From positions 1,888,001 through 1,952,000 of the forward strand of contig CAXXKJ010000002.1 in assembly GCA_963675295.2 (NCBI GenBank): a stretch of DNA of 64,000 nt, read 5' to 3'. Shown here piece after piece: positions 1 to 64,000 of the stretch. How positions within the stretch are numbered: the first letter of the stretch is position 1; every line of letters begins with the position of its first letter. The position numbers and the translations under genes are program-made. A model generated the notes under the pieces. The model was given only the letters and a program-made list of their open reading frames with translations, had not been told where the DNA came from and searched no databases. This stretch comes from a bacterium. GTDB taxonomy: Bacteria; Electryoneota; Electryoneia; Electryoneales; Electryoneaceae.

Positions 1-2
1 GG

Positions 3-1319
3 CCGGGCGGCAACCTGAGGATTGAGTTCTCTTCCGACGAACAGCGCGCCCGTTTGAAAGTCATCGGGGTCGGCGGGGCCGGCTCGAACGCTGTTGACAA
101 CATGATTTCCAGCCAGCTGCACGGCGTGGACTTCATCTCGGTCAACACGGACGCGCAGGCACTGCTGGACGAGCGTTGCCTCGCCCCGACCAAGGTCCAG
201 ATCGGCCGTGAATGCACGCGCGGTCTCGGTGCCGGTGGAAACCCGGAAGTCGGCCGTGAAGCTGCGGAAGAGGACATGGAACGGCTGCGTACGCTGTTCG
301 ACGGCGCGGACATGGTGTTTGTCGCCGGTGGCATGGGTGGCGGGACAGCGTCCGGCGCGGCGCCGGTGATCGCACAGCTTGCGCGTGACCGTGGCATCCT
401 GACCATCGGCATCGTGACCAAGCCGTTCACCTTCGAGGGCCGCCGCCGCATGCAGCGCGCGGAAGCCGCCATCGAGGAGATGAAGGAAGCGGTCGATACG
501 CTGATCGTCATCCCCAACGACAAGGTCTTCGACCTGTTCAAGGATGATCTGCCGTACCACGAAGCGTTCAAGCAGGTGGATCAGGTGCTCTACCAGGGCA
601 CCAAGGGCATCAGCGATATCATCAATACGCGCGGCTTCATCAACGTTGACTTCGCGGACGCGAAGAGCGTCATGAGCAACGCCGGCGACGCGATCATGGG
701 CATCGGCTTCGCGGACGGCGAGAACCGTGCCGCTGCGGCCGCCGCGGCCGCGATCGACAGTCCGCTGCTGGATAACCTGCGCATCGACGGCGCGCGCGGC
801 ATCCTGATCAACATCACCGGCGGCAAAAATGTCGGCATGAAGGAAGTGCAGCAGGCGGTGCAGGTGGTGACCGAATCGGCCCAGGAAGACGCGGACATCT
901 ACTTCGGTCTCGTCGAGGATGATTCGCTGGGCGACAAGATCAGCGTCACCGTGATCGCGACCGGCTTTAACAACGATCAGCGTCAGCTGCCGAAGATGCA
1001 CAAGGCGCGCGACGTCGAACCGACCGTGCAGTTCCGCACCACCGGCCGCCACCCGCGCCCTCTGAAGCCGATGGAAGAGCATGACGGTCACGCCAACGGC
1101 AAAAACGGTGTCAACGGAAAGAATGGTACCAACGGCACGAACGGTACCAACGGCAAGAACGGGATCAACGGTCACGACGAGAAGAACGGCAAGCAAGTAC
1201 CGCGAGAATTCGTGCGTGTCGATGCCGAACCGGCGTTCGTCGATGAGACCAGCATCGATCGCAACGACATCGAGGTACCGGCGTTCCTGCGTCGCGGACC
1301 GCGTGGTGGGAAGCGGTGA
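3..1319 (+). CDS. ftsZ: Cell division protein FtsZ (5'-truncated by window edge)
   Basis: KVIGVGGAGSNAV, GLGAGGNPEVG, GGMGGGTASGAAP, NVDFAD T7 loop and C-terminal IEVPAFLRR peptide. The frame is open back to position 3 (PGGNLRIEFSSDEQRARLKVIG), so the true start lies upstream. Confidence 0.98.
   Translation, partial: PGGNLRIEFSSDEQRARLKVIGVGGAGSNAVDNMISSQLHGVDFISVNTDAQALLDERCLAPTKVQIGRECTRGLGAGGNPEVGREAAEEDMERLRTLFDGADMVFVAGGMGGGTASGAAPVIAQLARDRGILTIGIVTKPFTFEGRRRMQRAEAAIEEMKEAVDTLIVIPNDKVFDLFKDDLPYHEAFKQVDQVLYQGTKGISDIINTRGFINVDFADAKSVMSNAGDAIMGIGFADGENRAAAAAAAAIDSPLLDNLRIDGARGILINITGGKNVGMKEVQQAVQVVTESAQEDADIYFGLVEDDSLGDKISVTVIATGFNNDQRQLPKMHKARDVEPTVQFRTTGRHPRPLKPMEEHDGHANGKNGVNGKNGTNGTNGTNGKNGINGHDEKNGKQVPREFVRVDAEPAFVDETSIDRNDIEVPAFLRRGPRGGKR
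1095..1193 (+). repeat. (Asn-Gly-X)n coding tandem repeat in FtsZ C-terminal linker
   Basis: NGKNGVNGKNGTNGTNGTNGKNGINGHDEKNGK; 9-nt periodic AAYGGN-NNN units. Confidence 0.9.
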
Positions 1320-1374
1320 GGGTCGTTCCGTAAATCCGAGAAATCCTCGTTTCCGACATATTGTCGAATCTCAG

Positions 1375-1404
1375 AAAAACACCATCCGAAAGGGTGGTGT
1401 TTTT
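1375..1404 (+). terminator. Intrinsic terminator after ftsZ
   Basis: aaaaacaccatcc-gaaa-gggtggtgttttt hairpin with T tract. Confidence 0.8.
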
Positions 1405-1866
1405 ACTCTATTTGGGAGAATGATGCAGAGATTCGAGAATGCGAAATCAAAATGGGAGGAGAACCTGAGTCCTCCGAGAGGCACGGATGTTACAAGGTGA
1501 AAGTGGATGTATCATTGGTAGTAATACCGAAAAATGTAAAAATAGCTAATCATTATGTTTTATCTGATTGGTGATGGGCGCTAATATGGAGAACCGCTGG
1601 ACAAGTTAAGATTGGACTAGTAATCAAACGCAGTATCACTATTCCGGATTTTTATCTCCAAAATATTGCTTTTTTGGTAACAGAATTTACAGCTCTCGGG
1701 TTGCGCGACTCAGTTTCGCGGATTTACCATATCTCTCGAACCAAGGGTTGAGAGTCCCGAATTGTCCGGTATACCCCCGAGAAGACCGGTCATCTTCGCA
1801 TCGGACGGCTTGAGACTGTTGATCCAGCTGAAGTTAACGTGACCGTGGTCACCAGGGGAGGGAAAC

Positions 1867-3018
1867 GTGAAGAACTTGACAATTGTTTTGTTTCTGTTGT
1901 TGAGCTTGTCACTGGTCGGTTCCGCTATTGCGGGTGAAGTTGAATTCAAGCCCTACGGTTTTGTTCGTGGTGAGGGGTATTACGACACGGAATCAGTTGC
2001 TGCCGGCGACTGGTTGCTGTTTTCTGCTGATGACCAGACCCCGGGTCGTGATGTTGGCCAGCTGAGCTTCAGTGCACGTCACAGCCGTATCGGTGTCAAG
2101 ATTTCCGGCATTGAGTATGTGGACGGGGTGAACGTCTTCGGCAAGCTCGAAACGGACTTTGCCGGTGGTTTCCCCAACAGCACCACGCAGGCCCGCCAAC
2201 CGTTGCTTCGTCTTCGTCTCGCCTACGTCGCCATCACGACGGACAAGTTGGAATACCGCATCGGTCAGGACTGGACGATCATCAGCGCTCCGTTCCCGAA
2301 CACGGCGATGTTCGTCGTTGGTGCGGGCCTGGGCAATTTGTGGATGCGGATGCCGCAGATGAGCCTCGCGTACAAGATGGGCGATGTGAAGCTGACAGGT
2401 TCGGTCAACCGTGCGATTTCAGCGACGGACAAGTACGATGCGTTCACCAGTTCGGACCTCGATGTCAACGGATCGGGTGAAAAGACCGGCCTGCCGTACA
2501 TCATGGGCCGTCTCGACTGGAACAAGCAGGCGGTCGGTATTTCGGTGATGGGTCATACCGGTTGGGAAGACATTCCGGACGGAAACGGCAAGATTCACCG
2601 GATGAACAGTTGGTCGGGTATTGTTGCAGTGCGGCTGGAATCGGGCAAGGTTCGGCTGCGGGGCGAATACTTCCAGGGCGAAAACCTGAACGCTTTCTTC
2701 GGTGGCATCATCCAGGGCCAGGCGGTGATGCCGAACAAGGTGGAGAACATTGCAGCCATGGGCGGCTGGGTGGATCTGACCTACAAGCTTACAGAGAAGT
2801 GGTCAGTTGTAGCGGGGGCGGGCATGGACGATCCGGACGATGAGTTCCTCGGGCCGGCGAACCGTGATCTGAATGAGTGGATCTGGGGGAACTTCCAGTA
2901 CAAGCCGGTGAAGAATCTCACCATGATTCTGGAAACAAACTACGTGCGCACGACCTACGTCAATGAAGGTGCGGGCGACAACGTGCGTATTGCCTTCGTT
3001 ACAGTGATGACGTTCTGA
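1867..3018 (+). CDS. Outer-membrane beta-barrel porin, DcaP-like
   Basis: Signal peptide, YGFVR, SARHSRIG, GKLETDF, LRLRLAY, IGQDW motifs, alternating amphipathic strands, C-terminal Phe; GTG start with GGAGGG RBS. Confidence 0.75.
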   Translation: MKNLTIVLFLLLSLSLVGSAIAGEVEFKPYGFVRGEGYYDTESVAAGDWLLFSADDQTPGRDVGQLSFSARHSRIGVKISGIEYVDGVNVFGKLETDFAGGFPNSTTQARQPLLRLRLAYVAITTDKLEYRIGQDWTIISAPFPNTAMFVVGAGLGNLWMRMPQMSLAYKMGDVKLTGSVNRAISATDKYDAFTSSDLDVNGSGEKTGLPYIMGRLDWNKQAVGISVMGHTGWEDIPDGNGKIHRMNSWSGIVAVRLESGKVRLRGEYFQGENLNAFFGGIIQGQAVMPNKVENIAAMGGWVDLTYKLTEKWSVVAGAGMDDPDDEFLGPANRDLNEWIWGNFQYKPVKNLTMILETNYVRTTYVNEGAGDNVRIAFVTVMTF

Positions 3019-3049
3019 GGTTTGGTAGTTCAGAGGAAAGAGGTCACCC

Positions 3050-5623
3050 ATGAAGATGACGATCAAGAACAAACTGCTGTTCATGACGGCCGGGACGGCC
3101 TTCGTATCGGCGTTTACTCTGATCATCCTGTTGCTGATTCAGATGCCGACGCTGAAGAAGACGATCATCAGCGAGTTGGATGTCACCGCGCGTGATAACG
3201 TGGCACAGATCAGTGAAGACGTGTACGCGATGGCGTCCAGCCTGAATCGATCGTTGCAAGCGGAAGGCATTGAGGTTGAAGATCCACTCCAGCTTCCGGG
3301 TTTGCGCGAACGCATTGAAAACATTACGGTTGGTCAAACCGGCTATGTCTTCATTCTCGGCGGATCTGGCGACTGGAAAGGGCACTACGTTGTGTCCAAG
3401 GGCGGCGCTCGAGATGGTGAAAACATCTGGAACGCCAAGGACGCGAACGGTGTCCTGTTCATTCAGGAGATGGTAAACCAGTCGACGGCGAAACGTGGCG
3501 GTGAGATCAGTTTCGTCCGCTATCCCTGGCAGAACAAGGGCGAAGATTTTGCGCGGACAAAGATTTCTGCCGTGACCTATTTCGAGCCGTGGGATTGGGT
3601 GATTGGTTCCGGCACGTACGAAGATGAATTCTACGCCACCGCGGGAACCGTGCAAGCTTCCTTCATGAAGCAGTTGTGGCTGGTGATTGCGATCGGCCTG
3701 GTTATTGTTGTGGCCGGCTCGATTGTTGCCTACCGTTTCGGTTCCACAATCGCCAAACACTTGCGCGAAGCGATGGGCATGGCGAACCGGCTCGCGGATG
3801 GCGAAGTCGCTGACGAAATCCACATCAACACCCAGGATGAACTCGGCGAACTCGCCAACGCCTTCAACAAGATGACGGGCAATTTCAAAGCCCGCGGTGA
3901 GTTCATCGATGATCTTGCAGAAGGCCGGTTAAACACCGATCTGCCGCTTGCCAGTGAGCGTGACGCGATGGGAAAGGGGTTGCTGCTTGTCCGTGACGCA
4001 ATCAAGCAGGTGATCGAGGAGATCAACGGTCTGGCTGCCGCGGCAATCGAGGGCCGGTTGAATGATCGCGCCAACGCGGACGCGTATTCCGGTGACTACC
4101 AGAACCTGATCAACAATCTGAACAAGCTCGTCGGGACGTTGGTCGGACACATCGATACCCTGCCGATCCCGTTGACGGTGGTCGATCCGGAACTCAACGT
4201 CAAGTACATGAATGCCGCGGGTGCGAAGGTTTCAAATTCTGAGCCGGCGTCTCTGGTCGGCAAGAACTTCTACGATCTGACTCGGATGGACGATCACGGC
4301 ACGCAGGAAAGTGCTTTTGTCCGCACGAAGCAGAACAGAAAGATTGAAACCAGCCTGACGAAGGCTCACACGGCGGTCGGAGACCTGGATCTGCAGTACA
4401 CCAGCAAGCCGATTCTGGATGAAACCGGGACCCTGCTCGGGATGCTCGCTGTGGCGTTGGATCAGACCGAGATCCTGCACGCGCAGCACATGGCCGAACG
4501 GGTCAACGACTTCCAGAAAAACGAGATCGCCAAGCTTCGTGACGTGTTCTACGCCATGGCCGGTGGCGACCTGACGGTTGGATATTCCGTCGAAAGTGCC
4601 TCCCAGGAAGAGATGAAAGAGGTCCGGGAAGCGTTCGAGGAAATCGCTTCGGTGCTGAACCAAACCTTGAGTTCGCTGAACGAAATCCTCGGCCAGGTAC
4701 AGACCTCGACCGACGAAGTCCGCAGCGGTGCAGAGCAGGTGTCGTCCGCCAGCCAGTCGTTGTCGCAGGGCGCGACCGAGCAGGCGAGTTCGCTGGAAGA
4801 GATTTCCGCGACCCTGACTGAGATCACCGGCCAGACGCAGAACAACTCGGACAACGCTCTCGAAGCGGCACAGCTGGCCAAGACCGCCAGCAACAGCGCA
4901 AACGGCGGCAACCAGCGCATGGACCAGATGCTGAATTCGATGAAGCAGATCGAATCTCAGTCGCTGGAAGTGCAGAAGATCATCAAGGTGATCGACGAGA
5001 TCGCGTTCCAGACCAACCTGCTGGCGTTGAACGCGGCGGTTGAAGCGGCACGTGCCGGTGTCCATGGCAAGGGCTTCGCGGTCGTTGCGGAAGAGGTGAG
5101 AAACCTCGCGCAACGGTCCGCTCGGGCAGCCAGCGAGACGACGGAACTGATCGGGAACAGTGTCACCTCGGTCAAGGAAGGGTCCGGCATCGCGGACGAG
5201 ACGGCGGAATCGTTCAAGGAAATCCTCGAACAGATTGACAAGGTGACCAATCTGGTCTCCGAGATCAGCGACGCGTCCCGTGAACAGGCTACCGGCATCA
5301 ACGAAGTCAACGATGCCCTCGGCCAGGTGGACGTTGTCACGCAGGGCAACACGGCCAACGCCGAGCAGAGTGCGGCGGCGGCCGAAGAGTTGTCCGGCCA
5401 GGCGGAACAGCTGCGGCAGATGATGAGCCGTTTCAAGCTGACGACCACCTCGCTGCGTCAGTCGGCTCGGTATGACAGCCACTCAGGTCAGGACTTCGAC
5501 GATTCCTATCCTGACGAGGATCTGGCCCATTCAAACGGATCCAAATCAGACGATTATGAAGCGGTCCATGAGGATCCGTCCGACATGATCAAGTTGGATG
5601 ATGACGACTTCGGCAGCTTCTGA
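3050..5623 (+). CDS. Methyl-accepting chemotaxis protein (TM-Cache-TM-HAMP-PAS-like-MCP signal)
   Basis: Cache_2-like YPWQNKGE...[56 protein letters not shown] hairpin, C-terminal DDDDFGSF. Confidence 0.95.
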
Positions 5624-5645
5624 TCGAGTACTCTTCGCATCAAGC

Positions 5646-5679
5646 ACGGGACCGTCCGTTTTGGATGGTCCCGTTTTTT
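5646..5679 (+). terminator. Intrinsic terminator after first MCP
   Basis: acgggaccgtcc...ggatggtcccgt followed by T tract. Confidence 0.8.
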
Positions 5680-6381
5680 CATCCCTCGAATCAATGTCCT
5701 CGCATGCCATTCGTTCCAATTGTCGGTCGAAAATCGACCTGGCCAGACAACCCGTTCGTGCAGTCTTGAGCTTCAGGTTCAGCTGGGATGAAAATCGCGG
5801 GAGAGCCGGGAGAGACAACAGCCCGACCGGCTGGTCGCGTCCAAACTCCCACGATTTGGAATAGTATTGGTGAAATTGGCTAGTACTCTTGACAAATCGT
5901 AAAAGTGCAAGTGTCAGGTCAGGCATTGCTCAATAACTGTACATAAGGGCATCAGCGGATGAAATTACAAGTATGATCCAGAGTATAAGAATTACGTGTC
6001 GAGAACGACGTAAAATAACAATTTCTGTAATATTGAAATGTTGTATTTCGTGATCACGCAGAGTAATATTGACCAATCCAGCGATAAAAATGAATAGTTT
6101 GCGGTAGTGCATCAGTCGCTAAATCATTATTATAAGAATATCGGTTTTGCCCGAGCATATCAGACGTCTTGGTTCTGTGGCAAGCGCCGGAGTGTTCCCG
6201 TGGAATCTGGCAGGAACAGAAACCAGGGGAGAGGGAAGGCCTGCGGCGGCAGTGGGTGGATCATGGTTGACGTGAACAACGATGGAGGGTCAAGGGGTAC
6301 AGGCAGGTTGGATTAAGCAATACGATGAAGTGAAAAAGTGGGCATCTAGCACGTGGTTGGTTACAAGGGGAAAGGTACAGT

Positions 6382-8529
6382 ATGTCGACGAGCAACAGAA
6401 CGCACTGGATGATGGTAGGGTCGGCAGGATTGGTTGTACTCATCACGCTGGTGGTTGCGTTCATCGCGATACCGTCAGCACAAAAGGGGGTGACGGCAGA
6501 AGCGACTGCAAGTCTGGATGTTACGGCGGGTGAAATTGAATCCGTCATGGCATCGGGCTGGTCGTCGCTGCAGATGACGGTGTTGGCTGCTGGACTTCTG
6601 GCAGCGATTGTGTTTGCAGCGATAGGGATTGTGACTGGACGCAGGCAGCAGGCGGCTTTTGACGAGTTCGCACAGATACTTGGAGCCTCTCTGAAGGGCG
6701 ATGAGCTGTCATCGTCCCAGCTGGCTCAGCTTAGCGGTTTCGGTCAGATCGGGGATGCGTTGCGGCAGAACAGCGCTCGGTTCAGCGCGATTCATGAATT
6801 CACCACAGCACTGGAGCAGGGCAACTTTCAGTACGAACCCGGTGAAACTCTGAATCTTCCGATCGTACAGTCGCTGAACCGGACCCGGGAATCGTTGTTA
6901 TCGGTGCTGAAGACTGTGCAGCAGCTGGCCGAGGACACAGTGACCGGAAAGCTGAATGCACGTGGCGACGTGGATCAGTTTGCCGGTACGTACCGCGAGC
7001 TGGTGGAGAGTGTTAACAAGGTCGCGGATGTGTTGATCAATCACATCGACGGCATCCCGGTCGCGATCATGACGGTGGACAGAGAGTTCAACGTCATGTA
7101 CATGAACGAGATGGGTGCCAGTCTGGCGGACAAGCAGCCCGCCCAGATCGTCGGTATGAAGTGCTACAACCACTACAAGACTGGCGACTGCAACACCGAA
7201 CAGTGTGCGGTCCATCGTGCGATGAAGAACAATCGGGCGGAGTCGTCGGAAACGGTCGCATGCCCGATGAGCACGGACTACGAGATCGCTTACACGGGCA
7301 AGCCGATTACCAACGAAGCGGGTGAGGTTGTAGGATCGTTCGAGTACGTCGTTGACCAGACAGCGGTAAAGACGGCGATGCGTCGTGTGGAGAAGGTCAA
7401 CGCGTACCAGGAAACAGAGATTGACAAGATCCAGTCCACGTTGAATAATATGGCGGACGGTGATCTGACGGCCAAGTACGAAGCCAAGCGGTCCAATGAC
7501 AAGGATCTCGCCGAGGTCACGACATCCTTTGGAAACATTTCCGGTGCGTTGAACCGGACCCTGGATTCACTGAATGATTTGTTGGGGCGGGTGAAGACGT
7601 CGATTGACGAAGTCAGTTCCGGTTCGGAGCAGGTATCCGCGGCGAGCCAGTCGTTGTCGCAGGGCGCGACTGAACAGGCCAGTTCGCTGGAAGAGATTTC
7701 CGCGACGTTGACCGAGATCGCCAGCCAGACGACCAGCAATTCCGAGAATGCGCAGCAGGCCAGCAGTCTGGCGAAGACAGCAAGCAACAGCGCCAACGGT
7801 GGCAATCAGCGCATGGACCAGATGCTGAATTCGATGAAGCAGATCGAAACGCAGTCGCTGGAAGTGCAGAAGATCATCAAGGTGATCGACGAGATCGCGT
7901 TCCAGACCAACTTGCTGGCGTTGAATGCGGCGGTTGAGGCGGCACGTGCCGGTGTGCATGGCAAGGGCTTTGCGGTGGTGGCGGAAGAGGTGCGGAACCT
8001 CGCGCAACGGTCAGCCCGGGCAGCCAGCGAAACGACGGAGCTGATCGAAAGCAGCGTCACATCGGTGAAGCAGGGCTCCGGCCTGATGGACGAGACCGCG
8101 GTATCGTTCAAGGAAATCGTCGATCAGATCGAGAAGGTCACCAGCCTGGTGGTCGAAATCAGCGATGCATCCCGTGAGCAGTCAACCGGCATCAACGAGC
8201 TCACTGACGCCCTCGGCCAGGTGGACGTTGTCACGCAGGGCAACACGGCCAACGCCGAGCAGAGTGCGGCGGCGGCCGAAGAATTGTCCGGCCAGGCGGA
8301 ACAGCTGCGCCAGATGATGAGCCGGTTTACATTGACGCATGGCAACTACTCATCGCAGGGTCTCAGCCGATCGGCAGTGAGTCATCGTCAGCCGTCCCGG
8401 TCATCGGCGCCGGCCGGGTCCAACGGGCATCGTAACGGGAACGGGTCAGGCACGGCAATGCATCGTGAGGCCGTGCAGGACGATTCCGTTCTGATCAATC
8501 TTGACGACGACGACTTCGGCAGCTTCTAG
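6382..8529 (+). CDS. Methyl-accepting chemotaxis protein (2 TM, short periplasmic loop, Cys-containing PAS domain)
   Basis: MCP signalling hairpin nearly identical to 3050-5623; PAS-like segment with [16 protein letters not shown]; C-terminal DDDDFGSF. Confidence 0.95.
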
Positions 8530-8552
8530 CCAGAAGGCTCTGAAGGATACTC

Positions 8553-8582
8553 AAGGGACTGTTCTTCGGGACAGTCCCTTTT
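8553..8582. terminator. Probable bidirectional terminator between convergent MCP and SLC13 genes
   Basis: aagggactgt-tcttcggg-acagtcccttt stem-loop. Confidence 0.75.
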
Positions 8583-8603
8583 ACGTCTGATGAAACGGTT
8601 GGG

Positions 8604-10130
8604 CTACTCGGACGGTGCGGTCAGCTGCGGGTTGTCGCGGCTCCACTCCGGGGTGTGCTGAATATCACCAAACTCGGCGGTCCCGGCGAGCAGCAGCCAG
8701 ATAGTGACTAACACGACGCCGACGAGATTCAGCAGCAGGCCGGTTTTCGCCATGTCGGCGACACGCAGCCGTCCGCTGCCGAACACGATCGCATTCGGCG
8801 GGGTGGCGACCGGCATCATGAAGGCGCAGGACGCGCTCAGTGTAGCGGGAATCATCAGCAGGAACGGGTTACGCCCAATCGTGACCGCGACGGCTGCAAG
8901 GACAGGCAGCACCAGCTGCGTGGTCGCGGTGTTGGAGGTGAGCTCGGTGGTGAACGTCATCAGCGTGCAGATCGATCCGACCATCACCGGTGGCGACAAT
9001 GATCCGAGACCGGCGAGCTGATCGCCGATCCACATCGCCAGCCCGCTTTCGTTGATCGCGGCGGCTAGGGCAAATCCGCCACCGAAGAGCAACACGATCC
9101 CCCACGGCAGTTTCCGTGCCGTTGGCCAGTCAAGGATCGCTTGGCCTTTGGTGGACGATGGCAACAGGAAAAGCAGGATCGAAAGCGCAATTGCGGGGAG
9201 ACCGTCCCCGGCGTACGACGGATCGGGCAGCAGCTCCGACCAGCCCGGAACGGTGAGGAAGCCAAATTCCAACGGTTTGCGTGTGATCCAAAGCGCGGCT
9301 AGAATGAGGAACACGGTCAGTACCGACCGTTCCTCACGGCTCATCGGTCCCAGTTCGTTCAGTTCCGCCTTGTATTGAGCACGCAGGGCGGGCGCATGGA
9401 TTCCGTGTGTGTACAGCACAACCAGCAGTCCCCACGCAAGCAGCAGGAAAACCAGTGACAAGGGTGTCGCGAACAGCATCCACTGACCGAAGCTGATTTC
9501 AGGGCCGGAGGGAAAGGACTGTTGAAACAATCGGGTGAACGCGAGATTCGGCGGTGTTCCGACCAATGTCGCCATGCCGCCAATTGACGCAGCATAGGCG
9601 ATACCCAGCAGCAGACCGATGGACATGCGGCGGGCGTTCCGGGTGTCGAGCAGGTTGTCGTAGCGGCTGAGTACCGCGCCGGCAATCGGGACCATCATCA
9701 TCGCGGTGGCGGTGTTGCTGATCCACATGGAGAGCAGGGCAGTCGCCAGCATGAAGCCGAGCAGCGTACGCGCGGGTCCGCCGCCGATGCCGCGCAGGAT
9801 AACCAGGGCAATGCGTTTGTGCAGATTCCAGCGTTCCATCGCCAGCGCGACCATGAAGCCGCCGATGAACAGGAAGATGACGTCGTTGGTGTACTGCCCG
9901 GCGACGTGTTTCGAAGAAATCACACCGAAAGCGGGGAAGAGGACCAGCGGAAGCAGCGAGGTGATTGCCAGCGGCACGGCTTCGGTCAGCCACCAGACCG
10001 CCATCCAGACCGCGACGGCGGCGGTGCGTGCTAGCAGTGGGTTGTCCGTTTCCGGAAACAGCCACCACGCGAGCAGCGCCAGCACAGGTCCGGCAATCAG
10101 GGTGATTGGCTTCCACGAAAAGTCGCGCAT
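8604..10130 (-). CDS. SLC13/DASS family sodium:dicarboxylate (or sulfate) symporter
   Basis: LSMWISNTAT, GTPPN, TELTSNTAT, MPVATPPNAI motifs; many TM helices; ATG 10130 has GGAGGA RBS. Confidence 0.93.
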   Translation of the reverse strand: MRDFSWKPITLIAGPVLALLAWWLFPETDNPLLARTAAVAVWMAVWWLTEAVPLAITSLLPLVLFPAFGVISSKHVAGQYTNDVIFLFIGGFMVALAMERWNLHKRIALVILRGIGGGPARTLLGFMLATALLSMWISNTATAMMMVPIAGAVLSRYDNLLDTRNARRMSIGLLLGIAYAASIGGMATLVGTPPNLAFTRLFQQSFPSGPEISFGQWMLFATPLSLVFLLLAWGLLVVLYTHGIHAPALRAQYKAELNELGPMSREERSVLTVFLILAALWITRKPLEFGFLTVPGWSELLPDPSYAGDGLPAIALSILLFLLPSSTKGQAILDWPTARKLPWGIVLLFGGGFALAAAINESGLAMWIGDQLAGLGSLSPPVMVGSICTLMTFTTELTSNTATTQLVLPVLAAVAVTIGRNPFLLMIPATLSASCAFMMPVATPPNAIVFGSGRLRVADMAKTGLLLNLVGVVLVTIWLLLAGTAEFGDIQHTPEWSRDNPQLTAPSE

Positions 10131-10304
10131 GGATCCTCCGTGAACGTACAGGATACGGCGGCGAAACGAACCGGGCAAGGTTGTCCGCTCCTCAAGGATG
10201 ATTCTTCGGCGTCAAGTTGGTTCCGTTCGCCCGTTGCGTGGAGCAAATCGGGATCGCACCTTCCTGATTCGCTGATCAAGGATGGTCAACCGGGGATTCT
10301 TGCA

Positions 10305-10826
10305 ATGGAATGGCATCTGTATCTGTTGCGGCATGGGATCGCCGCGGACTACGCGGAAGACGGCAGCTACAACGATTCGATGCGTCCCTTGACCGACAAG
10401 GGCCGGCATCGGACACGGCTGGTCGTGCGCGCGCTGGAGAAGATGGACGGTAAGGTCGACCGAATCTTCAGCAGTCCGTACCTGCGTGCGAAGCAGACGG
10501 CGGAGATTGCGGCGGATGTGCTGGGTGTATCGGCGGTTGAAGAATCGCACTCGCTGTATCCGGGCAGTTCTCCCCATGAATTGGAAACATTGCTTCGCGA
10601 TATTCGTCAACCGGGCGAAAATGTGATGCTCGTCGGGCACCAGCCGCACATGAGCATGGCGCTGGCGTGGGCAATTTCCGGGCAGAATGGTGCGATGATG
10701 GACATGAAAAAGGCCGGGCTGGCGAATGTGCGCTTCGGCGGCAACACATTTCGCGGTCCGGGCATGCTCGAGTGGCTGCTGACTCCGAAGTGGGTGTCCT
10801 TCATCTTCCCCGGTGAAGAGTGGTAA
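10305..10826 (+). CDS. sixA: Phosphohistidine phosphatase SixA
   Basis: LYLLRHG, RPLTDKG, SSPYLRAKQTA, LVGHQP; directly upstream of ppk1. Confidence 0.88.
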   Translation: MEWHLYLLRHGIAADYAEDGSYNDSMRPLTDKGRHRTRLVVRALEKMDGKVDRIFSSPYLRAKQTAEIAADVLGVSAVEESHSLYPGSSPHELETLLRDIRQPGENVMLVGHQPHMSMALAWAISGQNGAMMDMKKAGLANVRFGGNTFRGPGMLEWLLTPKWVSFIFPGEEW

Positions 10827-10869
10827 CTTACCTGATTATCATGATCCGCACTTGAGCAAGGATTTCTGA

Positions 10870-13224
10870 ATGGCGGCAAAGAAACAGAAGACTGTGAAAC
10901 CACTTCCAGTGGACGAAGCCCCGGCGGCTGTGAACGAGTCCCTCTCCGGCAACGGAATCCAGCAACCTGATCCAGTCGTTGAGGAGCAGCCGACGGAGCC
11001 GCAGGACAATGGAAAACGCACCAACGGCAACCACGAACCGGTCCACGTGGACATCGGCGCGGATCCATTGCCGGATGAGTGGGTGATGTCGGATGAGCTG
11101 CTGGAATCGCCTGCCATCTTTCTCAACCGTGAGCTGACCTGGCTCAATTTCAACCGTCGGGTCCTGCAGGAAGCGGAGGAAAAGCGGAACCCGTTGCTTG
11201 AGCGGCTCAAGTTTATCTCCATTACATCCGGCAACACCGACGAATTTTTCATGAAACGTATCGGCGGTCTCAAGCAGTTGATTGGGGCCGGTGTACGTGA
11301 ATTCAGCATTGACGGCCGCAGCCCGGAGGAGCAGATCCGCTGGGCGCATGAAGAAGTCCGCCGCCTTGAGCAGGACAAGGCCGAGATCTATGCCAACCTT
11401 CATCGCCAGCTGCATCGCCGTGGAATTCACATTCTAGACTACGATGAATTGACCGACGAAGAGGTTGCTTCCCTCCGGCAACACTTTATCGACAACATCT
11501 TTCCGTTGATCTTCCCGCAGGGTGTCGGTCCTGCGCACCCGTTCCCGTTCATCTCGAACCTGTCGCTCAACCTGTTGGTCACGATTAAGCACCGTACACA
11601 CGGCGAGGATTCCCTCGCACGGGTCAAGGTACCGGTCGGGCCGGATGTGCCGCGTTTCGTGCAGGTAGGCACGACGCTGCGATTTGTCAAGGCGGAAGAT
11701 GTCGTCGCGCACAACCTCGACCTGTTGTTTCCCGGTGTCCACATCGTCAACAGTGAAATCTTCCGTGTTACCCGCAACTCGAACACGGAGAAGGACGAGG
11801 AGCAGGCGGACGATCTACTGGAATTGATCGAGAAGGAAGTACGTGACAGGGCGTTCGCGCCGATCGTGCGTCTGCAGGTGGAATCGGACATCGACCCGAT
11901 GCACCTGGAGATGCTGCTCACGTCGCTGGATCTCGATGAGTCCGACGTGTTTCACATTGACGGGATTGTCGGCAAGCGCGACCTGATGGAACTGGCGCAG
12001 CTGAATTTGCCGGACCTGAAGTTCAAATCCCACCGTCCGATCGAACACCCGCGCCTGCGCAACGAAAAGCACATCTTCCATGCGATTCGCCGGGAAGGCG
12101 ACATTCTGCTGGTGCACCCGTACGAATCGTTCACCAATACGGTCGAACGCCTGCTGCGTGAAGCGGCGTACGAACCTAAGGTGCGCGCGATTCGGATGAC
12201 GTTGTATCGTACCTCGTCCGAAAGCAAAGTCGTCGACTATCTTAAGGCTGCTGCCGCGAATGGCAAGCAGGTTGCTGTGGTGGTGGAATTGAAGGCGCGT
12301 TTCGACGAACGCGCGAATATTGCGTTCGCCGCCGAGCTGGAAGAGGTCGGGATTCATGTGACCTACGGCGTGGTCGGATTCAAGACGCACGCCAAGATGA
12401 TCCAGATTGTCCGCAAGGATTACAACGGTTTCCGCAGCTACACCCATGTCGGCACGGGGAATTATCACGCCGGCACCGCCCGCCAGTACACGGATTTCGG
12501 GCTGCTTACATGCGACCGCGATATCGGGCGTGATGTCACTGAGGTGTTCAACTTCCTGACTACCGGCTACAGCCCGTCGCGCAAATACCAGAAGGTGTTG
12601 ATGGCACCAAGCACGATGAAGAAATCGTTGCTTGGCAATATCGAGCGTGAGATCAGGCATCAGCAGGAACACGGTACCGGTTTAATCCGGATGAAGCTCA
12701 ACGCCCTCGAGGACAAGGACATCGTTAAGGCGTTCTACACGGCGTCCCGGGCCGGTGTGAAGATCGACCTCTGCATCCGTGATACCTGCCGTCTGAGGCC
12801 GGGTGTCAAGGGCTTAAGTGAAACGATCCGTGTGCGCAGCATTGTCGGACGGTTCCTCGAACACAACCGGCTGTACCATTTCCATAATAACGGCGAAGAT
12901 GAGCTGTATCTCGGTTCGTCAGACCTGATGCGCCGCAACCTCGAACACCGTGTCGAGGTCTTGTGTCCGGTGCAAAATGACCTGTTGCGCAAGGAGCTGA
13001 TGTCGTTGCTTAGCCTGATCTTCAACGACAAATTCATGCGCTGGGAGATGCAGCCGGACGGTACGTACTGCCACCCGGCCCAGCACAAGGGCCGCACACC
13101 CGGCAGTTTGCAGGAATTCATGTTGAAGATTGCGATCCGGCGTGAACGGGAGAGCGAACAGCTGAAGAAACTCACGTCGAAAGGGAAGAGCCGCCGCGAG
13201 ACCTGGGCCGGCCACATTCGGTAG
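10870..13224 (+). CDS. ppk1: Polyphosphate kinase 1
   Basis: NRELTWLNFNRRVL, HPFPFISN, HPYESF, TLYRT, ELKARFDE, KTHAK, GRFLEH. Confidence 0.97.
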   Translation: MAAKKQKTVKPLPVDEAPAAVNESLSGNGIQQPDPVVEEQPTEPQDNGKRTNGNHEPVHVDIGADPLPDEWVMSDELLESPAIFLNRELTWLNFNRRVLQEAEEKRNPLLERLKFISITSGNTDEFFMKRIGGLKQLIGAGVREFSIDGRSPEEQIRWAHEEVRRLEQDKAEIYANLHRQLHRRGIHILDYDELTDEEVASLRQHFIDNIFPLIFPQGVGPAHPFPFISNLSLNLLVTIKHRTHGEDSLARVKVPVGPDVPRFVQVGTTLRFVKAEDVVAHNLDLLFPGVHIVNSEIFRVTRNSNTEKDEEQADDLLELIEKEVRDRAFAPIVRLQVESDIDPMHLEMLLTSLDLDESDVFHIDGIVGKRDLMELAQLNLPDLKFKSHRPIEHPRLRNEKHIFHAIRREGDILLVHPYESFTNTVERLLREAAYEPKVRAIRMTLYRTSSESKVVDYLKAAAANGKQVAVVVELKARFDERANIAFAAELEEVGIHVTYGVVGFKTHAKMIQIVRKDYNGFRSYTHVGTGNYHAGTARQYTDFGLLTCDRDIGRDVTEVFNFLTTGYSPSRKYQKVLMAPSTMKKSLLGNIEREIRHQQEHGTGLIRMKLNALEDKDIVKAFYTASRAGVKIDLCIRDTCRLRPGVKGLSETIRVRSIVGRFLEHNRLYHFHNNGEDELYLGSSDLMRRNLEHRVEVLCPVQNDLLRKELMSLLSLIFNDKFMRWEMQPDGTYCHPAQHKGRTPGSLQEFMLKIAIRRERESEQLKKLTSKGKSRRETWAGHIR

Positions 13225-13228
13225 CGTG

Positions 13229-14743
13229 ATGTTTGATACCCCCATGGATTCAGCCGGAACAGACGACCATTTCAACGACTACGCGGTCGTCGATCTCGGC
13301 TCCAACAGTTTCCATCTCCACGTGATTCGTGTGCAGCACAGTGAGTGGCGGAATATCGACCGGCACCGCGAAGTTGTGCGCATGGCGGAAGGTCTGCTTC
13401 CGAACGGTAGAATCACTCCACAAAAGCAGGAAGAAGCGCTGCATGTGCTAAGCCGTTACGGAGAACGGATCGCCGGGTTCCATCCGGGCAACGTCCGTGT
13501 CATCGCAACCAGCGCGTTCCGGCACGCGAGTAAGTCGAAAGGTTTCCTGCGCAATGCGGAATCCGCCCTCGGGTTCCCGATTGATGTCATCCCCGGCGAA
13601 GAAGAAGCCCGCCTGATCTACCTCGGTATTGTCACTGACGACGCTCCCCGTGAGAAGAAACGGTTCATCATCGACATCGGCGGCGGATCGACGGAATTCA
13701 TCTACGGTGAGGGCCGCAAGCCGGTCTGTATTGACAGCGTCGAGCTGGGTAACATCAGCCTGACTCGAAATGTGTTTCAGGATCGCAAACTGACGAAGGA
13801 TTTGTTCAAAACCACGGTTACGGATGTCGTCGAAGCTCTGCGTGCAACACGTGTCTACGGGCATCGCAAGTCGTTCCAGGCGGTAGTTGGTGCGTCCGGG
13901 TCGATGCGGCTCGTCGCCGGCCTGATCAACGATCTCGGACTGGGCTCGAACAGCATCGAACCGCAGCCACTGGCGAAATTGACGAAGCTGTTCATCGACA
14001 AGGATACTCGGCAGAGGGTGATTGACGCCGGTGTCCCGGCGGAACGGGTCGAGACCTTTCCCGGCGCGCTGGCGTTGTGCACCGGCATCATGAAAGCATT
14101 CGAACTCGACCGCATCGGCATCACACGTGCCGGAGTGCGTGCCGGAATCCTTTATGACATGCTGCTGCTCCCTCGTGGGGAGGATCGCCGCCGAATCACG
14201 CTCACTCGTTGGATGGAACGGCACGGCGTCGACCGTGTTCAGCGGGATCGTGTATTTGAGTTCGTGAATAATCATCTGCCGGACATTTTGCCGCACTTGC
14301 CGAAAGACTGCGTGATGCCAGGGGAGATGCTCAGCTGGGCGTCCGACCTGCACGAAATCGGCCTCACCATCAACTACAGCGGGTACCACAAGCACGGCGC
14401 CTACCTGATCAAGAACAGTGATCTGCCGGGGTTTACGCGCCTCGAGCAAGGGCGGTTGGCGTTCCTCGTGATGAATCATCGCAAGCGGATCAAGCTGGAC
14501 CAGATCGATCCGGATGACATCGTTCCGATGCCACTACTGTTTCTGTTCCGGATGGCGTGGGCGCTGCACCGCAAGCGGGCGACAATCGACGATCCTGTGG
14601 AAGAATTGCGCGTCACGGATAACGGTTTTGTCGTCGAGTTCGTGCCCGACTGGTTGCACCGGCACCCGTTGGTCAGCCGTCAGCTTGCGCGTGAGCAGGA
14701 ACGCTGGTTGGAAATCGGCTACACGCTGAAGCTGGAATCCTGA
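13229..14743 (+). CDS. ppx: Exopolyphosphatase Ppx/GppA family (start 13226 GTG or 13229 ATG)
   Basis: VDLGSNSFHL, ATSAFR, GEEEARLIY, DIGGGSTE, LHEIG...YHKHGAY HD-like C-domain. Confidence 0.93.
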   Translation: MFDTPMDSAGTDDHFNDYAVVDLGSNSFHLHVIRVQHSEWRNIDRHREVVRMAEGLLPNGRITPQKQEEALHVLSRYGERIAGFHPGNVRVIATSAFRHASKSKGFLRNAESALGFPIDVIPGEEEARLIYLGIVTDDAPREKKRFIIDIGGGSTEFIYGEGRKPVCIDSVELGNISLTRNVFQDRKLTKDLFKTTVTDVVEALRATRVYGHRKSFQAVVGASGSMRLVAGLINDLGLGSNSIEPQPLAKLTKLFIDKDTRQRVIDAGVPAERVETFPGALALCTGIMKAFELDRIGITRAGVRAGILYDMLLLPRGEDRRRITLTRWMERHGVDRVQRDRVFEFVNNHLPDILPHLPKDCVMPGEMLSWASDLHEIGLTINYSGYHKHGAYLIKNSDLPGFTRLEQGRLAFLVMNHRKRIKLDQIDPDDIVPMPLLFLFRMAWALHRKRATIDDPVEELRVTDNGFVVEFVPDWLHRHPLVSRQLAREQERWLEIGYTLKLES

Positions 14744-14835
14744 TCACACCAGATCTGAACGCTCGCTGCATGATAATCCTGTCGAACGCAGATCCTCCGC
14801 GAGCATAGTTTCCATCGAATTTTAGCTCCCAGCGC

Positions 14836-14864
14836 TTGACTGTTGCTCTATGTAATGTCATACT
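14836..14864 (+). promoter_or_regulatory. Putative sigma70-type promoter for FG-GAP gene
   Basis: TTGACT-N17-CATACT with TG extended -10, in an AT-rich intergenic region. Confidence 0.45.
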
Positions 14865-14929
14865 ATTATTGCATTGAAACGCTTTTTGTATGTGCAGTTT
14901 TATCAAACAGATGAGCCTAGGAGACAACG

Positions 14930-16768
14930 ATGAAAATGCTCGCGTTTGTGGTAAGCCTGCTGTTCCTTCCCCTGATGGTGTTCGCCCAGATCAACTGGGG
15001 CAGTGCTCAGATTGCCGGATCCGGCATCAACTTCGCATCCCAGGTTTGTGCCGCTGATTTTGATGGGGACGGCGACATGGATCTCGCCGCCCCTGACGCC
15101 GAACCGTACTACAACGCCAAAATTCACTATTACGAGAACCTGGGTGATGGAACCTTCACCGATCACATTGTCCAGACAGGTCTGGTCAGTCCGCGCGGTG
15201 TGAACGCAGTCGACCTGGATCAAGACGGTGACATGGACATTCTCTGCACTGACCGTGCGTCGGACGGCTTGTTGTTCTGGCTGGAGAATGACGGCAGCGC
15301 AAGCTTTACTTATCACCTGGCCGGTGATGGCCTGGATGGTGGTGAACGGGGTTGTGCGGCCGATTTCGATGGTGATGGCGACCTCGACCTTGCCAGCGTG
15401 GAAAGCGGATCCAACAGCGGTTGGGATGTGTCGTGGTGGGAGAACGATGGTTCGCAGAATTTTACACGCCATCTCGTTGATGCAGATTTCTGGGGTGCAA
15501 ATCATGTCAACACCGCAGATCTGAACCAGGACAGTCATATCGACATTCTCGCGACGTCCGGCTATGCGAATAACTGGGGCAAACTTGCCTGGTACATGAA
15601 CATGGGCGACGGCACATTCGAGCGTCACATCGCGCTAAACCAGTTTGATCGCGCCGGGAATCCGGTGGCCGCCGATATGAACGGCGACGGCATCCTCGAC
15701 CTGCTCGCGACGTCCGCCGATCTCAACACTGTTACCTGGCTGGAAGGGGATGGCACTCCGGAAGACGGCGGTTGGATCGCACATGACCTTACCACAACCT
15801 ATCAGCAGGCGCATGGCCTGAACGTTGCCGATTTCGATGGTGACGGCGCGTTGGACATTGTCACCTGCGCCTGGACCGGTGATCAGGTAAGCTGGTGGCA
15901 GAACGACGGCACGGGTGTGTTCACCGAATACATGATCGCGGCATTTGAGGGACCGACGGACGTGATCGCGGCGGACATGAACGGGGACAATTTGCTGGAC
16001 GTTGTCGCCACGTCCACCGACCTCGATCTGATCGCGTATTGGGAACAGGGTGGTGAAAACGTACCGGTCTTGCTGGATCTCACCGGCCAGAACACGGCCC
16101 TGCCGATCAATGGTGGACTGGTGACGTACACCGTTACAATCCAGAATAACCTCGACCGTGTGTTTGCCGGAACCTGGTTCTGGACCAATGTCACGTTACC
16201 CAACGGCAATGTGTTTGGCCCACTGATGCAGCTGCCTGTGGTCATCCGCCCGTACATGAACGTCAACGTTCCCGGTGTGACACAGTACGTGCCCGGGTAC
16301 GCACCCGGCGGCACGTACCAACTGAACGGTTACCTGGGTTTCATTGGCAATCCCGACCTGCAGGTGACTGACAGCTTCCTCTTCACCAAAGCCGGCGGCC
16401 CGACCCAGGAGGTCGACCAGGTGGAATTCAATCCGAACGATTGGGCCTCAGGCGGATCGTTTGAGACGGCCATGACTGCGGATGATGAATTGGCGATCCC
16501 AACGGAATTCGCTGTCAGCCGTGCGTATCCGAACCCGTTCAACCCATCCACGTCGTTGACGGTGACGCTTCCAGACGCGGCGGATCTGCGGGTTGCGGTG
16601 TACAACGTCGCCGGGCAGCTCGTCGCGACACTCGCGGACGGACACACCGGCGCGGGCAGCCACGAATTGAGCTTCAACGCAGTGCATCGGTCCAGCGGTA
16701 TCTACTTCGTCCACACGCAGGTGAACGGTGTCGCGAAGGGTGTGCAGAAGGTGACGCTGATGAAGTAG
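14930..16768 (+). CDS. Secreted FG-GAP/VCBS repeat beta-propeller protein + shared module + CTD
   Basis: Signal peptide, about 7 DxDGDGDxD repeats, shared module at ~16061-16390, AYPNPFN...KVTLMK tail. Confidence 0.88.
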   Translation: MKMLAFVVSLLFLPLMVFAQINWGSAQIAGSGINFASQVCAADFDGDGDMDLAAPDAEPYYNAKIHYYENLGDGTFTDHIVQTGLVSPRGVNAVDLDQDGDMDILCTDRASDGLLFWLENDGSASFTYHLAGDGLDGGERGCAADFDGDGDLDLASVESGSNSGWDVSWWENDGSQNFTRHLVDADFWGANHVNTADLNQDSHIDILATSGYANNWGKLAWYMNMGDGTFERHIALNQFDRAGNPVAADMNGDGILDLLATSADLNTVTWLEGDGTPEDGGWIAHDLTTTYQQAHGLNVADFDGDGALDIVTCAWTGDQVSWWQNDGTGVFTEYMIAAFEGPTDVIAADMNGDNLLDVVATSTDLDLIAYWEQGGENVPVLLDLTGQNTALPINGGLVTYTVTIQNNLDRVFAGTWFWTNVTLPNGNVFGPLMQLPVVIRPYMNVNVPGVTQYVPGYAPGGTYQLNGYLGFIGNPDLQVTDSFLFTKAGGPTQEVDQVEFNPNDWASGGSFETAMTADDELAIPTEFAVSRAYPNPFNPSTSLTVTLPDAADLRVAVYNVAGQLVATLADGHTGAGSHELSFNAVHRSSGIYFVHTQVNGVAKGVQKVTLMK

Positions 16769-16807
16769 GGATGGAGTTGACCGCACTACGATGACGCAGC
16801 AAACAGC

Positions 16808-16837
16808 AAGGGGACAACCGCATCAGTTGTCCCCTTT
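16808..16837. terminator. Probable bidirectional terminator
   Basis: aaggggacaac-cgcatca-gttgtcccctt between convergent genes. Confidence 0.7.
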
Positions 16838-16862
16838 GATATTCGCCGCAATGCAGCCGGAT

Positions 16863-17570
16863 CTAGCTTTTCTTGACGAACAGATCGTCGTCCGGGAGGA
16901 TCTGCATCCCGGGTGACAGTTCCTGGAACTTGATCCCCGGTTGGTTCAAGTGGTACGCGTAGTTGAGGAAGATCAGCAGCTTGGTCAGACCTTCCATCGT
17001 CGGGGCGGCGTCAACCTTGCCGATGTCGTACGCCTGGAAGCCCATCTGCTTGATCCACAGCTGGACCTGATGTTTCGCCTCGAGGTCGTCCCCGCAGATC
17101 AGGATGTCGCAGTTCGGCGGCATCGTGTGGTTCAGCAGCATCGTCGCGGACACGTTCTTGAACGCGCCGACCACGAGGAATTCGTCGCCGAGCACTTCCT
17201 GCGCTTCGGCGGTGTAGGAGCCATCCTCCGGCCAGATTTCGCTGAGGTGGTTGTCGGGATCGACCGGCGCGGTGACGTCGACAATGATCTGCTCATCGTC
17301 GAGGTGATCTTTGATCGACTCGAGCACGGCCCGGTGGCCGGTGCTGGGGACGGTGATGAAGACAACCTCAGCGTCCTTGACGGCGTCGATGTTGGTCGCG
17401 GCTTCGAACCGTTCGGCGGGCAATCCGACAAACGGCGGCAGGTTTTCCTGCAGAATCTTCGCTTTCTCGAGGTCACGTGACCCGATCACGGCTGTCCAGC
17501 CCGCGGCAGCGATCCGTGTCGCGATGCCCGCGCCCTGCCAGCCTGTTCCCCCAACGACCGCACACCTCAT
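16863..17570 (-). CDS. npdG: NADPH-dependent F420 reductase family oxidoreductase
   Basis: VGGTGWQGAGIA Rossmann motif, IGSRD, VVGAFKNVSA, DILICGDD; ATG 17570 with GGAGG RBS. Confidence 0.8.
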   Translation of the reverse strand: MRCAVVGGTGWQGAGIATRIAAAGWTAVIGSRDLEKAKILQENLPPFVGLPAERFEAATNIDAVKDAEVVFITVPSTGHRAVLESIKDHLDDEQIIVDVTAPVDPDNHLSEIWPEDGSYTAEAQEVLGDEFLVVGAFKNVSATMLLNHTMPPNCDILICGDDLEAKHQVQLWIKQMGFQAYDIGKVDAAPTMEGLTKLLIFLNYAYHLNQPGIKFQELSPGMQILPDDDLFVKKS

Positions 17571-17748
17571 CCCAGCCTCCGATTCAGCAAATAACCAGTA
17601 AGGCAAGAGGATACGGGCAGATTCGGGGCGAGGCAACCGGGGATTTGCGACCGGTGGTCTCCCGGCAGAAACGAGTCGACCCCCGGACTGGGGGATCCGG
17701 GGGTCGTGGCGCCATGTGGCAGTCGAGGGTATGAACAAAGTAGGTCGT

Positions 17749-19842
17749 TTACTTCATCAACACAAGCTTCCGTGTGAAATTCGTTGAATTCGCCGAAATT
17801 GTCAGGAAATAGACACCGCTTGGCAGATCAGACGCATCCAACGTCAACCGGTGATCACCTGCTGCAAAGGTTCCATCGGCCAGGATCGCCACCTGCCGGC
17901 CGAGGGTGTTATGGACGACAGCGTGCAGGTCCGCGGCGGCGGGAAGCGTGATGTCAATGGACGTTTGCGCGTTGAACGGGTTCGGCCATGCGGCACTGAC
18001 CGTCATCTCCGTCGGCAGCAGCTCCTCACCCAGCCAGTCACCGGTCACACTCGGTGGCTCCTCGGTGTACTCGGATTTCCAGCTGGTGACAATCTCATCC
18101 CCATCCGCGACCAGCGCCTGCTTGGTGAACGGGAACATATAGCTGTCGGCGACAAACGAGGGGTAAAATCCCAGTTTAGCGACAAACTGGTAAGGTCCGG
18201 CCGGTGCCATTGCCGGAACCCACTGGGAACGATTGAGGCTCTGCCACATCACACCCGGCTGCAGAGTGATGGTCTGCCGATTGATGTAGTATGTATTTCC
18301 ATTCGGCAGGATCGCTTCAAACCACAGGTGGCCGGTCCGAGAGTTGGGCAAGTTGTTGCTGATGAAAATGTCGTAGTTGAAGCTACCGCCCATTGTCGGG
18401 ATAAAAATTGGCTGCCATGCCGGAAGGTTCAACAGGTTCACGGGCGGATTCACTGGCGCCGGCCGGTTGATCAATAAATCGGCGATGACAACCGGTGGTG
18501 TGTTGAGGATGTTGGCGACAGTCACATTGGTTGGGCTGAAGTTGTAACTCTGACTGTTCGGCAGTGAAAGGGCATTAAACAGCCCGTTGCCCGCCCAGCC
18601 GGGGTAGGGGTCTCCACCGTCCCCCATGTTCAACCCCTGTTCCAGCGCCCACAGCGCGTCCCCCTGTTCCAGTGCCACCTGGTAGTGTCCGGAGTTGGTG
18701 AAGCCGGGGTACCACTCGTTACAGTTGAGTGTGGTCACGGCATCGTCAACATGATAAATGCACAACCCACTACCGGGCAGGAAGCTGTCAAAGCCGATTG
18801 GCTGCCGGTTTTCGAGCAGGAAGTATTGGTTTCCGTAGTTACCATTCGTCCAAACGCGGAACATCAAGGCAACTTGTTCAATCGGGGCAAGTGGAAATCC
18901 GATAATGTCTTCAAACACGTTCTCCGGTGAGGCGAAGGTTGCCTGGATGCGAGACCAGGCATCCAAGTGCGCCGGAGAACTCCCCATTAGCGCGGGGCCG
19001 TTCCACATGCCGTACGCCATCAGGCTCCATTGGCCGAGTCCAAATGACGAGTAGTCGAGGTCGTACAGGTCCGGCAGGCCGAGTACACTGTGGCCCATCT
19101 CATGGCAGATGACACCGGGTGTCAAGTCACCGGGTACGTTGTAGAATTCCGGTACCATCGCGTAAGTGGAGACGTACACGCCATCGTTGGTCCAGAACGG
19201 CGCAGGCAGGGACCAGGCGTGCGACCAGACATCCCAGTTCGATCCGGACCAGGCGGCGTCGGTGCCGGAATGCACCACGACCAGCCCGTCGACAGAACCG
19301 TTTCCGTCATGGTCATACTGGGCGAAGTTGACCAGCGGATCGACCATCTGGACAATGTCTTCGACCATTTTCTGGCAGTTCTGCGGGTAGGTGCCGAAGC
19401 CATTCTGGCCGTTGGTGTAATAGGCATAGGTTTGCGGCAGGGTTTGCCAGCCGGTTGCGCTCGGGAAGTTGCCGGTGAACAGCTGGAATTCTCCGTAACT
19501 GACTTCCCGGAAGTAATCCCAGACGGTACCAGGATTGGGGGTGAAGAACAGATTGTCATAAAAGGGTGGAATCGTCATCGACAGTTGATCCGGGAAATCT
19601 GCGAGCAGGACGATTGAGCCGAAATTGTAAACTTCCAGGTTTCCACCGAGGGTGACACCCATCGGGGCATCCACACCCATGTTGTGCAGATCGACAGAAT
19701 TTTCATAGGCGTAGGGTGCGTCAATTTGTCCAGAACGAATCAGGTAATCGATTTCTGGGGAGGGCGGTGTTGCAAGCAACAGGATGGGTAGCAGGGTCGA
19801 AATCGGGATAACCAGCCACCACCGCCGCAGGACGGTCTTCAT
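17749..19842 (-). CDS. M6 (immune inhibitor A-like) metalloprotease + shared module + CTD
   Basis: CHEMGHSVLGLPDLYD, WSLMAYG, YFLLENRQ, WPNPFN...KLVLMK; GGAGG RBS. Confidence 0.92.
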   Translation of the reverse strand: MKTVLRRWWLVIPISTLLPILLLATPPSPEIDYLIRSGQIDAPYAYENSVDLHNMGVDAPMGVTLGGNLEVYNFGSIVLLADFPDQLSMTIPPFYDNLFFTPNPGTVWDYFREVSYGEFQLFTGNFPSATGWQTLPQTYAYYTNGQNGFGTYPQNCQKMVEDIVQMVDPLVNFAQYDHDGNGSVDGLVVVHSGTDAAWSGSNWDVWSHAWSLPAPFWTNDGVYVSTYAMVPEFYNVPGDLTPGVICHEMGHSVLGLPDLYDLDYSSFGLGQWSLMAYGMWNGPALMGSSPAHLDAWSRIQATFASPENVFEDIIGFPLAPIEQVALMFRVWTNGNYGNQYFLLENRQPIGFDSFLPGSGLCIYHVDDAVTTLNCNEWYPGFTNSGHYQVALEQGDALWALEQGLNMGDGGDPYPGWAGNGLFNALSLPNSQSYNFSPTNVTVANILNTPPVVIADLLINRPAPVNPPVNLLNLPAWQPIFIPTMGGSFNYDIFISNNLPNSRTGHLWFEAILPNGNTYYINRQTITLQPGVMWQSLNRSQWVPAMAPAGPYQFVAKLGFYPSFVADSYMFPFTKQALVADGDEIVTSWKSEYTEEPPSVTGDWLGEELLPTEMTVSAAWPNPFNAQTSIDITLPAAADLHAVVHNTLGRQVAILADGTFAAGDHRLTLDASDLPSGVYFLTISANSTNFTRKLVLMK

Positions 19843-20013
19843 ACGGACCTCCAGTCAAAGGACGGGACAACGATCGGTTGACGAATTGTGTCGGGGGTCT
19901 CAAAAGGTGGATTGTTTTTGTAAAAAACGCAATGTTTTACTTTGTTTGTTTTCAGCTCGTTGAGGCAAACAGCGTCGTGCAGGGAGACAGTTGCGATCCG
20001 ACAGCAACAGAAA

Positions 20014-20037
20014 TGCCACGAACCGAAGTCCGTGGCA
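20014..20037. repeat. REP-like GCCACG..CGTGGC palindrome (copy 1 of 4)
   Basis: tgccacgaaccgaagtccgtggca; related hairpins at 37164, 54258, 58850. Confidence 0.6.
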
Positions 20038-20080
20038 GTTGTTGTGTCGAGAGACAAGGGACTAGAGACTGGAGACGATC

Positions 20081-22138
20081 CTACTTCATCAACACCAGCT
20101 TGCGAGTCTCGGTCATCCCGCTCGTCGTCGCGCGGAGGAAATACAGCCCGCTGGTCAGGTCGCGCGCGTCGATGGTCAGACGGTGTGTCCCGGCGCTGTA
20201 GCGCGCGTCGGTCAACGTCATCACCTGCTGGCCGAGCACATTGTACAGCGCAACTTGCAGGTTGGCGGCTTCCGGCAGCGCGATCTCAACGGATGACTGG
20301 GCGTTGAACGGATTCGGGTACGCTTCGCTCACGGTGAATTGTGCAGGCAGCGCGACACCGGTTCCTGATTCTGCGAGCGCCGCTTCCCAGCCTTCGCTGG
20401 TCCAGCCGGTCCGGTCCATCTCACCGGTCGCGGCCGCACCGAGCTTGGTGAACGGGAATTCGTCGGAGGCGTACACTTCGGACGGATACTGCCCGATCAC
20501 GACACGGAAGGCGTACACACCAGCCGGAGCCATCGCCGGGATGCGCTGGTTGATGTTCGGGAAATACAGCGGTGCGGAGGGCTGGAAGTTGACCGTGTAG
20601 GTGTCAACGTGGAAGACGTTGTTGTTCGGCAAGGTGGCTTCGATCCAGACATTCGCCACCATCGACGACGACAGTTCGTTGTCCAGCAGCGCCGCGTAAT
20701 GCAACCAGCCGCCGTTCGCCGGGATGGTCACCGGGCTGCTCTGCGGCTCGATGTTGACGCTGAAGTCCGGGGTGCCGCTGCCGAGGCCAACCGCAAAGTC
20801 GGCGGTCATCGTCGCGCCAGCGTAGCTGATGTTGGTCACCGCGACCTGAGTCGCCGAACCCCAGTAGTTATCACTGTCCGGCGTGCTGTTGCCGTTGAAG
20901 GTGAAATTCAGCGTCGAACCCGGGTATGGGTCGCCGGAGTCCGCGCCACCGTTCTGTTCCAGTTCCCAGAGGCCGTCCGCCTGCTCCAGCGCGACCTGGT
21001 AGTGGCCGTCATTGGTGTGGCCCGGGTACCACTGGTTGTTGTTGCCCCACTCGCTATCGTCGCAGTGGTAGATCAACAGGCCCTGGCTCGGCAGCGGGGA
21101 ATCGTACCCGGTGCGGTAGCGGTTCTCAACGAGGAAATACTCGTTGCCACCCATGCCTTCGGTCCAGAGACGGTAGATCACCGGTTCGGTTTCCACATTC
21201 GGGATCGATTCGCCGATGCGATCAAAGGTGACATTGATCGGATCAACGAAGCCCATGTACGTGCGGCACCAGGCGTCCGGATGCGCCGGCGATGAACCAA
21301 GGCCGCCATTCCACGATCCGCCTGCCATCAGGCTCCAATCATCAAGACCGCGGGAATCGTAGCCGTAGTCGTAGAGGTCGGGCAGGCCGAAGACCGCGTG
21401 ACCCATTTCATGCGCGACAACGCCGATCGTCATGTCGCCCGAGCTGTACCAGAACTCCGGCTGCATCGCATAAACAGCTGCCGTGACGCCGTCCACCGAG
21501 ACACCGCCCGGGATCTGCCACTTGTGTGACCAGATGTCGTTGTCGTTACCGGACAACTCCGCACCGGTGCCGGCATGCATGATGAACAGGCCGTCAACGT
21601 AGCCGTCGTTGTCGTAATCGTACTCGGAAAAGTCAACGTACGGGTCCGCGGCGAGAACCGCGGCTTCCGCCAGGCCTTGCGCATTGTTCGGGTAGCTGCC
21701 GAAACCGTTCTGGCCATCGACGTAGTAGCCGTAATTGTGTGGCATCCGGAACCAGCCCGTGGACGAGGGCATGTCTTCCGAGGTCAGGATGAAATCACCA
21801 TAGCTGCACTCGTCGTAATAATCTGCGACGGTGCCAGTGCCGGTGCCGTACATCAGGTTGTCAAAGAATGACGCCGCCGTAACCGCCTGATGGTCGTCAA
21901 AGTCAACGAGCAGAACGATCGAGTTGAAGATCGTCTCATCGAGTTCACCCTGACGCATCTCAACCCGGGTCGGAGTGTTGACCCCGCGGGCATACAGTGC
22001 GTCCCGATGCTGCAGGTAGTACGGCTCATCCATCTGTTGCTGCTGAATCGCTTCAACCAAAACAGGATTCGGCGGCATCGCCATCGCCGCCGTACCCAGA
22101 ATGAGGACGGATAGCAGTGCAATGGCTACTGACTTCAT
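20081..22138 (-). CDS. M6 metalloprotease paralog + shared module + CTD (start may be 22138 or 22150)
   Basis: AHEMGHAVFGLPDLYD, WSLMAGGSWN, YFLVENR, AYPNPFN...KLVLMK; signal peptide MKSVAIALL. Confidence 0.92.
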   Translation of the reverse strand: MKSVAIALLSVLILGTAAMAMPPNPVLVEAIQQQQMDEPYYLQHRDALYARGVNTPTRVEMRQGELDETIFNSIVLLVDFDDHQAVTAASFFDNLMYGTGTGTVADYYDECSYGDFILTSEDMPSSTGWFRMPHNYGYYVDGQNGFGSYPNNAQGLAEAAVLAADPYVDFSEYDYDNDGYVDGLFIMHAGTGAELSGNDNDIWSHKWQIPGGVSVDGVTAAVYAMQPEFWYSSGDMTIGVVAHEMGHAVFGLPDLYDYGYDSRGLDDWSLMAGGSWNGGLGSSPAHPDAWCRTYMGFVDPINVTFDRIGESIPNVETEPVIYRLWTEGMGGNEYFLVENRYRTGYDSPLPSQGLLIYHCDDSEWGNNNQWYPGHTNDGHYQVALEQADGLWELEQNGGADSGDPYPGSTLNFTFNGNSTPDSDNYWGSATQVAVTNISYAGATMTADFAVGLGSGTPDFSVNIEPQSSPVTIPANGGWLHYAALLDNELSSSMVANVWIEATLPNNNVFHVDTYTVNFQPSAPLYFPNINQRIPAMAPAGVYAFRVVIGQYPSEVYASDEFPFTKLGAAATGEMDRTGWTSEGWEAALAESGTGVALPAQFTVSEAYPNPFNAQSSVEIALPEAANLQVALYNVLGQQVMTLTDARYSAGTHRLTIDARDLTSGLYFLRATTSGMTETRKLVLMK

Positions 22139-22358
22139 GGACCCAGTCATCAAACGTTCTCCTCTCTTCGCGTGGTGTCGTGCAAACACGATATTCTGAT
22201 CATAATTCTACATAAAGGTAAGAAATTACACTTCAGCATGCGCCAGTGTGTGATCGGGATCATGGAGCTCGTGGAGTCACGGTGGGGGAAAGGACTTCCG
22301 GCGTCCGAATCACAGTCAGCAATGCACGTGGTAGTACGAAGACCCGTTTAATAATACG

Positions 22359-22390
22359 AAAAACGGGGATGGTTTGCATAACCATCCCCG
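22359..22390 (-). terminator. Intrinsic terminator after LLM gene
   Basis: cggggatggtt-tgcat-aaccatccccg stem with T tract on minus strand. Confidence 0.75.
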
Positions 22391-22415
22391 GGGACTTGAA
22401 ATCAGACTCTTAGTC

Positions 22416-23426
22416 TCAGGCCGCAACCGGCTCCGGTTCACGGATCTGCGGCACGACTTCGTTGATCAGCAGCTCCATCGACTGGCGCACCTGATCCATC
22501 GGCATCGCGCCGTAGTTGACGATGAACTGCAGGTGGGTGACGCCGGTATCGACGATCTTCTGCAGCTGTTCGACCGCTTCATCGACTGTACCCGACAGGA
22601 TCACCCCGCGACGCATGCATTCGTCATAGTCGGAATGCTTCGCGTACAGGCGGCTGTAGACATACTTCTCGAGCACTTGCCGATTCATATCGTTGTGCGC
22701 GGCGTCCTTGTCCGGCGTGACATGCGCGTGGATCGCGGCGAAAATGTCGCCTTCACCGGATTTGCCGGATTCCGCCCAGCCCTTCTTGTAGTTGTCGAAG
22801 AGTGGTTTGGCGTCATCGATCACCTCAACGGTCGCGTAGGGCACGGTCATGATGCCATAGCCACGCTTGCCGACGTGATACGATGCCAACTCGGTGAGAA
22901 TCGCGATCTTGAACTCCACCTCACGGCCTTCGTACGCCCCGATGTTCAGCTTCGTTTTCGGCACGTTGAAATACTTGCCTTCGTGCTTGAAGCGCTTACC
23001 GGTCAACGCTTTCTGTACCACTTCGAGGGCTTCGTCGAAGCGCTGGCGTTTGTCGGCCGGGGTCAACCCGAAGCCGTCAAATTCGTGCTGCAGGTAGCCT
23101 GAGCCGACACCCGCGATCAACCGGCCTTCGCTGAGCTGGTCCAGCAGCGCCATCTGCTCCGCGACACGCACCGGCTTGTGGAACGGCAGCACGGAAATCG
23201 CCGGCCCGAGTTTCAGGCGTGTCGTTTTCATCGCGATGGACGTGAGGAACTGCAGCGCGTCCGGCACCAGGCCATAGGGGTGAAAGTGGTGCTCGGCGAT
23301 GAAGAACCCTTCATAGCCCAGCTCTTCCGCCCACAGCGCGACCTGGGTGATGTCGTTGTAAAACCCGGACACTGACGGGTGCGCGTCCTTGTAGTAATCA
23401 GCAACGGAGAAGATGGAGACCTTCAT
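22416..23426 (-). CDS. LLM-class (luciferase-like) flavin-dependent oxidoreductase
   Basis: AEELGYEGFFIAEHHF, PVRVAEQMALLDQLSEGRL, GTVDEAVEQL, EVVPQ; start MKVSIF after AAGGA. Confidence 0.9.
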   Translation of the reverse strand: MKVSIFSVADYYKDAHPSVSGFYNDITQVALWAEELGYEGFFIAEHHFHPYGLVPDALQFLTSIAMKTTRLKLGPAISVLPFHKPVRVAEQMALLDQLSEGRLIAGVGSGYLQHEFDGFGLTPADKRQRFDEALEVVQKALTGKRFKHEGKYFNVPKTKLNIGAYEGREVEFKIAILTELASYHVGKRGYGIMTVPYATVEVIDDAKPLFDNYKKGWAESGKSGEGDIFAAIHAHVTPDKDAAHNDMNRQVLEKYVYSRLYAKHSDYDECMRRGVILSGTVDEAVEQLQKIVDTGVTHLQFIVNYGAMPMDQVRQSMELLINEVVPQIREPEPVAA

Positions 23427-23436
23427 CGGCACGTCC

Positions 23437-24036
23437 TTATTTCTGTTTTTCCATGTGCAGGCTGACGTCACGGTAGTGATCGTAGAGGTCGTCGATCACG
23501 TCGGTGTCGAAACCGCCGAACACCTCGCCGGTTTTGCCTTCGAGGCGCTGGGTGAACTCGACAAAGGTGCCGAACGGGGCCGCCGGCTTGGCGAAGAACT
23601 GGTGCAGCTTGCCTTCATTTTCGTCCTCGTAGCTGAGCACCGGGGTCATGAAGTCCCAGCCATCCTTCTTCAGCATGTCGAACACCTGGTGCACGTCAAA
23701 CTCGGGGTCGACGTTGTACGCGACGTGCTGAATCCCGGCACCGTAACGGCGCACGAACTCGTTAATCGGGGAGTTCGGATCTTCGCTGACTGAAAGGCCT
23801 GTCATCGTCAGCCACGGGAAGCCTTCGATCTTGCCGCTGACCAGAGCGATGTGTGTCGCGGGGTAGCGGACGGTGCGCAGGCGGACGGTCTCATGGAAAC
23901 CCAGGTGGTTCCAGGTATCACAGAACCGTTTCTCATCCTCATTGGCCGCCACATAGGTCACATGGTCGATATGCCGGATCGAGGTGAGCATTCCGCCGGT
24001 GTTGCCTCCCGGCTTGCCTTCAACTGGACTGTGCAT
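23437..24036 (-). CDS. VOC-family protein resembling the HPPD C-terminal catalytic domain
   Basis: HIDHVT, INEFVRRYGAGIQHVAY, LHQFFA, FVEFTQR...GGF; 10-bp gap to LLM gene. Confidence 0.75.
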   Translation of the reverse strand: MHSPVEGKPGGNTGGMLTSIRHIDHVTYVAANEDEKRFCDTWNHLGFHETVRLRTVRYPATHIALVSGKIEGFPWLTMTGLSVSEDPNSPINEFVRRYGAGIQHVAYNVDPEFDVHQVFDMLKKDGWDFMTPVLSYEDENEGKLHQFFAKPAAPFGTFVEFTQRLEGKTGEVFGGFDTDVIDDLYDHYRDVSLHMEKQK

Positions 24037-24342
24037 GAGAACCTTCTCCTGAGTCTTCGTTTTGAGTACCAGCTTGCTGGAACACGTTCCGGCAAGTGTG
24101 AGAATTGGGTGTTTCGAAAGTAGCGAAGTTAAGCAAGCCTCACAAGTGGATTGTCGGAATCATCGCTCTATGGTGAGAGGGATGGATAACGTCGCGGGAG
24201 TAGTAGTTCAAGACGTGGATTCTTCTGGCCTTGCCGCTGCGAGATGGGCTGTTCGACGGTAGCTCGCGAGGGTGATTGTGGTTATATTCGAGCACGAGTC
24301 AGGTCCTTCCCTGTTAACCGCACGAGGGTAGTGCCGGTGATT

Positions 24343-25473
24343 ATGCGGATCGTACGTCTGTTTGTCGTGATAGCTCTGCTGGGTGCCCTGCTTGCCGGGT
24401 GTGATGGCGGGTGTTCCTGCAAACAGGAAGCAGAAGTTCCCCCTCCGGAACCTGAACCGGAAGTCATTCCCGAACCCGGCGGTGAGCTGGAAGTCATCAA
24501 GCCGGACACGGCGGATGTGCTGGCGGAAGAACCCCCGCCTCCGCCCCCGAAGCCGAAGGTTGAACCTGAGCCGGAACCGGTGGCTGAGGTGATGCCGGCG
24601 CCGGAAGAGAAGCCGGTTCGCGAACGGACACCGATGCAGGAGCTGCGGAAAGAACCGATCGCCACCCCACCGCCGCCGCTGCCGGAACCTGAACCTGAGC
24701 CGGAACCGGAACCACCGCAGGAACCGGAAATTCGCCTTCTCGAGGGACCCTACGGCATGACGTTCGCGCGTATTCCGGAGGGAACGTTTGCGATGGGATC
24801 GGCGTCGGATGAAGCCGGGCGCGACATCGACGAGGGTCCGGTGAAGGAGGTCAGCATTAGTGAATTCTGGCTGTCGCAGTCGGAAGTGACGTTGCGGCAG
24901 TGGAAGCTGGTCATGGGGGAGTTGCCGTTTCGCTGGCAATCCGGCAATGCGCCGCCGGACTGGACGTTGGACGAACCGGTACATTATGTGAACTGGCATG
25001 AGGTCCACGAGTTTCTCGCCCTGTTAAGCGAAAAGACTGGCCACGCGTATCGTCTGCCGACCGAGGCGGAGTGGGAGTATGCCTGCCGTGGCTGGCAGGA
25101 ATCCCCGTTCTGGTCGGGAAACAACGAGGGTGCGCTACGTACGACGGATCATGTCGGGCCGTACGGTGTGATGCACAAAGTGATGGAGACCGGGATCGCG
25201 AATCCGTTCGGGTTGTACGACATGCACGGCAACGTCAGCGAATGGGTCGAGGACGATTACATCGACAATTACCGTGATCTGGCGGAGGATGGTCGGCCGC
25301 AGGAGAAGTATCCGCGGTTGACGATGAAGATCGCTCGCGGCGGCAGTTTTCTCAGTTCGCCGGACAGCTCCCGCTGTGCCGCACGTGAACCGTTGGAAGC
25401 CTCGACGCGATTCAGCACGATTGGTTTCCGGGTTGCGACAGACCGGATGACGGACATGGCGCTACGGCGGTAA
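24343..25473 (+). CDS. Lipoprotein with Pro/Glu-rich linker and FGE-sulfatase (SUMF1/EgtB/PvdO) domain
   Basis: Lipobox LLAGC, PEPEPE linker, FAMGS, RLPTEAEWEYACR, NPFGLYDMHGNVSEW, RGGS, IGFRV. Confidence 0.9.
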   Translation: MRIVRLFVVIALLGALLAGCDGGCSCKQEAEVPPPEPEPEVIPEPGGELEVIKPDTADVLAEEPPPPPPKPKVEPEPEPVAEVMPAPEEKPVRERTPMQELRKEPIATPPPPLPEPEPEPEPEPPQEPEIRLLEGPYGMTFARIPEGTFAMGSASDEAGRDIDEGPVKEVSISEFWLSQSEVTLRQWKLVMGELPFRWQSGNAPPDWTLDEPVHYVNWHEVHEFLALLSEKTGHAYRLPTEAEWEYACRGWQESPFWSGNNEGALRTTDHVGPYGVMHKVMETGIANPFGLYDMHGNVSEWVEDDYIDNYRDLAEDGRPQEKYPRLTMKIARGGSFLSSPDSSRCAAREPLEASTRFSTIGFRVATDRMTDMALRR

Positions 25474-25905
25474 GAGTTCGGTTTTTTGGTGGCTGGACGA
25501 ACAGGAATCCGCAGGGGTGATGAGGATGCAGCAACGCGTCCTCATTTCTTTTTTGAAGGAATTTGACAAATGTTTGCACGGTTGGCAGGATGGAATCAGC
25601 TTATATTTCGCGTTTTACTGAATTGTGAAGGGAGTTTTCCGTCTCGACTGAGGTTGCCAAAAGAGAGCCGGAATCCGCTCCGGTTCCACTGGACTTTTTT
25701 GGGAATCTGGGTGATACTAAGTGCAATTGTCACACTCTCCGAACTACCTTCCTGATCGCTCCGGGATCATGGCGAGGGTTGTCCGTGTCCTGAGTGTCAA
25801 GTTTCAACAGAAAACAAACGGTTTCCGCGCCGAACTGGCTCTGACTGTCGGAAGAAGCCAGACAGATTGGCGGAACTTATGATTTGCTTCGGCGAAGGAG
25901 GATGC

Positions 25906-28900
25906 ATGATTCGCAGGCGTAGGGTTGCTGTGGGGACACTGTTCCTGCTCCTGGCGGTGGTAACGTGGTCATTTGCGCTGTCACCTGTTGAGCAGACATC
26001 AGTCGAGTGGGAAGGGGTGCGTACGGATGCGTCCGGCGTGCAGGCCCAGCTCAGGCTGCAGTCATTTGATATCGCGACGGATGACCTTGGGGAGTACATC
26101 GAGATTCCCGGGGCGTTTGCCACTGATTCGCCGATTCCGTTGGCGACAACCATGATCAACGTGCCGAACGGGGTGGGGATTGAAGCCTCCGTCACCGCGT
26201 CGGATTTCGTTTCCACCGGCATTTACGCTCCTGAGCTTGCCGGGCAGATGGAACATGTGATTGTCGGTGAACCCATTGTGTTCCGCGGCATTCGATTGTT
26301 CCCGGTGTCGGTTTCGGCGGCGCGGGTTGCGGACGATGGCGAGATTTTCATCGCCAACGTGTCCGAACTGAACGTGGAGTACACCGGCGAGGACAGCCGA
26401 GCTGAAGGTTCGCTGGAAGAGATCCGGCTGTCGGCGGAAGTGGAACGCTATGTCCGTAACCTGGTGCTGAACATTGATGAGATCAACATCAACGTTGTCG
26501 CGCCGGTTGGCCGTCTGCTGGTCGTGATTGAGAACAACGCGACGCTGCTCGCGCGCATGGAACCCTATGTCCAATGGAAGCGCGAACAGGGGTACAAGGT
26601 GGTTGTCGATCATCCGACGAGCACCACGTCGTACTCCGCGATTTATTCGCTGATCAACAGCCACTATACGAACGGTGATGCACTGCCGTTGGATTATGTG
26701 CTGCTGGTCGGTGACCACAACGGCAGCGTCGACATGGTCGCGTACAACGCGTTGACGGACCACTACTACAGCCAGCTCGAGGGCAACGACATTCTCGCCG
26801 ACCTGGCGATTGGACGTTTCTCCGTGCAGGACGGCAACATCGAGCTCGGCCGTGTGGTCAACAAGCTGCTGGCGTACGAGCGTGATGTGGACATGACCGA
26901 TCCGTCGTGGCTGTCCAACGTGGTGTTGACCGCGGGTTCGGGCTCGGGTACGAGCACCATCATCACCAACCGTTCGATCAAGGAGATGTTTAGCCAGAAC
27001 GGTGTCGCATCCGACACGTTGTGGTGGACGATGGGTGGCGACATCCCGCAGTTCATCGTGGATGAAGTCAATGATGGCGCGCACTTCGTGAATTTCCGCG
27101 GCTACTATGGCTTTGCCGGCTGGAGTGCCTCCGACCTCGCCAACATGAACAACGGTACCCACCTGCCGGTTGTTATCACAATTACCTGTGGCACCGGCGA
27201 CTTCGCGACGACGACGGAAGAGTATACAGAAGGTTTCTTCCGAGCGGGTTCCGGCTACAACGATTTCTGGGGTGGTATCGCCAGTGTGGGTACGGCCACC
27301 ACTTCAACGCACACCCGTTTCAACAATATCGTCGACAGCGGACTGTTTGAGGCTGTGACGTTGCGAAACATCCGATCTCTCGGCTGGGCGTTGGTAAACG
27401 GCAAGCTGCGGTTGTACCAGGCCTACGTCAACACCGGCGACAACAGCAACATCGACGATTTCTCCTACTGGAACAACCTGATCGGTGACCCGGCGCTCCG
27501 TGTCTGGGTCGGCATTCCCGACGAAATTGACGTCACCCATGACGCCAGCATCTCATACGGTCAGAACTACGTTGATGTTACTGTTCACCACCCCGGTGAG
27601 TGGCCGGAACTGATCTGGGCCACCCTGGCCGATGACGAACAGGTCATCGCGACTCATCGCATTGACGAGTCCGGCGTGGTTCGCCTCAGCTTCGATCCGG
27701 CGGATGTGTCCAGTTCGATGACGCTGACCGTGGTCGGCGACAACGTTGTGCCGTACCAGGCCGACATCCCGGTCAACAACGTCGCGCAGTATGTCTATGT
27801 CGCGTCGCACATCGTCAATGATGGCGCGGGCGATGACGACCTTGCCAACCCGGGTGAGACGGTTTACCTGACGTTGACCATGCGCAACGGTGGTACGCAG
27901 ACTGTCGGTTCGCAGACCGCGACAGTCACCACGGACAGCCCGTACCTCTCCGTCGTCGGTGGGAACACGTTCAACGTGCCGTCGCTGACGTCCGGTGCGC
28001 AGACGACGATCGCCAACGCGGTGCAGGTGGCGGTGGATCCGTTCACTCCGGATGGAGCGTTGCCGGAATTGACCGTGACCCTGGGCGCGAACCAGACCAG
28101 TGATGTCCGGCTCGACATCGCCGGATTCACCACGTCGGTTGGCGTGAACGAACTCAGCTACGGCGGCAACGGTCAGCTCGATCCAAACGAAACAACGACA
28201 CTCGTTTACCCGTTCACCAACGTTGGCAGCACAACGGCGTCCGGCTTGACCGGCACGCTGACGACGGCGAACGAACATGTCACCATCGTTGATGGTACCG
28301 CCAATTATCCCTCGGCATCGCCGGGTTCGACGGTGTCCAACAGTTCCGATCCGTTCAGTGTGACGATCAGTTCGGATGCGTGGATGGGTGAACCGATCCT
28401 GTTCACACTGACCATTACCGACGATGACGGCGGGATGGATTCGACGGTCTACCGGGCGTGGGTTGGTGATCCGGCGAACAACGGTCTCACCGGGCCGGAC
28501 GAGTATGGCTACTGGGCTGTTGACAACATGGACGGCGGCTTCGGCTCGATTCCGATTTACAGCTGGACGGATATCGGCATCACCGCGAACCGTCTCAACA
28601 TCAACGACACCGCCAACGAAGATGACGACGCTCAGGTAGTTAACCTGCCGTTCGGGTTCGTCTATTACGGAGAAGTCTTCAACCAGTTGACGGTGACCAG
28701 CAACGGGAACGCCGCCTTCGGCGCGTACCCGACGCTGTACACCTTCCGTAACTGGAACATTCCGAACCCGCTCGGTCCGCCGGCGATGCTGTCGCCGAAC
28801 TGGGATGACCAGTTGACCAGCGGTGGCGGTGTGTATGCCTATCATGACATTTCCGCCGGCCGGTTTATCGTGCAATGGGATGTCGTTGCACGCTACACCA

Positions 28901-31713
28901 ACCAGCCGCAATCGTTCCAGCTGGTGCTGTTTGATCCGGGCCTGTGGCCGACTCATACCGGCAACGGCATGATCCAGTTCCAGTACGAGACGTTCTCGCA
29001 AGAAGCTGGCTACAGCTACGACAACGACTACTGCACCGTGGGTATCGAAAGCCCCGACCAGGCTGACGGTGTGCAATATCTGTACTGGACGAGCTACAGC
29101 GACAACGCGTCGCCTATTTCCAGTGGCACCGCGATCCTGTTCACCGACGACCTTTCCGGCGGCGGCACGTCCAACCCGGAAGCGGTGATTGGGCCGTCCA
29201 GCTTCAACGTTCCGTGGCAGGGCACACCGGTCACTGAACAGGTCAGCATTGAAAACCAGGGTGACGGGACGCTCGTCTGGAGCATCACGGAAGTCGGCAA
29301 TGAGTTCAGCGGTGCGGCACGCCGCCGTGAGCTGGGCTTGCCGGATGTTCCGCCGGTAACGAACCAGACACAGGAACTGGTTGACCTCAAGACCTATCGC
29401 CGTGACAAGGCGGCGGAATACCAGCGCGAACAGGAACACCATGATGTGTCTGAACTCGAGGGCACCGGCGGGCCGGTGATCGACGACTTCGGCGGTCCGG
29501 ACCTGTTTGGCTACTCGTGGATCGACTCGGATGAACCGGATGGTCCGGATTACGCGTGGCATGCGCAGTATGGCACCGCGGTGAGCCAATCGGAATTCAG
29601 CGATTACGATGACGGCTATTCCAACGCCAAGTCGCTCGGCTTCTCATTCGAGTACTACGGTGTGCAGTACAACAGTCTGTACATCAACACGAACGGTTTT
29701 GTCACCTTCCAGGGCGGCCAGTCCGGGTCGGGCACCTACAGCAACGAAGCGTTGCCGAGTACGGATGCGCCACGCGACGGTTCGCCGTGCACCATGCTCG
29801 CGGGCTTCTGGGACGATCTGAACCCGGAAGATGGCGGGACGATTTACTACTACACCAACAACAGCGACCTCGCGGTCATCACGTGGTACGACGTTCCAGG
29901 GTACGGTGGAAGCGGCCTGTACCGTTTCCAGATCATGTTGTACGCGGACGGCACAATCGTCTACCAGTACAACAACATGGGGACGCAGGACATTACCAGC
30001 GCCACCATCGGCATCCAGAATGCCAACGGTACCATCGGCCTGACCACGGTGAACAACTCGACATACGTCGGCAACAATCTCGCGGTCAAGTATTACACGG
30101 CGACCAAGTGGTTCGAGGCGCTTGACACGATGGGCCTGCTTGGCGAGGGTCAATCGACCACCGCGGACATCCAGTTTGATGGTTCCGACCTGCCGGACGG
30201 CGTCTACACTGGTTCGTTGATCGTAGCGACCAATGATGTCGACAATCCGTCGGTGGAAATTCCTGTCCAGATGTTCGTCGGGATCCAGCCGCCAGTGGTT
30301 GATGACATTCCGAACCAGAGCATCGACCCGGGCCAGAACTTCGCAACCATCAACCTCGACAACTACGTCGATGATCCGAACTATCCGGATAACCAGATTT
30401 CGTGGACGGCGACCGGTCAGTCGGAACTGACCGTCAGCATCGTCAACCGTGTCGCGACGATCACACCGCCAAGCCCGAGCTGGATTGGGTCGGAAACGGT
30501 CACCTTCACCGCGACGAACCCGCTGAACGCGTCCGACAGCGATGACGCGACGTTCACCGTCGGCGCCGGCTTCATCAGTGTCGACCTGACCGGCGGACGA
30601 TACGAGCTGGTCAGCTTCCCGGTGACGCCGCCGTCATTGGCGGTGGAAGACGTGTTCGACAGCATCAACAACCTGGTTGTTGTGTTCAACGATGACGGCG
30701 ATTACTACCAGCCGTCGGGCAGCAACACAATCGGCAATATTGATGTCAGCGAAGGTTACCGCGTCTTCACGAATACGACGCAGACCTTCACGTTCGACGG
30801 TTCGCCGCTGGATCTGAACACGGATTACACCGTGACCGGCAACCAGTGGAACTGGATCGGGCATCCGTTCGTCGAGGAAATGTCGATCACGACGGCCATG
30901 GGCGATATCACCAACCACATCAACATCGTGGTCGATGATGAAGGCGAGATCTACTGGCCGCAACTCGGCATCAACACCATCGGCAACCTGGTTCCGGGCA
31001 ACGGCTACCAGATGTGGACCGAGCAGACGACCACGTTCAACTACACCACCACGGTCGCGCCTCCGCGCGGTCTGGCGGCGGATCAGCAGCAGCTGATCAC
31101 CGAGCTTCCGGCGGGTCCGGTTGCGGTGGAACCGACCGGGACACCGTACCTGGTTCACGTTTCGCTGCACGAGAATCTGCGTGACAAGGATGTCGACGTG
31201 ATCGAGGTGCTGGACGGTTCGCAGGTGGTCGGGTCGGGACGAATCATCGCGGATCGTGACGAAGCGGTGATTGTGACGTGGCAGGGTGACGCTGACCGTG
31301 ATGTCGCCGGCTACACGGCGGGTTCGTCGTTGAAGCTGCGTGTGCTGGACGAATCGGGCGCGACGCTCGAGACGAAGAACGTTGGCGACAAGTCGTTCTT
31401 CGGTGACGGTTCGCACGCGGATGTCGTGGTTGCGTCGGCGGCGCTGCCGGAACACTTCGAGGTCAGTGCGGGGTATCCGAACCCGTTCAACCCGACGATC
31501 CAGGTGCCGTTCGCGCTGCCGGACGCCGGCAAGGTGACGTTCTCGGTGTACAACGTGCTCGGCCAGCAGGTGTTCGCGGAATCGAAGAAGCTGGACGCCG
31601 GCCGTCACACGTACCTGTACCGTCCGGGCAACGGCGTCGCCAGCGGCGTCTACTTCCTGCAGGTGCAGTACGGTGCTGAATTGAACCGTCAGAAGATCGT
31701 GCTGATGAAGTAA
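25906..31713 (+). CDS. Large C25 (gingipain-like) peptidase polyprotein with Ig-like and nidogen-like repeats and CTD
   Basis: Propeptide, WKREQGY, YVLLVGD, DHYYSQLEGND, IGRFS, ITCGTG, NLIGDP; two GPDxxGY repeats; GYPNPFN...KIVLMK. Confidence 0.9.
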   Translation: MIRRRRVAVGTLFLLLAVVTWSFALSPVEQTSVEWEGVRTDASGVQAQLRLQSFDIATDDLGEYIEIPGAFATDSPIPLATTMINVPNGVGIEASVTASDFVSTGIYAPELAGQMEHVIVGEPIVFRGIRLFPVSVSAARVADDGEIFIANVSELNVEYTGEDSRAEGSLEEIRLSAEVERYVRNLVLNIDEININVVAPVGRLLVVIENNATLLARMEPYVQWKREQGYKVVVDHPTSTTSYSAIYSLINSHYTNGDALPLDYVLLVGDHNGSVDMVAYNALTDHYYSQLEGNDILADLAIGRFSVQDGNIELGRVVNKLLAYERDVDMTDPSWLSNVVLTAGSGSGTSTIITNRSIKEMFSQNGVASDTLWWTMGGDIPQFIVDEVNDGAHFVNFRGYYGFAGWSASDLANMNNGTHLPVVITITCGTGDFATTTEEYTEGFFRAGSGYNDFWGGIASVGTATTSTHTRFNNIVDSGLFEAVTLRNIRSLGWALVNGKLRLYQAYVNTGDNSNIDDFSYWNNLIGDPALRVWVGIPDEIDVTHDASISYGQNYVDVTVHHPGEWPELIWATLADDEQVIATHRIDESGVVRLSFDPADVSSSMTLTVVGDNVVPYQADIPVNNVAQYVYVASHIVNDGAGDDDLANPGETVYLTLTMRNGGTQTVGSQTATVTTDSPYLSVVGGNTFNVPSLTSGAQTTIANAVQVAVDPFTPDGALPELTVTLGANQTSDVRLDIAGFTTSVGVNELSYGGNGQLDPNETTTLVYPFTNVGSTTASGLTGTLTTANEHVTIVDGTANYPSASPGSTVSNSSDPFSVTISSDAWMGEPILFTLTITDDDGGMDSTVYRAWVGDPANNGLTGPDEYGYWAVDNMDGGFGSIPIYSWTDIGITANRLNINDTANEDDDAQVVNLPFGFVYYGEVFNQLTVTSNGNAAFGAYPTLYTFRNWNIPNPLGPPAMLSPNWDDQLTSGGGVYAYHDISAGRFIVQWDVVARYTNQPQSFQLVLFDPGLWPTHTGNGMIQFQYETFSQEAGYSYDNDYCTVGIESPDQADGVQYLYWTSYSDNASPISSGTAILFTDDLSGGGTSNPEAVIGPSSFNVPWQGTPVTEQVSIENQGDGTLVWSITEVGNEFSGAARRRELGLPDVPPVTNQTQELVDLKTYRRDKAAEYQREQEHHDVSELEGTGGPVIDDFGGPDLFGYSWIDSDEPDGPDYAWHAQYGTAVSQSEFSDYDDGYSNAKSLGFSFEYYGVQYNSLYINTNGFVTFQGGQSGSGTYSNEALPSTDAPRDGSPCTMLAGFWDDLNPEDGGTIYYYTNNSDLAVITWYDVPGYGGSGLYRFQIMLYADGTIVYQYNNMGTQDITSATIGIQNANGTIGLTTVNNSTYVGNNLAVKYYTATKWFEALDTMGLLGEGQSTTADIQFDGSDLPDGVYTGSLIVATNDVDNPSVEIPVQMFVGIQPPVVDDIPNQSIDPGQNFATINLDNYVDDPNYPDNQISWTATGQSELTVSIVNRVATITPPSPSWIGSETVTFTATNPLNASDSDDATFTVGAGFISVDLTGGRYELVSFPVTPPSLAVEDVFDSINNLVVVFNDDGDYYQPSGSNTIGNIDVSEGYRVFTNTTQTFTFDGSPLDLNTDYTVTGNQWNWIGHPFVEEMSITTAMGDITNHINIVVDDEGEIYWPQLGINTIGNLVPGNGYQMWTEQTTTFNYTTTVAPPRGLAADQQQLITELPAGPVAVEPTGTPYLVHVSLHENLRDKDVDVIEVLDGSQVVGSGRIIADRDEAVIVTWQGDADRDVAGYTAGSSLKLRVLDESGATLETKNVGDKSFFGDGSHADVVVASAALPEHFEVSAGYPNPFNPTIQVPFALPDAGKVTFSVYNVLGQQVFAESKKLDAGRHTYLYRPGNGVASGVYFLQVQYGAELNRQKIVLMK

Positions 31714-31799
31714 CAGGAAGCGTCAACCAATTGCCATCCTGAAACCATGTTGGAAGGATGGCGAGGGTTCTTGTAGTTGCAAATAGCTTTTGCGTTTCG

Positions 31800-31827
31800 A
31801 CGGGCAGGTTTCAAACCTGCCCGTTTT
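31800..31827 (+). terminator. Terminator/REP-like hairpin after C25 gene
   Basis: acgggcaggttt-c-aaacctgcccgt + T tract. Confidence 0.75.
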
Positions 31828-32132
31828 CTGTCGGTAGCACGGAAACCAGTAGCGTACGTTAATTGGCTCTAACTTCATGGAAATACAAATGTAATGGCAT
31901 AATTGTTGTTGAGTATGAAGTAGTCTATGATAAATACAAAAATTAAAAAAAAAGACTCAATATAAGGAATTTGTCTCTTTTAATTTAATTTAAATGCTGA
32001 TTATATGAACTTATGCTTGACAAGGTGTCGGTATGGATTCAACTTATATCCAAGCGTCGGGACGAGGAGAAATTCCGCGCGGCCTCTTCCGAAGGCGCAA
32101 GAACGGCTGTAAACTCATTATTGGGGGGTACC

Positions 32133-32537
32133 ATGAAAGCGAGACTTATTTTCGGACTGATCTTCACGCTGGTTCTTTGCATCCAGCTCGCGCCGGTGAC
32201 AGCAGATGCTCAGCTTTATGCCGGCTACATTGAGTTGTATTTCAATGATGCTAATGCGTCAGAACAGGCAAGTATCCCTGATTTGTCGAGCAATCAATAC
32301 TCGGAGATCTGGTTTAGTGCTTGCGATGTGAATAACTTGTATAGTGATTCTGATGTGCGCGCCATCATTTCAATGTCGACAAGTCGTCATTGGGATGTTG
32401 ATGCGCAGGATGAGTACGCAATTCCCGCTTACCACGAATATCCAACTTCTGGTGGTTATTACAGGTTGGAATGGTTGGGTTCGCCAACCTATGGTGTGGC
32501 GGTGTTTGACGTATGGATTAATATTTATCCATACTAA
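32133..32537 (+). CDS. Small secreted hypothetical protein (134 aa) in AT-richer segment
   Basis: ATG after GGGGG RBS, signal peptide MKARLIFGLIFTLVLCIQLAPVTADA, followed by a hairpin. Confidence 0.65.
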   Translation: MKARLIFGLIFTLVLCIQLAPVTADAQLYAGYIELYFNDANASEQASIPDLSSNQYSEIWFSACDVNNLYSDSDVRAIISMSTSRHWDVDAQDEYAIPAYHEYPTSGGYYRLEWLGSPTYGVAVFDVWINIYPY

Positions 32538-32545
32538 CCGGTAAC

Positions 32546-32579
32546 AAAAGGGTGATGCCTATTAAGGCATCACCCTTTT
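32546..32579. terminator. Perfect hairpin between small ORF and beta-propeller gene
   Basis: aaaagggtgatgcct-atta-aggcatcaccctttt. Confidence 0.7.
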
Positions 32580-32596
32580 CTAAGAGGTACTTGATC

Positions 32597-34972
32597 ATGA
32601 GAACGAATATCATTGCACTCGTTATCCTTTTGTTATCGTTGTCAGCGTACGCTGATTGGCAAGGCACATCACATGGTAATCATGCAGCTGAATTGATCGC
32701 TACAGATGAATCTGGAAATCGGATCATCCTCAGCTTACACAGAAGCGCAGGTGTGTGGCTGACTAACGACGGAGGCTTGACTTGGACACAGCTAAATGAT
32801 CGATTGACAGATGCACCAGTAATTAAGTCGGCTACATATGGTTCTGCTAAAACAATAGGGCCGATGGCGGACACCCTAATAATTGATATTTTTCCCTATA
32901 TAGATAGCATTCCATATCACAAAGAGTGTCATAGCTTTGACGGAGGTGAAACGTGGTCAAGTTACTCGGATATCGTCACTTCGGTTTGGCCAGATACACT
33001 CGATCTGATCACACTCGGCGGTGATCCAACCATGATTTACTCCGATCGTATTTATTATTCTCGCCAGCCAGGTTTTGGCATCAGTTATGACCATGGAGTC
33101 ACCTGGACAATAGTGGATGTGGATTCCTTTGAATGTGGAATACGTGGTGTTCTGTACAGCGAAACCGAGTCCGATACTATTTTCCTCTATGGAGCCTGGG
33201 GGCCGCTTACAATCGGCGGTCCGGTAGTCGGCGGCGTCAGTGCCAGCTATGATGGTGGCTACACGTGGCGAGAACTGACTCATATGCCGGGTCTGACAAC
33301 AGAAACAATGGGTACGGTAGAAGACCTGCAGTGGGGATATGGAAATAACTTGTACGCTATGACAGGTTGCTCTGCATCAGATCCATTTGAACCCGTGTTG
33401 CGATCTCAGGACCACGGCGAAACCTGGGAATGGATGGAAAGCCATGGTCTGCCGGAATCCATGAGATCCACGCGGTATCTCGCTGTGCCAGAAATTCCAG
33501 GCCGGATTCTGGCGGCTGAATCGGGTGAATATGGTGTCTGGATTTCTGATGATCATGGGCAGAACTGGAGTCGGCTGCTGAATGGTCTTCCAGAAACGCC
33601 ATTTGGTGTTTCGACTTTCTACCGAAATCCATATAGCGGGTATTTGTATGTGTGCTTCAAACATCACGGGATTTTTCAATCAATGGATCTTGGTGAATCC
33701 TGGCAACAAATTCCAATGCCACCTGTAGGGACAATGATTGAAGATCCTTACCGTGGAATCAATATTGAAGATGGTGGTGTGATGCATGGAGCTATGCAGG
33801 CACCTATATTCTATGCTTCGGTATCCAATGTTGACTTTCAATCTATCCCGTTGCTGGGAACGGACCCAAACAAAAGTTACCGATGTTATCCAATCTCTTA
33901 TCATCTGCAATCAATTCTTACTATGGTAGAAAGAGTTGATATTTATTCTTATGATCGGGAATATGCGATTATGAAGTCGCTAGATGATGGAGATAGCTGG
34001 GATTTCAATGATAATATTCCTGAATCTATTGTAGAAATCGTACACATAATAAATGATACATCACTTGTTCTGGCTGGTAAAACGAATGGCAGTCAACTAT
34101 ATTTATCAGAAGATTATGGCAGCAACTGGCAACTGATCCAAATTCCTGTGATAATATACTCATATAGACACTTACAGTCCGTTGATGATGTGCTTCTGGC
34201 CGAATGTACCTATCCAACTCAAGATATATATCTTTCTGAAGATATGGGATTGAATTGGGAGGCACTACATTTTCCTGAAATGAGCAATCTTACAGGTGCG
34301 ACTCCAGCTCCATTCAAAATACTCAATGATACTTTATTTGTTCGATATTACAGATATTTATGGGCGTATCCGTTAAACAGCGTTGTAGCAAGCTGGACAT
34401 TACGGAGTACATTGCCAGGAGTCATCCTCGCATCCTATGATATTGCATGGGATATTGTCGATGATGGCATAAATCGCATTTTTATTTCCGGTCATACAAA
34501 ATCCCATGATCTTCTCGTATCCTATGACTATGGATACACGTGGGAAGAACAGGAAATAGAAATGCCACCGGACCGTCAGGGGGAGGTGGCGATAGACATT
34601 GCCTATGACAAATGGCGCGACCGTTTGTGGATCGACACCGGCGTCGGGCTGGCCTATCTCGACAATCCAACCACCCACGTCGGCGAAGATGTCTGGCGTT
34701 TCCAACCAGCGACCTACGCGACGATGAACGCCTATCCAAACCCGTTCAACGCGAATACCACGGTTCAGTATACGTTGACACGCCCCGGCAACGTGAGATT
34801 GGACGTGTTTGACCTGTTGGGCCGGCGTGTTGCGACGCTGGTTGATGGGATGACCTTGCCCGGCGGTCACAGCGTCTCGTTTGACGCCAGCGAGCTGTCG
34901 TCGGGATCGTATTTCCTCCGTCTCAACACCCCAGACCAGACCCTTCACCGGCGCATCACGCTGGTCAAATAG
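32597..34972 (+). CDS. BNR/Asp-box repeat beta-propeller secreted protein with CTD (lacks shared module)
   Basis: About 11 SxDxGxTW Asp-boxes, signal peptide MRTNII, AYPNPFN...RITLVK. Confidence 0.85.
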   Translation: MRTNIIALVILLLSLSAYADWQGTSHGNHAAELIATDESGNRIILSLHRSAGVWLTNDGGLTWTQLNDRLTDAPVIKSATYGSAKTIGPMADTLIIDIFPYIDSIPYHKECHSFDGGETWSSYSDIVTSVWPDTLDLITLGGDPTMIYSDRIYYSRQPGFGISYDHGVTWTIVDVDSFECGIRGVLYSETESDTIFLYGAWGPLTIGGPVVGGVSASYDGGYTWRELTHMPGLTTETMGTVEDLQWGYGNNLYAMTGCSASDPFEPVLRSQDHGETWEWMESHGLPESMRSTRYLAVPEIPGRILAAESGEYGVWISDDHGQNWSRLLNGLPETPFGVSTFYRNPYSGYLYVCFKHHGIFQSMDLGESWQQIPMPPVGTMIEDPYRGINIEDGGVMHGAMQAPIFYASVSNVDFQSIPLLGTDPNKSYRCYPISYHLQSILTMVERVDIYSYDREYAIMKSLDDGDSWDFNDNIPESIVEIVHIINDTSLVLAGKTNGSQLYLSEDYGSNWQLIQIPVIIYSYRHLQSVDDVLLAECTYPTQDIYLSEDMGLNWEALHFPEMSNLTGATPAPFKILNDTLFVRYYRYLWAYPLNSVVASWTLRSTLPGVILASYDIAWDIVDDGINRIFISGHTKSHDLLVSYDYGYTWEEQEIEMPPDRQGEVAIDIAYDKWRDRLWIDTGVGLAYLDNPTTHVGEDVWRFQPATYATMNAYPNPFNANTTVQYTLTRPGNVRLDVFDLLGRRVATLVDGMTLPGGHSVSFDASELSSGSYFLRLNTPDQTLHRRITLVK

Positions 34973-35038
34973 CCCACGTCGCATGTGGCCGGTCCCTGCG
35001 AACGCCAACGTCGGTACCATGGGGCAGATCAGTTTCTT

Positions 35039-35108
35039 GTCTCAAATCTCAAGTCTCATATCTGGTAGTTGGGATCTCGCATCTCGGATCTCAAATCTCC
35101 GCTCTCCT
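35039..35108 (+). repeat. Degenerate heptamer tandem array (RTCTCNN)
   Basis: gtctcaa atctcaa gtctcat atctggt agttggg atctcgc atctcgg atctcaa atctccg ctctcct, all in 7-nt phase. Confidence 0.75.
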
Positions 35109-35141
35109 CTCCGGGCACATCCGTTCACTATGTTAGCCCCC

Positions 35142-37052
35142 ATGCCGCACGACCCATCCGACAAGACGACACCGCCCTCCGGCGACATGACGAGCGACCA
35201 GAACGCGCCGCCCGCCGAGCCGACGCTCTCGCTCGAGGAAAAGCTCGAGCTGTTGCCGACCGAGCCCGGTGTCTACCAGTTCAAGGACAAGTCGGGCAAG
35301 ATCATCTACATCGGCAAGGCGAAGGTGTTGCGCAACCGTGTCCGCAGCTACTTCACCAAGGGCGACGACGGTCGCTGGCAGTACCGGGATCTGATCTCAC
35401 GCATCGCCGACCTCGAAATTATCGTCACCGCCAACGAGCTGGAAGCGTTGATCGTCGAGGCGAACCTGATTCGCCGCCACCGTCCCCGCTTCAACATGGA
35501 ACTGCGGGATACGGGATCGTACCCGTACCTCAAGGTGACGAAGGAACGTTTTCCGCGTGTGTTCCTCACCCGCAAACCGAAGCAGGACGGGTCGAAATAC
35601 TACGGGCCGCTGTCCAACGTCACCGAGATGAAGGACACGCTCCGCACGTTGCGCAAGGCGACCCGCATCCGCACTTGCAATCTGAAAATCACCCCGGCGG
35701 CGGTGAAGCAGAAGAAGCACAAGGTGTGCCTCGAATATCACATCGGGAACTGTGATGGGCCGTGCGAAGGTCGAGTCAGCGAGAGCGAATACGACGACGG
35801 CTTAAAGTTGCTCGTGAACGCTGTCCACGGGAAGCAGGCGCCGCTGATCGAGATGCTCGAAGCACGGATGCGTGAACTCGCGCAGAATCTGAAGTACGAG
35901 CAGGCGGCGAAGGTTCGGGACCAGATCCAGCGTACGAAGCAACTGACCATCCGTCAGACGGTGCTGACGCGTGATTTGATCGACCGGGACGCGTTCGCGT
36001 TGGCGCAGGAGGACGAGGACGGCGTCGTCGCGGTGCTACGCATGCGGGAAGGGAAGATCATCGGGCGGCATCACGTCAACCTCAGCCGGATGAAAGCGAC
36101 CGGACGCGCGGCAGTGTGGATGCGTGTGCTCAGCGACTATTACCTCGGCGAGGTGCACGAAGTCCCCAGCGAAATCCTCATCCCCGACCCGCTCGATGCC
36201 GAGGACGAAGAATTATTGCTCAGCTACCTCGAAGAGAAGCGCAGGCGGAAGGTGAAGCTGATTGTGCCGCAGCGTGGCGAAAAATTCCGGCAGGTGCATC
36301 TCGCCGAAACCAACGCCAAACTACTGCTCGGCGAACGGTTGCTGGCCAAAGCGAAGGCGGAACGCATCCCGCACAGCCTGGTGATGCTCGCCGACCATCT
36401 CAAACTGGACAACCCGCCGCTAAGCATCGAATGCTTCGACAACTCGAACCTGTTCGGGCAGCAGCCGGTGGCGGCGATGGTGCGCTTCGAGGACGGGCGT
36501 CCGGCGAAATCCGAGTACCGCCATTTCAAGATCAAGACCGTTGTCGGCGCTGACGACTTCAAGTCGATGGAAGAGGTGGTCGGACGGCGGTACCGGCGGC
36601 TGCTGCGTGAGGACCGGGCCAAGCTGCCCGACCTGGTGCTGATCGACGGCGGACGCGGGCAGGTCAACGCCGCGCGGCGGATTGTGGACGAACTCGGCCT
36701 GCGTGACCTGCCGGTGGTCGGATTGGCGAAACGGCTGGAGGAGATTGTCTTTCCGGGCACCGCCGAGCCGATCACGTTGCCGAAGACCAGCAGCGCGTTG
36801 AAACTGCTGATGCAGCTCCGCGACGAGGCCCACCGTTTCGCGATCACCTACCACCGCTCGCTGCGGAACAAGGCGTCAGTCTCGAGCACGCTGGAGGGAA
36901 TTCCCGGGATCGGTGAGACCAAGGCGAAGGCGTTGCTGCGGCATTTCGGGTCGCTGAAACGGCTGAAGGACGCCACCCCGCAGCAGATCGCCGAGGTGCC
37001 CGGATTCTCGGTCAAGGCGGGGGAGAAGCTGCTACAGCAGTTGGACGGATAG
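35142..37052 (+). CDS. uvrC: Excinuclease ABC subunit C (start uncertain: 35142 or 35187)
   Basis: GIY-YIG PGVYQF..IIYIGKAK, Cys cluster, UVR domain, IECFDNS, PDLVLIDGG, RDEAHRFA, HhH GIG. Confidence 0.97.
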   Translation: MPHDPSDKTTPPSGDMTSDQNAPPAEPTLSLEEKLELLPTEPGVYQFKDKSGKIIYIGKAKVLRNRVRSYFTKGDDGRWQYRDLISRIADLEIIVTANELEALIVEANLIRRHRPRFNMELRDTGSYPYLKVTKERFPRVFLTRKPKQDGSKYYGPLSNVTEMKDTLRTLRKATRIRTCNLKITPAAVKQKKHKVCLEYHIGNCDGPCEGRVSESEYDDGLKLLVNAVHGKQAPLIEMLEARMRELAQNLKYEQAAKVRDQIQRTKQLTIRQTVLTRDLIDRDAFALAQEDEDGVVAVLRMREGKIIGRHHVNLSRMKATGRAAVWMRVLSDYYLGEVHEVPSEILIPDPLDAEDEELLLSYLEEKRRRKVKLIVPQRGEKFRQVHLAETNAKLLLGERLLAKAKAERIPHSLVMLADHLKLDNPPLSIECFDNSNLFGQQPVAAMVRFEDGRPAKSEYRHFKIKTVVGADDFKSMEEVVGRRYRRLLREDRAKLPDLVLIDGGRGQVNAARRIVDELGLRDLPVVGLAKRLEEIVFPGTAEPITLPKTSSALKLLMQLRDEAHRFAITYHRSLRNKASVSSTLEGIPGIGETKAKALLRHFGSLKRLKDATPQQIAEVPGFSVKAGEKLLQQLDG

Positions 37053-37054
37053 GG

Positions 37055-37096
37055 CTGCGGACTGCGGGCTGCGGACTGCGGACTGCGGACTGCGGA
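37055..37096 (+). repeat. Heptamer tandem repeat (CTGCGGR)x6
   Basis: Six consecutive ctgcgga/ctgcggg units right after the uvrC stop. Confidence 0.9.
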
Positions 37097-37101
37097 CACC
37101 A

Positions 37102-37193
37102 GAACCGGGGACACTTTGTCCCTAAAGTGTCCCCGGTTCAAGCTGTCCCCGGTTCGTACACACACTTACCACGGACTTAAGTCCGTGGTAAGT
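37102..37193. repeat. Cluster of REP-like palindromes
   Basis: 16-bp inverted repeat gaaccggggacacttt/aaagtgtccccggttc, an extra tgtccccggttc half, and a perfect 30-bp palindrome acttaccacggacttaagtccgtggtaagt (37164-37193). Confidence 0.85.
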
Positions 37194-37308
37194 AGGCACT
37201 TGTTAGTCGCAACAGAAATTGAAATCGATCCTTGTTTCGCATGCATTCTCGAATCCCGGTGCCTACATTGAACCGAATACGTATCGTCTTCCACGTTGGG
37301 AGTATGAA

Positions 37309-38874
37309 ATGAAGGTTCACTATTGGCAACGAGTAGTCGGCTATTCTCTCCTTCTCGTTGTTCTTACCAACCTGTCTACACCTCTTCAAGCCTACCATTT
37401 GATCCTTTCTGCTGATGTAATGGATCATCAAACACGTGTGCTACTGGTCGACATGGACGATGACTACGATCTTGACGTGGTTCAATCGAGCGATCAAGGC
37501 ACCAATCGTCTGGCGTGGATCGAACAGATTGACCCATTCACCTGGGAACCGCACATCATCGCGACCGTGGACAGCGTCGACGGGATGGAGGTGTTTGGCG
37601 TTTCGGACCTGGATTCGGATGGTGATCAGGATTTGCTGGTTGTACGCGAAGTCGATGATGTTTGGGAGTATGCTTCGTACGAACAGCAGGCTGATACCTG
37701 GATTGCCCACTCGATCCATCCATCAGTAAGCGCCCGGGCACCCGCGCCTTATGTGATGTTCGACTATGACAGTGATGGGGATGACGACTTCGTGTTTGTC
37801 GACTACTCGAACGACCGAGATATTTACTATATGCGAAATGAAGGATCTCACGTATGGACACCGATCTTCGTCCAATCCAATGATTTGGGCCTCTACGAAA
37901 ATAGTGAAGATATCTGGCATTGTCTCCCCGGTGATTATGATGGTGACGGTCTGATTGACCTTGTGATTGCAACCGGGAATGGATCAAGTGTTTCCTGGTA
38001 TGGATGTGGCATTCATCTTAGATATCATGATGGTAGTATTGTTACAGTATACCAGGATACTGGAGCTGATGACTATTGCACTGCAAAAGAGGTATTAGAC
38101 TTTAACAATGATGGTTTATTAGATATTTTGTTTGAGGAAAGACAGAATATCTTGGATTATACACATTTGGCTACGCAAACTACTTCTGGAAACTTTACAA
38201 CGAATGTGTTGTGTGGTTTAGGTACAGATGTTCCGTTCTGGCGCGAATACGCAACCTTGGACTATAATTGTGACGGGCATTTGGATTTTTTTATAGATGA
38301 TATTGATCATCCAGATTACATCCATGGCGTACTCTATTATAATCAGGATCTTACTTTTCACTATGAAGTTGTTGGTATTCCAGTTGAAGAAGTTATATCA
38401 ATTGGCGATATTGATGGTGATGGTGCACCTGATTTTACCCATTCATACGGAGGACTAAGTTGGCAGGAGAACCTTATTGAAGTCGGGTATGCCAGCCTCG
38501 AACTTATACCGGTTTCTGGATCTATTGCTCCCGGTGGAACGGTTCTTTACGGTGCAACGATCTTCCACGCAGCACCAACACCCGTCACAGCCAACATTTC
38601 CGCTCGTGCACGAGGGCAACAGGGTGGCCAGCTACCGCTATTTAATGCCTCGATTCCGCTGATCCCCAGTCAGTCGATTGATTACAACGGTCTCACGTTG
38701 GATGTGCCAGCGTGGACCCAACCCGGCCAGTACCTCGTGACCATCAAACTGCACTACCAGGACACAACGGTAGCGGGTGGACAGATGGTGGTGACGGTAA
38801 CCGGCGAACCGTCTGAATCGCGGCCAGACGACTGGCGGGAGGATATGGCTACAGGTGCCCACGGTTGGGAGTAA
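37309..38874 (+). CDS. Secreted FG-GAP repeat protein with degenerate shared module, no CTD
   Basis: DxDxDGDxD repeats, signal-like N-terminus, LELIP..IAPGG..VPAWTQPGQY module, ends RPDDWREDMATGAHGWE. Confidence 0.75.
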   Translation: MKVHYWQRVVGYSLLLVVLTNLSTPLQAYHLILSADVMDHQTRVLLVDMDDDYDLDVVQSSDQGTNRLAWIEQIDPFTWEPHIIATVDSVDGMEVFGVSDLDSDGDQDLLVVREVDDVWEYASYEQQADTWIAHSIHPSVSARAPAPYVMFDYDSDGDDDFVFVDYSNDRDIYYMRNEGSHVWTPIFVQSNDLGLYENSEDIWHCLPGDYDGDGLIDLVIATGNGSSVSWYGCGIHLRYHDGSIVTVYQDTGADDYCTAKEVLDFNNDGLLDILFEERQNILDYTHLATQTTSGNFTTNVLCGLGTDVPFWREYATLDYNCDGHLDFFIDDIDHPDYIHGVLYYNQDLTFHYEVVGIPVEEVISIGDIDGDGAPDFTHSYGGLSWQENLIEVGYASLELIPVSGSIAPGGTVLYGATIFHAAPTPVTANISARARGQQGGQLPLFNASIPLIPSQSIDYNGLTLDVPAWTQPGQYLVTIKLHYQDTTVAGGQMVVTVTGEPSESRPDDWREDMATGAHGWE

Positions 38875-38894
38875 ACCGCATCCCGCAGCCCACT

Positions 38895-38929
38895 GTCTCA
38901 CATCTCGAATCTCACATCTCGTATCTCGT
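38895..38929 (+). repeat. Heptamer tandem array (RTCTCNN)x5
   Basis: gtctcac atctcga atctcac atctcgt atctcgt. Confidence 0.8.
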
Positions 38930-39014
38930 CTGAGGAACTCCCGCTCCCCTGTCGAGTGGAATCCGGTGTACATTTGCCGCATTCGTCGACCCACAACCAG
39001 ACCGTAGAAACGTC

Positions 39015-40409
39015 ATGCCACACCTGTTCGCACTACTGCTACCGTTGATGCTTGTCCAGCTCGGGATCGGGCTGCCGTTTTTTGGCGGCGGCAAGGACAA
39101 GGCGGAGGAGTACGAGCAGGAGCATTCGGCGTGGGTGTATCCGCCGTGGGAGCATACGTGGGGCGTGGTCCGGGCGACGGAAACCCACCTCGATTTCTTC
39201 ACGCTTGGCAAGGCAACCTTCCGCAATCCGCAGGGGTTGGCGGCGGTGCGTCTGACCGCGACGGACGATCCGGATTCCAAGGGCGATGACGACGAAGTCA
39301 CCGTCTATGGCGTCAATTCCGGCGAAAACGCGATCATCTACAACCGGTCGATGCGCAGCATCGGCCTTTTTGGCTACGATGACGAGACGCGTGATTTTCT
39401 CGACGAACCGTGGGATATCGCAGCCTTGCCGAACGGGCTGGTGTTTGTCACCGACAGCGGGCATCGCCGGGTGGTGAAGTTCCGCAATGTGGACGGTGAC
39501 CTCGTGTTCCAGTCCGAGTTCGGGCGGGATGGCCAGGGCGCGTTGGTGCTGCCACGCGGGATTGATGTCACCGAGGGCGGTCTGGTAATCGTCGCGGATG
39601 CCGGCGCGGATCGTGTGGTCCTGTTCGACACCAGCGGTGTGTTTGTCAAGGCGATCGGTGGGTTTGACCGTCCGGTCGGTCTCGCGGCGGTGGACAGCCT
39701 CGACAAGTACACCCGTCCCAAGCGCAATTACTTCGCGGTGACGGATAGCGGCGGGCAGCGTCTGCGGCGGGTCGATTTTAACGGTCACATCCTCGCGGAG
39801 AAGGACATCTCGTTCATCGAGGGTGAGCACGACACGTACGCCGGCCACATCGAGATCGATCTGTACCACAACATCGCGGCGACCGACAGCACGAACGACC
39901 GGCTGCTCAAGTTCGACGAGAACCTCGAGCTGCTCTCGGTCTGGGGAGAGACAGGGGAGGGGCGGACCCGGTTCCACAGCCCGACCGGCATCGCGATCTG
40001 GCGGCGGTTCGGGCAGACCTTCGTCGCGGAGGCGAAGGGCGCTCACTACCTCTGGGTCGGCACCGACATTTCGACCCCGCCTCGGCTGGCGTTTCCAGGA
40101 CCGGGCGAAATCCGTGTCGGGCTCGATCTGACCGAGCGCAGTCAGATCACGCTGGAGATCGTGGACGAGGACGGCGAGGTGTTGCGGACGCGGAACTCGT
40201 ATCGTGATCCGGGTTCACGCAGCGTGTTGTGGCGGTATGACCGGGCGACATTTGTCCGTCCTGAACCGGAGGGCAGGGTGCAGATTGAGCGGCCGGGACC
40301 GTTACCGGCGGGCGAGTACACGTTGCGTATCCGGTTGCGGGCGACGTATTCCAGCCGCAAGGCGTTCGAAAAGGTGATGGAAACCTCGGTGCAGCTGTCT
40401 GGCAGTTGA
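39015..40409 (+). CDS. NHL-repeat (6-bladed beta-propeller) protein with C-terminal Ig-like domain
   Basis: PWDIA, VTDSGHRRVVKF, PRGIDV, VADAGADRV, FHSPTGIA; LPAGEYTLRI. Confidence 0.75.
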   Translation: MPHLFALLLPLMLVQLGIGLPFFGGGKDKAEEYEQEHSAWVYPPWEHTWGVVRATETHLDFFTLGKATFRNPQGLAAVRLTATDDPDSKGDDDEVTVYGVNSGENAIIYNRSMRSIGLFGYDDETRDFLDEPWDIAALPNGLVFVTDSGHRRVVKFRNVDGDLVFQSEFGRDGQGALVLPRGIDVTEGGLVIVADAGADRVVLFDTSGVFVKAIGGFDRPVGLAAVDSLDKYTRPKRNYFAVTDSGGQRLRRVDFNGHILAEKDISFIEGEHDTYAGHIEIDLYHNIAATDSTNDRLLKFDENLELLSVWGETGEGRTRFHSPTGIAIWRRFGQTFVAEAKGAHYLWVGTDISTPPRLAFPGPGEIRVGLDLTERSQITLEIVDEDGEVLRTRNSYRDPGSRSVLWRYDRATFVRPEPEGRVQIERPGPLPAGEYTLRIRLRATYSSRKAFEKVMETSVQLSGS

Positions 40410-40578
40410 TCGTTGCAGGGTGAGGAGCATAAACGGCTCTCGGGCTCGCTTGCGGGTCCGAGTTTTTTTGTGATTTTTATGCTTTGAATTGGTACGGGGT
40501 GGAGTCTATGCGTATTTTTCACCCCGCGTCTCAAGGAAGAGACGTTTGGATTGATCACGTTGCTCAGTGGGGGCTGTA

Positions 40579-41340
40579 ATGAAGTTGGTGAAGACGGTTG
40601 GCCTGGTGGCATTGAGCTGCCTGATGTTTTCGATGACGGTATCCGCGCAGGTACACTTCAGCCCCGTGGAATCGACCGGTGTTCCTTACGCTATCGTGGT
40701 GCAGGAGGCGACGTGGAACGGTGGCGCATCGTTGGTCGCCGGTGACGAAATCGCTGTGTTTGATGGAAACACATGCGTTGGAGCTGCAGTCGTGAGCGGA
40801 TTCCCGGTGAATCTGACCGCGTGGGAACGTGACACCAACCTCAATCTGCCGGGATTCACGCCCGGGCACAAGATGACCTACAAGCTGTGGGACCAGTCGC
40901 AGAATGAAGAACAGCCTGCGCTGGCGCATTACGATACAGGCAATGCGCTGTTCGGCAGCGGATTTGCGTCTGCGGTAACGTTGAACAGTTCCGATTTCCC
41001 GGTGTTGCTGTCGATCTGGTCGAACGAGGCGACGATTCCATCGACCGGCGGAACGTTGACCTGGGGCGCTCAGTTGTGGTCGACTGTTGGCGTGACACGC
41101 ACAGGCCTGCGCTTCTGGACCACCCTGACTCGTCCAAGTGGGTTCGTCACGGGGACTCAGTTCCAGTATCCGTTCAACCTGGCGCCATTCATGAACATCG
41201 CCAACAGTACGTTGAATCAGAATATTGAAGCGAGTTGGCCGTCGGGCACCTGGACGATGAACGGGCACGTGGGCATCTATCCGAACGCTGTGATTGTCGA
41301 TCACTTCACGTTCGAAAAGCTCGCGGCAGATCCCGAATAA
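40579..41340 (+). CDS. Secreted two-module protein (module B + shared module A), no catalytic domain, no CTD
   Basis: Signal peptide; N-half resembles the C25 penultimate domain (VESTGVPY..GDEIAVFDG..CVG..AW..GFTPG); C-half is the shared module ending DHFTFEK. Confidence 0.75.
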   Translation: MKLVKTVGLVALSCLMFSMTVSAQVHFSPVESTGVPYAIVVQEATWNGGASLVAGDEIAVFDGNTCVGAAVVSGFPVNLTAWERDTNLNLPGFTPGHKMTYKLWDQSQNEEQPALAHYDTGNALFGSGFASAVTLNSSDFPVLLSIWSNEATIPSTGGTLTWGAQLWSTVGVTRTGLRFWTTLTRPSGFVTGTQFQYPFNLAPFMNIANSTLNQNIEASWPSGTWTMNGHVGIYPNAVIVDHFTFEKLAADPE

Positions 41341-41387
41341 TCAGGAGCGGTCGTTGGCTGGAACGCTACCTGTCAGAGTGAATATCT

Positions 41388-41411
41388 ACCCCCGCAGGTG
41401 CGGGGGTTTTT
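41388..41411 (+). terminator. Intrinsic terminator
   Basis: acccccgca-gg-tgcgggggt followed by T tract. Confidence 0.7.
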
Positions 41412-41567
41412 GGTTTTATTGAGCTTGCTACCCGGGTTCGCTCTGAACCGGAGAAGAGCCTCGCTGAGAGATGTTGTGCCGATTATCACGTAACTTAGCG
41501 GGAATTTGCGTATATTGATCTCGCTTACAGCGACTGCTGACTTTTGAACTGATTTGCCGAGGATGCA

Positions 41568-43088
41568 ATGTCTGGCCGTGCGCCCGGTTGGTTCGGGCTT
41601 TTCCTCATCATTCTGCTGCCGTGTTCTGCTTTTTGCCAAAGCGGTCCGGCGAACCTCAACGCCGAGCTGTTGCTCGACGGTGAGGTGCAGCTCTCCTGGG
41701 ATCCGGCACCACCCCAGATTCTCGACTCGTATGACGGTCCCTTGGTGAACTACGATCTGCTTCCATCCAACACCTGGTACGTCGAAGACGGCTACCTCAA
41801 GGGCTTGGTTTCGGCGGGTTGGAAGTCGGCCTGCTACGGTGGCGAAGTCGTGGAAAACTTTACGGTTGCCACGACGATCCGGAATGTCAGCGGTGCAAGC
41901 AGCCGTGGGCTGTTGATTCGTGGGGACGGTCCCCGGGACAATGACTACAATGGCTATTGTTTCTATATCTCACTATCGTCCCAGAGTTTCGCCTTCTACA
42001 GTTATGAGGACGGGTATTACGACCTGCTGCTCGGTTGGACGCCGAGTGATCTGATCAACCTTGAACCGGGCGAGGAAAACTCGCTGGCGGTCACGGCGAA
42101 CGGCTCGAATTTCCTGCTGTATGTGAACAACAACTACGTCGGCACGGTCTCCGACAACGACTACAACCAGGGATACATCGGCCTCGTGTCGTCTGGCAGC
42201 AACGAAGTCTGGTATGACGAACTGGTGTGCTATTATGACCCGCCGATGAACAACGACGACCTGATCGAATATCGTGTTTTCCGTGATGGGCTGCAGGTCG
42301 GAACGACACTGGATTCAACGTATACAGACACGCTTCCGGCGCCGGGCGAGTACACGTATTCGGTCAACGCCGTCTTTGAACCCGGCGGTATTACCCCGTT
42401 GTCCAACGAGGCGTCGGTGGACTGGGAGCTTGTTACGTTGAGCCTGTTGCCGGAGAACACGACGATTCCGGCGACGGGTGGCTCGCTGCATTTCTCGGCT
42501 CACCTGGTCAACACGGTGAACCAGTCGTGGCCGACGGTTCGGTTCTGGACCAGTGTTACACCTGCGGGCGGCCAACCGGTCGGACCGTTGACCTCCCGTT
42601 ACATCAACATCCAGCCGTACATGGATTTGACCGTCACGAACATGCACCAGCCGGTTCCGTCCACAATTCCGGCCGGGGATTACCTGCTATCCGCGAATCT
42701 GGGCTACTATCCGGTCTCCCTCGTGTCGGATACTTTTGAATTCACCAAGCTTGAGGACGACAGCGTTGCCTACGGTGGATCGAATATCATCGTTAACGGT
42801 GCCGGGTCTGATCTTCTGTCTGTCAGCGACGTTGGTCTCAGCAGCTGGCCGAATCCGTCCAATGGCTTGTCAACGGTAAAGTTGAGCTTGCCGGAAACGG
42901 CACAGGTGACGGTCGAAGTCGTCAATGTGCCCGGACGCCGGGTAGCGTTGCTCGCCGGGGGAACCCTTTCCGCCGGCACACATCAGTTTGTCTTCGATGG
43001 GTCCAATCTGGCGACGGGTGTGTACTTTGTTCGCATGGTCAGTGACCAGTACGCGCTGCAAATCCAGAAGATCATGTTGTTGAAATGA
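41568..43088 (+). CDS. Secreted protein: split FN3 with inserted ConA/LamG-like (DUF1080-like) domain + shared module + CTD
   Basis: PANLNA..VQLSWDPAP / YRVFRDG..YTYSVNAV flank a segment with NSLAVTANG..LYVNN..GYIGL..VWYDEL; WPNPSN...KIMLLK. Confidence 0.75.
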   Translation: MSGRAPGWFGLFLIILLPCSAFCQSGPANLNAELLLDGEVQLSWDPAPPQILDSYDGPLVNYDLLPSNTWYVEDGYLKGLVSAGWKSACYGGEVVENFTVATTIRNVSGASSRGLLIRGDGPRDNDYNGYCFYISLSSQSFAFYSYEDGYYDLLLGWTPSDLINLEPGEENSLAVTANGSNFLLYVNNNYVGTVSDNDYNQGYIGLVSSGSNEVWYDELVCYYDPPMNNDDLIEYRVFRDGLQVGTTLDSTYTDTLPAPGEYTYSVNAVFEPGGITPLSNEASVDWELVTLSLLPENTTIPATGGSLHFSAHLVNTVNQSWPTVRFWTSVTPAGGQPVGPLTSRYINIQPYMDLTVTNMHQPVPSTIPAGDYLLSANLGYYPVSLVSDTFEFTKLEDDSVAYGGSNIIVNGAGSDLLSVSDVGLSSWPNPSNGLSTVKLSLPETAQVTVEVVNVPGRRVALLAGGTLSAGTHQFVFDGSNLATGVYFVRMVSDQYALQIQKIMLLK

Positions 43089-43366
43089 GTTGGTCGTACC
43101 CCGGGTTTGTTCCTCCAAGGAATTGTTAAGCACGCCTGAAACTGTCCGTCTATGACTCTTCGTGCGCTCAAAATTTTCGGTTAAATTATTGATTATGTTA
43201 AAGCTACACGAATGATGGAAATTTCGGAATCCCGGTCATTTCTTTCGTCCGTGCAGGCAGGACTCGCTATACTTGATGGATTATTGAAGCATGCAGACGG
43301 ATCTCCTCATAGGGGTGTGGGGAGTAAGAAACATAGACTGACGGAACGCATATTGGAGGCTTGAGG

Positions 43367-45619
43367 ATGATTCGTAACAGTGTACTCCTCATGGTTGCCC
43401 TGCTGATGCTGGCGGGCGCCGTATTCGCAAACCAACCGCTTCCCGGCACGAATGTGGCCGACCTGGAAGCCTTCGCGGCACAGTTCAACGAGAAGTGGGA
43501 AAGCTGGCGTGGGCCAGAGTTTGAGGCCGCACTGCTGGAAACCACTGGCATTTACGGCGAGATCAACGCCGATCCGAACCGTGAGCTGATGGGTATCCGG
43601 CCGGACGGCACGCTGGTGATCGCGGTGCTGCGTAATGTGAACGCAGCCATCACCACTCGCACCGACCTCGTGCAGGTTGGCGGGGTGTCTGGCTATGATC
43701 TCGACGGTTCAACGACCACCGGCCTGTACCACTGGGACGGCAGCGCGGCGAACCCGAGCCACCCGGAATTTGTCGGACGCGTCACCATCGGTGACGGCGC
43801 CGGCACCAGCAGCTCCCACGCGAACCACACCGCTGGCACGATGATGGCTTCCGGCGTCAACTCCAGCGCCAAGGGCATGGCCACCGGTGCGCACCTGACC
43901 TCGCATGATTACGACAACGATCAGGCGGAGATGGCGATCGCGGCAACGGAAGGCATGAAGGTTTCCAGCCATTCGTACGGCTTCGGTGATTCGTACAACG
44001 GCGGCTACGACGAGTGGGCGCAGGGCTACGACATCATCTGCCACGACGCACCTCATTATCAGCCGGTTATCGCAGCCGGTAACCTGGGTTCCAGCAGCTT
44101 CGGCACCCTGTACACCGACGTTTGTGGCAAGAACAGCATCGCGGTCGGCAATGTTCAGGACGTGTCGGTGTACAATGGCCCGGCGAGCGTGGTGATCAAC
44201 AGCTCGAGCTCGGTTGGCCCGCCGGATGATGGCCGTGTCAAGCCGGATATCGTAGGCAACGGCACCAGCCTTTATTCCTGCACGTCGTCCAACTACACCA
44301 CGATGACGGGTACGTCGATGTCGTCCCCGAACATCGCCGGTTCGTTGTTCCTGATGTACGAACTGTACGAGCAGACGCATGGCGGCCAGGTTCCGCTGTC
44401 GTCCACGATGCGCGCCGTGATGTTCAATACCGCCGACGAGTGCGGCCCGGCAGACGGTCCGGACTTCAAGTATGGCTGGGGCCTGATGAATACCCAGCGT
44501 GCATGCGATTTGATCGCATCGGACGAAGTGATCAACCCGAACGCTATTGGTGAATACGAATTGAGCGAAGGCGCGGTTGACGAGTACACGTTCAGCAGTG
44601 ATGGCACGGAAGATATCACCGTGACGGTCGTCTGGACGGACCCGGAAGGTGCGCAGTGGGCACCAATTCCGCTGGTGAATGACCTGGACGTCGAAGTGGA
44701 AGAGCTCGCAACGGGCGACATTTACTATCCGTGGAAGCTGGACGGCAACAACCCGTCCGCCGCGGCGACGACAGGCGACAACGATGTCGACAACGTCGAG
44801 CAGATCTGGATCGAAAATCCGGGCGCGGGTTCCTTCACGGTTCGCATCTCGCATGAAGGCAACCTGCAGGACGGTTCGCAGGCGTACAGCCTCGTGGTGC
44901 GTGGTCTCACCGGTGGCGACGCGCCGCAGTACATCCTCAACCTGACGCCGATTCATAACTACATCGCGCCGGGCGGCGGCATGCTGACCTACGATGTCAA
45001 CTTCCGCCACACGCAGGACGCGACGGTTCCGGGCGTGATGTACTGGAACATGGTTACGTTGCCGAACGGCAACCCGTACGGTCCGGTGTTCCAGTATCCG
45101 TTTACCGTCCAGCCGTATCAGCAGATCGGCCGTGAGCTCGCGCTGCAGATTCCGGGCTTTGCGCCGGGCGGTGTGTACGAATTCATCGGTAACGTTGGTG
45201 TTTACCCGAACGACGTGTACGTGACCGACTCGTTCGAAATGGTCAAGTTCGGCAACGGCGCGGACGCACTGCCGGTCGAGGCGATGCAGTGGCAGGGAAC
45301 CGGCTTCGATGCCGAAACAGCCGGTGATGCTGCTCTTCGCACAGATCTGCCGTCGGAGTATGCGCTCAGCGAAGCCTATCCGAACCCGTTCAACCCGACG
45401 ACGTCGATGACGGTGACGTTGCCGGAAGCGGCGGACCTGAACGTGCAGGTGTACAACCTGAACGGACGTCTCGTGGCGACGTTGGCCGAGGGACGGATGC
45501 AGGCGGGCACGCACTCGTTGACGTTTGATGGTAACGGTCTCGCCAGCGGCGTGTACTTCGTCAAGGCGATGGTTCCGGGCCAGTTGAACGCGACGCGGAA
45601 GCTGGTACTGATGAAGTAA
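43367..45619 (+). CDS. S8 subtilisin-like serine protease + shared module + CTD
   Basis: WDG (Asp), SHANHTAG (His), AAGN, GTSMS (Ser), LVNDLD; AYPNPFN...KLVLMK. Confidence 0.93.
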   Translation: MIRNSVLLMVALLMLAGAVFANQPLPGTNVADLEAFAAQFNEKWESWRGPEFEAALLETTGIYGEINADPNRELMGIRPDGTLVIAVLRNVNAAITTRTDLVQVGGVSGYDLDGSTTTGLYHWDGSAANPSHPEFVGRVTIGDGAGTSSSHANHTAGTMMASGVNSSAKGMATGAHLTSHDYDNDQAEMAIAATEGMKVSSHSYGFGDSYNGGYDEWAQGYDIICHDAPHYQPVIAAGNLGSSSFGTLYTDVCGKNSIAVGNVQDVSVYNGPASVVINSSSSVGPPDDGRVKPDIVGNGTSLYSCTSSNYTTMTGTSMSSPNIAGSLFLMYELYEQTHGGQVPLSSTMRAVMFNTADECGPADGPDFKYGWGLMNTQRACDLIASDEVINPNAIGEYELSEGAVDEYTFSSDGTEDITVTVVWTDPEGAQWAPIPLVNDLDVEVEELATGDIYYPWKLDGNNPSAAATTGDNDVDNVEQIWIENPGAGSFTVRISHEGNLQDGSQAYSLVVRGLTGGDAPQYILNLTPIHNYIAPGGGMLTYDVNFRHTQDATVPGVMYWNMVTLPNGNPYGPVFQYPFTVQPYQQIGRELALQIPGFAPGGVYEFIGNVGVYPNDVYVTDSFEMVKFGNGADALPVEAMQWQGTGFDAETAGDAALRTDLPSEYALSEAYPNPFNPTTSMTVTLPEAADLNVQVYNLNGRLVATLAEGRMQAGTHSLTFDGNGLASGVYFVKAMVPGQLNATRKLVLMK

Positions 45620-45983
45620 TCTCGATGTCTCGGGCGAAAGGTCCGAGACTGGAGGATGAAGACTCACGCAGCCGTGTCTGTTCGCAGATGCGGCTGTGTT
45701 TTGTCTCTGGACATGTGAGCACGTGTGGGAGACGCTTGCCCGGACGCCTGAAAGGTCCTGGAGATCGGTAAGCTGACAGAGCCTCGCTCGGGCAGCGAAA
45801 ACACTAATTATTACAAGAAAACTCTGGAAATCGTGAAATAGAAATAAGTTCGATCGCAGTTCGCGGGGCTCCGGTTGCATCTGCCAATTCGGCAAAATCG
45901 TCTGCAAATTCGAGTTCTTGGCTTTTGCTTCCTTATATTAAAAGCTATCCAATTCTCCAGACAGGAGAAGATTTAGGGTCCAC

Positions 45984-48215
45984 ATGAGAACGGTTACCAT
46001 GCTTAAGCGAAACTGGCGGCTGACTCTGGTTCTGGCCGCTCTTCTTGTCAGCGGTGCTGTCGCTGCTGAACTCCCCCAGACAGACACGGACGGATTAACG
46101 GCGTTGGCGGAACGGCTTCGTGCCCGCCATGCGTTGTGGCAAGGTCCGGAGTACCAGCAATTGAAGGCGATGCGCACCGGGTATTGGGGTGCGTTGAACG
46201 CTGATCCGGAACGGGAACTGATGGGCGTCGACGAGGACGGCAATCCTATCATTTACTACACCGACAACAGCAACGCTGCGCTATCCACCCGTGCGTCGAC
46301 ATTGTACCCCGGCGGGATCGCCGGGTATGAGCTCACCGGCGCGACCTCGTGGGGACTGGCGGTGTGGGATAACGGTGTCGCCAACCCGAACCACCCGGAA
46401 TTTACCGGCCGCATCATCATCGGCGATAACACGTCGAACTACGAGGCGCATGCGAACCACACAGCGGGCACGCTTGTAGCCGCCGGTGTTTCGCCAAACG
46501 CGAAGGGCATGTCGTACGGCGCGTACCTCAACTCGTTCGAGTGGTCGATGGACACGATCGAGATGACGGAAAATGCGAACTGGCTGCACGTTTCCAGTCA
46601 TTCGTACCATTCCGGCGGGGTATACGATTCTTATACGTACCAGTCGGAAGAGTTTGACGAGATCGCCTACCTCGCACCGTACTACCTGATCTGTCAGGCT
46701 GCGGCAAATGACGGGCCGGGTTACCACACGATTCCGTCGAGCAACCTCGGCAAGAACGTGTTGACGGTCGGTGCGGTGAATGACGTGCCCAACTACACGG
46801 GGCCGAACAGCGTCAGCATCGCGAATTTCAGCAGCCGTGGACCGACTGAAGACGGCCGGCTCAAGCCGGAGATCGTCGGCAACGGCGTTTACCTGTATTC
46901 GACTCTGGCGAGTGGGTACACCTCCATGTCCGGTACGTCGATGTCGACGCCGAACGTGGCGGGTACCATGTTCCTGCTGGTTGAACTGTATCAGCAGACT
47001 CATGCGTTCCAGGCGCCGATGTCGTCAACGCTGAAGGCGTTGGCTGTGCACACGGCGGACGAATGCGGACCGAATGATGGTCCAGATTACATTTACGGGT
47101 ACGGTTTGCTGAACGCTCATGCGGCGGCGGACCTGATCGCACTGGATGGGATCAGCCCCGACTACATTCAGCAGCAGGTGTTGCCGTCGGGCGAGCTGTT
47201 CAGCTTCGATTTCGAGGCGGATGGCACGGAGCCGTTGCGGGCGACACTGTGCTGGCTTGATCCGCCCGCTGAGCCGGGCGCAAACCCGGCGCTGGTAAAC
47301 GATCTCGACATGCGGATTGTGCGTTTGTCGGACGGTGAGGACTGGGAACCGTATGTTTTGAATCCGGATTCTCCCTCGCAGGCTGCTTTTGCCGGCGACA
47401 ACGACCTGGACAACCTGGAACTGGTTCATGTGGCGGACCCCGAACCGGGCATGTACCGGGTTCAGATCGCCGTAGATGGACAGATGCAGGGCGACGAGCA
47501 GTCGTTCAGCCTGGTGATCACGGGGATGGTTGACAACACGGAACCCGTCGAGTTGACGCTTGATCCGAGCAATACGGATCTCGGCAATAACGGCGGAATG
47601 CTGTCGTACACCGCGACGCTGGTTAACAACACGGACACCCCGTACAGTGGCCTGCAGATGTGGACGATGGCGCAGTTGCCGAACGGTTCGGAATACGGTC
47701 CGTTGTTCACCAGCAACCCGTTCAACCTCAGCGGCGGGCAGTCGTTGACCTCGCCGACGTTGCGTCAGATGGTTCCTGCGGGCGCACCTTCCGGGACGTA
47801 TACCTTCATCGCTAACGTGGGTGAATATCCGGACATTCTGACGACGAGCAGCTTCGAGTTTTCCAAGGGCCTCACCTCTTCGATTGGTGAGCCGGTGCTG
47901 GACTGGTCGGCGGAGGGAGATCTCACGGCTGAAGCCGCTTCGATGCCGGACGGCTTTATTCTGGCGCAGGCCTGGCCGAACCCGTTCAATGCGGAAACCC
48001 GCATTCAGGTTACCCTGGCTTCGATTTCCGAACTGAATCTCCGGGTGTATGATGTTCAGGGCCGTTTGGTCAAGGTGCTGGCGGATGACCGCTATCAGCC
48101 GGGCCGGCATGAGTTCACCTTGACAAGCGACAATCTGGCCAGCGGGGTTTATTTCGTGCGAGCTGAAGTCGCGGGCCGCGGCCGGGCGACTCAGAAAGTG
48201 ATGCACGTTCAGTAA
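45984..48215 (+). CDS. S8 subtilisin-like serine protease paralog + shared module + CTD
   Basis: VWDNG, AHANHTAG, AAAN, GTSMS, LVNDLD; AWPNPFN...KVMHVQ. Confidence 0.93.
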   Translation: MRTVTMLKRNWRLTLVLAALLVSGAVAAELPQTDTDGLTALAERLRARHALWQGPEYQQLKAMRTGYWGALNADPERELMGVDEDGNPIIYYTDNSNAALSTRASTLYPGGIAGYELTGATSWGLAVWDNGVANPNHPEFTGRIIIGDNTSNYEAHANHTAGTLVAAGVSPNAKGMSYGAYLNSFEWSMDTIEMTENANWLHVSSHSYHSGGVYDSYTYQSEEFDEIAYLAPYYLICQAAANDGPGYHTIPSSNLGKNVLTVGAVNDVPNYTGPNSVSIANFSSRGPTEDGRLKPEIVGNGVYLYSTLASGYTSMSGTSMSTPNVAGTMFLLVELYQQTHAFQAPMSSTLKALAVHTADECGPNDGPDYIYGYGLLNAHAAADLIALDGISPDYIQQQVLPSGELFSFDFEADGTEPLRATLCWLDPPAEPGANPALVNDLDMRIVRLSDGEDWEPYVLNPDSPSQAAFAGDNDLDNLELVHVADPEPGMYRVQIAVDGQMQGDEQSFSLVITGMVDNTEPVELTLDPSNTDLGNNGGMLSYTATLVNNTDTPYSGLQMWTMAQLPNGSEYGPLFTSNPFNLSGGQSLTSPTLRQMVPAGAPSGTYTFIANVGEYPDILTTSSFEFSKGLTSSIGEPVLDWSAEGDLTAEAASMPDGFILAQAWPNPFNAETRIQVTLASISELNLRVYDVQGRLVKVLADDRYQPGRHEFTLTSDNLASGVYFVRAEVAGRGRATQKVMHVQ

Positions 48216-48517
48216 GAGAGTCTAAAGTTAGACCAAATCGCAAGTTAAGTAAATCCTCGAAGTCGTTTGTTAACAGGCTGATGTAGCATATAAGCGAGCT
48301 TGGTTTGGAGTTTTCGGGTGTCTCTCATTTTGCCACGGAAAGTCAGCTTCACGGCTGGATTGCATTGTGAGGTTGCTGGAAAAGCTCTAAATTCACATTC
48401 GCTCTGCTTCTCAGCGAGACTGAGGGGTAAGCCTCTCTCAGAATTCAACGTGAAGTATTCGATCATTTGGGGGTGTAGGGACTCCCAAGGGTAAAGGGAA
48501 AAAACTGGAGGTAATCG

Positions 48518-51424
48518 ATGCGTAGGAACATCGTGCTTATCCTCACATTGGCTCTGTTCGTGGTCGCTGGCGCGTTTGCGTCTGCTCCGCAAGAGCTGAA
48601 GAGGACTACGTTCAACGTCGGGCCGAATACCGGTACGAACGAGTTGGACGAAGTGGTATGGATTGAGGACTTTGAAGGCGATGTCAGTGACTGGATTCAG
48701 GCCAGCCCTGACGTGCAGCCGAACTATTGGACCACAGACGACTGGATGCCGAATGGCGGCACCAATGCGTGGCGTTGCTTTGACCCCACATTTGGTGATC
48801 CGACTTTTGGTGGTTACAACGACGACTGGCTTCAGCTGATGCTGACCCCGGCTATTGACATGACCGGTGTCACGAACGCTGAACTCACGTTTGAATTCCG
48901 TGCTTACATCGAAGACGGTAACTGGGATGCTGGTAACGTCTGGGTATTCTACGGCAATGATCCGGATTACGGTGCATTGGCCAAGGAAATCGCGACCCCG
49001 ACCGCTCCGGCGTACACGGAAACTGACTGCCAGACCTTCGATCCGTGGTTCGGCACAGGCGTGTATCCTGCATGGGCGGGCGAAGGTACTGAGCCGTTCA
49101 ACACCACGTATCAGACCGCGACGTTCGATCTGGGTGCTTACACTGGTTTCGAGTATGTGCATGTCGTGTTCTGCTTCAGCTCTGACGGCGCGTACAACTC
49201 GTCGACCAACAACGACATGTTTGGTTTCCAGGTAGATGACATTGTTGTCACTGCGGATGCGAGCACGGTCTGGGCGGACGACGCTGATGGTAACAACATC
49301 GGTGGCGATCCGTTCTTCCTGACGGGCGCTGCTGCTGCTGGTAGCGACGTGCTTCCGTATCAGATCGAAATCAACACGTGCCCGACGGCTTATCAGCCGG
49401 CTCCGTCGCCGACGATGGTTGCTGGTGTGTTCCAAGATGCCGACGAGGCGTTCAACCACTACCTTGAAGGTCCGGAATTCAACCTGGCCGACCTCGATCC
49501 GGGTCAGTCCTACTGGCTGGATGTCTACTTCAACAGTGACATTGAGTACACCAACAACTTCCCGGATGAATTCGCGTGGCGTCCGGAGATTTACAACCCG
49601 ACCGACGGTTCCTGGAACCCGGCCGCGACGACCGGTAACTACGTGTACGTTGGTGGCAACGGTTCCGTCTGGGAGCTCTTCTCGGGTTCCGGCTTCACCT
49701 ACGACTGGGATATGAGCGACTACGCCGGTATGGACGGCTTGCGTCTCCGTTTCTACTTCACGTCTCCGGCTGTTGACCGCACCATGACCCACCACCTGTG
49801 GGATGACCTCTTCATCGACCGTCAGGATCTGCAGCATGACATCGGTACCGTCATGGTGATGCCGTATCCGACTTCCGTTGGTGTTGATGTCTACGGTAAG
49901 GTCTACCTGACCAACAATGGTCCGAACGACGAATCCGGCTTCAACGCTGTTTGGGATCTCGACGGTCTCGTGTACCCGCTGTACCCGACCGGCCCGTATT
50001 CCTTGAACGCTGGTGAAACCCTTGAGCTCGCGATCGACGATCCGACCGTTCCTGGCGATGTTGGCTACTGGGTCCCGGAAGAAACGGGCGCCTTGGCTCT
50101 TGACGCGTACCACACGCTGGCGAGCGACGAAGTTCCGGACAACGACAACTTCCCGGTTGACGTTGATGTCATGGCTGACGACATGTACGAAGTTGGTACG
50201 GACTCCCGTAACTTCTTCGGCCTGCTGTCCGCTGGTCACGAGCTGAACGAAGGTCCGACCGTCCACATCGATCCGACCGCGATCAACGCTGACATGTTCC
50301 CGGCTGGTGCGACGTTTGACATCGCCGAGCTGCGTATGGATGGTTTCTTCCATCCGAACGCTGGTGGCGCGCCTGCCAACTGCGAAATGGACTTCATCGT
50401 TTACGCTGGTGGTGACACGCCGGGCGCCCAGATCTATCAGGGCACCTATACGTTCACCGAAGCCGCTGGTTACACCGGTGGTACCCAGGCTGTCCTCGAC
50501 GTGAGCGGCGCTGCTGCTCTGCAGGGTCTGTCTGGCGACTTCTGGATTGAAGCTCGTTTGACGACGGAAGGTCTTGACGGCTACATGCAGCCGTTCCCGT
50601 ACCAGACCGGCACCAATGAGTACTTCGACGTGACCACGCAGTTCTACACCTACGAAGACGCGGTCAACGGCGACAACCTGACGGAAGACCAGTATGGTCA
50701 CCACGTCACGGCTGTCTTGACGAACATTGCGACGGCCCCGGCGGTTCTCGAGCTGACCCCGCAGACTCAGTTCGTCCCGGCTGGTGGTGGTAACATCACG
50801 TACGCGGTCCACTTCCAGAACAACACCGGTGGTAGCTTCAACGGTGTGGACTATTGGACGCGCGCCATGCTGCCGAACGGCAACATGACTGGTCTGCTGG
50901 CTCCGCCGCTGTCCTTCAATGTTGTTCCGTTCATGGACGTGAGCGTGAACCGCGTGCTGCAGGTTCCGGGCGGCGCTCCGAACGGCGTCTACACCTTCTT
51001 CGGCTATGTTGGTTTCTACCCGCAGCCGCCGGTGCTGGCCGACAGCTTCCAGTTCCAGAAGGGTCAGACGACGGACAGCTACGACTACAGCGACTTTGAT
51101 GAATTCGGTGAAGCGTTCATGATTGCTGGTGAAGATGTTGTCGCCGGCACGCTGCCGACCGAATTCAGCATCAGCGAAGCCTATCCGAACCCGTTCAACC
51201 CGACGACCACGCTTTCCGTCAGCTTGCCGGAAGCCGCGGATCTGAAGGTGACCGTGTTCAACGTGATGGGTCAGCAGGTTGCGACGATCGCGAACAGCAC
51301 GTTTGACGCCGGCATGCACACGCTGACGTTCGACGGCGCTGGCCTCGCGAGTGGCCTGTACTTCATCCAGGCTCAGGTCCCGGGCCAGCTCAACGAGCTG
51401 CGCAAGGTCACCCTGATGAAGTAA
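48518..51424 (+). CDS. Large acidic secreted protein (jelly-roll/Ig-like domains) + shared module + CTD
   Basis: GGAGGT RBS, signal peptide, WIEDFEG..LMLTPAIDM..GFQVDDI MAM/InhA-like segment; AYPNPFN...KVTLMK. Confidence 0.8.
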   Translation: MRRNIVLILTLALFVVAGAFASAPQELKRTTFNVGPNTGTNELDEVVWIEDFEGDVSDWIQASPDVQPNYWTTDDWMPNGGTNAWRCFDPTFGDPTFGGYNDDWLQLMLTPAIDMTGVTNAELTFEFRAYIEDGNWDAGNVWVFYGNDPDYGALAKEIATPTAPAYTETDCQTFDPWFGTGVYPAWAGEGTEPFNTTYQTATFDLGAYTGFEYVHVVFCFSSDGAYNSSTNNDMFGFQVDDIVVTADASTVWADDADGNNIGGDPFFLTGAAAAGSDVLPYQIEINTCPTAYQPAPSPTMVAGVFQDADEAFNHYLEGPEFNLADLDPGQSYWLDVYFNSDIEYTNNFPDEFAWRPEIYNPTDGSWNPAATTGNYVYVGGNGSVWELFSGSGFTYDWDMSDYAGMDGLRLRFYFTSPAVDRTMTHHLWDDLFIDRQDLQHDIGTVMVMPYPTSVGVDVYGKVYLTNNGPNDESGFNAVWDLDGLVYPLYPTGPYSLNAGETLELAIDDPTVPGDVGYWVPEETGALALDAYHTLASDEVPDNDNFPVDVDVMADDMYEVGTDSRNFFGLLSAGHELNEGPTVHIDPTAINADMFPAGATFDIAELRMDGFFHPNAGGAPANCEMDFIVYAGGDTPGAQIYQGTYTFTEAAGYTGGTQAVLDVSGAAALQGLSGDFWIEARLTTEGLDGYMQPFPYQTGTNEYFDVTTQFYTYEDAVNGDNLTEDQYGHHVTAVLTNIATAPAVLELTPQTQFVPAGGGNITYAVHFQNNTGGSFNGVDYWTRAMLPNGNMTGLLAPPLSFNVVPFMDVSVNRVLQVPGGAPNGVYTFFGYVGFYPQPPVLADSFQFQKGQTTDSYDYSDFDEFGEAFMIAGEDVVAGTLPTEFSISEAYPNPFNPTTTLSVSLPEAADLKVTVFNVMGQQVATIANSTFDAGMHTLTFDGAGLASGLYFIQAQVPGQLNELRKVTLMK

Positions 51425-51455
51425 GCTGCTTTTGCTGACGAGTAATCGTCACTTC

Positions 51456-51486
51456 ACCCCGCGCACGGCAACGTGCGCGGGGTTTT
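51456..51486 (+). terminator. Intrinsic terminator
   Basis: accccgcgcacg-gcaa-cgtgcgcggggtttt. Confidence 0.85.
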
Positions 51487-51772
51487 CTCATTTCGCGACA
51501 GTCCGGAAGAATTTGCATGGGAGAGCCGGATTCAAGCCCGTATCTGTCACGGTTAATTGCATGGCAGGCAAATGATTACACGGATTTCCCCATTCATTGT
51601 CTGAACGCTCGCATTCTTTGTCAATGGGCAGGAAATCTGTCCCATTGATTTGCAGACAGCTTGGATCAGACGCTACTTTAAAACGCTGTGGTTCAGGGGG
51701 AGAAGTGCATCAACTCCGCAATGCCCGCACGCGCGGGTGAATGGGTGCGGGGTTGTTGTCAGGGAGGCTGCG

Positions 51773-54229
51773 ATGAAACGGGGACTCCTGGTCATACTAC
51801 TCGTATTGATCCAGGGACTCGCGGGAGCACCTGCTTCAGAGCGCGTTCTGAAACGAGATGTTGCATTGCGTGGGGATGAGGACGTTCAAGCCCCACAGCA
51901 TCTGGCACAGTTCGTTCCGGATGGGCTGATGGGGAGCTCTCTCATTGGCGATACATTGATCGTTGGTTCGTCCGGCTGGGATCAGTTACACAACGGGACT
52001 GTGGGCCGGCAGATCGCGTATTACGTTGATCGGGACGGCTGGCATGTTTCGTTGAACTGGATGAAGCTCGAGGGTGTCCAGACTCCGCTGCCCCGGCATA
52101 TTGTCCAGACCACAGTGAACCAGAATAGCCAGTACGGCTACGTGCTGGATCCGGCTCCCGCAGAACCCCTTGAAACCGGCTATCGAAGCGGCTATTCCAC
52201 ACTTTCCATGCATCCGGTCACGGGTGAGATCTTCCACGCCTTCCACTACGCCGGCGGCGTTCAGGACGAGTACAATTCGTTCGTTGCCCGCAAGAGTACG
52301 TTCATTCCGGATTACTGGAACCTGTTTACCAACCCGCTTGTCAGCGGGTATGAGTTCATGTGGCCGAAGAGTGTAACCGGCGCGAACGGGTACGTTCATG
52401 TGGTCAGCCACCATTCAAATACGTCGATCAACGGACCGTCTCAGCTGGCGTACATGCGTTGGCGGATTGACGAGACCAACGCACTGGTTCCGGCGACTCA
52501 AACCGGCAACCAGCGGATTCTGTCGCTGGCGCTGATGAATGTCAGCGCGGACGTTGTAACCAATCTCGATGGGTCACGTGTTGCGGTCGGGGCGTGCGTG
52601 GATCGCAACCGCACGTTGGGTGAAACGTTCCGCGGTGGGTCGAGTCAGTGGAACAGTGACGTGTACGTCTGGTACAGCCAGAATTCAGGTTCGACATTCT
52701 CGCAGCCGATCAACGTGACGTCCTTCATCGGACCGTACACAAACGCGTTGCCGGATACGGTGTTCGCCAATGGCGACACGATGCGCGCGTACACCGACTG
52801 TAACCTGTTGTTCGATGACGAAGACCGGCTGCATGTCGCCTTTTCAGCAAACAATTTCGATTATCTGCGCAACCAGGTGTATTACGAAAGCCGCATTTAC
52901 CACTGGATGCGTGACGATGAGGGCAATGACCTGTACACGGTGGTGCATCACAAGCCGTTCGCAGGCCAGCCGGAAGCGTGGGGACGGACAACCGACCGTC
53001 CCAGCATGGTATTCGATTACGACACCGGGATTCTGTGGTGCGTGATGGAAGAGGTGGATTGGGGCACGCAGCATGGCGATGTCAGCCGCACCTCAAGAAT
53101 CGCCAACTCGGACATCCTGGTTTCCGCCAGTCCGCCGGGGGAGTACAACGGCCTGTTGTGGACAAAGCCGGTCAACATCACGAACACGAAGTACATGCGA
53201 TCTGGAGGTGCGCCGGTTGGGGACAGCCGCAGCGAAACGGATGTATCCGTCTCGCTCAACTGTCGTGGTGACTTCCTGCATCTGTTCTATATGTTGGATC
53301 TGGACGCTGGCTGTGCCGTGTTGCAGGAAGGCGTGATGACCGACAATCCGTTGGTCTATCACCGCGTTTCCAAGTCCGAACTGCTGCAGCGCTTTGATGA
53401 CAATGCCGAGTGGGTGGTCAACTACCCGATGCACCAGGATCATTCCGGGTACTGGGAAGATCCAGGCGAGTGGCGCTGGGATGATTTCGGCGGATTCTTC
53501 ACGACGGCTCGTGGCACAGATGTCCCGGTCAAGCTGAACATCGAGGTATCCGCCCCGATGGTTCCTGCGCGTGGTGGCATTCTCAGTGCGGCAATCAGTG
53601 TGCGCAATGAGGCGGATCACCCGTATCCGGACGTCGATTTCTGGAGCATGGTGACGTTGCCGAACGGGCGGCAATACGGCCCGGTGACGTGGTTTACGGT
53701 GAACATCCCTCAGAAGGCGGCGGAAACGGTTGTTCCGTTGAACCAGATCGTGCCGAGTTACGCTCCGCACGGCAAGTACTATTACTCGATGCACCTCGGT
53801 GATTATCCGGAATCGCTTGTCAGCGACTCGTTCGTGTTCACCAAGCTGGCCGGTAGTGCGGACGAGATGGACGGCGACGAGTTCATCTGGGATCCGGACG
53901 ACTGGGAATCGTTCATGACCCCGATCATCTTCGAAGAGGATGAGGATGACGAAGCGATCCCGTCTCAGTTTACCCTGAGCGAGGCGTGGCCGAACCCGTT
54001 TAACGCGGTGACGAGCATGACGTTGACCTTGCCAACGCGAGCGACGGCCCATGTGCGCGTGTACGATATCACGGGACGCTACATTGCCACCCTGCTGGAC
54101 GGGATGCAGCAGGCCGGGAAACACCAGATGGCGTTCGATGCGTCAGATCTGGCGAGCGGAGTGTATGTGGTGCGCGCGGAGGTTGACGGCCGTTTCACGC
54201 AGTTCCGGAAGCTGGTATTGATCAAGTAA
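51773..54229 (+). CDS. Secreted putative beta-propeller protein + shared module + CTD
   Basis: GGAGG RBS, signal peptide, Asp-box-like SQNSGSTF, WTKPVNIT; AWPNPFN...KLVLIK; paralog of 56372-58807. Confidence 0.8.
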   Translation: MKRGLLVILLVLIQGLAGAPASERVLKRDVALRGDEDVQAPQHLAQFVPDGLMGSSLIGDTLIVGSSGWDQLHNGTVGRQIAYYVDRDGWHVSLNWMKLEGVQTPLPRHIVQTTVNQNSQYGYVLDPAPAEPLETGYRSGYSTLSMHPVTGEIFHAFHYAGGVQDEYNSFVARKSTFIPDYWNLFTNPLVSGYEFMWPKSVTGANGYVHVVSHHSNTSINGPSQLAYMRWRIDETNALVPATQTGNQRILSLALMNVSADVVTNLDGSRVAVGACVDRNRTLGETFRGGSSQWNSDVYVWYSQNSGSTFSQPINVTSFIGPYTNALPDTVFANGDTMRAYTDCNLLFDDEDRLHVAFSANNFDYLRNQVYYESRIYHWMRDDEGNDLYTVVHHKPFAGQPEAWGRTTDRPSMVFDYDTGILWCVMEEVDWGTQHGDVSRTSRIANSDILVSASPPGEYNGLLWTKPVNITNTKYMRSGGAPVGDSRSETDVSVSLNCRGDFLHLFYMLDLDAGCAVLQEGVMTDNPLVYHRVSKSELLQRFDDNAEWVVNYPMHQDHSGYWEDPGEWRWDDFGGFFTTARGTDVPVKLNIEVSAPMVPARGGILSAAISVRNEADHPYPDVDFWSMVTLPNGRQYGPVTWFTVNIPQKAAETVVPLNQIVPSYAPHGKYYYSMHLGDYPESLVSDSFVFTKLAGSADEMDGDEFIWDPDDWESFMTPIIFEEDEDDEAIPSQFTLSEAWPNPFNAVTSMTLTLPTRATAHVRVYDITGRYIATLLDGMQQAGKHQMAFDASDLASGVYVVRAEVDGRFTQFRKLVLIK

Positions 54230-54257
54230 CGGAGCATAGCACAGACTCAACCATTCC

Positions 54258-54289
54258 CTGCCACGGTCTTACGATCGTGGCAGTTTTTT
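54258..54289 (+). terminator. REP-like hairpin acting as terminator
   Basis: ctgccacggtc-ttac-gatcgtggcag + T tract. Confidence 0.75.
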
Positions 54290-54433
54290 CGCATACGACC
54301 CGACACGCGCTCCCTCCGTTCGCTGGTGAGACCGGCTTCTCCGCTCTTTCATTTCCGTGATTCCGGATGCACCTTCCGGCGGTTTCCCCCATCTAACCAT
54401 CACTGTACGTCAAGCAGCTACCGGACTTCAGCC

Positions 54434-56191
54434 ATGCGTTATCTGATTGTCGCCTTTGCCAGCCTTTTCCTGCTGATTGGATGCAGCCAACCGGACTTCA
54501 CACTTACCGTACTGCACAACAACGACGCTGAGTCGCAGTTGATCAACCTGGGGGAGGGCGAACTCCAGAACTACGGTGGTGTGGCCCACTTCAAGTCGTT
54601 GACGGACACGGTCAAGGCGTGGGCGGATGGTCAAACCGACGGCTGGATCATGCTCACCTCGGGCGACAATTTCCTCGCCGGCCCGGAGTGGAATGCGAGC
54701 ATTGAAAAGGGTGAATTTTACGACGCGCTGGCGATTGACCGGCTCGGCTATCACGCGTTGTGTCTTGGGAATCATGACTTCGACTCCGGTCCCGCGACGC
54801 TCGCCGCGTTCATTGACGCAACCGGTGAGGTCAGCCACCCGTGGTTCCTCAGCTGCAACCTGGACTTCCAGGACGAGCCGGAGATGCAGGCGCTGGTCGG
54901 GAAAAAGCTGGCCCAGAGCAAGGCGTTCGACATTAATGGCACGACGGTTGGCGTGATCGGGGTGACGACGCCGAACCTGAGCTTCGTCTCGGCGACCGGC
55001 CGCACGGTTGTGCAGACGGACATTCTGGCCGAGGTTTCCGCTGAAGTTGACGTGTTGACACAGCAGGGTGCGAAGATCATCATCCTCGTCAGCCATCTGC
55101 AGGGCGTGGAGGAGGACATGGCGCTGATCCATCAACTCAGCGGTGTGGACATTGTCATTGCGGGTGGCGGCGACGAACTGCTGGCGACGGTTCCCGACGA
55201 CGTATTGATCCCCGGTGACGAGAGTGAACGCTACGGCGACTACCCGATGTACGCGACCGACACGGACGGCCACAGTGTGCCGGTGGTGACGACTCGCGGC
55301 AATTTCGGGTATCTCGGCGTGCTGGTGGCGACGTTTGATGGGCATGGCAACCTGCTGCGCGTGGACGACGCGGCGTCCGGTCCACGTGTGGTCGCGAATG
55401 AAAAGGTAGAGGGTGGTGTCCCGCCGAACCAGCGCATGCTGAACGAGGTGGTGACGCCGGTACGGGCGTACGTCGATGATCTTGGCGACAACATCATCGC
55501 GTCGAGCACGGTCAAACTGGACGGCATCCGCAACCATGTGCGCGGCCAGGAAGCGAACGAGGGTAACCTGATCGCGGACGCGTTGCTGTGGAATGCGAAA
55601 CGGCTGCACGCGCAGTTCAACGCGCCCGAGCCCGAGGTGGCAATCCAGAACGGTGGCGGAATCCGCAACGACAGCTACATCCCCGCTGGTGCGATCTCGG
55701 AGCTGACGACGTTCAACATGCTGCCATTCGGAAATCAACTCTGCGTGGTGCACGATCTTTCGCCGCAGGAAGTGAAGGACATGCTGGAGAATGCGGTCTC
55801 CGCGACCAACGGCGGCGCGGGTACCGGCCGGTTCGCCCAGGTGGCGGGATTGCGATTTGAATACGACATGAGCCGGTCGGTGCAGGTGTACGCTGAGGAC
55901 AACACAATCGCGATGCCGGGTGAACGCATCCGCAATGTGTGGCTGGATGACGGCACGGTGCTGGTCAAAGACGGCGTTGTCAACGACGACGCGCCGCACA
56001 TTGACGTGGCCTGCGGTGATTTCCTTGCCCGTGGCGGCGACCAGTACCCATTGTTCCACAAGCCACGGACCTTGCTCGGAATCAGCGATCAGCAGGCGCT
56101 GGCGGCGTACTTGCGGCACATCGGGAAAGTGACGGCGAAGGACTATCCGTTGAGTGGGGAAGGCCGGTCGAAAGCAGTGTCCAGCCGCTGA
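54434..56191 (+). CDS. Lipoprotein 5'-nucleotidase / metallophosphoesterase
   Basis: Lipobox LIGC, TVLHNND, SGDNF, LGNHDFD, GNLIADA, NGGGIR, LPFGN, GGDQY. Confidence 0.9.
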   Translation: MRYLIVAFASLFLLIGCSQPDFTLTVLHNNDAESQLINLGEGELQNYGGVAHFKSLTDTVKAWADGQTDGWIMLTSGDNFLAGPEWNASIEKGEFYDALAIDRLGYHALCLGNHDFDSGPATLAAFIDATGEVSHPWFLSCNLDFQDEPEMQALVGKKLAQSKAFDINGTTVGVIGVTTPNLSFVSATGRTVVQTDILAEVSAEVDVLTQQGAKIIILVSHLQGVEEDMALIHQLSGVDIVIAGGGDELLATVPDDVLIPGDESERYGDYPMYATDTDGHSVPVVTTRGNFGYLGVLVATFDGHGNLLRVDDAASGPRVVANEKVEGGVPPNQRMLNEVVTPVRAYVDDLGDNIIASSTVKLDGIRNHVRGQEANEGNLIADALLWNAKRLHAQFNAPEPEVAIQNGGGIRNDSYIPAGAISELTTFNMLPFGNQLCVVHDLSPQEVKDMLENAVSATNGGAGTGRFAQVAGLRFEYDMSRSVQVYAEDNTIAMPGERIRNVWLDDGTVLVKDGVVNDDAPHIDVACGDFLARGGDQYPLFHKPRTLLGISDQQALAAYLRHIGKVTAKDYPLSGEGRSKAVSSR

Positions 56192-56371
56192 AAAAGCCGC
56201 TGGCCGGGCTCTCATCCTCGGGAATAAGCCTGAGTACCGCCCTGCGAGGAGTAGCCAGACTCCGGTTTGATTTGGTATTTTACATATCTCAGAAGAATAG
56301 GATTCAGTGCCGAATCAGGCACAAATCACACAGGCATGTTATTCTGGCGGGCAAACCTGGAGTTTCGAAAC

Positions 56372-58807
56372 GTGATACGAAGATGGCTCCATGCGCTGCT
56401 TCCCCTGCTCCTGGTGGCAGCCATCAGCAGGGCAGATGATCGTCTCATCGCACCGGTCGCGATCGATCTCAATGGCACCGAGGCAATACAACTCCCCCGT
56501 GAACTCCCCGGAATTGATCCAAACGATTATGTCATCGACACGGTCGTCGGTGATACCATTCAGATAGGCGCGTCCGCCTGGGACGATCAGCACAACTCCA
56601 ATGCCGCGCGGCAGATCTGCGCGACTCCGTCCGCCAACTGGCTGGCGCAGGTCGTCTTCACCAAGCTTTCCGGCAACAGCATTTTCGATCCGCGTCATGT
56701 GCGCACAACACGTGTTCGCGAGGACGGGAATGGCAACCTCGAAGTGTGGCCGCTGCCCACGGTTCAGGTCGATAACTATTTCCGTACGGGCTACACCGGC
56801 ATCACCTATAACGAGGCGGCCCACACGCCGTTGATCGTGATGCACGGTCAAGAATTCGAATTCAGTTTCCTCAATTCCTACGCGGCTGTCTCCGATCCCA
56901 GCGATCCCAACACATTCGATTTTACTGCGCTGCCGTTTCTCCCGTTTATCGGTCAGTACTGGCCGCGTGTGGTTTCCGGCGAGGACAATTATGTCCACAT
57001 GATGATGCACGGGGCGCGGATCAACAGCACCGACCCGATCACGATCACCTACATGCGCTACACCGTAGATGAAGTCACGCATGACCTGACGCCGTCGACC
57101 CCGTTTAATCTGCCGGTGTTGTTGACGGACCAGGTGATGAACATCAGCGGTGATGTCGCCGTCAGTGATAATGGGCAGCAGGTTGCGGTGGGTGCGTGTC
57201 TCACCCGGCATGAGACATTGGGCGAAACCTGGGGCGGGTTGACCGCGACCCAAGTGAACAATGATGTCTACGTTTACATCAGCGAGGACGGCGGGTGGAC
57301 GTGGAATCCCAACGACCGCAAGAACATCACCCAGTTCATTGAACACAACTACGTTGATCCCGGCGACACAATGCGCGCCTACGCCGACTGCAGCGTGGAG
57401 TATGCGTACAACGACCTGCGCGTCGCGTTCACGGCCGCGCACGGCAATGCGATCACCGGCGAATCGTTCTACGAAAGCCGTGTTTACTGTTATTCGCAGA
57501 GTGTGACCGGTAACGATCAGTGGTCGTTGATTCACTTCAAACCGGATCCCGGCTACCCGCCGGAGGCATGGGGGCGGACGGCGGACAGCCCGAGCCTCTA
57601 CTTCGATAGCAACAGCGGGATTCTGTGGTGTTTGTTCCGTGCATTCGGCGGTGGAATTCACGACTACGGCGAGAACTCCGGCATGGGAAACGGAGACTTG
57701 TACATCACCGCCTCGCCGCCGGGAATCTACAACGGGCTGTTGTGGACGAAACCGGTCAATATCACCAACTCCAACTGGACCGAACCGGGCGGTGCACCGA
57801 TCAGTTCCTGCCGCAGCGAGATGGACGCGACCATCGCGGAAAACAGCAACGGCGAGTACCTGCAGATCAGCTACCTGGTTGATATTGACGCCGGGACAGC
57901 GGTCGCCAACCCGCAGGAAGGCGCGGTCACGAACAACCCGTACCTCTATCATCGCATTCTCAAGGACGACCTGCTGCGCGAGTTTGAAATCGAACGTGAA
58001 TGGGTGCAGAACTATCCGCTGCATGTGGACAGTACCGGCTTCTGGCAGGATCCGGGCAATTGGGAATGGTCGGACTATGGTGGATTTTTCACCGGATTCC
58101 GTGGTGACTTGCCGGTATCGTTGACCATGACCGAGATCAATTTCACTATTCCGCCCGAGGGCGGGGTTGGTACGTATTCGACCGACCTGGTCAGTTCGAC
58201 CGGAAACACCTATTCCAACGTGACCTTCTGGACCAAGCTGACAACGCCCAGCGGCGAAGTAATTGGTCCGCTGGTGTTGCGGACTTTTAACCTCGCGCCG
58301 TTCATGGAAGTTCATGTTGATGAGATGTCGCAGAACATCCCGGGTAACGGTCCGGGGGGAACGTACTACCTGACAGGCTATCTCGGTTATTACCCGAACT
58401 CGTATGTGCACGACTCGATCCAGTTCTTCAAGTTCGGCGACACTATGGATGAGTTCGATTACGACCCCGCGCAGTGGTGGTTCAGCGACTTCCAGGTTGG
58501 AGAAACGGCTGCGGAGAGTGAGGCGGACGTCGTGCAGCCCATTTCGTTCAGCTTGAGCGAGGCGTGGCCGAACCCGTTCAACGCGGCAACGTCGATCTCG
58601 GTGACGCTGCCATACGCGTCAGAACTGCGGTTGACGGTGTATGACGTGACCGGGCGGTTGGTCGCCGAACTCGCGGATGGCTGGACCGGCGCTGGCGAAC
58701 ACACGTTTGCGTTTGACGGTTCGGAGCTGGCCAGCGGGGTGTATTTCGTGCGCGCCTCAATCCCCGGCGAGCGGACGCAGACGCGCAAAGTGGCGCTGGT
58801 GAAGTAA
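56372..58807 (+). CDS. Secreted putative beta-propeller protein + shared module + CTD (start approximate)
   Basis: Shares GDT..G.S.WD..HN, GDTMRAY.DC, PEAWGRT, YNGLLWTKPVNIT with 51773-54229; AWPNPFN...KVALVK. Confidence 0.8.
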   Translation: MIRRWLHALLPLLLVAAISRADDRLIAPVAIDLNGTEAIQLPRELPGIDPNDYVIDTVVGDTIQIGASAWDDQHNSNAARQICATPSANWLAQVVFTKLSGNSIFDPRHVRTTRVREDGNGNLEVWPLPTVQVDNYFRTGYTGITYNEAAHTPLIVMHGQEFEFSFLNSYAAVSDPSDPNTFDFTALPFLPFIGQYWPRVVSGEDNYVHMMMHGARINSTDPITITYMRYTVDEVTHDLTPSTPFNLPVLLTDQVMNISGDVAVSDNGQQVAVGACLTRHETLGETWGGLTATQVNNDVYVYISEDGGWTWNPNDRKNITQFIEHNYVDPGDTMRAYADCSVEYAYNDLRVAFTAAHGNAITGESFYESRVYCYSQSVTGNDQWSLIHFKPDPGYPPEAWGRTADSPSLYFDSNSGILWCLFRAFGGGIHDYGENSGMGNGDLYITASPPGIYNGLLWTKPVNITNSNWTEPGGAPISSCRSEMDATIAENSNGEYLQISYLVDIDAGTAVANPQEGAVTNNPYLYHRILKDDLLREFEIEREWVQNYPLHVDSTGFWQDPGNWEWSDYGGFFTGFRGDLPVSLTMTEINFTIPPEGGVGTYSTDLVSSTGNTYSNVTFWTKLTTPSGEVIGPLVLRTFNLAPFMEVHVDEMSQNIPGNGPGGTYYLTGYLGYYPNSYVHDSIQFFKFGDTMDEFDYDPAQWWFSDFQVGETAAESEADVVQPISFSLSEAWPNPFNAATSISVTLPYASELRLTVYDVTGRLVAELADGWTGAGEHTFAFDGSELASGVYFVRASIPGERTQTRKVALVK

Positions 58808-58849
58808 GCGCGTTCCCATCAGTTCGCGGATCGATAGATTGAAACCAGA

Positions 58850-58880
58850 ACAGCCACGGATCATGGCGATCCGTGGCTGT
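58850..58880. terminator. REP-like hairpin between convergent genes
   Basis: acagccacggatc-atggc-gatccgtggctgt 13-bp stem. Confidence 0.75.
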
Positions 58881-58909
58881 AGTATTTCGCGATTGGTGAC
58901 TCGCAACCG

Positions 58910-60232
58910 TCAGGTATGCAGTTCAGCCAGCTCGTGCTTCTCAATCTTCTTGTGCTTGCGGTTTCCTCTGCTGCGAACGTGACCGTTGGCCCTTGTTCTG
59001 GCCACGGCAGGCTGGGTTGTTGCCTGCGCTTTGGACTGCCAGTTCGTGCGTTCAAGCGCCAGCATCCTGCGCCGTTCGACCGCGCCCGACACGAGGAAGA
59101 ACACCGCGAAGCCGGTCGCGACGAGCACACCGCACAAGGTGTACAGAGTCATGTTGTACCCGGCAAGGGTCAGGACCGGATTCCCGAGGAAAAAGACGAG
59201 CGAATTTGCGGCGAAGATGATCACCCGCACCTCGGTCGGTCCGAGTTTCCCGAAAGAAATCTTGAAGTCTTCGCGTGCAATGGTCACCAGGTACACCAGG
59301 ATCGACAATGAATGGTAGCCGATAGTGATGAACAGGGCGACGGTCAAGTCCATGATCGGCGAGAAACCCATCGCGATGGTGATCACGCTGACCGTTACCG
59401 CGTCGCTGTAATGGTCGACGAAGAACCCGTATTTCGGGCGTTCGATATGACGGACGCGTGCAAGAGTACCGTCCAGACTGTCCGCCCACCAGTGCAGGAT
59501 CAGGCCGAGGTTCGCCAGCCACAACCACGCGAGGTGGTAATGGGTCAGCAGGTAGCCCGCACCGATCAGCAGGCCGGAGATCAGTCCAAAAGCGGTAAGC
59601 CGGTCAGGCGTAATCCATTGTGGTAGTCGCTTCGCCATCCAAGGCAGTGCAACCCGTTCAAATCCACTCAGCAGGCTGGCATTGACACGTTGGCGATTTT
59701 CTGTTTCACGTGTTTTCGTCATTGAAGCAGGTATCCGTTCCATGTGTTTGGCAACAGTTTTCCGTTGCTTCCTGAAAATGACTTTCTCATTGAGCCAGAA
59801 CTTGATCACCGGCCCCATGATCATGCCGATGACATTTGCGATGAGGTAGTAGACACCGAAGAATGTGGTCAGAATCCACAGCAGCGAGACATTAACCAGG
59901 ATGTCAACCAATCCGGTTGCGGTGTTGTAGACCAGCAATTGCTTGAAGAACGGTTCCGGCTTGTCTGCGATCCGTTTTTTCCATGTCCAGTTACGGTGCC
60001 AGATGAAATTGTGCACGATCGCGAGTTCGATGGCGATCATGCTGGCGGGGATTAACGGGATCCCCAGCACACCTTTCATCAGGTACAGCACTCCGGTGTT
60101 GACCACAGCGCCCAACCACCCGACGAGCTGAAATTTCGCACCACGGAACGCCAGATGTAACCACTTCCTGCGTCCGGTTTTCGAATGTGATTCAACGGTG
60201 TCAGGTGTGGAATGGAGAGGTGCGGTTTTCAA
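58910..60232 (-). CDS. GtrA-like domain fused to CDP-alcohol phosphatidyltransferase
   Basis: KFQLVG..NFIWHRNWTW..KVIFR (GtrA); ITPDRLT and DSLDGTLAR-x8-G-x3-D-x3-D signature. Confidence 0.82.
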   Translation of the reverse strand: MKTAPLHSTPDTVESHSKTGRRKWLHLAFRGAKFQLVGWLGAVVNTGVLYLMKGVLGIPLIPASMIAIELAIVHNFIWHRNWTWKKRIADKPEPFFKQLLVYNTATGLVDILVNVSLLWILTTFFGVYYLIANVIGMIMGPVIKFWLNEKVIFRKQRKTVAKHMERIPASMTKTRETENRQRVNASLLSGFERVALPWMAKRLPQWITPDRLTAFGLISGLLIGAGYLLTHYHLAWLWLANLGLILHWWADSLDGTLARVRHIERPKYGFFVDHYSDAVTVSVITIAMGFSPIMDLTVALFITIGYHSLSILVYLVTIAREDFKISFGKLGPTEVRVIIFAANSLVFFLGNPVLTLAGYNMTLYTLCGVLVATGFAVFFLVSGAVERRRMLALERTNWQSKAQATTQPAVARTRANGHVRSRGNRKHKKIEKHELAELHT

Positions 60233-60364
60233 ACCAACTCCCCTGTCTCATGAACCGATTGCCCCAAATCGGCGTTTGGTACGACGGTACCGCCTCAACC
60301 GAACGTAACAGTTTTGAAACGGTACTCTAATGGAATGCCCGAGCAGGGTGGGAGTTCCAAACGT

Positions 60365-60401
60365 AAAAGAAAACCTCAACCTCCCGGAGGAAGTTGAGGT
60401 T
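60365..60401 (-). terminator. Intrinsic terminator after arcC
   Basis: aacctcaacctcc..ggaagttgaggtt with T tract on minus strand. Confidence 0.7.
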
Positions 60402-60426
60402 AGATGAGTCAAAGTGTTGATTTTAC

Positions 60427-61386
60427 TTAACCAGCGATCAGGGTCGTACCGGCTTCGCCGCTGAGTGCGGGCAGGGCGTGGTCGAGATCGGTGATGATCA
60501 CTCGTTCGCCGCCGCCTTCGATGAACTGGATCGCGGCTTCCATCTTCGGGCCCATGCTTCCCTTTGGGAAATGGCCGGCGTCCATGTACTGCCGTGCTTC
60601 GCTGACCGTCAGCGTGTCCAGATCCTGCTGCTCCGGTTTGCCGAAATGAAGCGAGACCTTCTCGACGCCGGTCATGATCAGCAGGTCTTTCGCGCCAATG
60701 CTGTTGCCGAGCAGAGCGGAGGCGCGGTCCTTGTCGATCACCGAGTCGACGCCTTCGAGGTGGCCGCTCGGTTCACGGTACACCGGAACTCCGCCACCGC
60801 CGGCGCAGATGACGACATGTTTCTGCTTCAGCAGGGACTTGATCGTATCGGCGATAACAATCTCACGGGGGATCGGCGAACCGACCACACGTCGCCAGCG
60901 TCCGTCCTTGTATTCCTTCATCTTCCAGCCGTCGATGTTGATCTTGTCTTCGGCTTGGCGGCGGGAATAGGTCGGTCCGATGAACTTGCTCGGATCGAGC
61001 AACGCCGGATCGTTCTGATCGACCACAATCTGTGTGACCAGCGAGACGACGGGCTTGACGATCTTCTCATCCATCAGCCGGTTGATCAGCGATTGCTCGA
61101 TCATATAGCCCATCCAGCCCTCGGTGGACGCGTCCAGCACGCCGATTGGCTGGTCGGGCGCGATGCCGTACGCAGCTTCAACACGCAGCAGTTCGTAGCC
61201 GATCTGCGGCCCGTTGCCGTGGGTCAACGCGATCTCGTATCCGGCCTGGATCAACGACACGATCGCGCCCATGCTCTTGCGGGTCTGCGCGAACTGGGTG
61301 TAGATGGTTTCGTCGTTGACGTTTGGATCGCTGATCGCATTTCCGCCGAGTGCGACGACGGCGATGGGGTTTCCGTTTGAAGTCAT
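60427..61386 (-). CDS. arcC: Carbamate kinase
   Basis: VALGGNA, THGNGPQ, WRRVVGSP, GGGGVP, VIDKD, GSMGPK. Confidence 0.96.
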   Translation of the reverse strand: MTSNGNPIAVVALGGNAISDPNVNDETIYTQFAQTRKSMGAIVSLIQAGYEIALTHGNGPQIGYELLRVEAAYGIAPDQPIGVLDASTEGWMGYMIEQSLINRLMDEKIVKPVVSLVTQIVVDQNDPALLDPSKFIGPTYSRRQAEDKINIDGWKMKEYKDGRWRRVVGSPIPREIVIADTIKSLLKQKHVVICAGGGGVPVYREPSGHLEGVDSVIDKDRASALLGNSIGAKDLLIMTGVEKVSLHFGKPEQQDLDTLTVSEARQYMDAGHFPKGSMGPKMEAAIQFIEGGGERVIITDLDHALPALSGEAGTTLIAG

Positions 61387-61415
61387 GGCAACCTCAGGAT
61401 ACGAGTCTCGAGAAT

Positions 61416-61451
61416 AAAACCTGAGTCCGGGCACGAGCCCTGGACTCAGGT
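61416..61451 (-). terminator. Hairpin + T tract between arcE-like gene and arcC
   Basis: acctgagtccgggc..gccctggactcaggt with aaaa on the left (T tract on minus strand). Confidence 0.55.
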
Positions 61452-61475
61452 CTGAAGACTCAAGACGGATTGAGC

Positions 61476-62786
61476 TTACACAAACTTCTTCAGCACATCA
61501 TCGAGATCCGGCTTGCCGATCACCTGCAGGTCGTAAGTCACGCGGGTGGCCGGCTTCTTGATCTTGATAATGCGGCGCAGGTCGATCGGGGTGCCGATCA
61601 CGACGGCGTCACACTCGACCTTGTCGATGGTCTTCTCAAGATCCTTCATCTGCTGCGCGCCATAGCCCATCGCCGGCAACAGAATACCGATTTCCGGATA
61701 CTTCTCGAAAGTTTCGCTGATCTTGCCGGTCGTCCACGGACGCGGGTCGATGAGCTCTTCGGCACCGTACTTGGAAGCTGCGATGACACCAGCGCCGTAG
61801 GTCATTTCACCGTGGGTCAGGGTCGGGCCGTCTTCGACGACGAGCACGCTCTTGCCGCGGATCATGTCCGGATCGTCCACCATCACCGGGCTCGCGCCTT
61901 CGAGGATGATCGCGTTCGGGTTCGCCAACTGGACGTTTTCGCGGACTTCTTCGATGTCGTCGAGGTCAGCGGAATCGATCTTGTTGAGGATGACGACGTC
62001 GGCCATCAGGATGTTGGTCTCACCCGGGTAATAGCTGATCTCGTGGCCCGGACGATGCGGGTCGGCGACGACGATGCTGAGGTCGGGCTTGTAGAAAGAT
62101 GTGTCGTTGTTGCCACCGTCCCACAGGATGATGTCCGCTTCCTTCTCGGCTTCACGCAGGATGGCTTCGTAATCAACACCGGCGTAAACCACGCCGCCCG
62201 CCGCGATGTGCGGTTCGTACTCTTCCATCTCTTCGATGGTGCAGTCGTGCTTCTTGAGATCGTCGAGCTCGGCGAAACGCTGAACCTTCTGCTTCGCGAG
62301 GTCACCGTACGGCATCGGGTGACGGATGGCGACGACCTTCTTGCCCGCGTCACGCAGATACTTCGCGACGGCACGCGTGGTCTGGCTCTTGCCGCAACCG
62401 GTGCGCACGGCGCAGATGCTGATCACCGGCTTGGTGGAACGGACCATCGTGTCTGTCGCGCTGGCGAGGATGAAGTCCGCGCCGACGGCGTTCACGAGGC
62501 TCGCCTTGTGCATCACCACTTCGTGCGGGATGTCAGAGTAGGAGAAATAAACCTGGTCAACGTTGTGGTTCTTGATCAGCGGAATGAGATCCTCTTCCGC
62601 CTCGATCGGGATACCTTCCGGGTACAGTTCGCCGGCGAGCTCGGCCGGGTACTTGCGGCCTTCGATGTCCGGGATCTGGGTCGCGGTGAAGGCGACGACT
62701 TCGTAGTCCTTGTTGTCGCGGAACAACACGTTGAAGTTGTGGAAGTCGCGTCCAGCGGCTCCCATGATGAGCACTTTCTTGGCCAT
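61476..62786 (-). CDS. arcE: cDPG-synthetase-like P-loop NTPase, probable arginine synthetase (ArcE-like)
   Basis: MGAAGRDFHNFN, VRTGCGKSQT, RHPMPYG, EEMEEYEPH, WDGGNND, EDGPTLTHG; directly upstream of carbamate kinase. Confidence 0.75.
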   Translation of the reverse strand: MAKKVLIMGAAGRDFHNFNVLFRDNKDYEVVAFTATQIPDIEGRKYPAELAGELYPEGIPIEAEEDLIPLIKNHNVDQVYFSYSDIPHEVVMHKASLVNAVGADFILASATDTMVRSTKPVISICAVRTGCGKSQTTRAVAKYLRDAGKKVVAIRHPMPYGDLAKQKVQRFAELDDLKKHDCTIEEMEEYEPHIAAGGVVYAGVDYEAILREAEKEADIILWDGGNNDTSFYKPDLSIVVADPHRPGHEISYYPGETNILMADVVILNKIDSADLDDIEEVRENVQLANPNAIILEGASPVMVDDPDMIRGKSVLVVEDGPTLTHGEMTYGAGVIAASKYGAEELIDPRPWTTGKISETFEKYPEIGILLPAMGYGAQQMKDLEKTIDKVECDAVVIGTPIDLRRIIKIKKPATRVTYDLQVIGKPDLDDVLKKFV

Positions 62787-63002
62787 GATACACCGTCTCC
62801 GTGAAGCGTGAGCGAAACATGCGTGTTCCGTCCGGTGCCTGTTCGGGCTGGGGTTGACGGCGGGACCGTCGTGCGCAGCCAAAACGTGTGAACACCGGTT
62901 CTTCGGCGCGGACTCCTCATGCCGGGAGTGGTGGCGAGAGGACCTCGGAGTACGTCCGCGTTGTATCCGAAGACAAACCGGAACCGCCTTTCCGGTGGGG
63001 TG

Positions 63003-63031
63003 AATATAGACGTGTCCGTGTTAGGAGGCAA
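63003..63031 (-). promoter_or_regulatory. Putative sigma70 promoter for arcE-arcC
   Basis: Minus strand TTGCCT-N17-TATATT, just downstream of the preceding gene's terminator. Confidence 0.6.
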
Positions 63032-63084
63032 TGTGAGCGCTCTTCGGGGAATTTGGGAGTTCGTCTGATACATGAGACACAAAC

Positions 63085-63111
63085 AAAACAGCCCGGATTG
63101 TACCGGGCTGT
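63085..63111 (-). terminator. Intrinsic terminator after FG-GAP/CTD gene
   Basis: acagcccgg-attgta-ccgggctgt with T tract on minus strand. Confidence 0.75.
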
Positions 63112-63136
63112 GTGTGACCCTGAATCGGCGGTTCTC

Positions 63137-64000
63137 TCAACGAACATAGCAGATTTTTTGAGTCACGGTCGGACCGTTAAGCATGCTCGCGCGCAGGTAG
63201 TAGACACCGCTTGCGGAAGATTTCGCATTCCACGGCAACGTCAACTGCCCCGCGGCTGCCTGTCCCTGGTGCAGGACTGAAACCTGCTGCCCGAGCGTGT
63301 TGAGGACTTCAACGGAAACCGACGCCGGACGCGGAAGATCCAGCACGACCGTCGTCGTCGCGTTGAACGGATTCGGGTAAGCGGGCTGCAAGCTGAACTC
63401 AACCGGCTGGGTGGCACCGTTGTTTGTTTCATCGACCGAACTGTAGCCGTCATGCTCGAACCAGTCGATGCTCAGCCGGTTTGGCACCCAGGAGAGGATG
63501 TCGGGATCGGTGTCGCCGTCCATGTCCGCGATCTGGATACCGTGCGCCTGCGTGTAGTTCTCGACCACGACGTGTTCGGTGTAATCGTCAATGCTGTTGA
63601 AACTCAGGTAGCTGATACGGTTTGCGGCATTGAGACTGAGCACGATATCTGGGTAGGTATCCCCGTCGATATCCGCGGAATCGTAGTCGTCAATGTACCC
63701 GGCTCCGCCGAAGATCAGGTGGCTCTGAAACTGACCGGGCGAAGTCTGTTCCCAGACATACATGTCCGAAATGTAGTTTATGTGACTGACGATATCATTG
63801 TCGCCATCATTATCCAGATCGTCAATCAGCAGCGCAGTCGTCAGCATGGTGGGGCTGAGTTCATGGTAGATCCACGAGTTGTCCGCGTCCTGCTCATGCC
63901 ATGCGAGTGTCTCAGGCTGGTGAAACGCCGCGATGTCGATATCGCCGTCGCCATCCAGGTCGCTGAGGTGCGCATGCTCCGTGTTGCGGGTGTTCTCGAC
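63137..64000 (-). CDS. FG-GAP repeat secreted protein with CTD (5'-truncated by window edge)
   Basis: Frame open to 64000 (DLDGDGDIDI...), further DxDxDGD repeats, AYPNPFN...KICYVR. Confidence 0.85.
   Translation of the reverse strand, partial: VENTRNTEHAHLSDLDGDGDIDIAAFHQPETLAWHEQDADNSWIYHELSPTMLTTALLIDDLDNDGDNDIVSHINYISDMYVWEQTSPGQFQSHLIFGGAGYIDDYDSADIDGDTYPDIVLSLNAANRISYLSFNSIDDYTEHVVVENYTQAHGIQIADMDGDTDPDILSWVPNRLSIDWFEHDGYSSVDETNNGATQPVEFSLQPAYPNPFNATTTVVLDLPRPASVSVEVLNTLGQQVSVLHQGQAAAGQLTLPWNAKSSASGVYYLRASMLNGPTVTQKICYVR

Follow-up and report, generated by a model that had tools for sequence, protein, structure and literature searches.

How does a small protein function when it is built from two domains of T9SS surface proteins and carries no CTD behind them? 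We addressed this question for one gene in a window of 64,000 nucleotides, the whole stretch of DNA that was analysed. The initial annotation, made from the sequence, had described the product as a cargo-less protein composed only of two pre-CTD module types, and as a candidate part of a modular complex, in the role of bridging adaptor, chaperone or cap, that may stay periplasmic or be co-exported.

The gene and its two modules

The plus-strand frame is open from 40567 to 41340 in the ORF listing. Translation from the ATG at 40579, a start common to all aligned orthologues (MK... in each), gives 253 aa up to the stop codon TAA at 41338-41340. We call the N-terminal domain module B, the C-terminal domain module A and the product the B-A protein. 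The features are listed below, with the copies of the two modules in the C25-peptidase protein and in the next gene.

31120..31449, plus strand: copy of module B in the C25-peptidase protein of 1948 aa, where it occupies aa 1752-1861 and the CTD (aa 1870-1945) follows directly
40439..40472, plus strand: terminator-like hairpin (40439-40462; 10 pairs, 7 of them G-C) followed by the T run TTTTTTT
40579..41340, plus strand: coding region of the B-A protein (253 aa with the signal peptide)
40579..40647, plus strand: Sec signal peptide, aa 1-23, read from the sequence, with predicted signal-peptidase-I cleavage VSA/Q (the slash marks the cut)
40651..41004, plus strand: module B (aa 25-142), a beta-sandwich of seven strands from an unnamed repeat family
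40996..41328, plus strand: module A (aa 140-250), a beta-sandwich of the RbmA-like FnIII / Ig-like type with an F.F.K motif at its end
41388..41417, plus strand: terminator-like hairpin (41388-41407; 8 pairs, 7 of them G-C) with a T run, 48 bases past the stop codon
42423..42761, plus strand: copy of module A in the next gene (41568-43088; LamG-like head, module A, CTD), matched pairwise and by profile

The first hairpin closes the upstream NHL-repeat gene (39015-40409), and the hairpins with T runs on both flanks suggest that the B-A gene is a unit of its own. A hairpin directly follows the stop codon at all four loci compared, namely the window and the orthologous loci L004, L005 and L006; it is identical in L004, and different hairpins occupy the same place in L005 and L006. 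The antisense open reading frame at 40564..41304 (246 aa) was taken as a high-GC artefact, since homologues and dN/dS favour the plus-strand frame.

The predicted signal peptide consists of the n-region MKLVK, a hydrophobic core and the VSA/Q site, and a crude regular expression also matches it. The cleavage pattern [SF]A/Q is kept in 5/5 aligned orthologues. Lipoprotein attachment through the conserved Cys14 was considered and rejected: this residue lies inside the hydrophobic core, a canonical AxA/Q site comes after it, and three of the five orthologues have Thr at position -1. The signal peptide predicts export through Sec with cleavage by signal peptidase I, and the computed mature form has 230 aa, ~24.8 kDa, pI 4.6 and one Cys. 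The AlphaFold2 model of the whole protein is all beta (pLDDT 89.6, pTM 0.77), and Pfam (E<=0.01) and NCBIfam (E<=1) name no family anywhere in it. The B-A gene is a real and conserved gene whose product has no enzyme domain and is composed only of modules B and A, as the initial annotation had read it.

Module B is a member of a family with the consensus HFxPV..GDEIAxFDGxLCVGA..AWE..GFTPG..WD..FGxG, and in the alignments the B-A protein carries the family motifs HFxPV, GDEIxxFDGxLCVG, AW, GFxxG, WD and FGxG. The likeness of the N-terminal half to the domain before the CTD of the C25 protein, seen by eye in the initial annotation, is significant: BLASTP aligned aa 30-141 of the B-A protein with aa 1754-1861 of the C25 protein (33.9 bits, E=2e-5, 25% identity), and when the 18,794 six-frame ORFs of this genome with 70 aa or more were searched with an iterated profile, the C25 copy scored i-E=1.9e-27. 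We detected nine real copies of module B in seven ORFs of this genome, among which are the C25 protein, one S8 protease, a protein of 838 aa and those clustered at C2:3198000-3212000.

In a library of 1.84 billion proteins, the B profile matched 4492 representatives of 50%-identity clusters at E<=1e-3, 2233 at E<=1e-10 and 426 at E<=1e-30, counts that are upper bounds because the profile (250 positions) also held module A and signal-peptide columns. The best stretches of the 150 library matches listed fall in the B part. A B-only profile detected 546 copies in 156/156 proteins collected, with at least two copies in 148 of them. In the library search, module B recurred up to 15 times per protein, and the proteins were up to 7635 aa long. 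Scans of 20 sampled representatives showed a Por_Secre_tail in 14 and HYDIN/ASH/DUF1573-type Ig repeats in 7. Pfam gave no match, even at E<=10, on the B part of any member of the family alignment. Against the PDB, the initial profile matched nothing at E<=10, and the sole match of the B-only profile, the cellulosomal scaffoldin chain 5n5p_A, was not significant (E=0.39). The B-only AlphaFold2 model (pLDDT 93.2) had its best VIA match in a lipoxygenase PLAT-like domain (Z=6.7), with no chain at Z>=8 and a best Foldseek E of 0.012; the ESM Atlas returned unnamed clusters only (scores 0.91-0.92). A word-index search with the B region at near lengths, a method that needs shared 5-residue words, found nothing further. 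Module B thus represents a large repeat family, as yet unnamed, of T9SS-secreted adhesin-like giants, without a clear solved fold.

Two statements of the initial annotation about this domain have to be revised. Module B does precede the CTD in the C25 protein, and its last copy lies 80-140 aa from the C-terminus in 87/156 proteins; it also opens proteins, with the first copy less than 70 aa from the N-terminus in 76/156, so that "pre-CTD module" describes it only in part. The word "cargo-less" does not suit it either. Because B-CTD, B-B-CTD and B-A-CTD proteins all exist, module B is a head domain itself and not an accessory: P0007 (244 aa) is a B-CTD protein, and P0006 and its in-genome counterpart C2:3203269-3204471 are B-B-CTD proteins. 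P0007, P0006, P0060, P0098 and C2:3204863-3205963 all have the same head B after the same type of signal (...A/Q(x)HFxPV) and no enzyme domain; they keep a Por_Secre_tail CTD, whereas the B-A protein and its five distinct within-genus orthologues are without one. In P0145, two B copies are joined to a tail that looks dockerin-like by eye. The C2:3198000-3212000 region holds, in order, a lipoprotein-like Ig+B protein, a TonB-dependent receptor, the B-B-CTD protein, a B-A-CTD protein and a 5'-nucleotidase with module A and a CTD, a neighbourhood that fits a candidate binding role of module B at the cell surface.

The C-terminal half is the shared module, here module A, as the initial annotation had it: aa 105-251 of the B-A protein match aa 249-398 of the next gene's product in pairwise comparison (70.9 bits, E=2e-18). 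The A family profile covers aa 139-253 (ORF residues 143-257) of the B-A protein with i-E=4.2e-38, a value that is partly circular, as the B-A protein seeded the profile. We compared a profile of 13 A copies, the B-A copy included, with the PDB and detected RbmA (4kkp_A, E=2.6e-13, 53.4 bits), both FnIII domains of which were matched (per-domain i-E 4.1e-5 and 1.2e-4). Residues 140-250 of the AlphaFold2 model superpose on RbmA FnIII-1 (4be5_A; Z=12.9, 104 residues aligned at an rmsd of 2.6 A); the next fold matches, at Z 10-12, are other Ig-like, macroglobulin and CARDB-like domains. Foldseek on the whole model also placed RbmA chains best (E=8e-8), with a loose superposition (TM 0.38, rmsd 15 A). 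Module A and the RbmA FnIII domains are thus homologues and do not only share a fold, and this homology lends the initial word "scaffold" an indirect support.

The existing model for this domain, PF22021 (RbmA-like_FnIII, gathering score 27 bits), had no match in the B-A protein at E<=0.01. Across the genome it matched 12 sites at E<=0.01, one of them over the cut-off (27.9 bits), and other A copies scored 21.8 bits and 16.8 bits. Module A is thus a divergent branch, whose copies in this genome PF22021 mostly misses. Profile comparison found modules B and A unrelated (probability 0.2%). Comparison of module A with the CTD profile gave only a hint that it might be a diverged CTD (end-to-end hhalign P=0.0022, probability 5%). 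A word-index search with the A profile among proteins of 59-202 aa, which again depends on shared 5-residue words, found no stand-alone A protein.

Loss of the CTD and selection on the tagless form

No CTD was detected in the B-A protein by Pfam (E<=0.01), NCBIfam (E<=1) or a purpose-built CTD profile, and the protein ends 0-5 residues past module A, before the hairpin at 41388-41407; both the missing CTD and the terminator had been recognized in the initial annotation. A search of the 230-390 bases downstream for a remnant detected no CTD-like frame in the window, L004, L005 or L006. Of the features of T9SS type A cargo, the predicted signal peptide is present and the CTD of about 70-100 aa is absent, so that by definition (TIGR04183 / PF18962 Por_Secre_tail) the B-A protein is not T9SS cargo.

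The orthologues in L004, L005 and L006 are 91%, 58% and 61% identical, and the gene order C25, (BNR), UvrC, NHL, B-A gene, S8, S8, MAM is kept at these three loci. The LamG-like gene downstream is missing in L005 and L006. We searched the 16 genomes of the order and found full-length matches in 4/4 genomes of the genus, in open frames of 257-288 aa, which are too short for a CTD. Outside the genus there was one full-length match, in genome G010 of a sister genus (44% identity, open frame of 384 aa). The G010 locus consists of the NHL gene, a B-A-CTD gene (367 aa) and the LamG-like gene, and the protein is the syntenic orthologue; it equals P0060 in the aligned part and has Por_Secre_tail at E=8.5e-8. 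The in-genome paralogue C2:3204863-3205963 and P0098 are B-A-CTD proteins as well. The CTD in the G010 orthologue, the paralogue and P0098 indicates that the tagless form arose by truncation from a small and ordinary cargo of the T9SS.

There are five distinct tagless orthologues (58-91% identity); beyond the four genomes, the frame is intact in three metagenome proteins. In a maximum-likelihood tree rooted on the paralogue, one branch separates the seven tagless rows from the others, and a single label change is enough. The support of this branch is weak (52/38), 54% of 200 bootstrap trees need one change, and the root is the long-branched paralogue. The ancestor would have been a small T9SS surface protein of the form B-A-linker-CTD, whose linker and CTD were probably lost once, in the ancestor of this genus.

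The dN/dS of the B-A gene against the 91%-identical L004 orthologue is 0.062 (dS 0.73), next to 0.061 for the neighbouring NHL gene and 0.064 for S8. Against L006 it is 0.09-0.10, with synonymous sites near saturation, and several distant pairs gave no dS. By these values the B-A gene is not decaying, and the tagless form, found in all four genomes of the genus, is under purifying selection. The initial annotation had asked whether orthologues also lack the CTD, and had considered a truncated remnant if they carry one. The answer is divided: the CTD is absent in all four genomes of the genus and present in the G010 orthologue, and the copy would be a derived truncation, but with a dN/dS of 0.062 it is not a decaying one.

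Tagless A-terminal proteins across the genome

In the genome-wide census that had been proposed, an iterated profile search of six-frame ORFs detected module A in 305 ORFs of this 4.8-Mb genome, next to the seven ORFs with module B. A CTD follows module A in 232 of them, at a median gap of 40 aa, and the other 73 have none; 48 of these 73 end at most 15 aa past module A. The census took the longest possible start of each six-frame ORF and used a CTD profile grown from one type-A seed, which divergent tags may escape. A CTD-like frame follows within 700 bases in only one of these 73, and the remaining 72 are therefore not simple frameshifts. Tag loss is common in this genome.

The T9SS of this genome is genuine: CTD-bearing ORFs number 423 in all, and a true PorU sortase (708.7 bits against a cut-off of 420) is encoded away from the C25 protein. 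The C25 protein itself was tried as PorU and rejected (33.4 bits against the same cut-off). Tagless and tagged forms mix within head families: 24/111 members are tagless in the largest family, 20/49 in the next and 10/10 in another. The window's own members suggest that the largest is the FG-GAP family. A FastTree tree of the 305 A domains implies at least 32 changes of the tag label, a rough figure, as a tree of 110-residue domains is poorly resolved. By a crude pattern, the tagless A ORFs have ordinary signal peptides, not of the lipoprotein type. The genome has four secretin genes. The B-A protein is the smallest two-domain case among the tagless A-terminal proteins.

Proposed function and alternatives

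A CTD is described as required for T9SS export (PMC11285876), and truncation of the CTD is reported to trap gingipains in the periplasm (PMC4804311). Since T9SS cargo needs its CTD, the B-A protein would no longer be exported and anchored at the surface in the usual way. We propose that it is a small, non-catalytic, soluble and unanchored binder, which arose from a small T9SS surface protein by loss of the tag, is kept by selection and resides, most simply, in the periplasm; we give this reading about even odds (roughly 0.5). The remark in the initial annotation that the protein may stay periplasmic is reasonable. Module B would provide one candidate binding site and module A a second one, possibly for polysaccharide. 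RbmA FnIII-2 binds exopolysaccharide directly (PMC5605196), and on this analogy a polysaccharide ligand for module A is a fair guess.

The four secretin genes and the tagless class of 72-73 ORFs speak against a purely periplasmic fate. Dozens of large propeller proteins trapped in the periplasm would be odd, which hints at another export route or another role for A-terminal proteins.

With the same observations in hand, an RbmA-like cross-linker of the extracellular matrix or cell surface is a serious rival, possible though clearly less probable than the periplasmic binder. Here the B-A protein would be released independently of a CTD, for instance through a type II secretin system, in vesicles or by lysis, and its two sandwiches, perhaps as a dimer, would link exopolysaccharide with cells or with other surface proteins that bear A or B. 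The sequence match of module A to both RbmA FnIII domains (E=2.6e-13), the fold match (Z=12.9) and the best whole-model Foldseek hit (E=8e-8) favour such a role, as do the size and plan, ~25 kDa with two tandem sandwiches and no enzyme domain, the four secretin genes, and the presence of module B in extracellular giants and beside the tail of P0145 that looks dockerin-like by eye. However, module B is not FnIII-like (0.2% against module A; best fold match Z=6.7), the window offers no exopolysaccharide gene context, the export route is conjecture throughout, and the superposition of the whole model on RbmA is loose (TM 0.38, rmsd 15 A).

RbmA, the biofilm scaffolding protein of Vibrio cholerae (4be5, 4kkp; PF22021), and the B-A protein share small size, export by Sec (predicted for the latter), two tandem beta-sandwiches and the absence of an enzyme domain. 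RbmA has two tandem FnIII domains, forms an antiparallel dimer and binds exopolysaccharide, whereas the B-A protein has a single FnIII-like domain, the C-terminal module A, and its N-terminal module B is of a different, unnamed family; with only one domain related, it is not an RbmA orthologue. The B-A locus also lacks a vps-like gene context, and the protein would derive from T9SS cargo, unlike RbmA, which is exported by type II secretion (PMC5605196). In the IgSF-CTD cargo of Porphyromonas gingivalis (RgpB, Kgp, PPAD) an Ig-like domain precedes the CTD on a flexible linker, as module A does in the 232 tagged ORFs, and the CTD-bearing orthologue and paralogue of the B-A protein have the same layout, of which the B-A protein itself lost the CTD. 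The RgpB IgSF domain is proposed as a spacer (PMC4804311). Module A differs from it as a member of the RbmA-like FnIII family rather than the gingipain IgSF, and it is the last domain in 48 tagless ORFs. By analogy, the B-A protein may work most like RbmA and like the mature, tag-free end of a T9SS cargo. A narrow literature search, judged by titles, found no link between RbmA-type domains and T9SS cargo.

A broader and rather unlikely view takes the tagless A-terminal proteins (72-73 of 305) together as a second working class of the T9SS surface proteome, with module A as a surface or matrix retention module or a cryptic export module. Module A would then dock on the cell's own polysaccharide or, by Ig-domain strand exchange, on CTD-bearing relatives, and proteins lacking a CTD would nevertheless arrive at the cell surface and remain there. 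If true, this would be the first CTD-independent or hitch-hiking T9SS-linked surface display.

The adaptor of the initial annotation is likewise improbable, and the data do not support it. It would bind CTD-bearing relatives through A-A, B-B or A-CTD contacts, and be co-exported with them or act as their chaperone or cap. In its favour, other proteins of this genome that bear a CTD contain each of its two domains, and the end-to-end comparison of the A and CTD profiles gave a weak signal (P=0.0022, HH probability 5%). CTDs can dimerise by strand swapping, and the authors of PMC4804311 call heterodimers with other Ig-like domains "conceivable". No partner gene is conserved, as the LamG-like gene is gone in L005 and L006, and the terminators isolate the B-A gene. 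Specificity would be hard to achieve with 305 A-bearing proteins, and the ancestral form probably bore its own CTD, which argues for a cargo and not an accessory factor. To our knowledge there is no case of T9SS co-export of a tagless partner, which we count against the adaptor.

A truncated remnant on its way to loss is very improbable: the orthologue and the paralogue do keep a domain that the B-A protein lost, but the frame is intact in 4/4 genomes of the genus and in three metagenome proteins, dN/dS (0.06-0.10) is at the level of the neighbouring genes, and the protein ends cleanly at a domain boundary with its own terminator.

Taken together, the domain architecture, the orthologues and the selection data suggest that the B-A protein descends from a small surface protein of the T9SS type and has lost its tag. 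Beyond this locus, two results have a value of their own, namely the large unnamed family of module B and the homology that joins the pre-tag domain A to RbmA. Module B spans as many as 4492 clusters at 50% identity, has no model in Pfam or NCBIfam and is a candidate for a new family entry and a target for structure determination. Module A ties the Vibrio biofilm scaffold RbmA by sequence to a pre-tag domain of hundreds of proteins in an uncultured Bacteroidota-related lineage, which suggests that the pre-CTD "stalk" may bind polysaccharide and not merely act as a spacer. The two orthologues, one tagged and one tagless, are both under selection and amount to a clean natural experiment, and the tagless pattern across the genome poses the question of what T9SS-type proteins do after they have lost the tag.

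Genes flanking the target

The target gene (window 40579-41340, +) encodes a signal peptide, module B and module A, without the T9SS C-terminal sorting domain (CTD), and has the following neighbours:

39015-40409, +: NHL-repeat protein, upstream
41568-43088, +: LamG-like (3-keto-disaccharide-hydrolase-like) protein with module A and CTD, also found at 2618-3735 of L012, the target-orthologue locus of the sister-genus genome G010

The LamG-like gene follows the target in its own genome, G000, and in the syntenic locus L004, and occupies the same place in G010, where a 26-base gap separates it from the gene for a B-A-CTD protein (domains in N- to C-terminal order); it is absent from the syntenic loci L005 and L006. 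The NHL-repeat gene adjoins the target orthologue in four other loci (L004, L005, L006 and L012). The CTD was not detected in the NHL-repeat protein. By eye, its last ~100 residues look like a FlgD-Ig/CTD-type sandwich.

CTD and module A across the genome

Iterated profile searches of the six-frame ORFs of the 4.8-Mb genome G000 detected a T9SS type-A-like CTD in 423 ORFs and the RbmA-like FnIII module A in 305. One head family, probably the FG-GAP family, comprises 111 paralogues. A crude pattern places Gln right behind the predicted signal-peptide cleavage site of 135/305 module A ORFs, the target among them; all orthologues of the target have this Gln too. The post-cleavage Gln of the G000 module A ORFs resembles the 'Q-rule' reported for Bacteroidetes (PMC5837995).

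Module A proteins without the CTD

Four G000 ORFs, 130-158 aa in length, encode nothing beyond a signal peptide followed by module A, and are still more minimal than the target:

C2:3687292-3687684, -: signal peptide and module A
C1:170654-171088, -: signal peptide and module A
C2:2462052-2462486, -: signal peptide and module A
C1:171529-172005, -: signal peptide and module A

A word-index search, which is a weak method, found no stand-alone module A proteins outside G000. Among 73 module A ORFs lacking the tag, only C2:4373364-4375001(+) is followed at a distance of less than 700 bases by a CTD-like frame (E=2.1e-12), and a frameshift or assembly error is the likely cause of its missing tag. 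A further protein lies in the window:

37219-38874, +: FG-GAP protein with module A, 551 aa, without CTD

Its counterpart is absent from the syntenic loci L004-L006, and the gene appears to be an insertion peculiar to G000.

Module B outside the target

Module B was also found in a peptidase of the window:

25867-31713, +: C25-family peptidase, 1948 aa, with NIDO-like domain, module B and CTD

The C25-family peptidase scores 33.4 bits, far below the PorU cut-off of 420, and is not this sortase; the genuine PorU lies at G000 C2:892737-895961.

The library protein P0145 (437 aa) carries two module B copies with an FnIII-like stretch between them and, by eye, a C-terminal dockerin-like repeat instead of the CTD; Pfam at E<=0.001 gave no named family for it.

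Locus L001 (G000 C2:3198000-3212000) is a co-directional gene cluster:

gene 1: lipoprotein-like protein with HYDIN-type Ig domain and module B
gene 2: TonB-dependent receptor
gene 3: B-B-CTD protein
gene 4: B-A-CTD protein
gene 5: 5'-nucleotidase with module A and CTD

L001 resembles a locus for surface capture and uptake, centred on module B.
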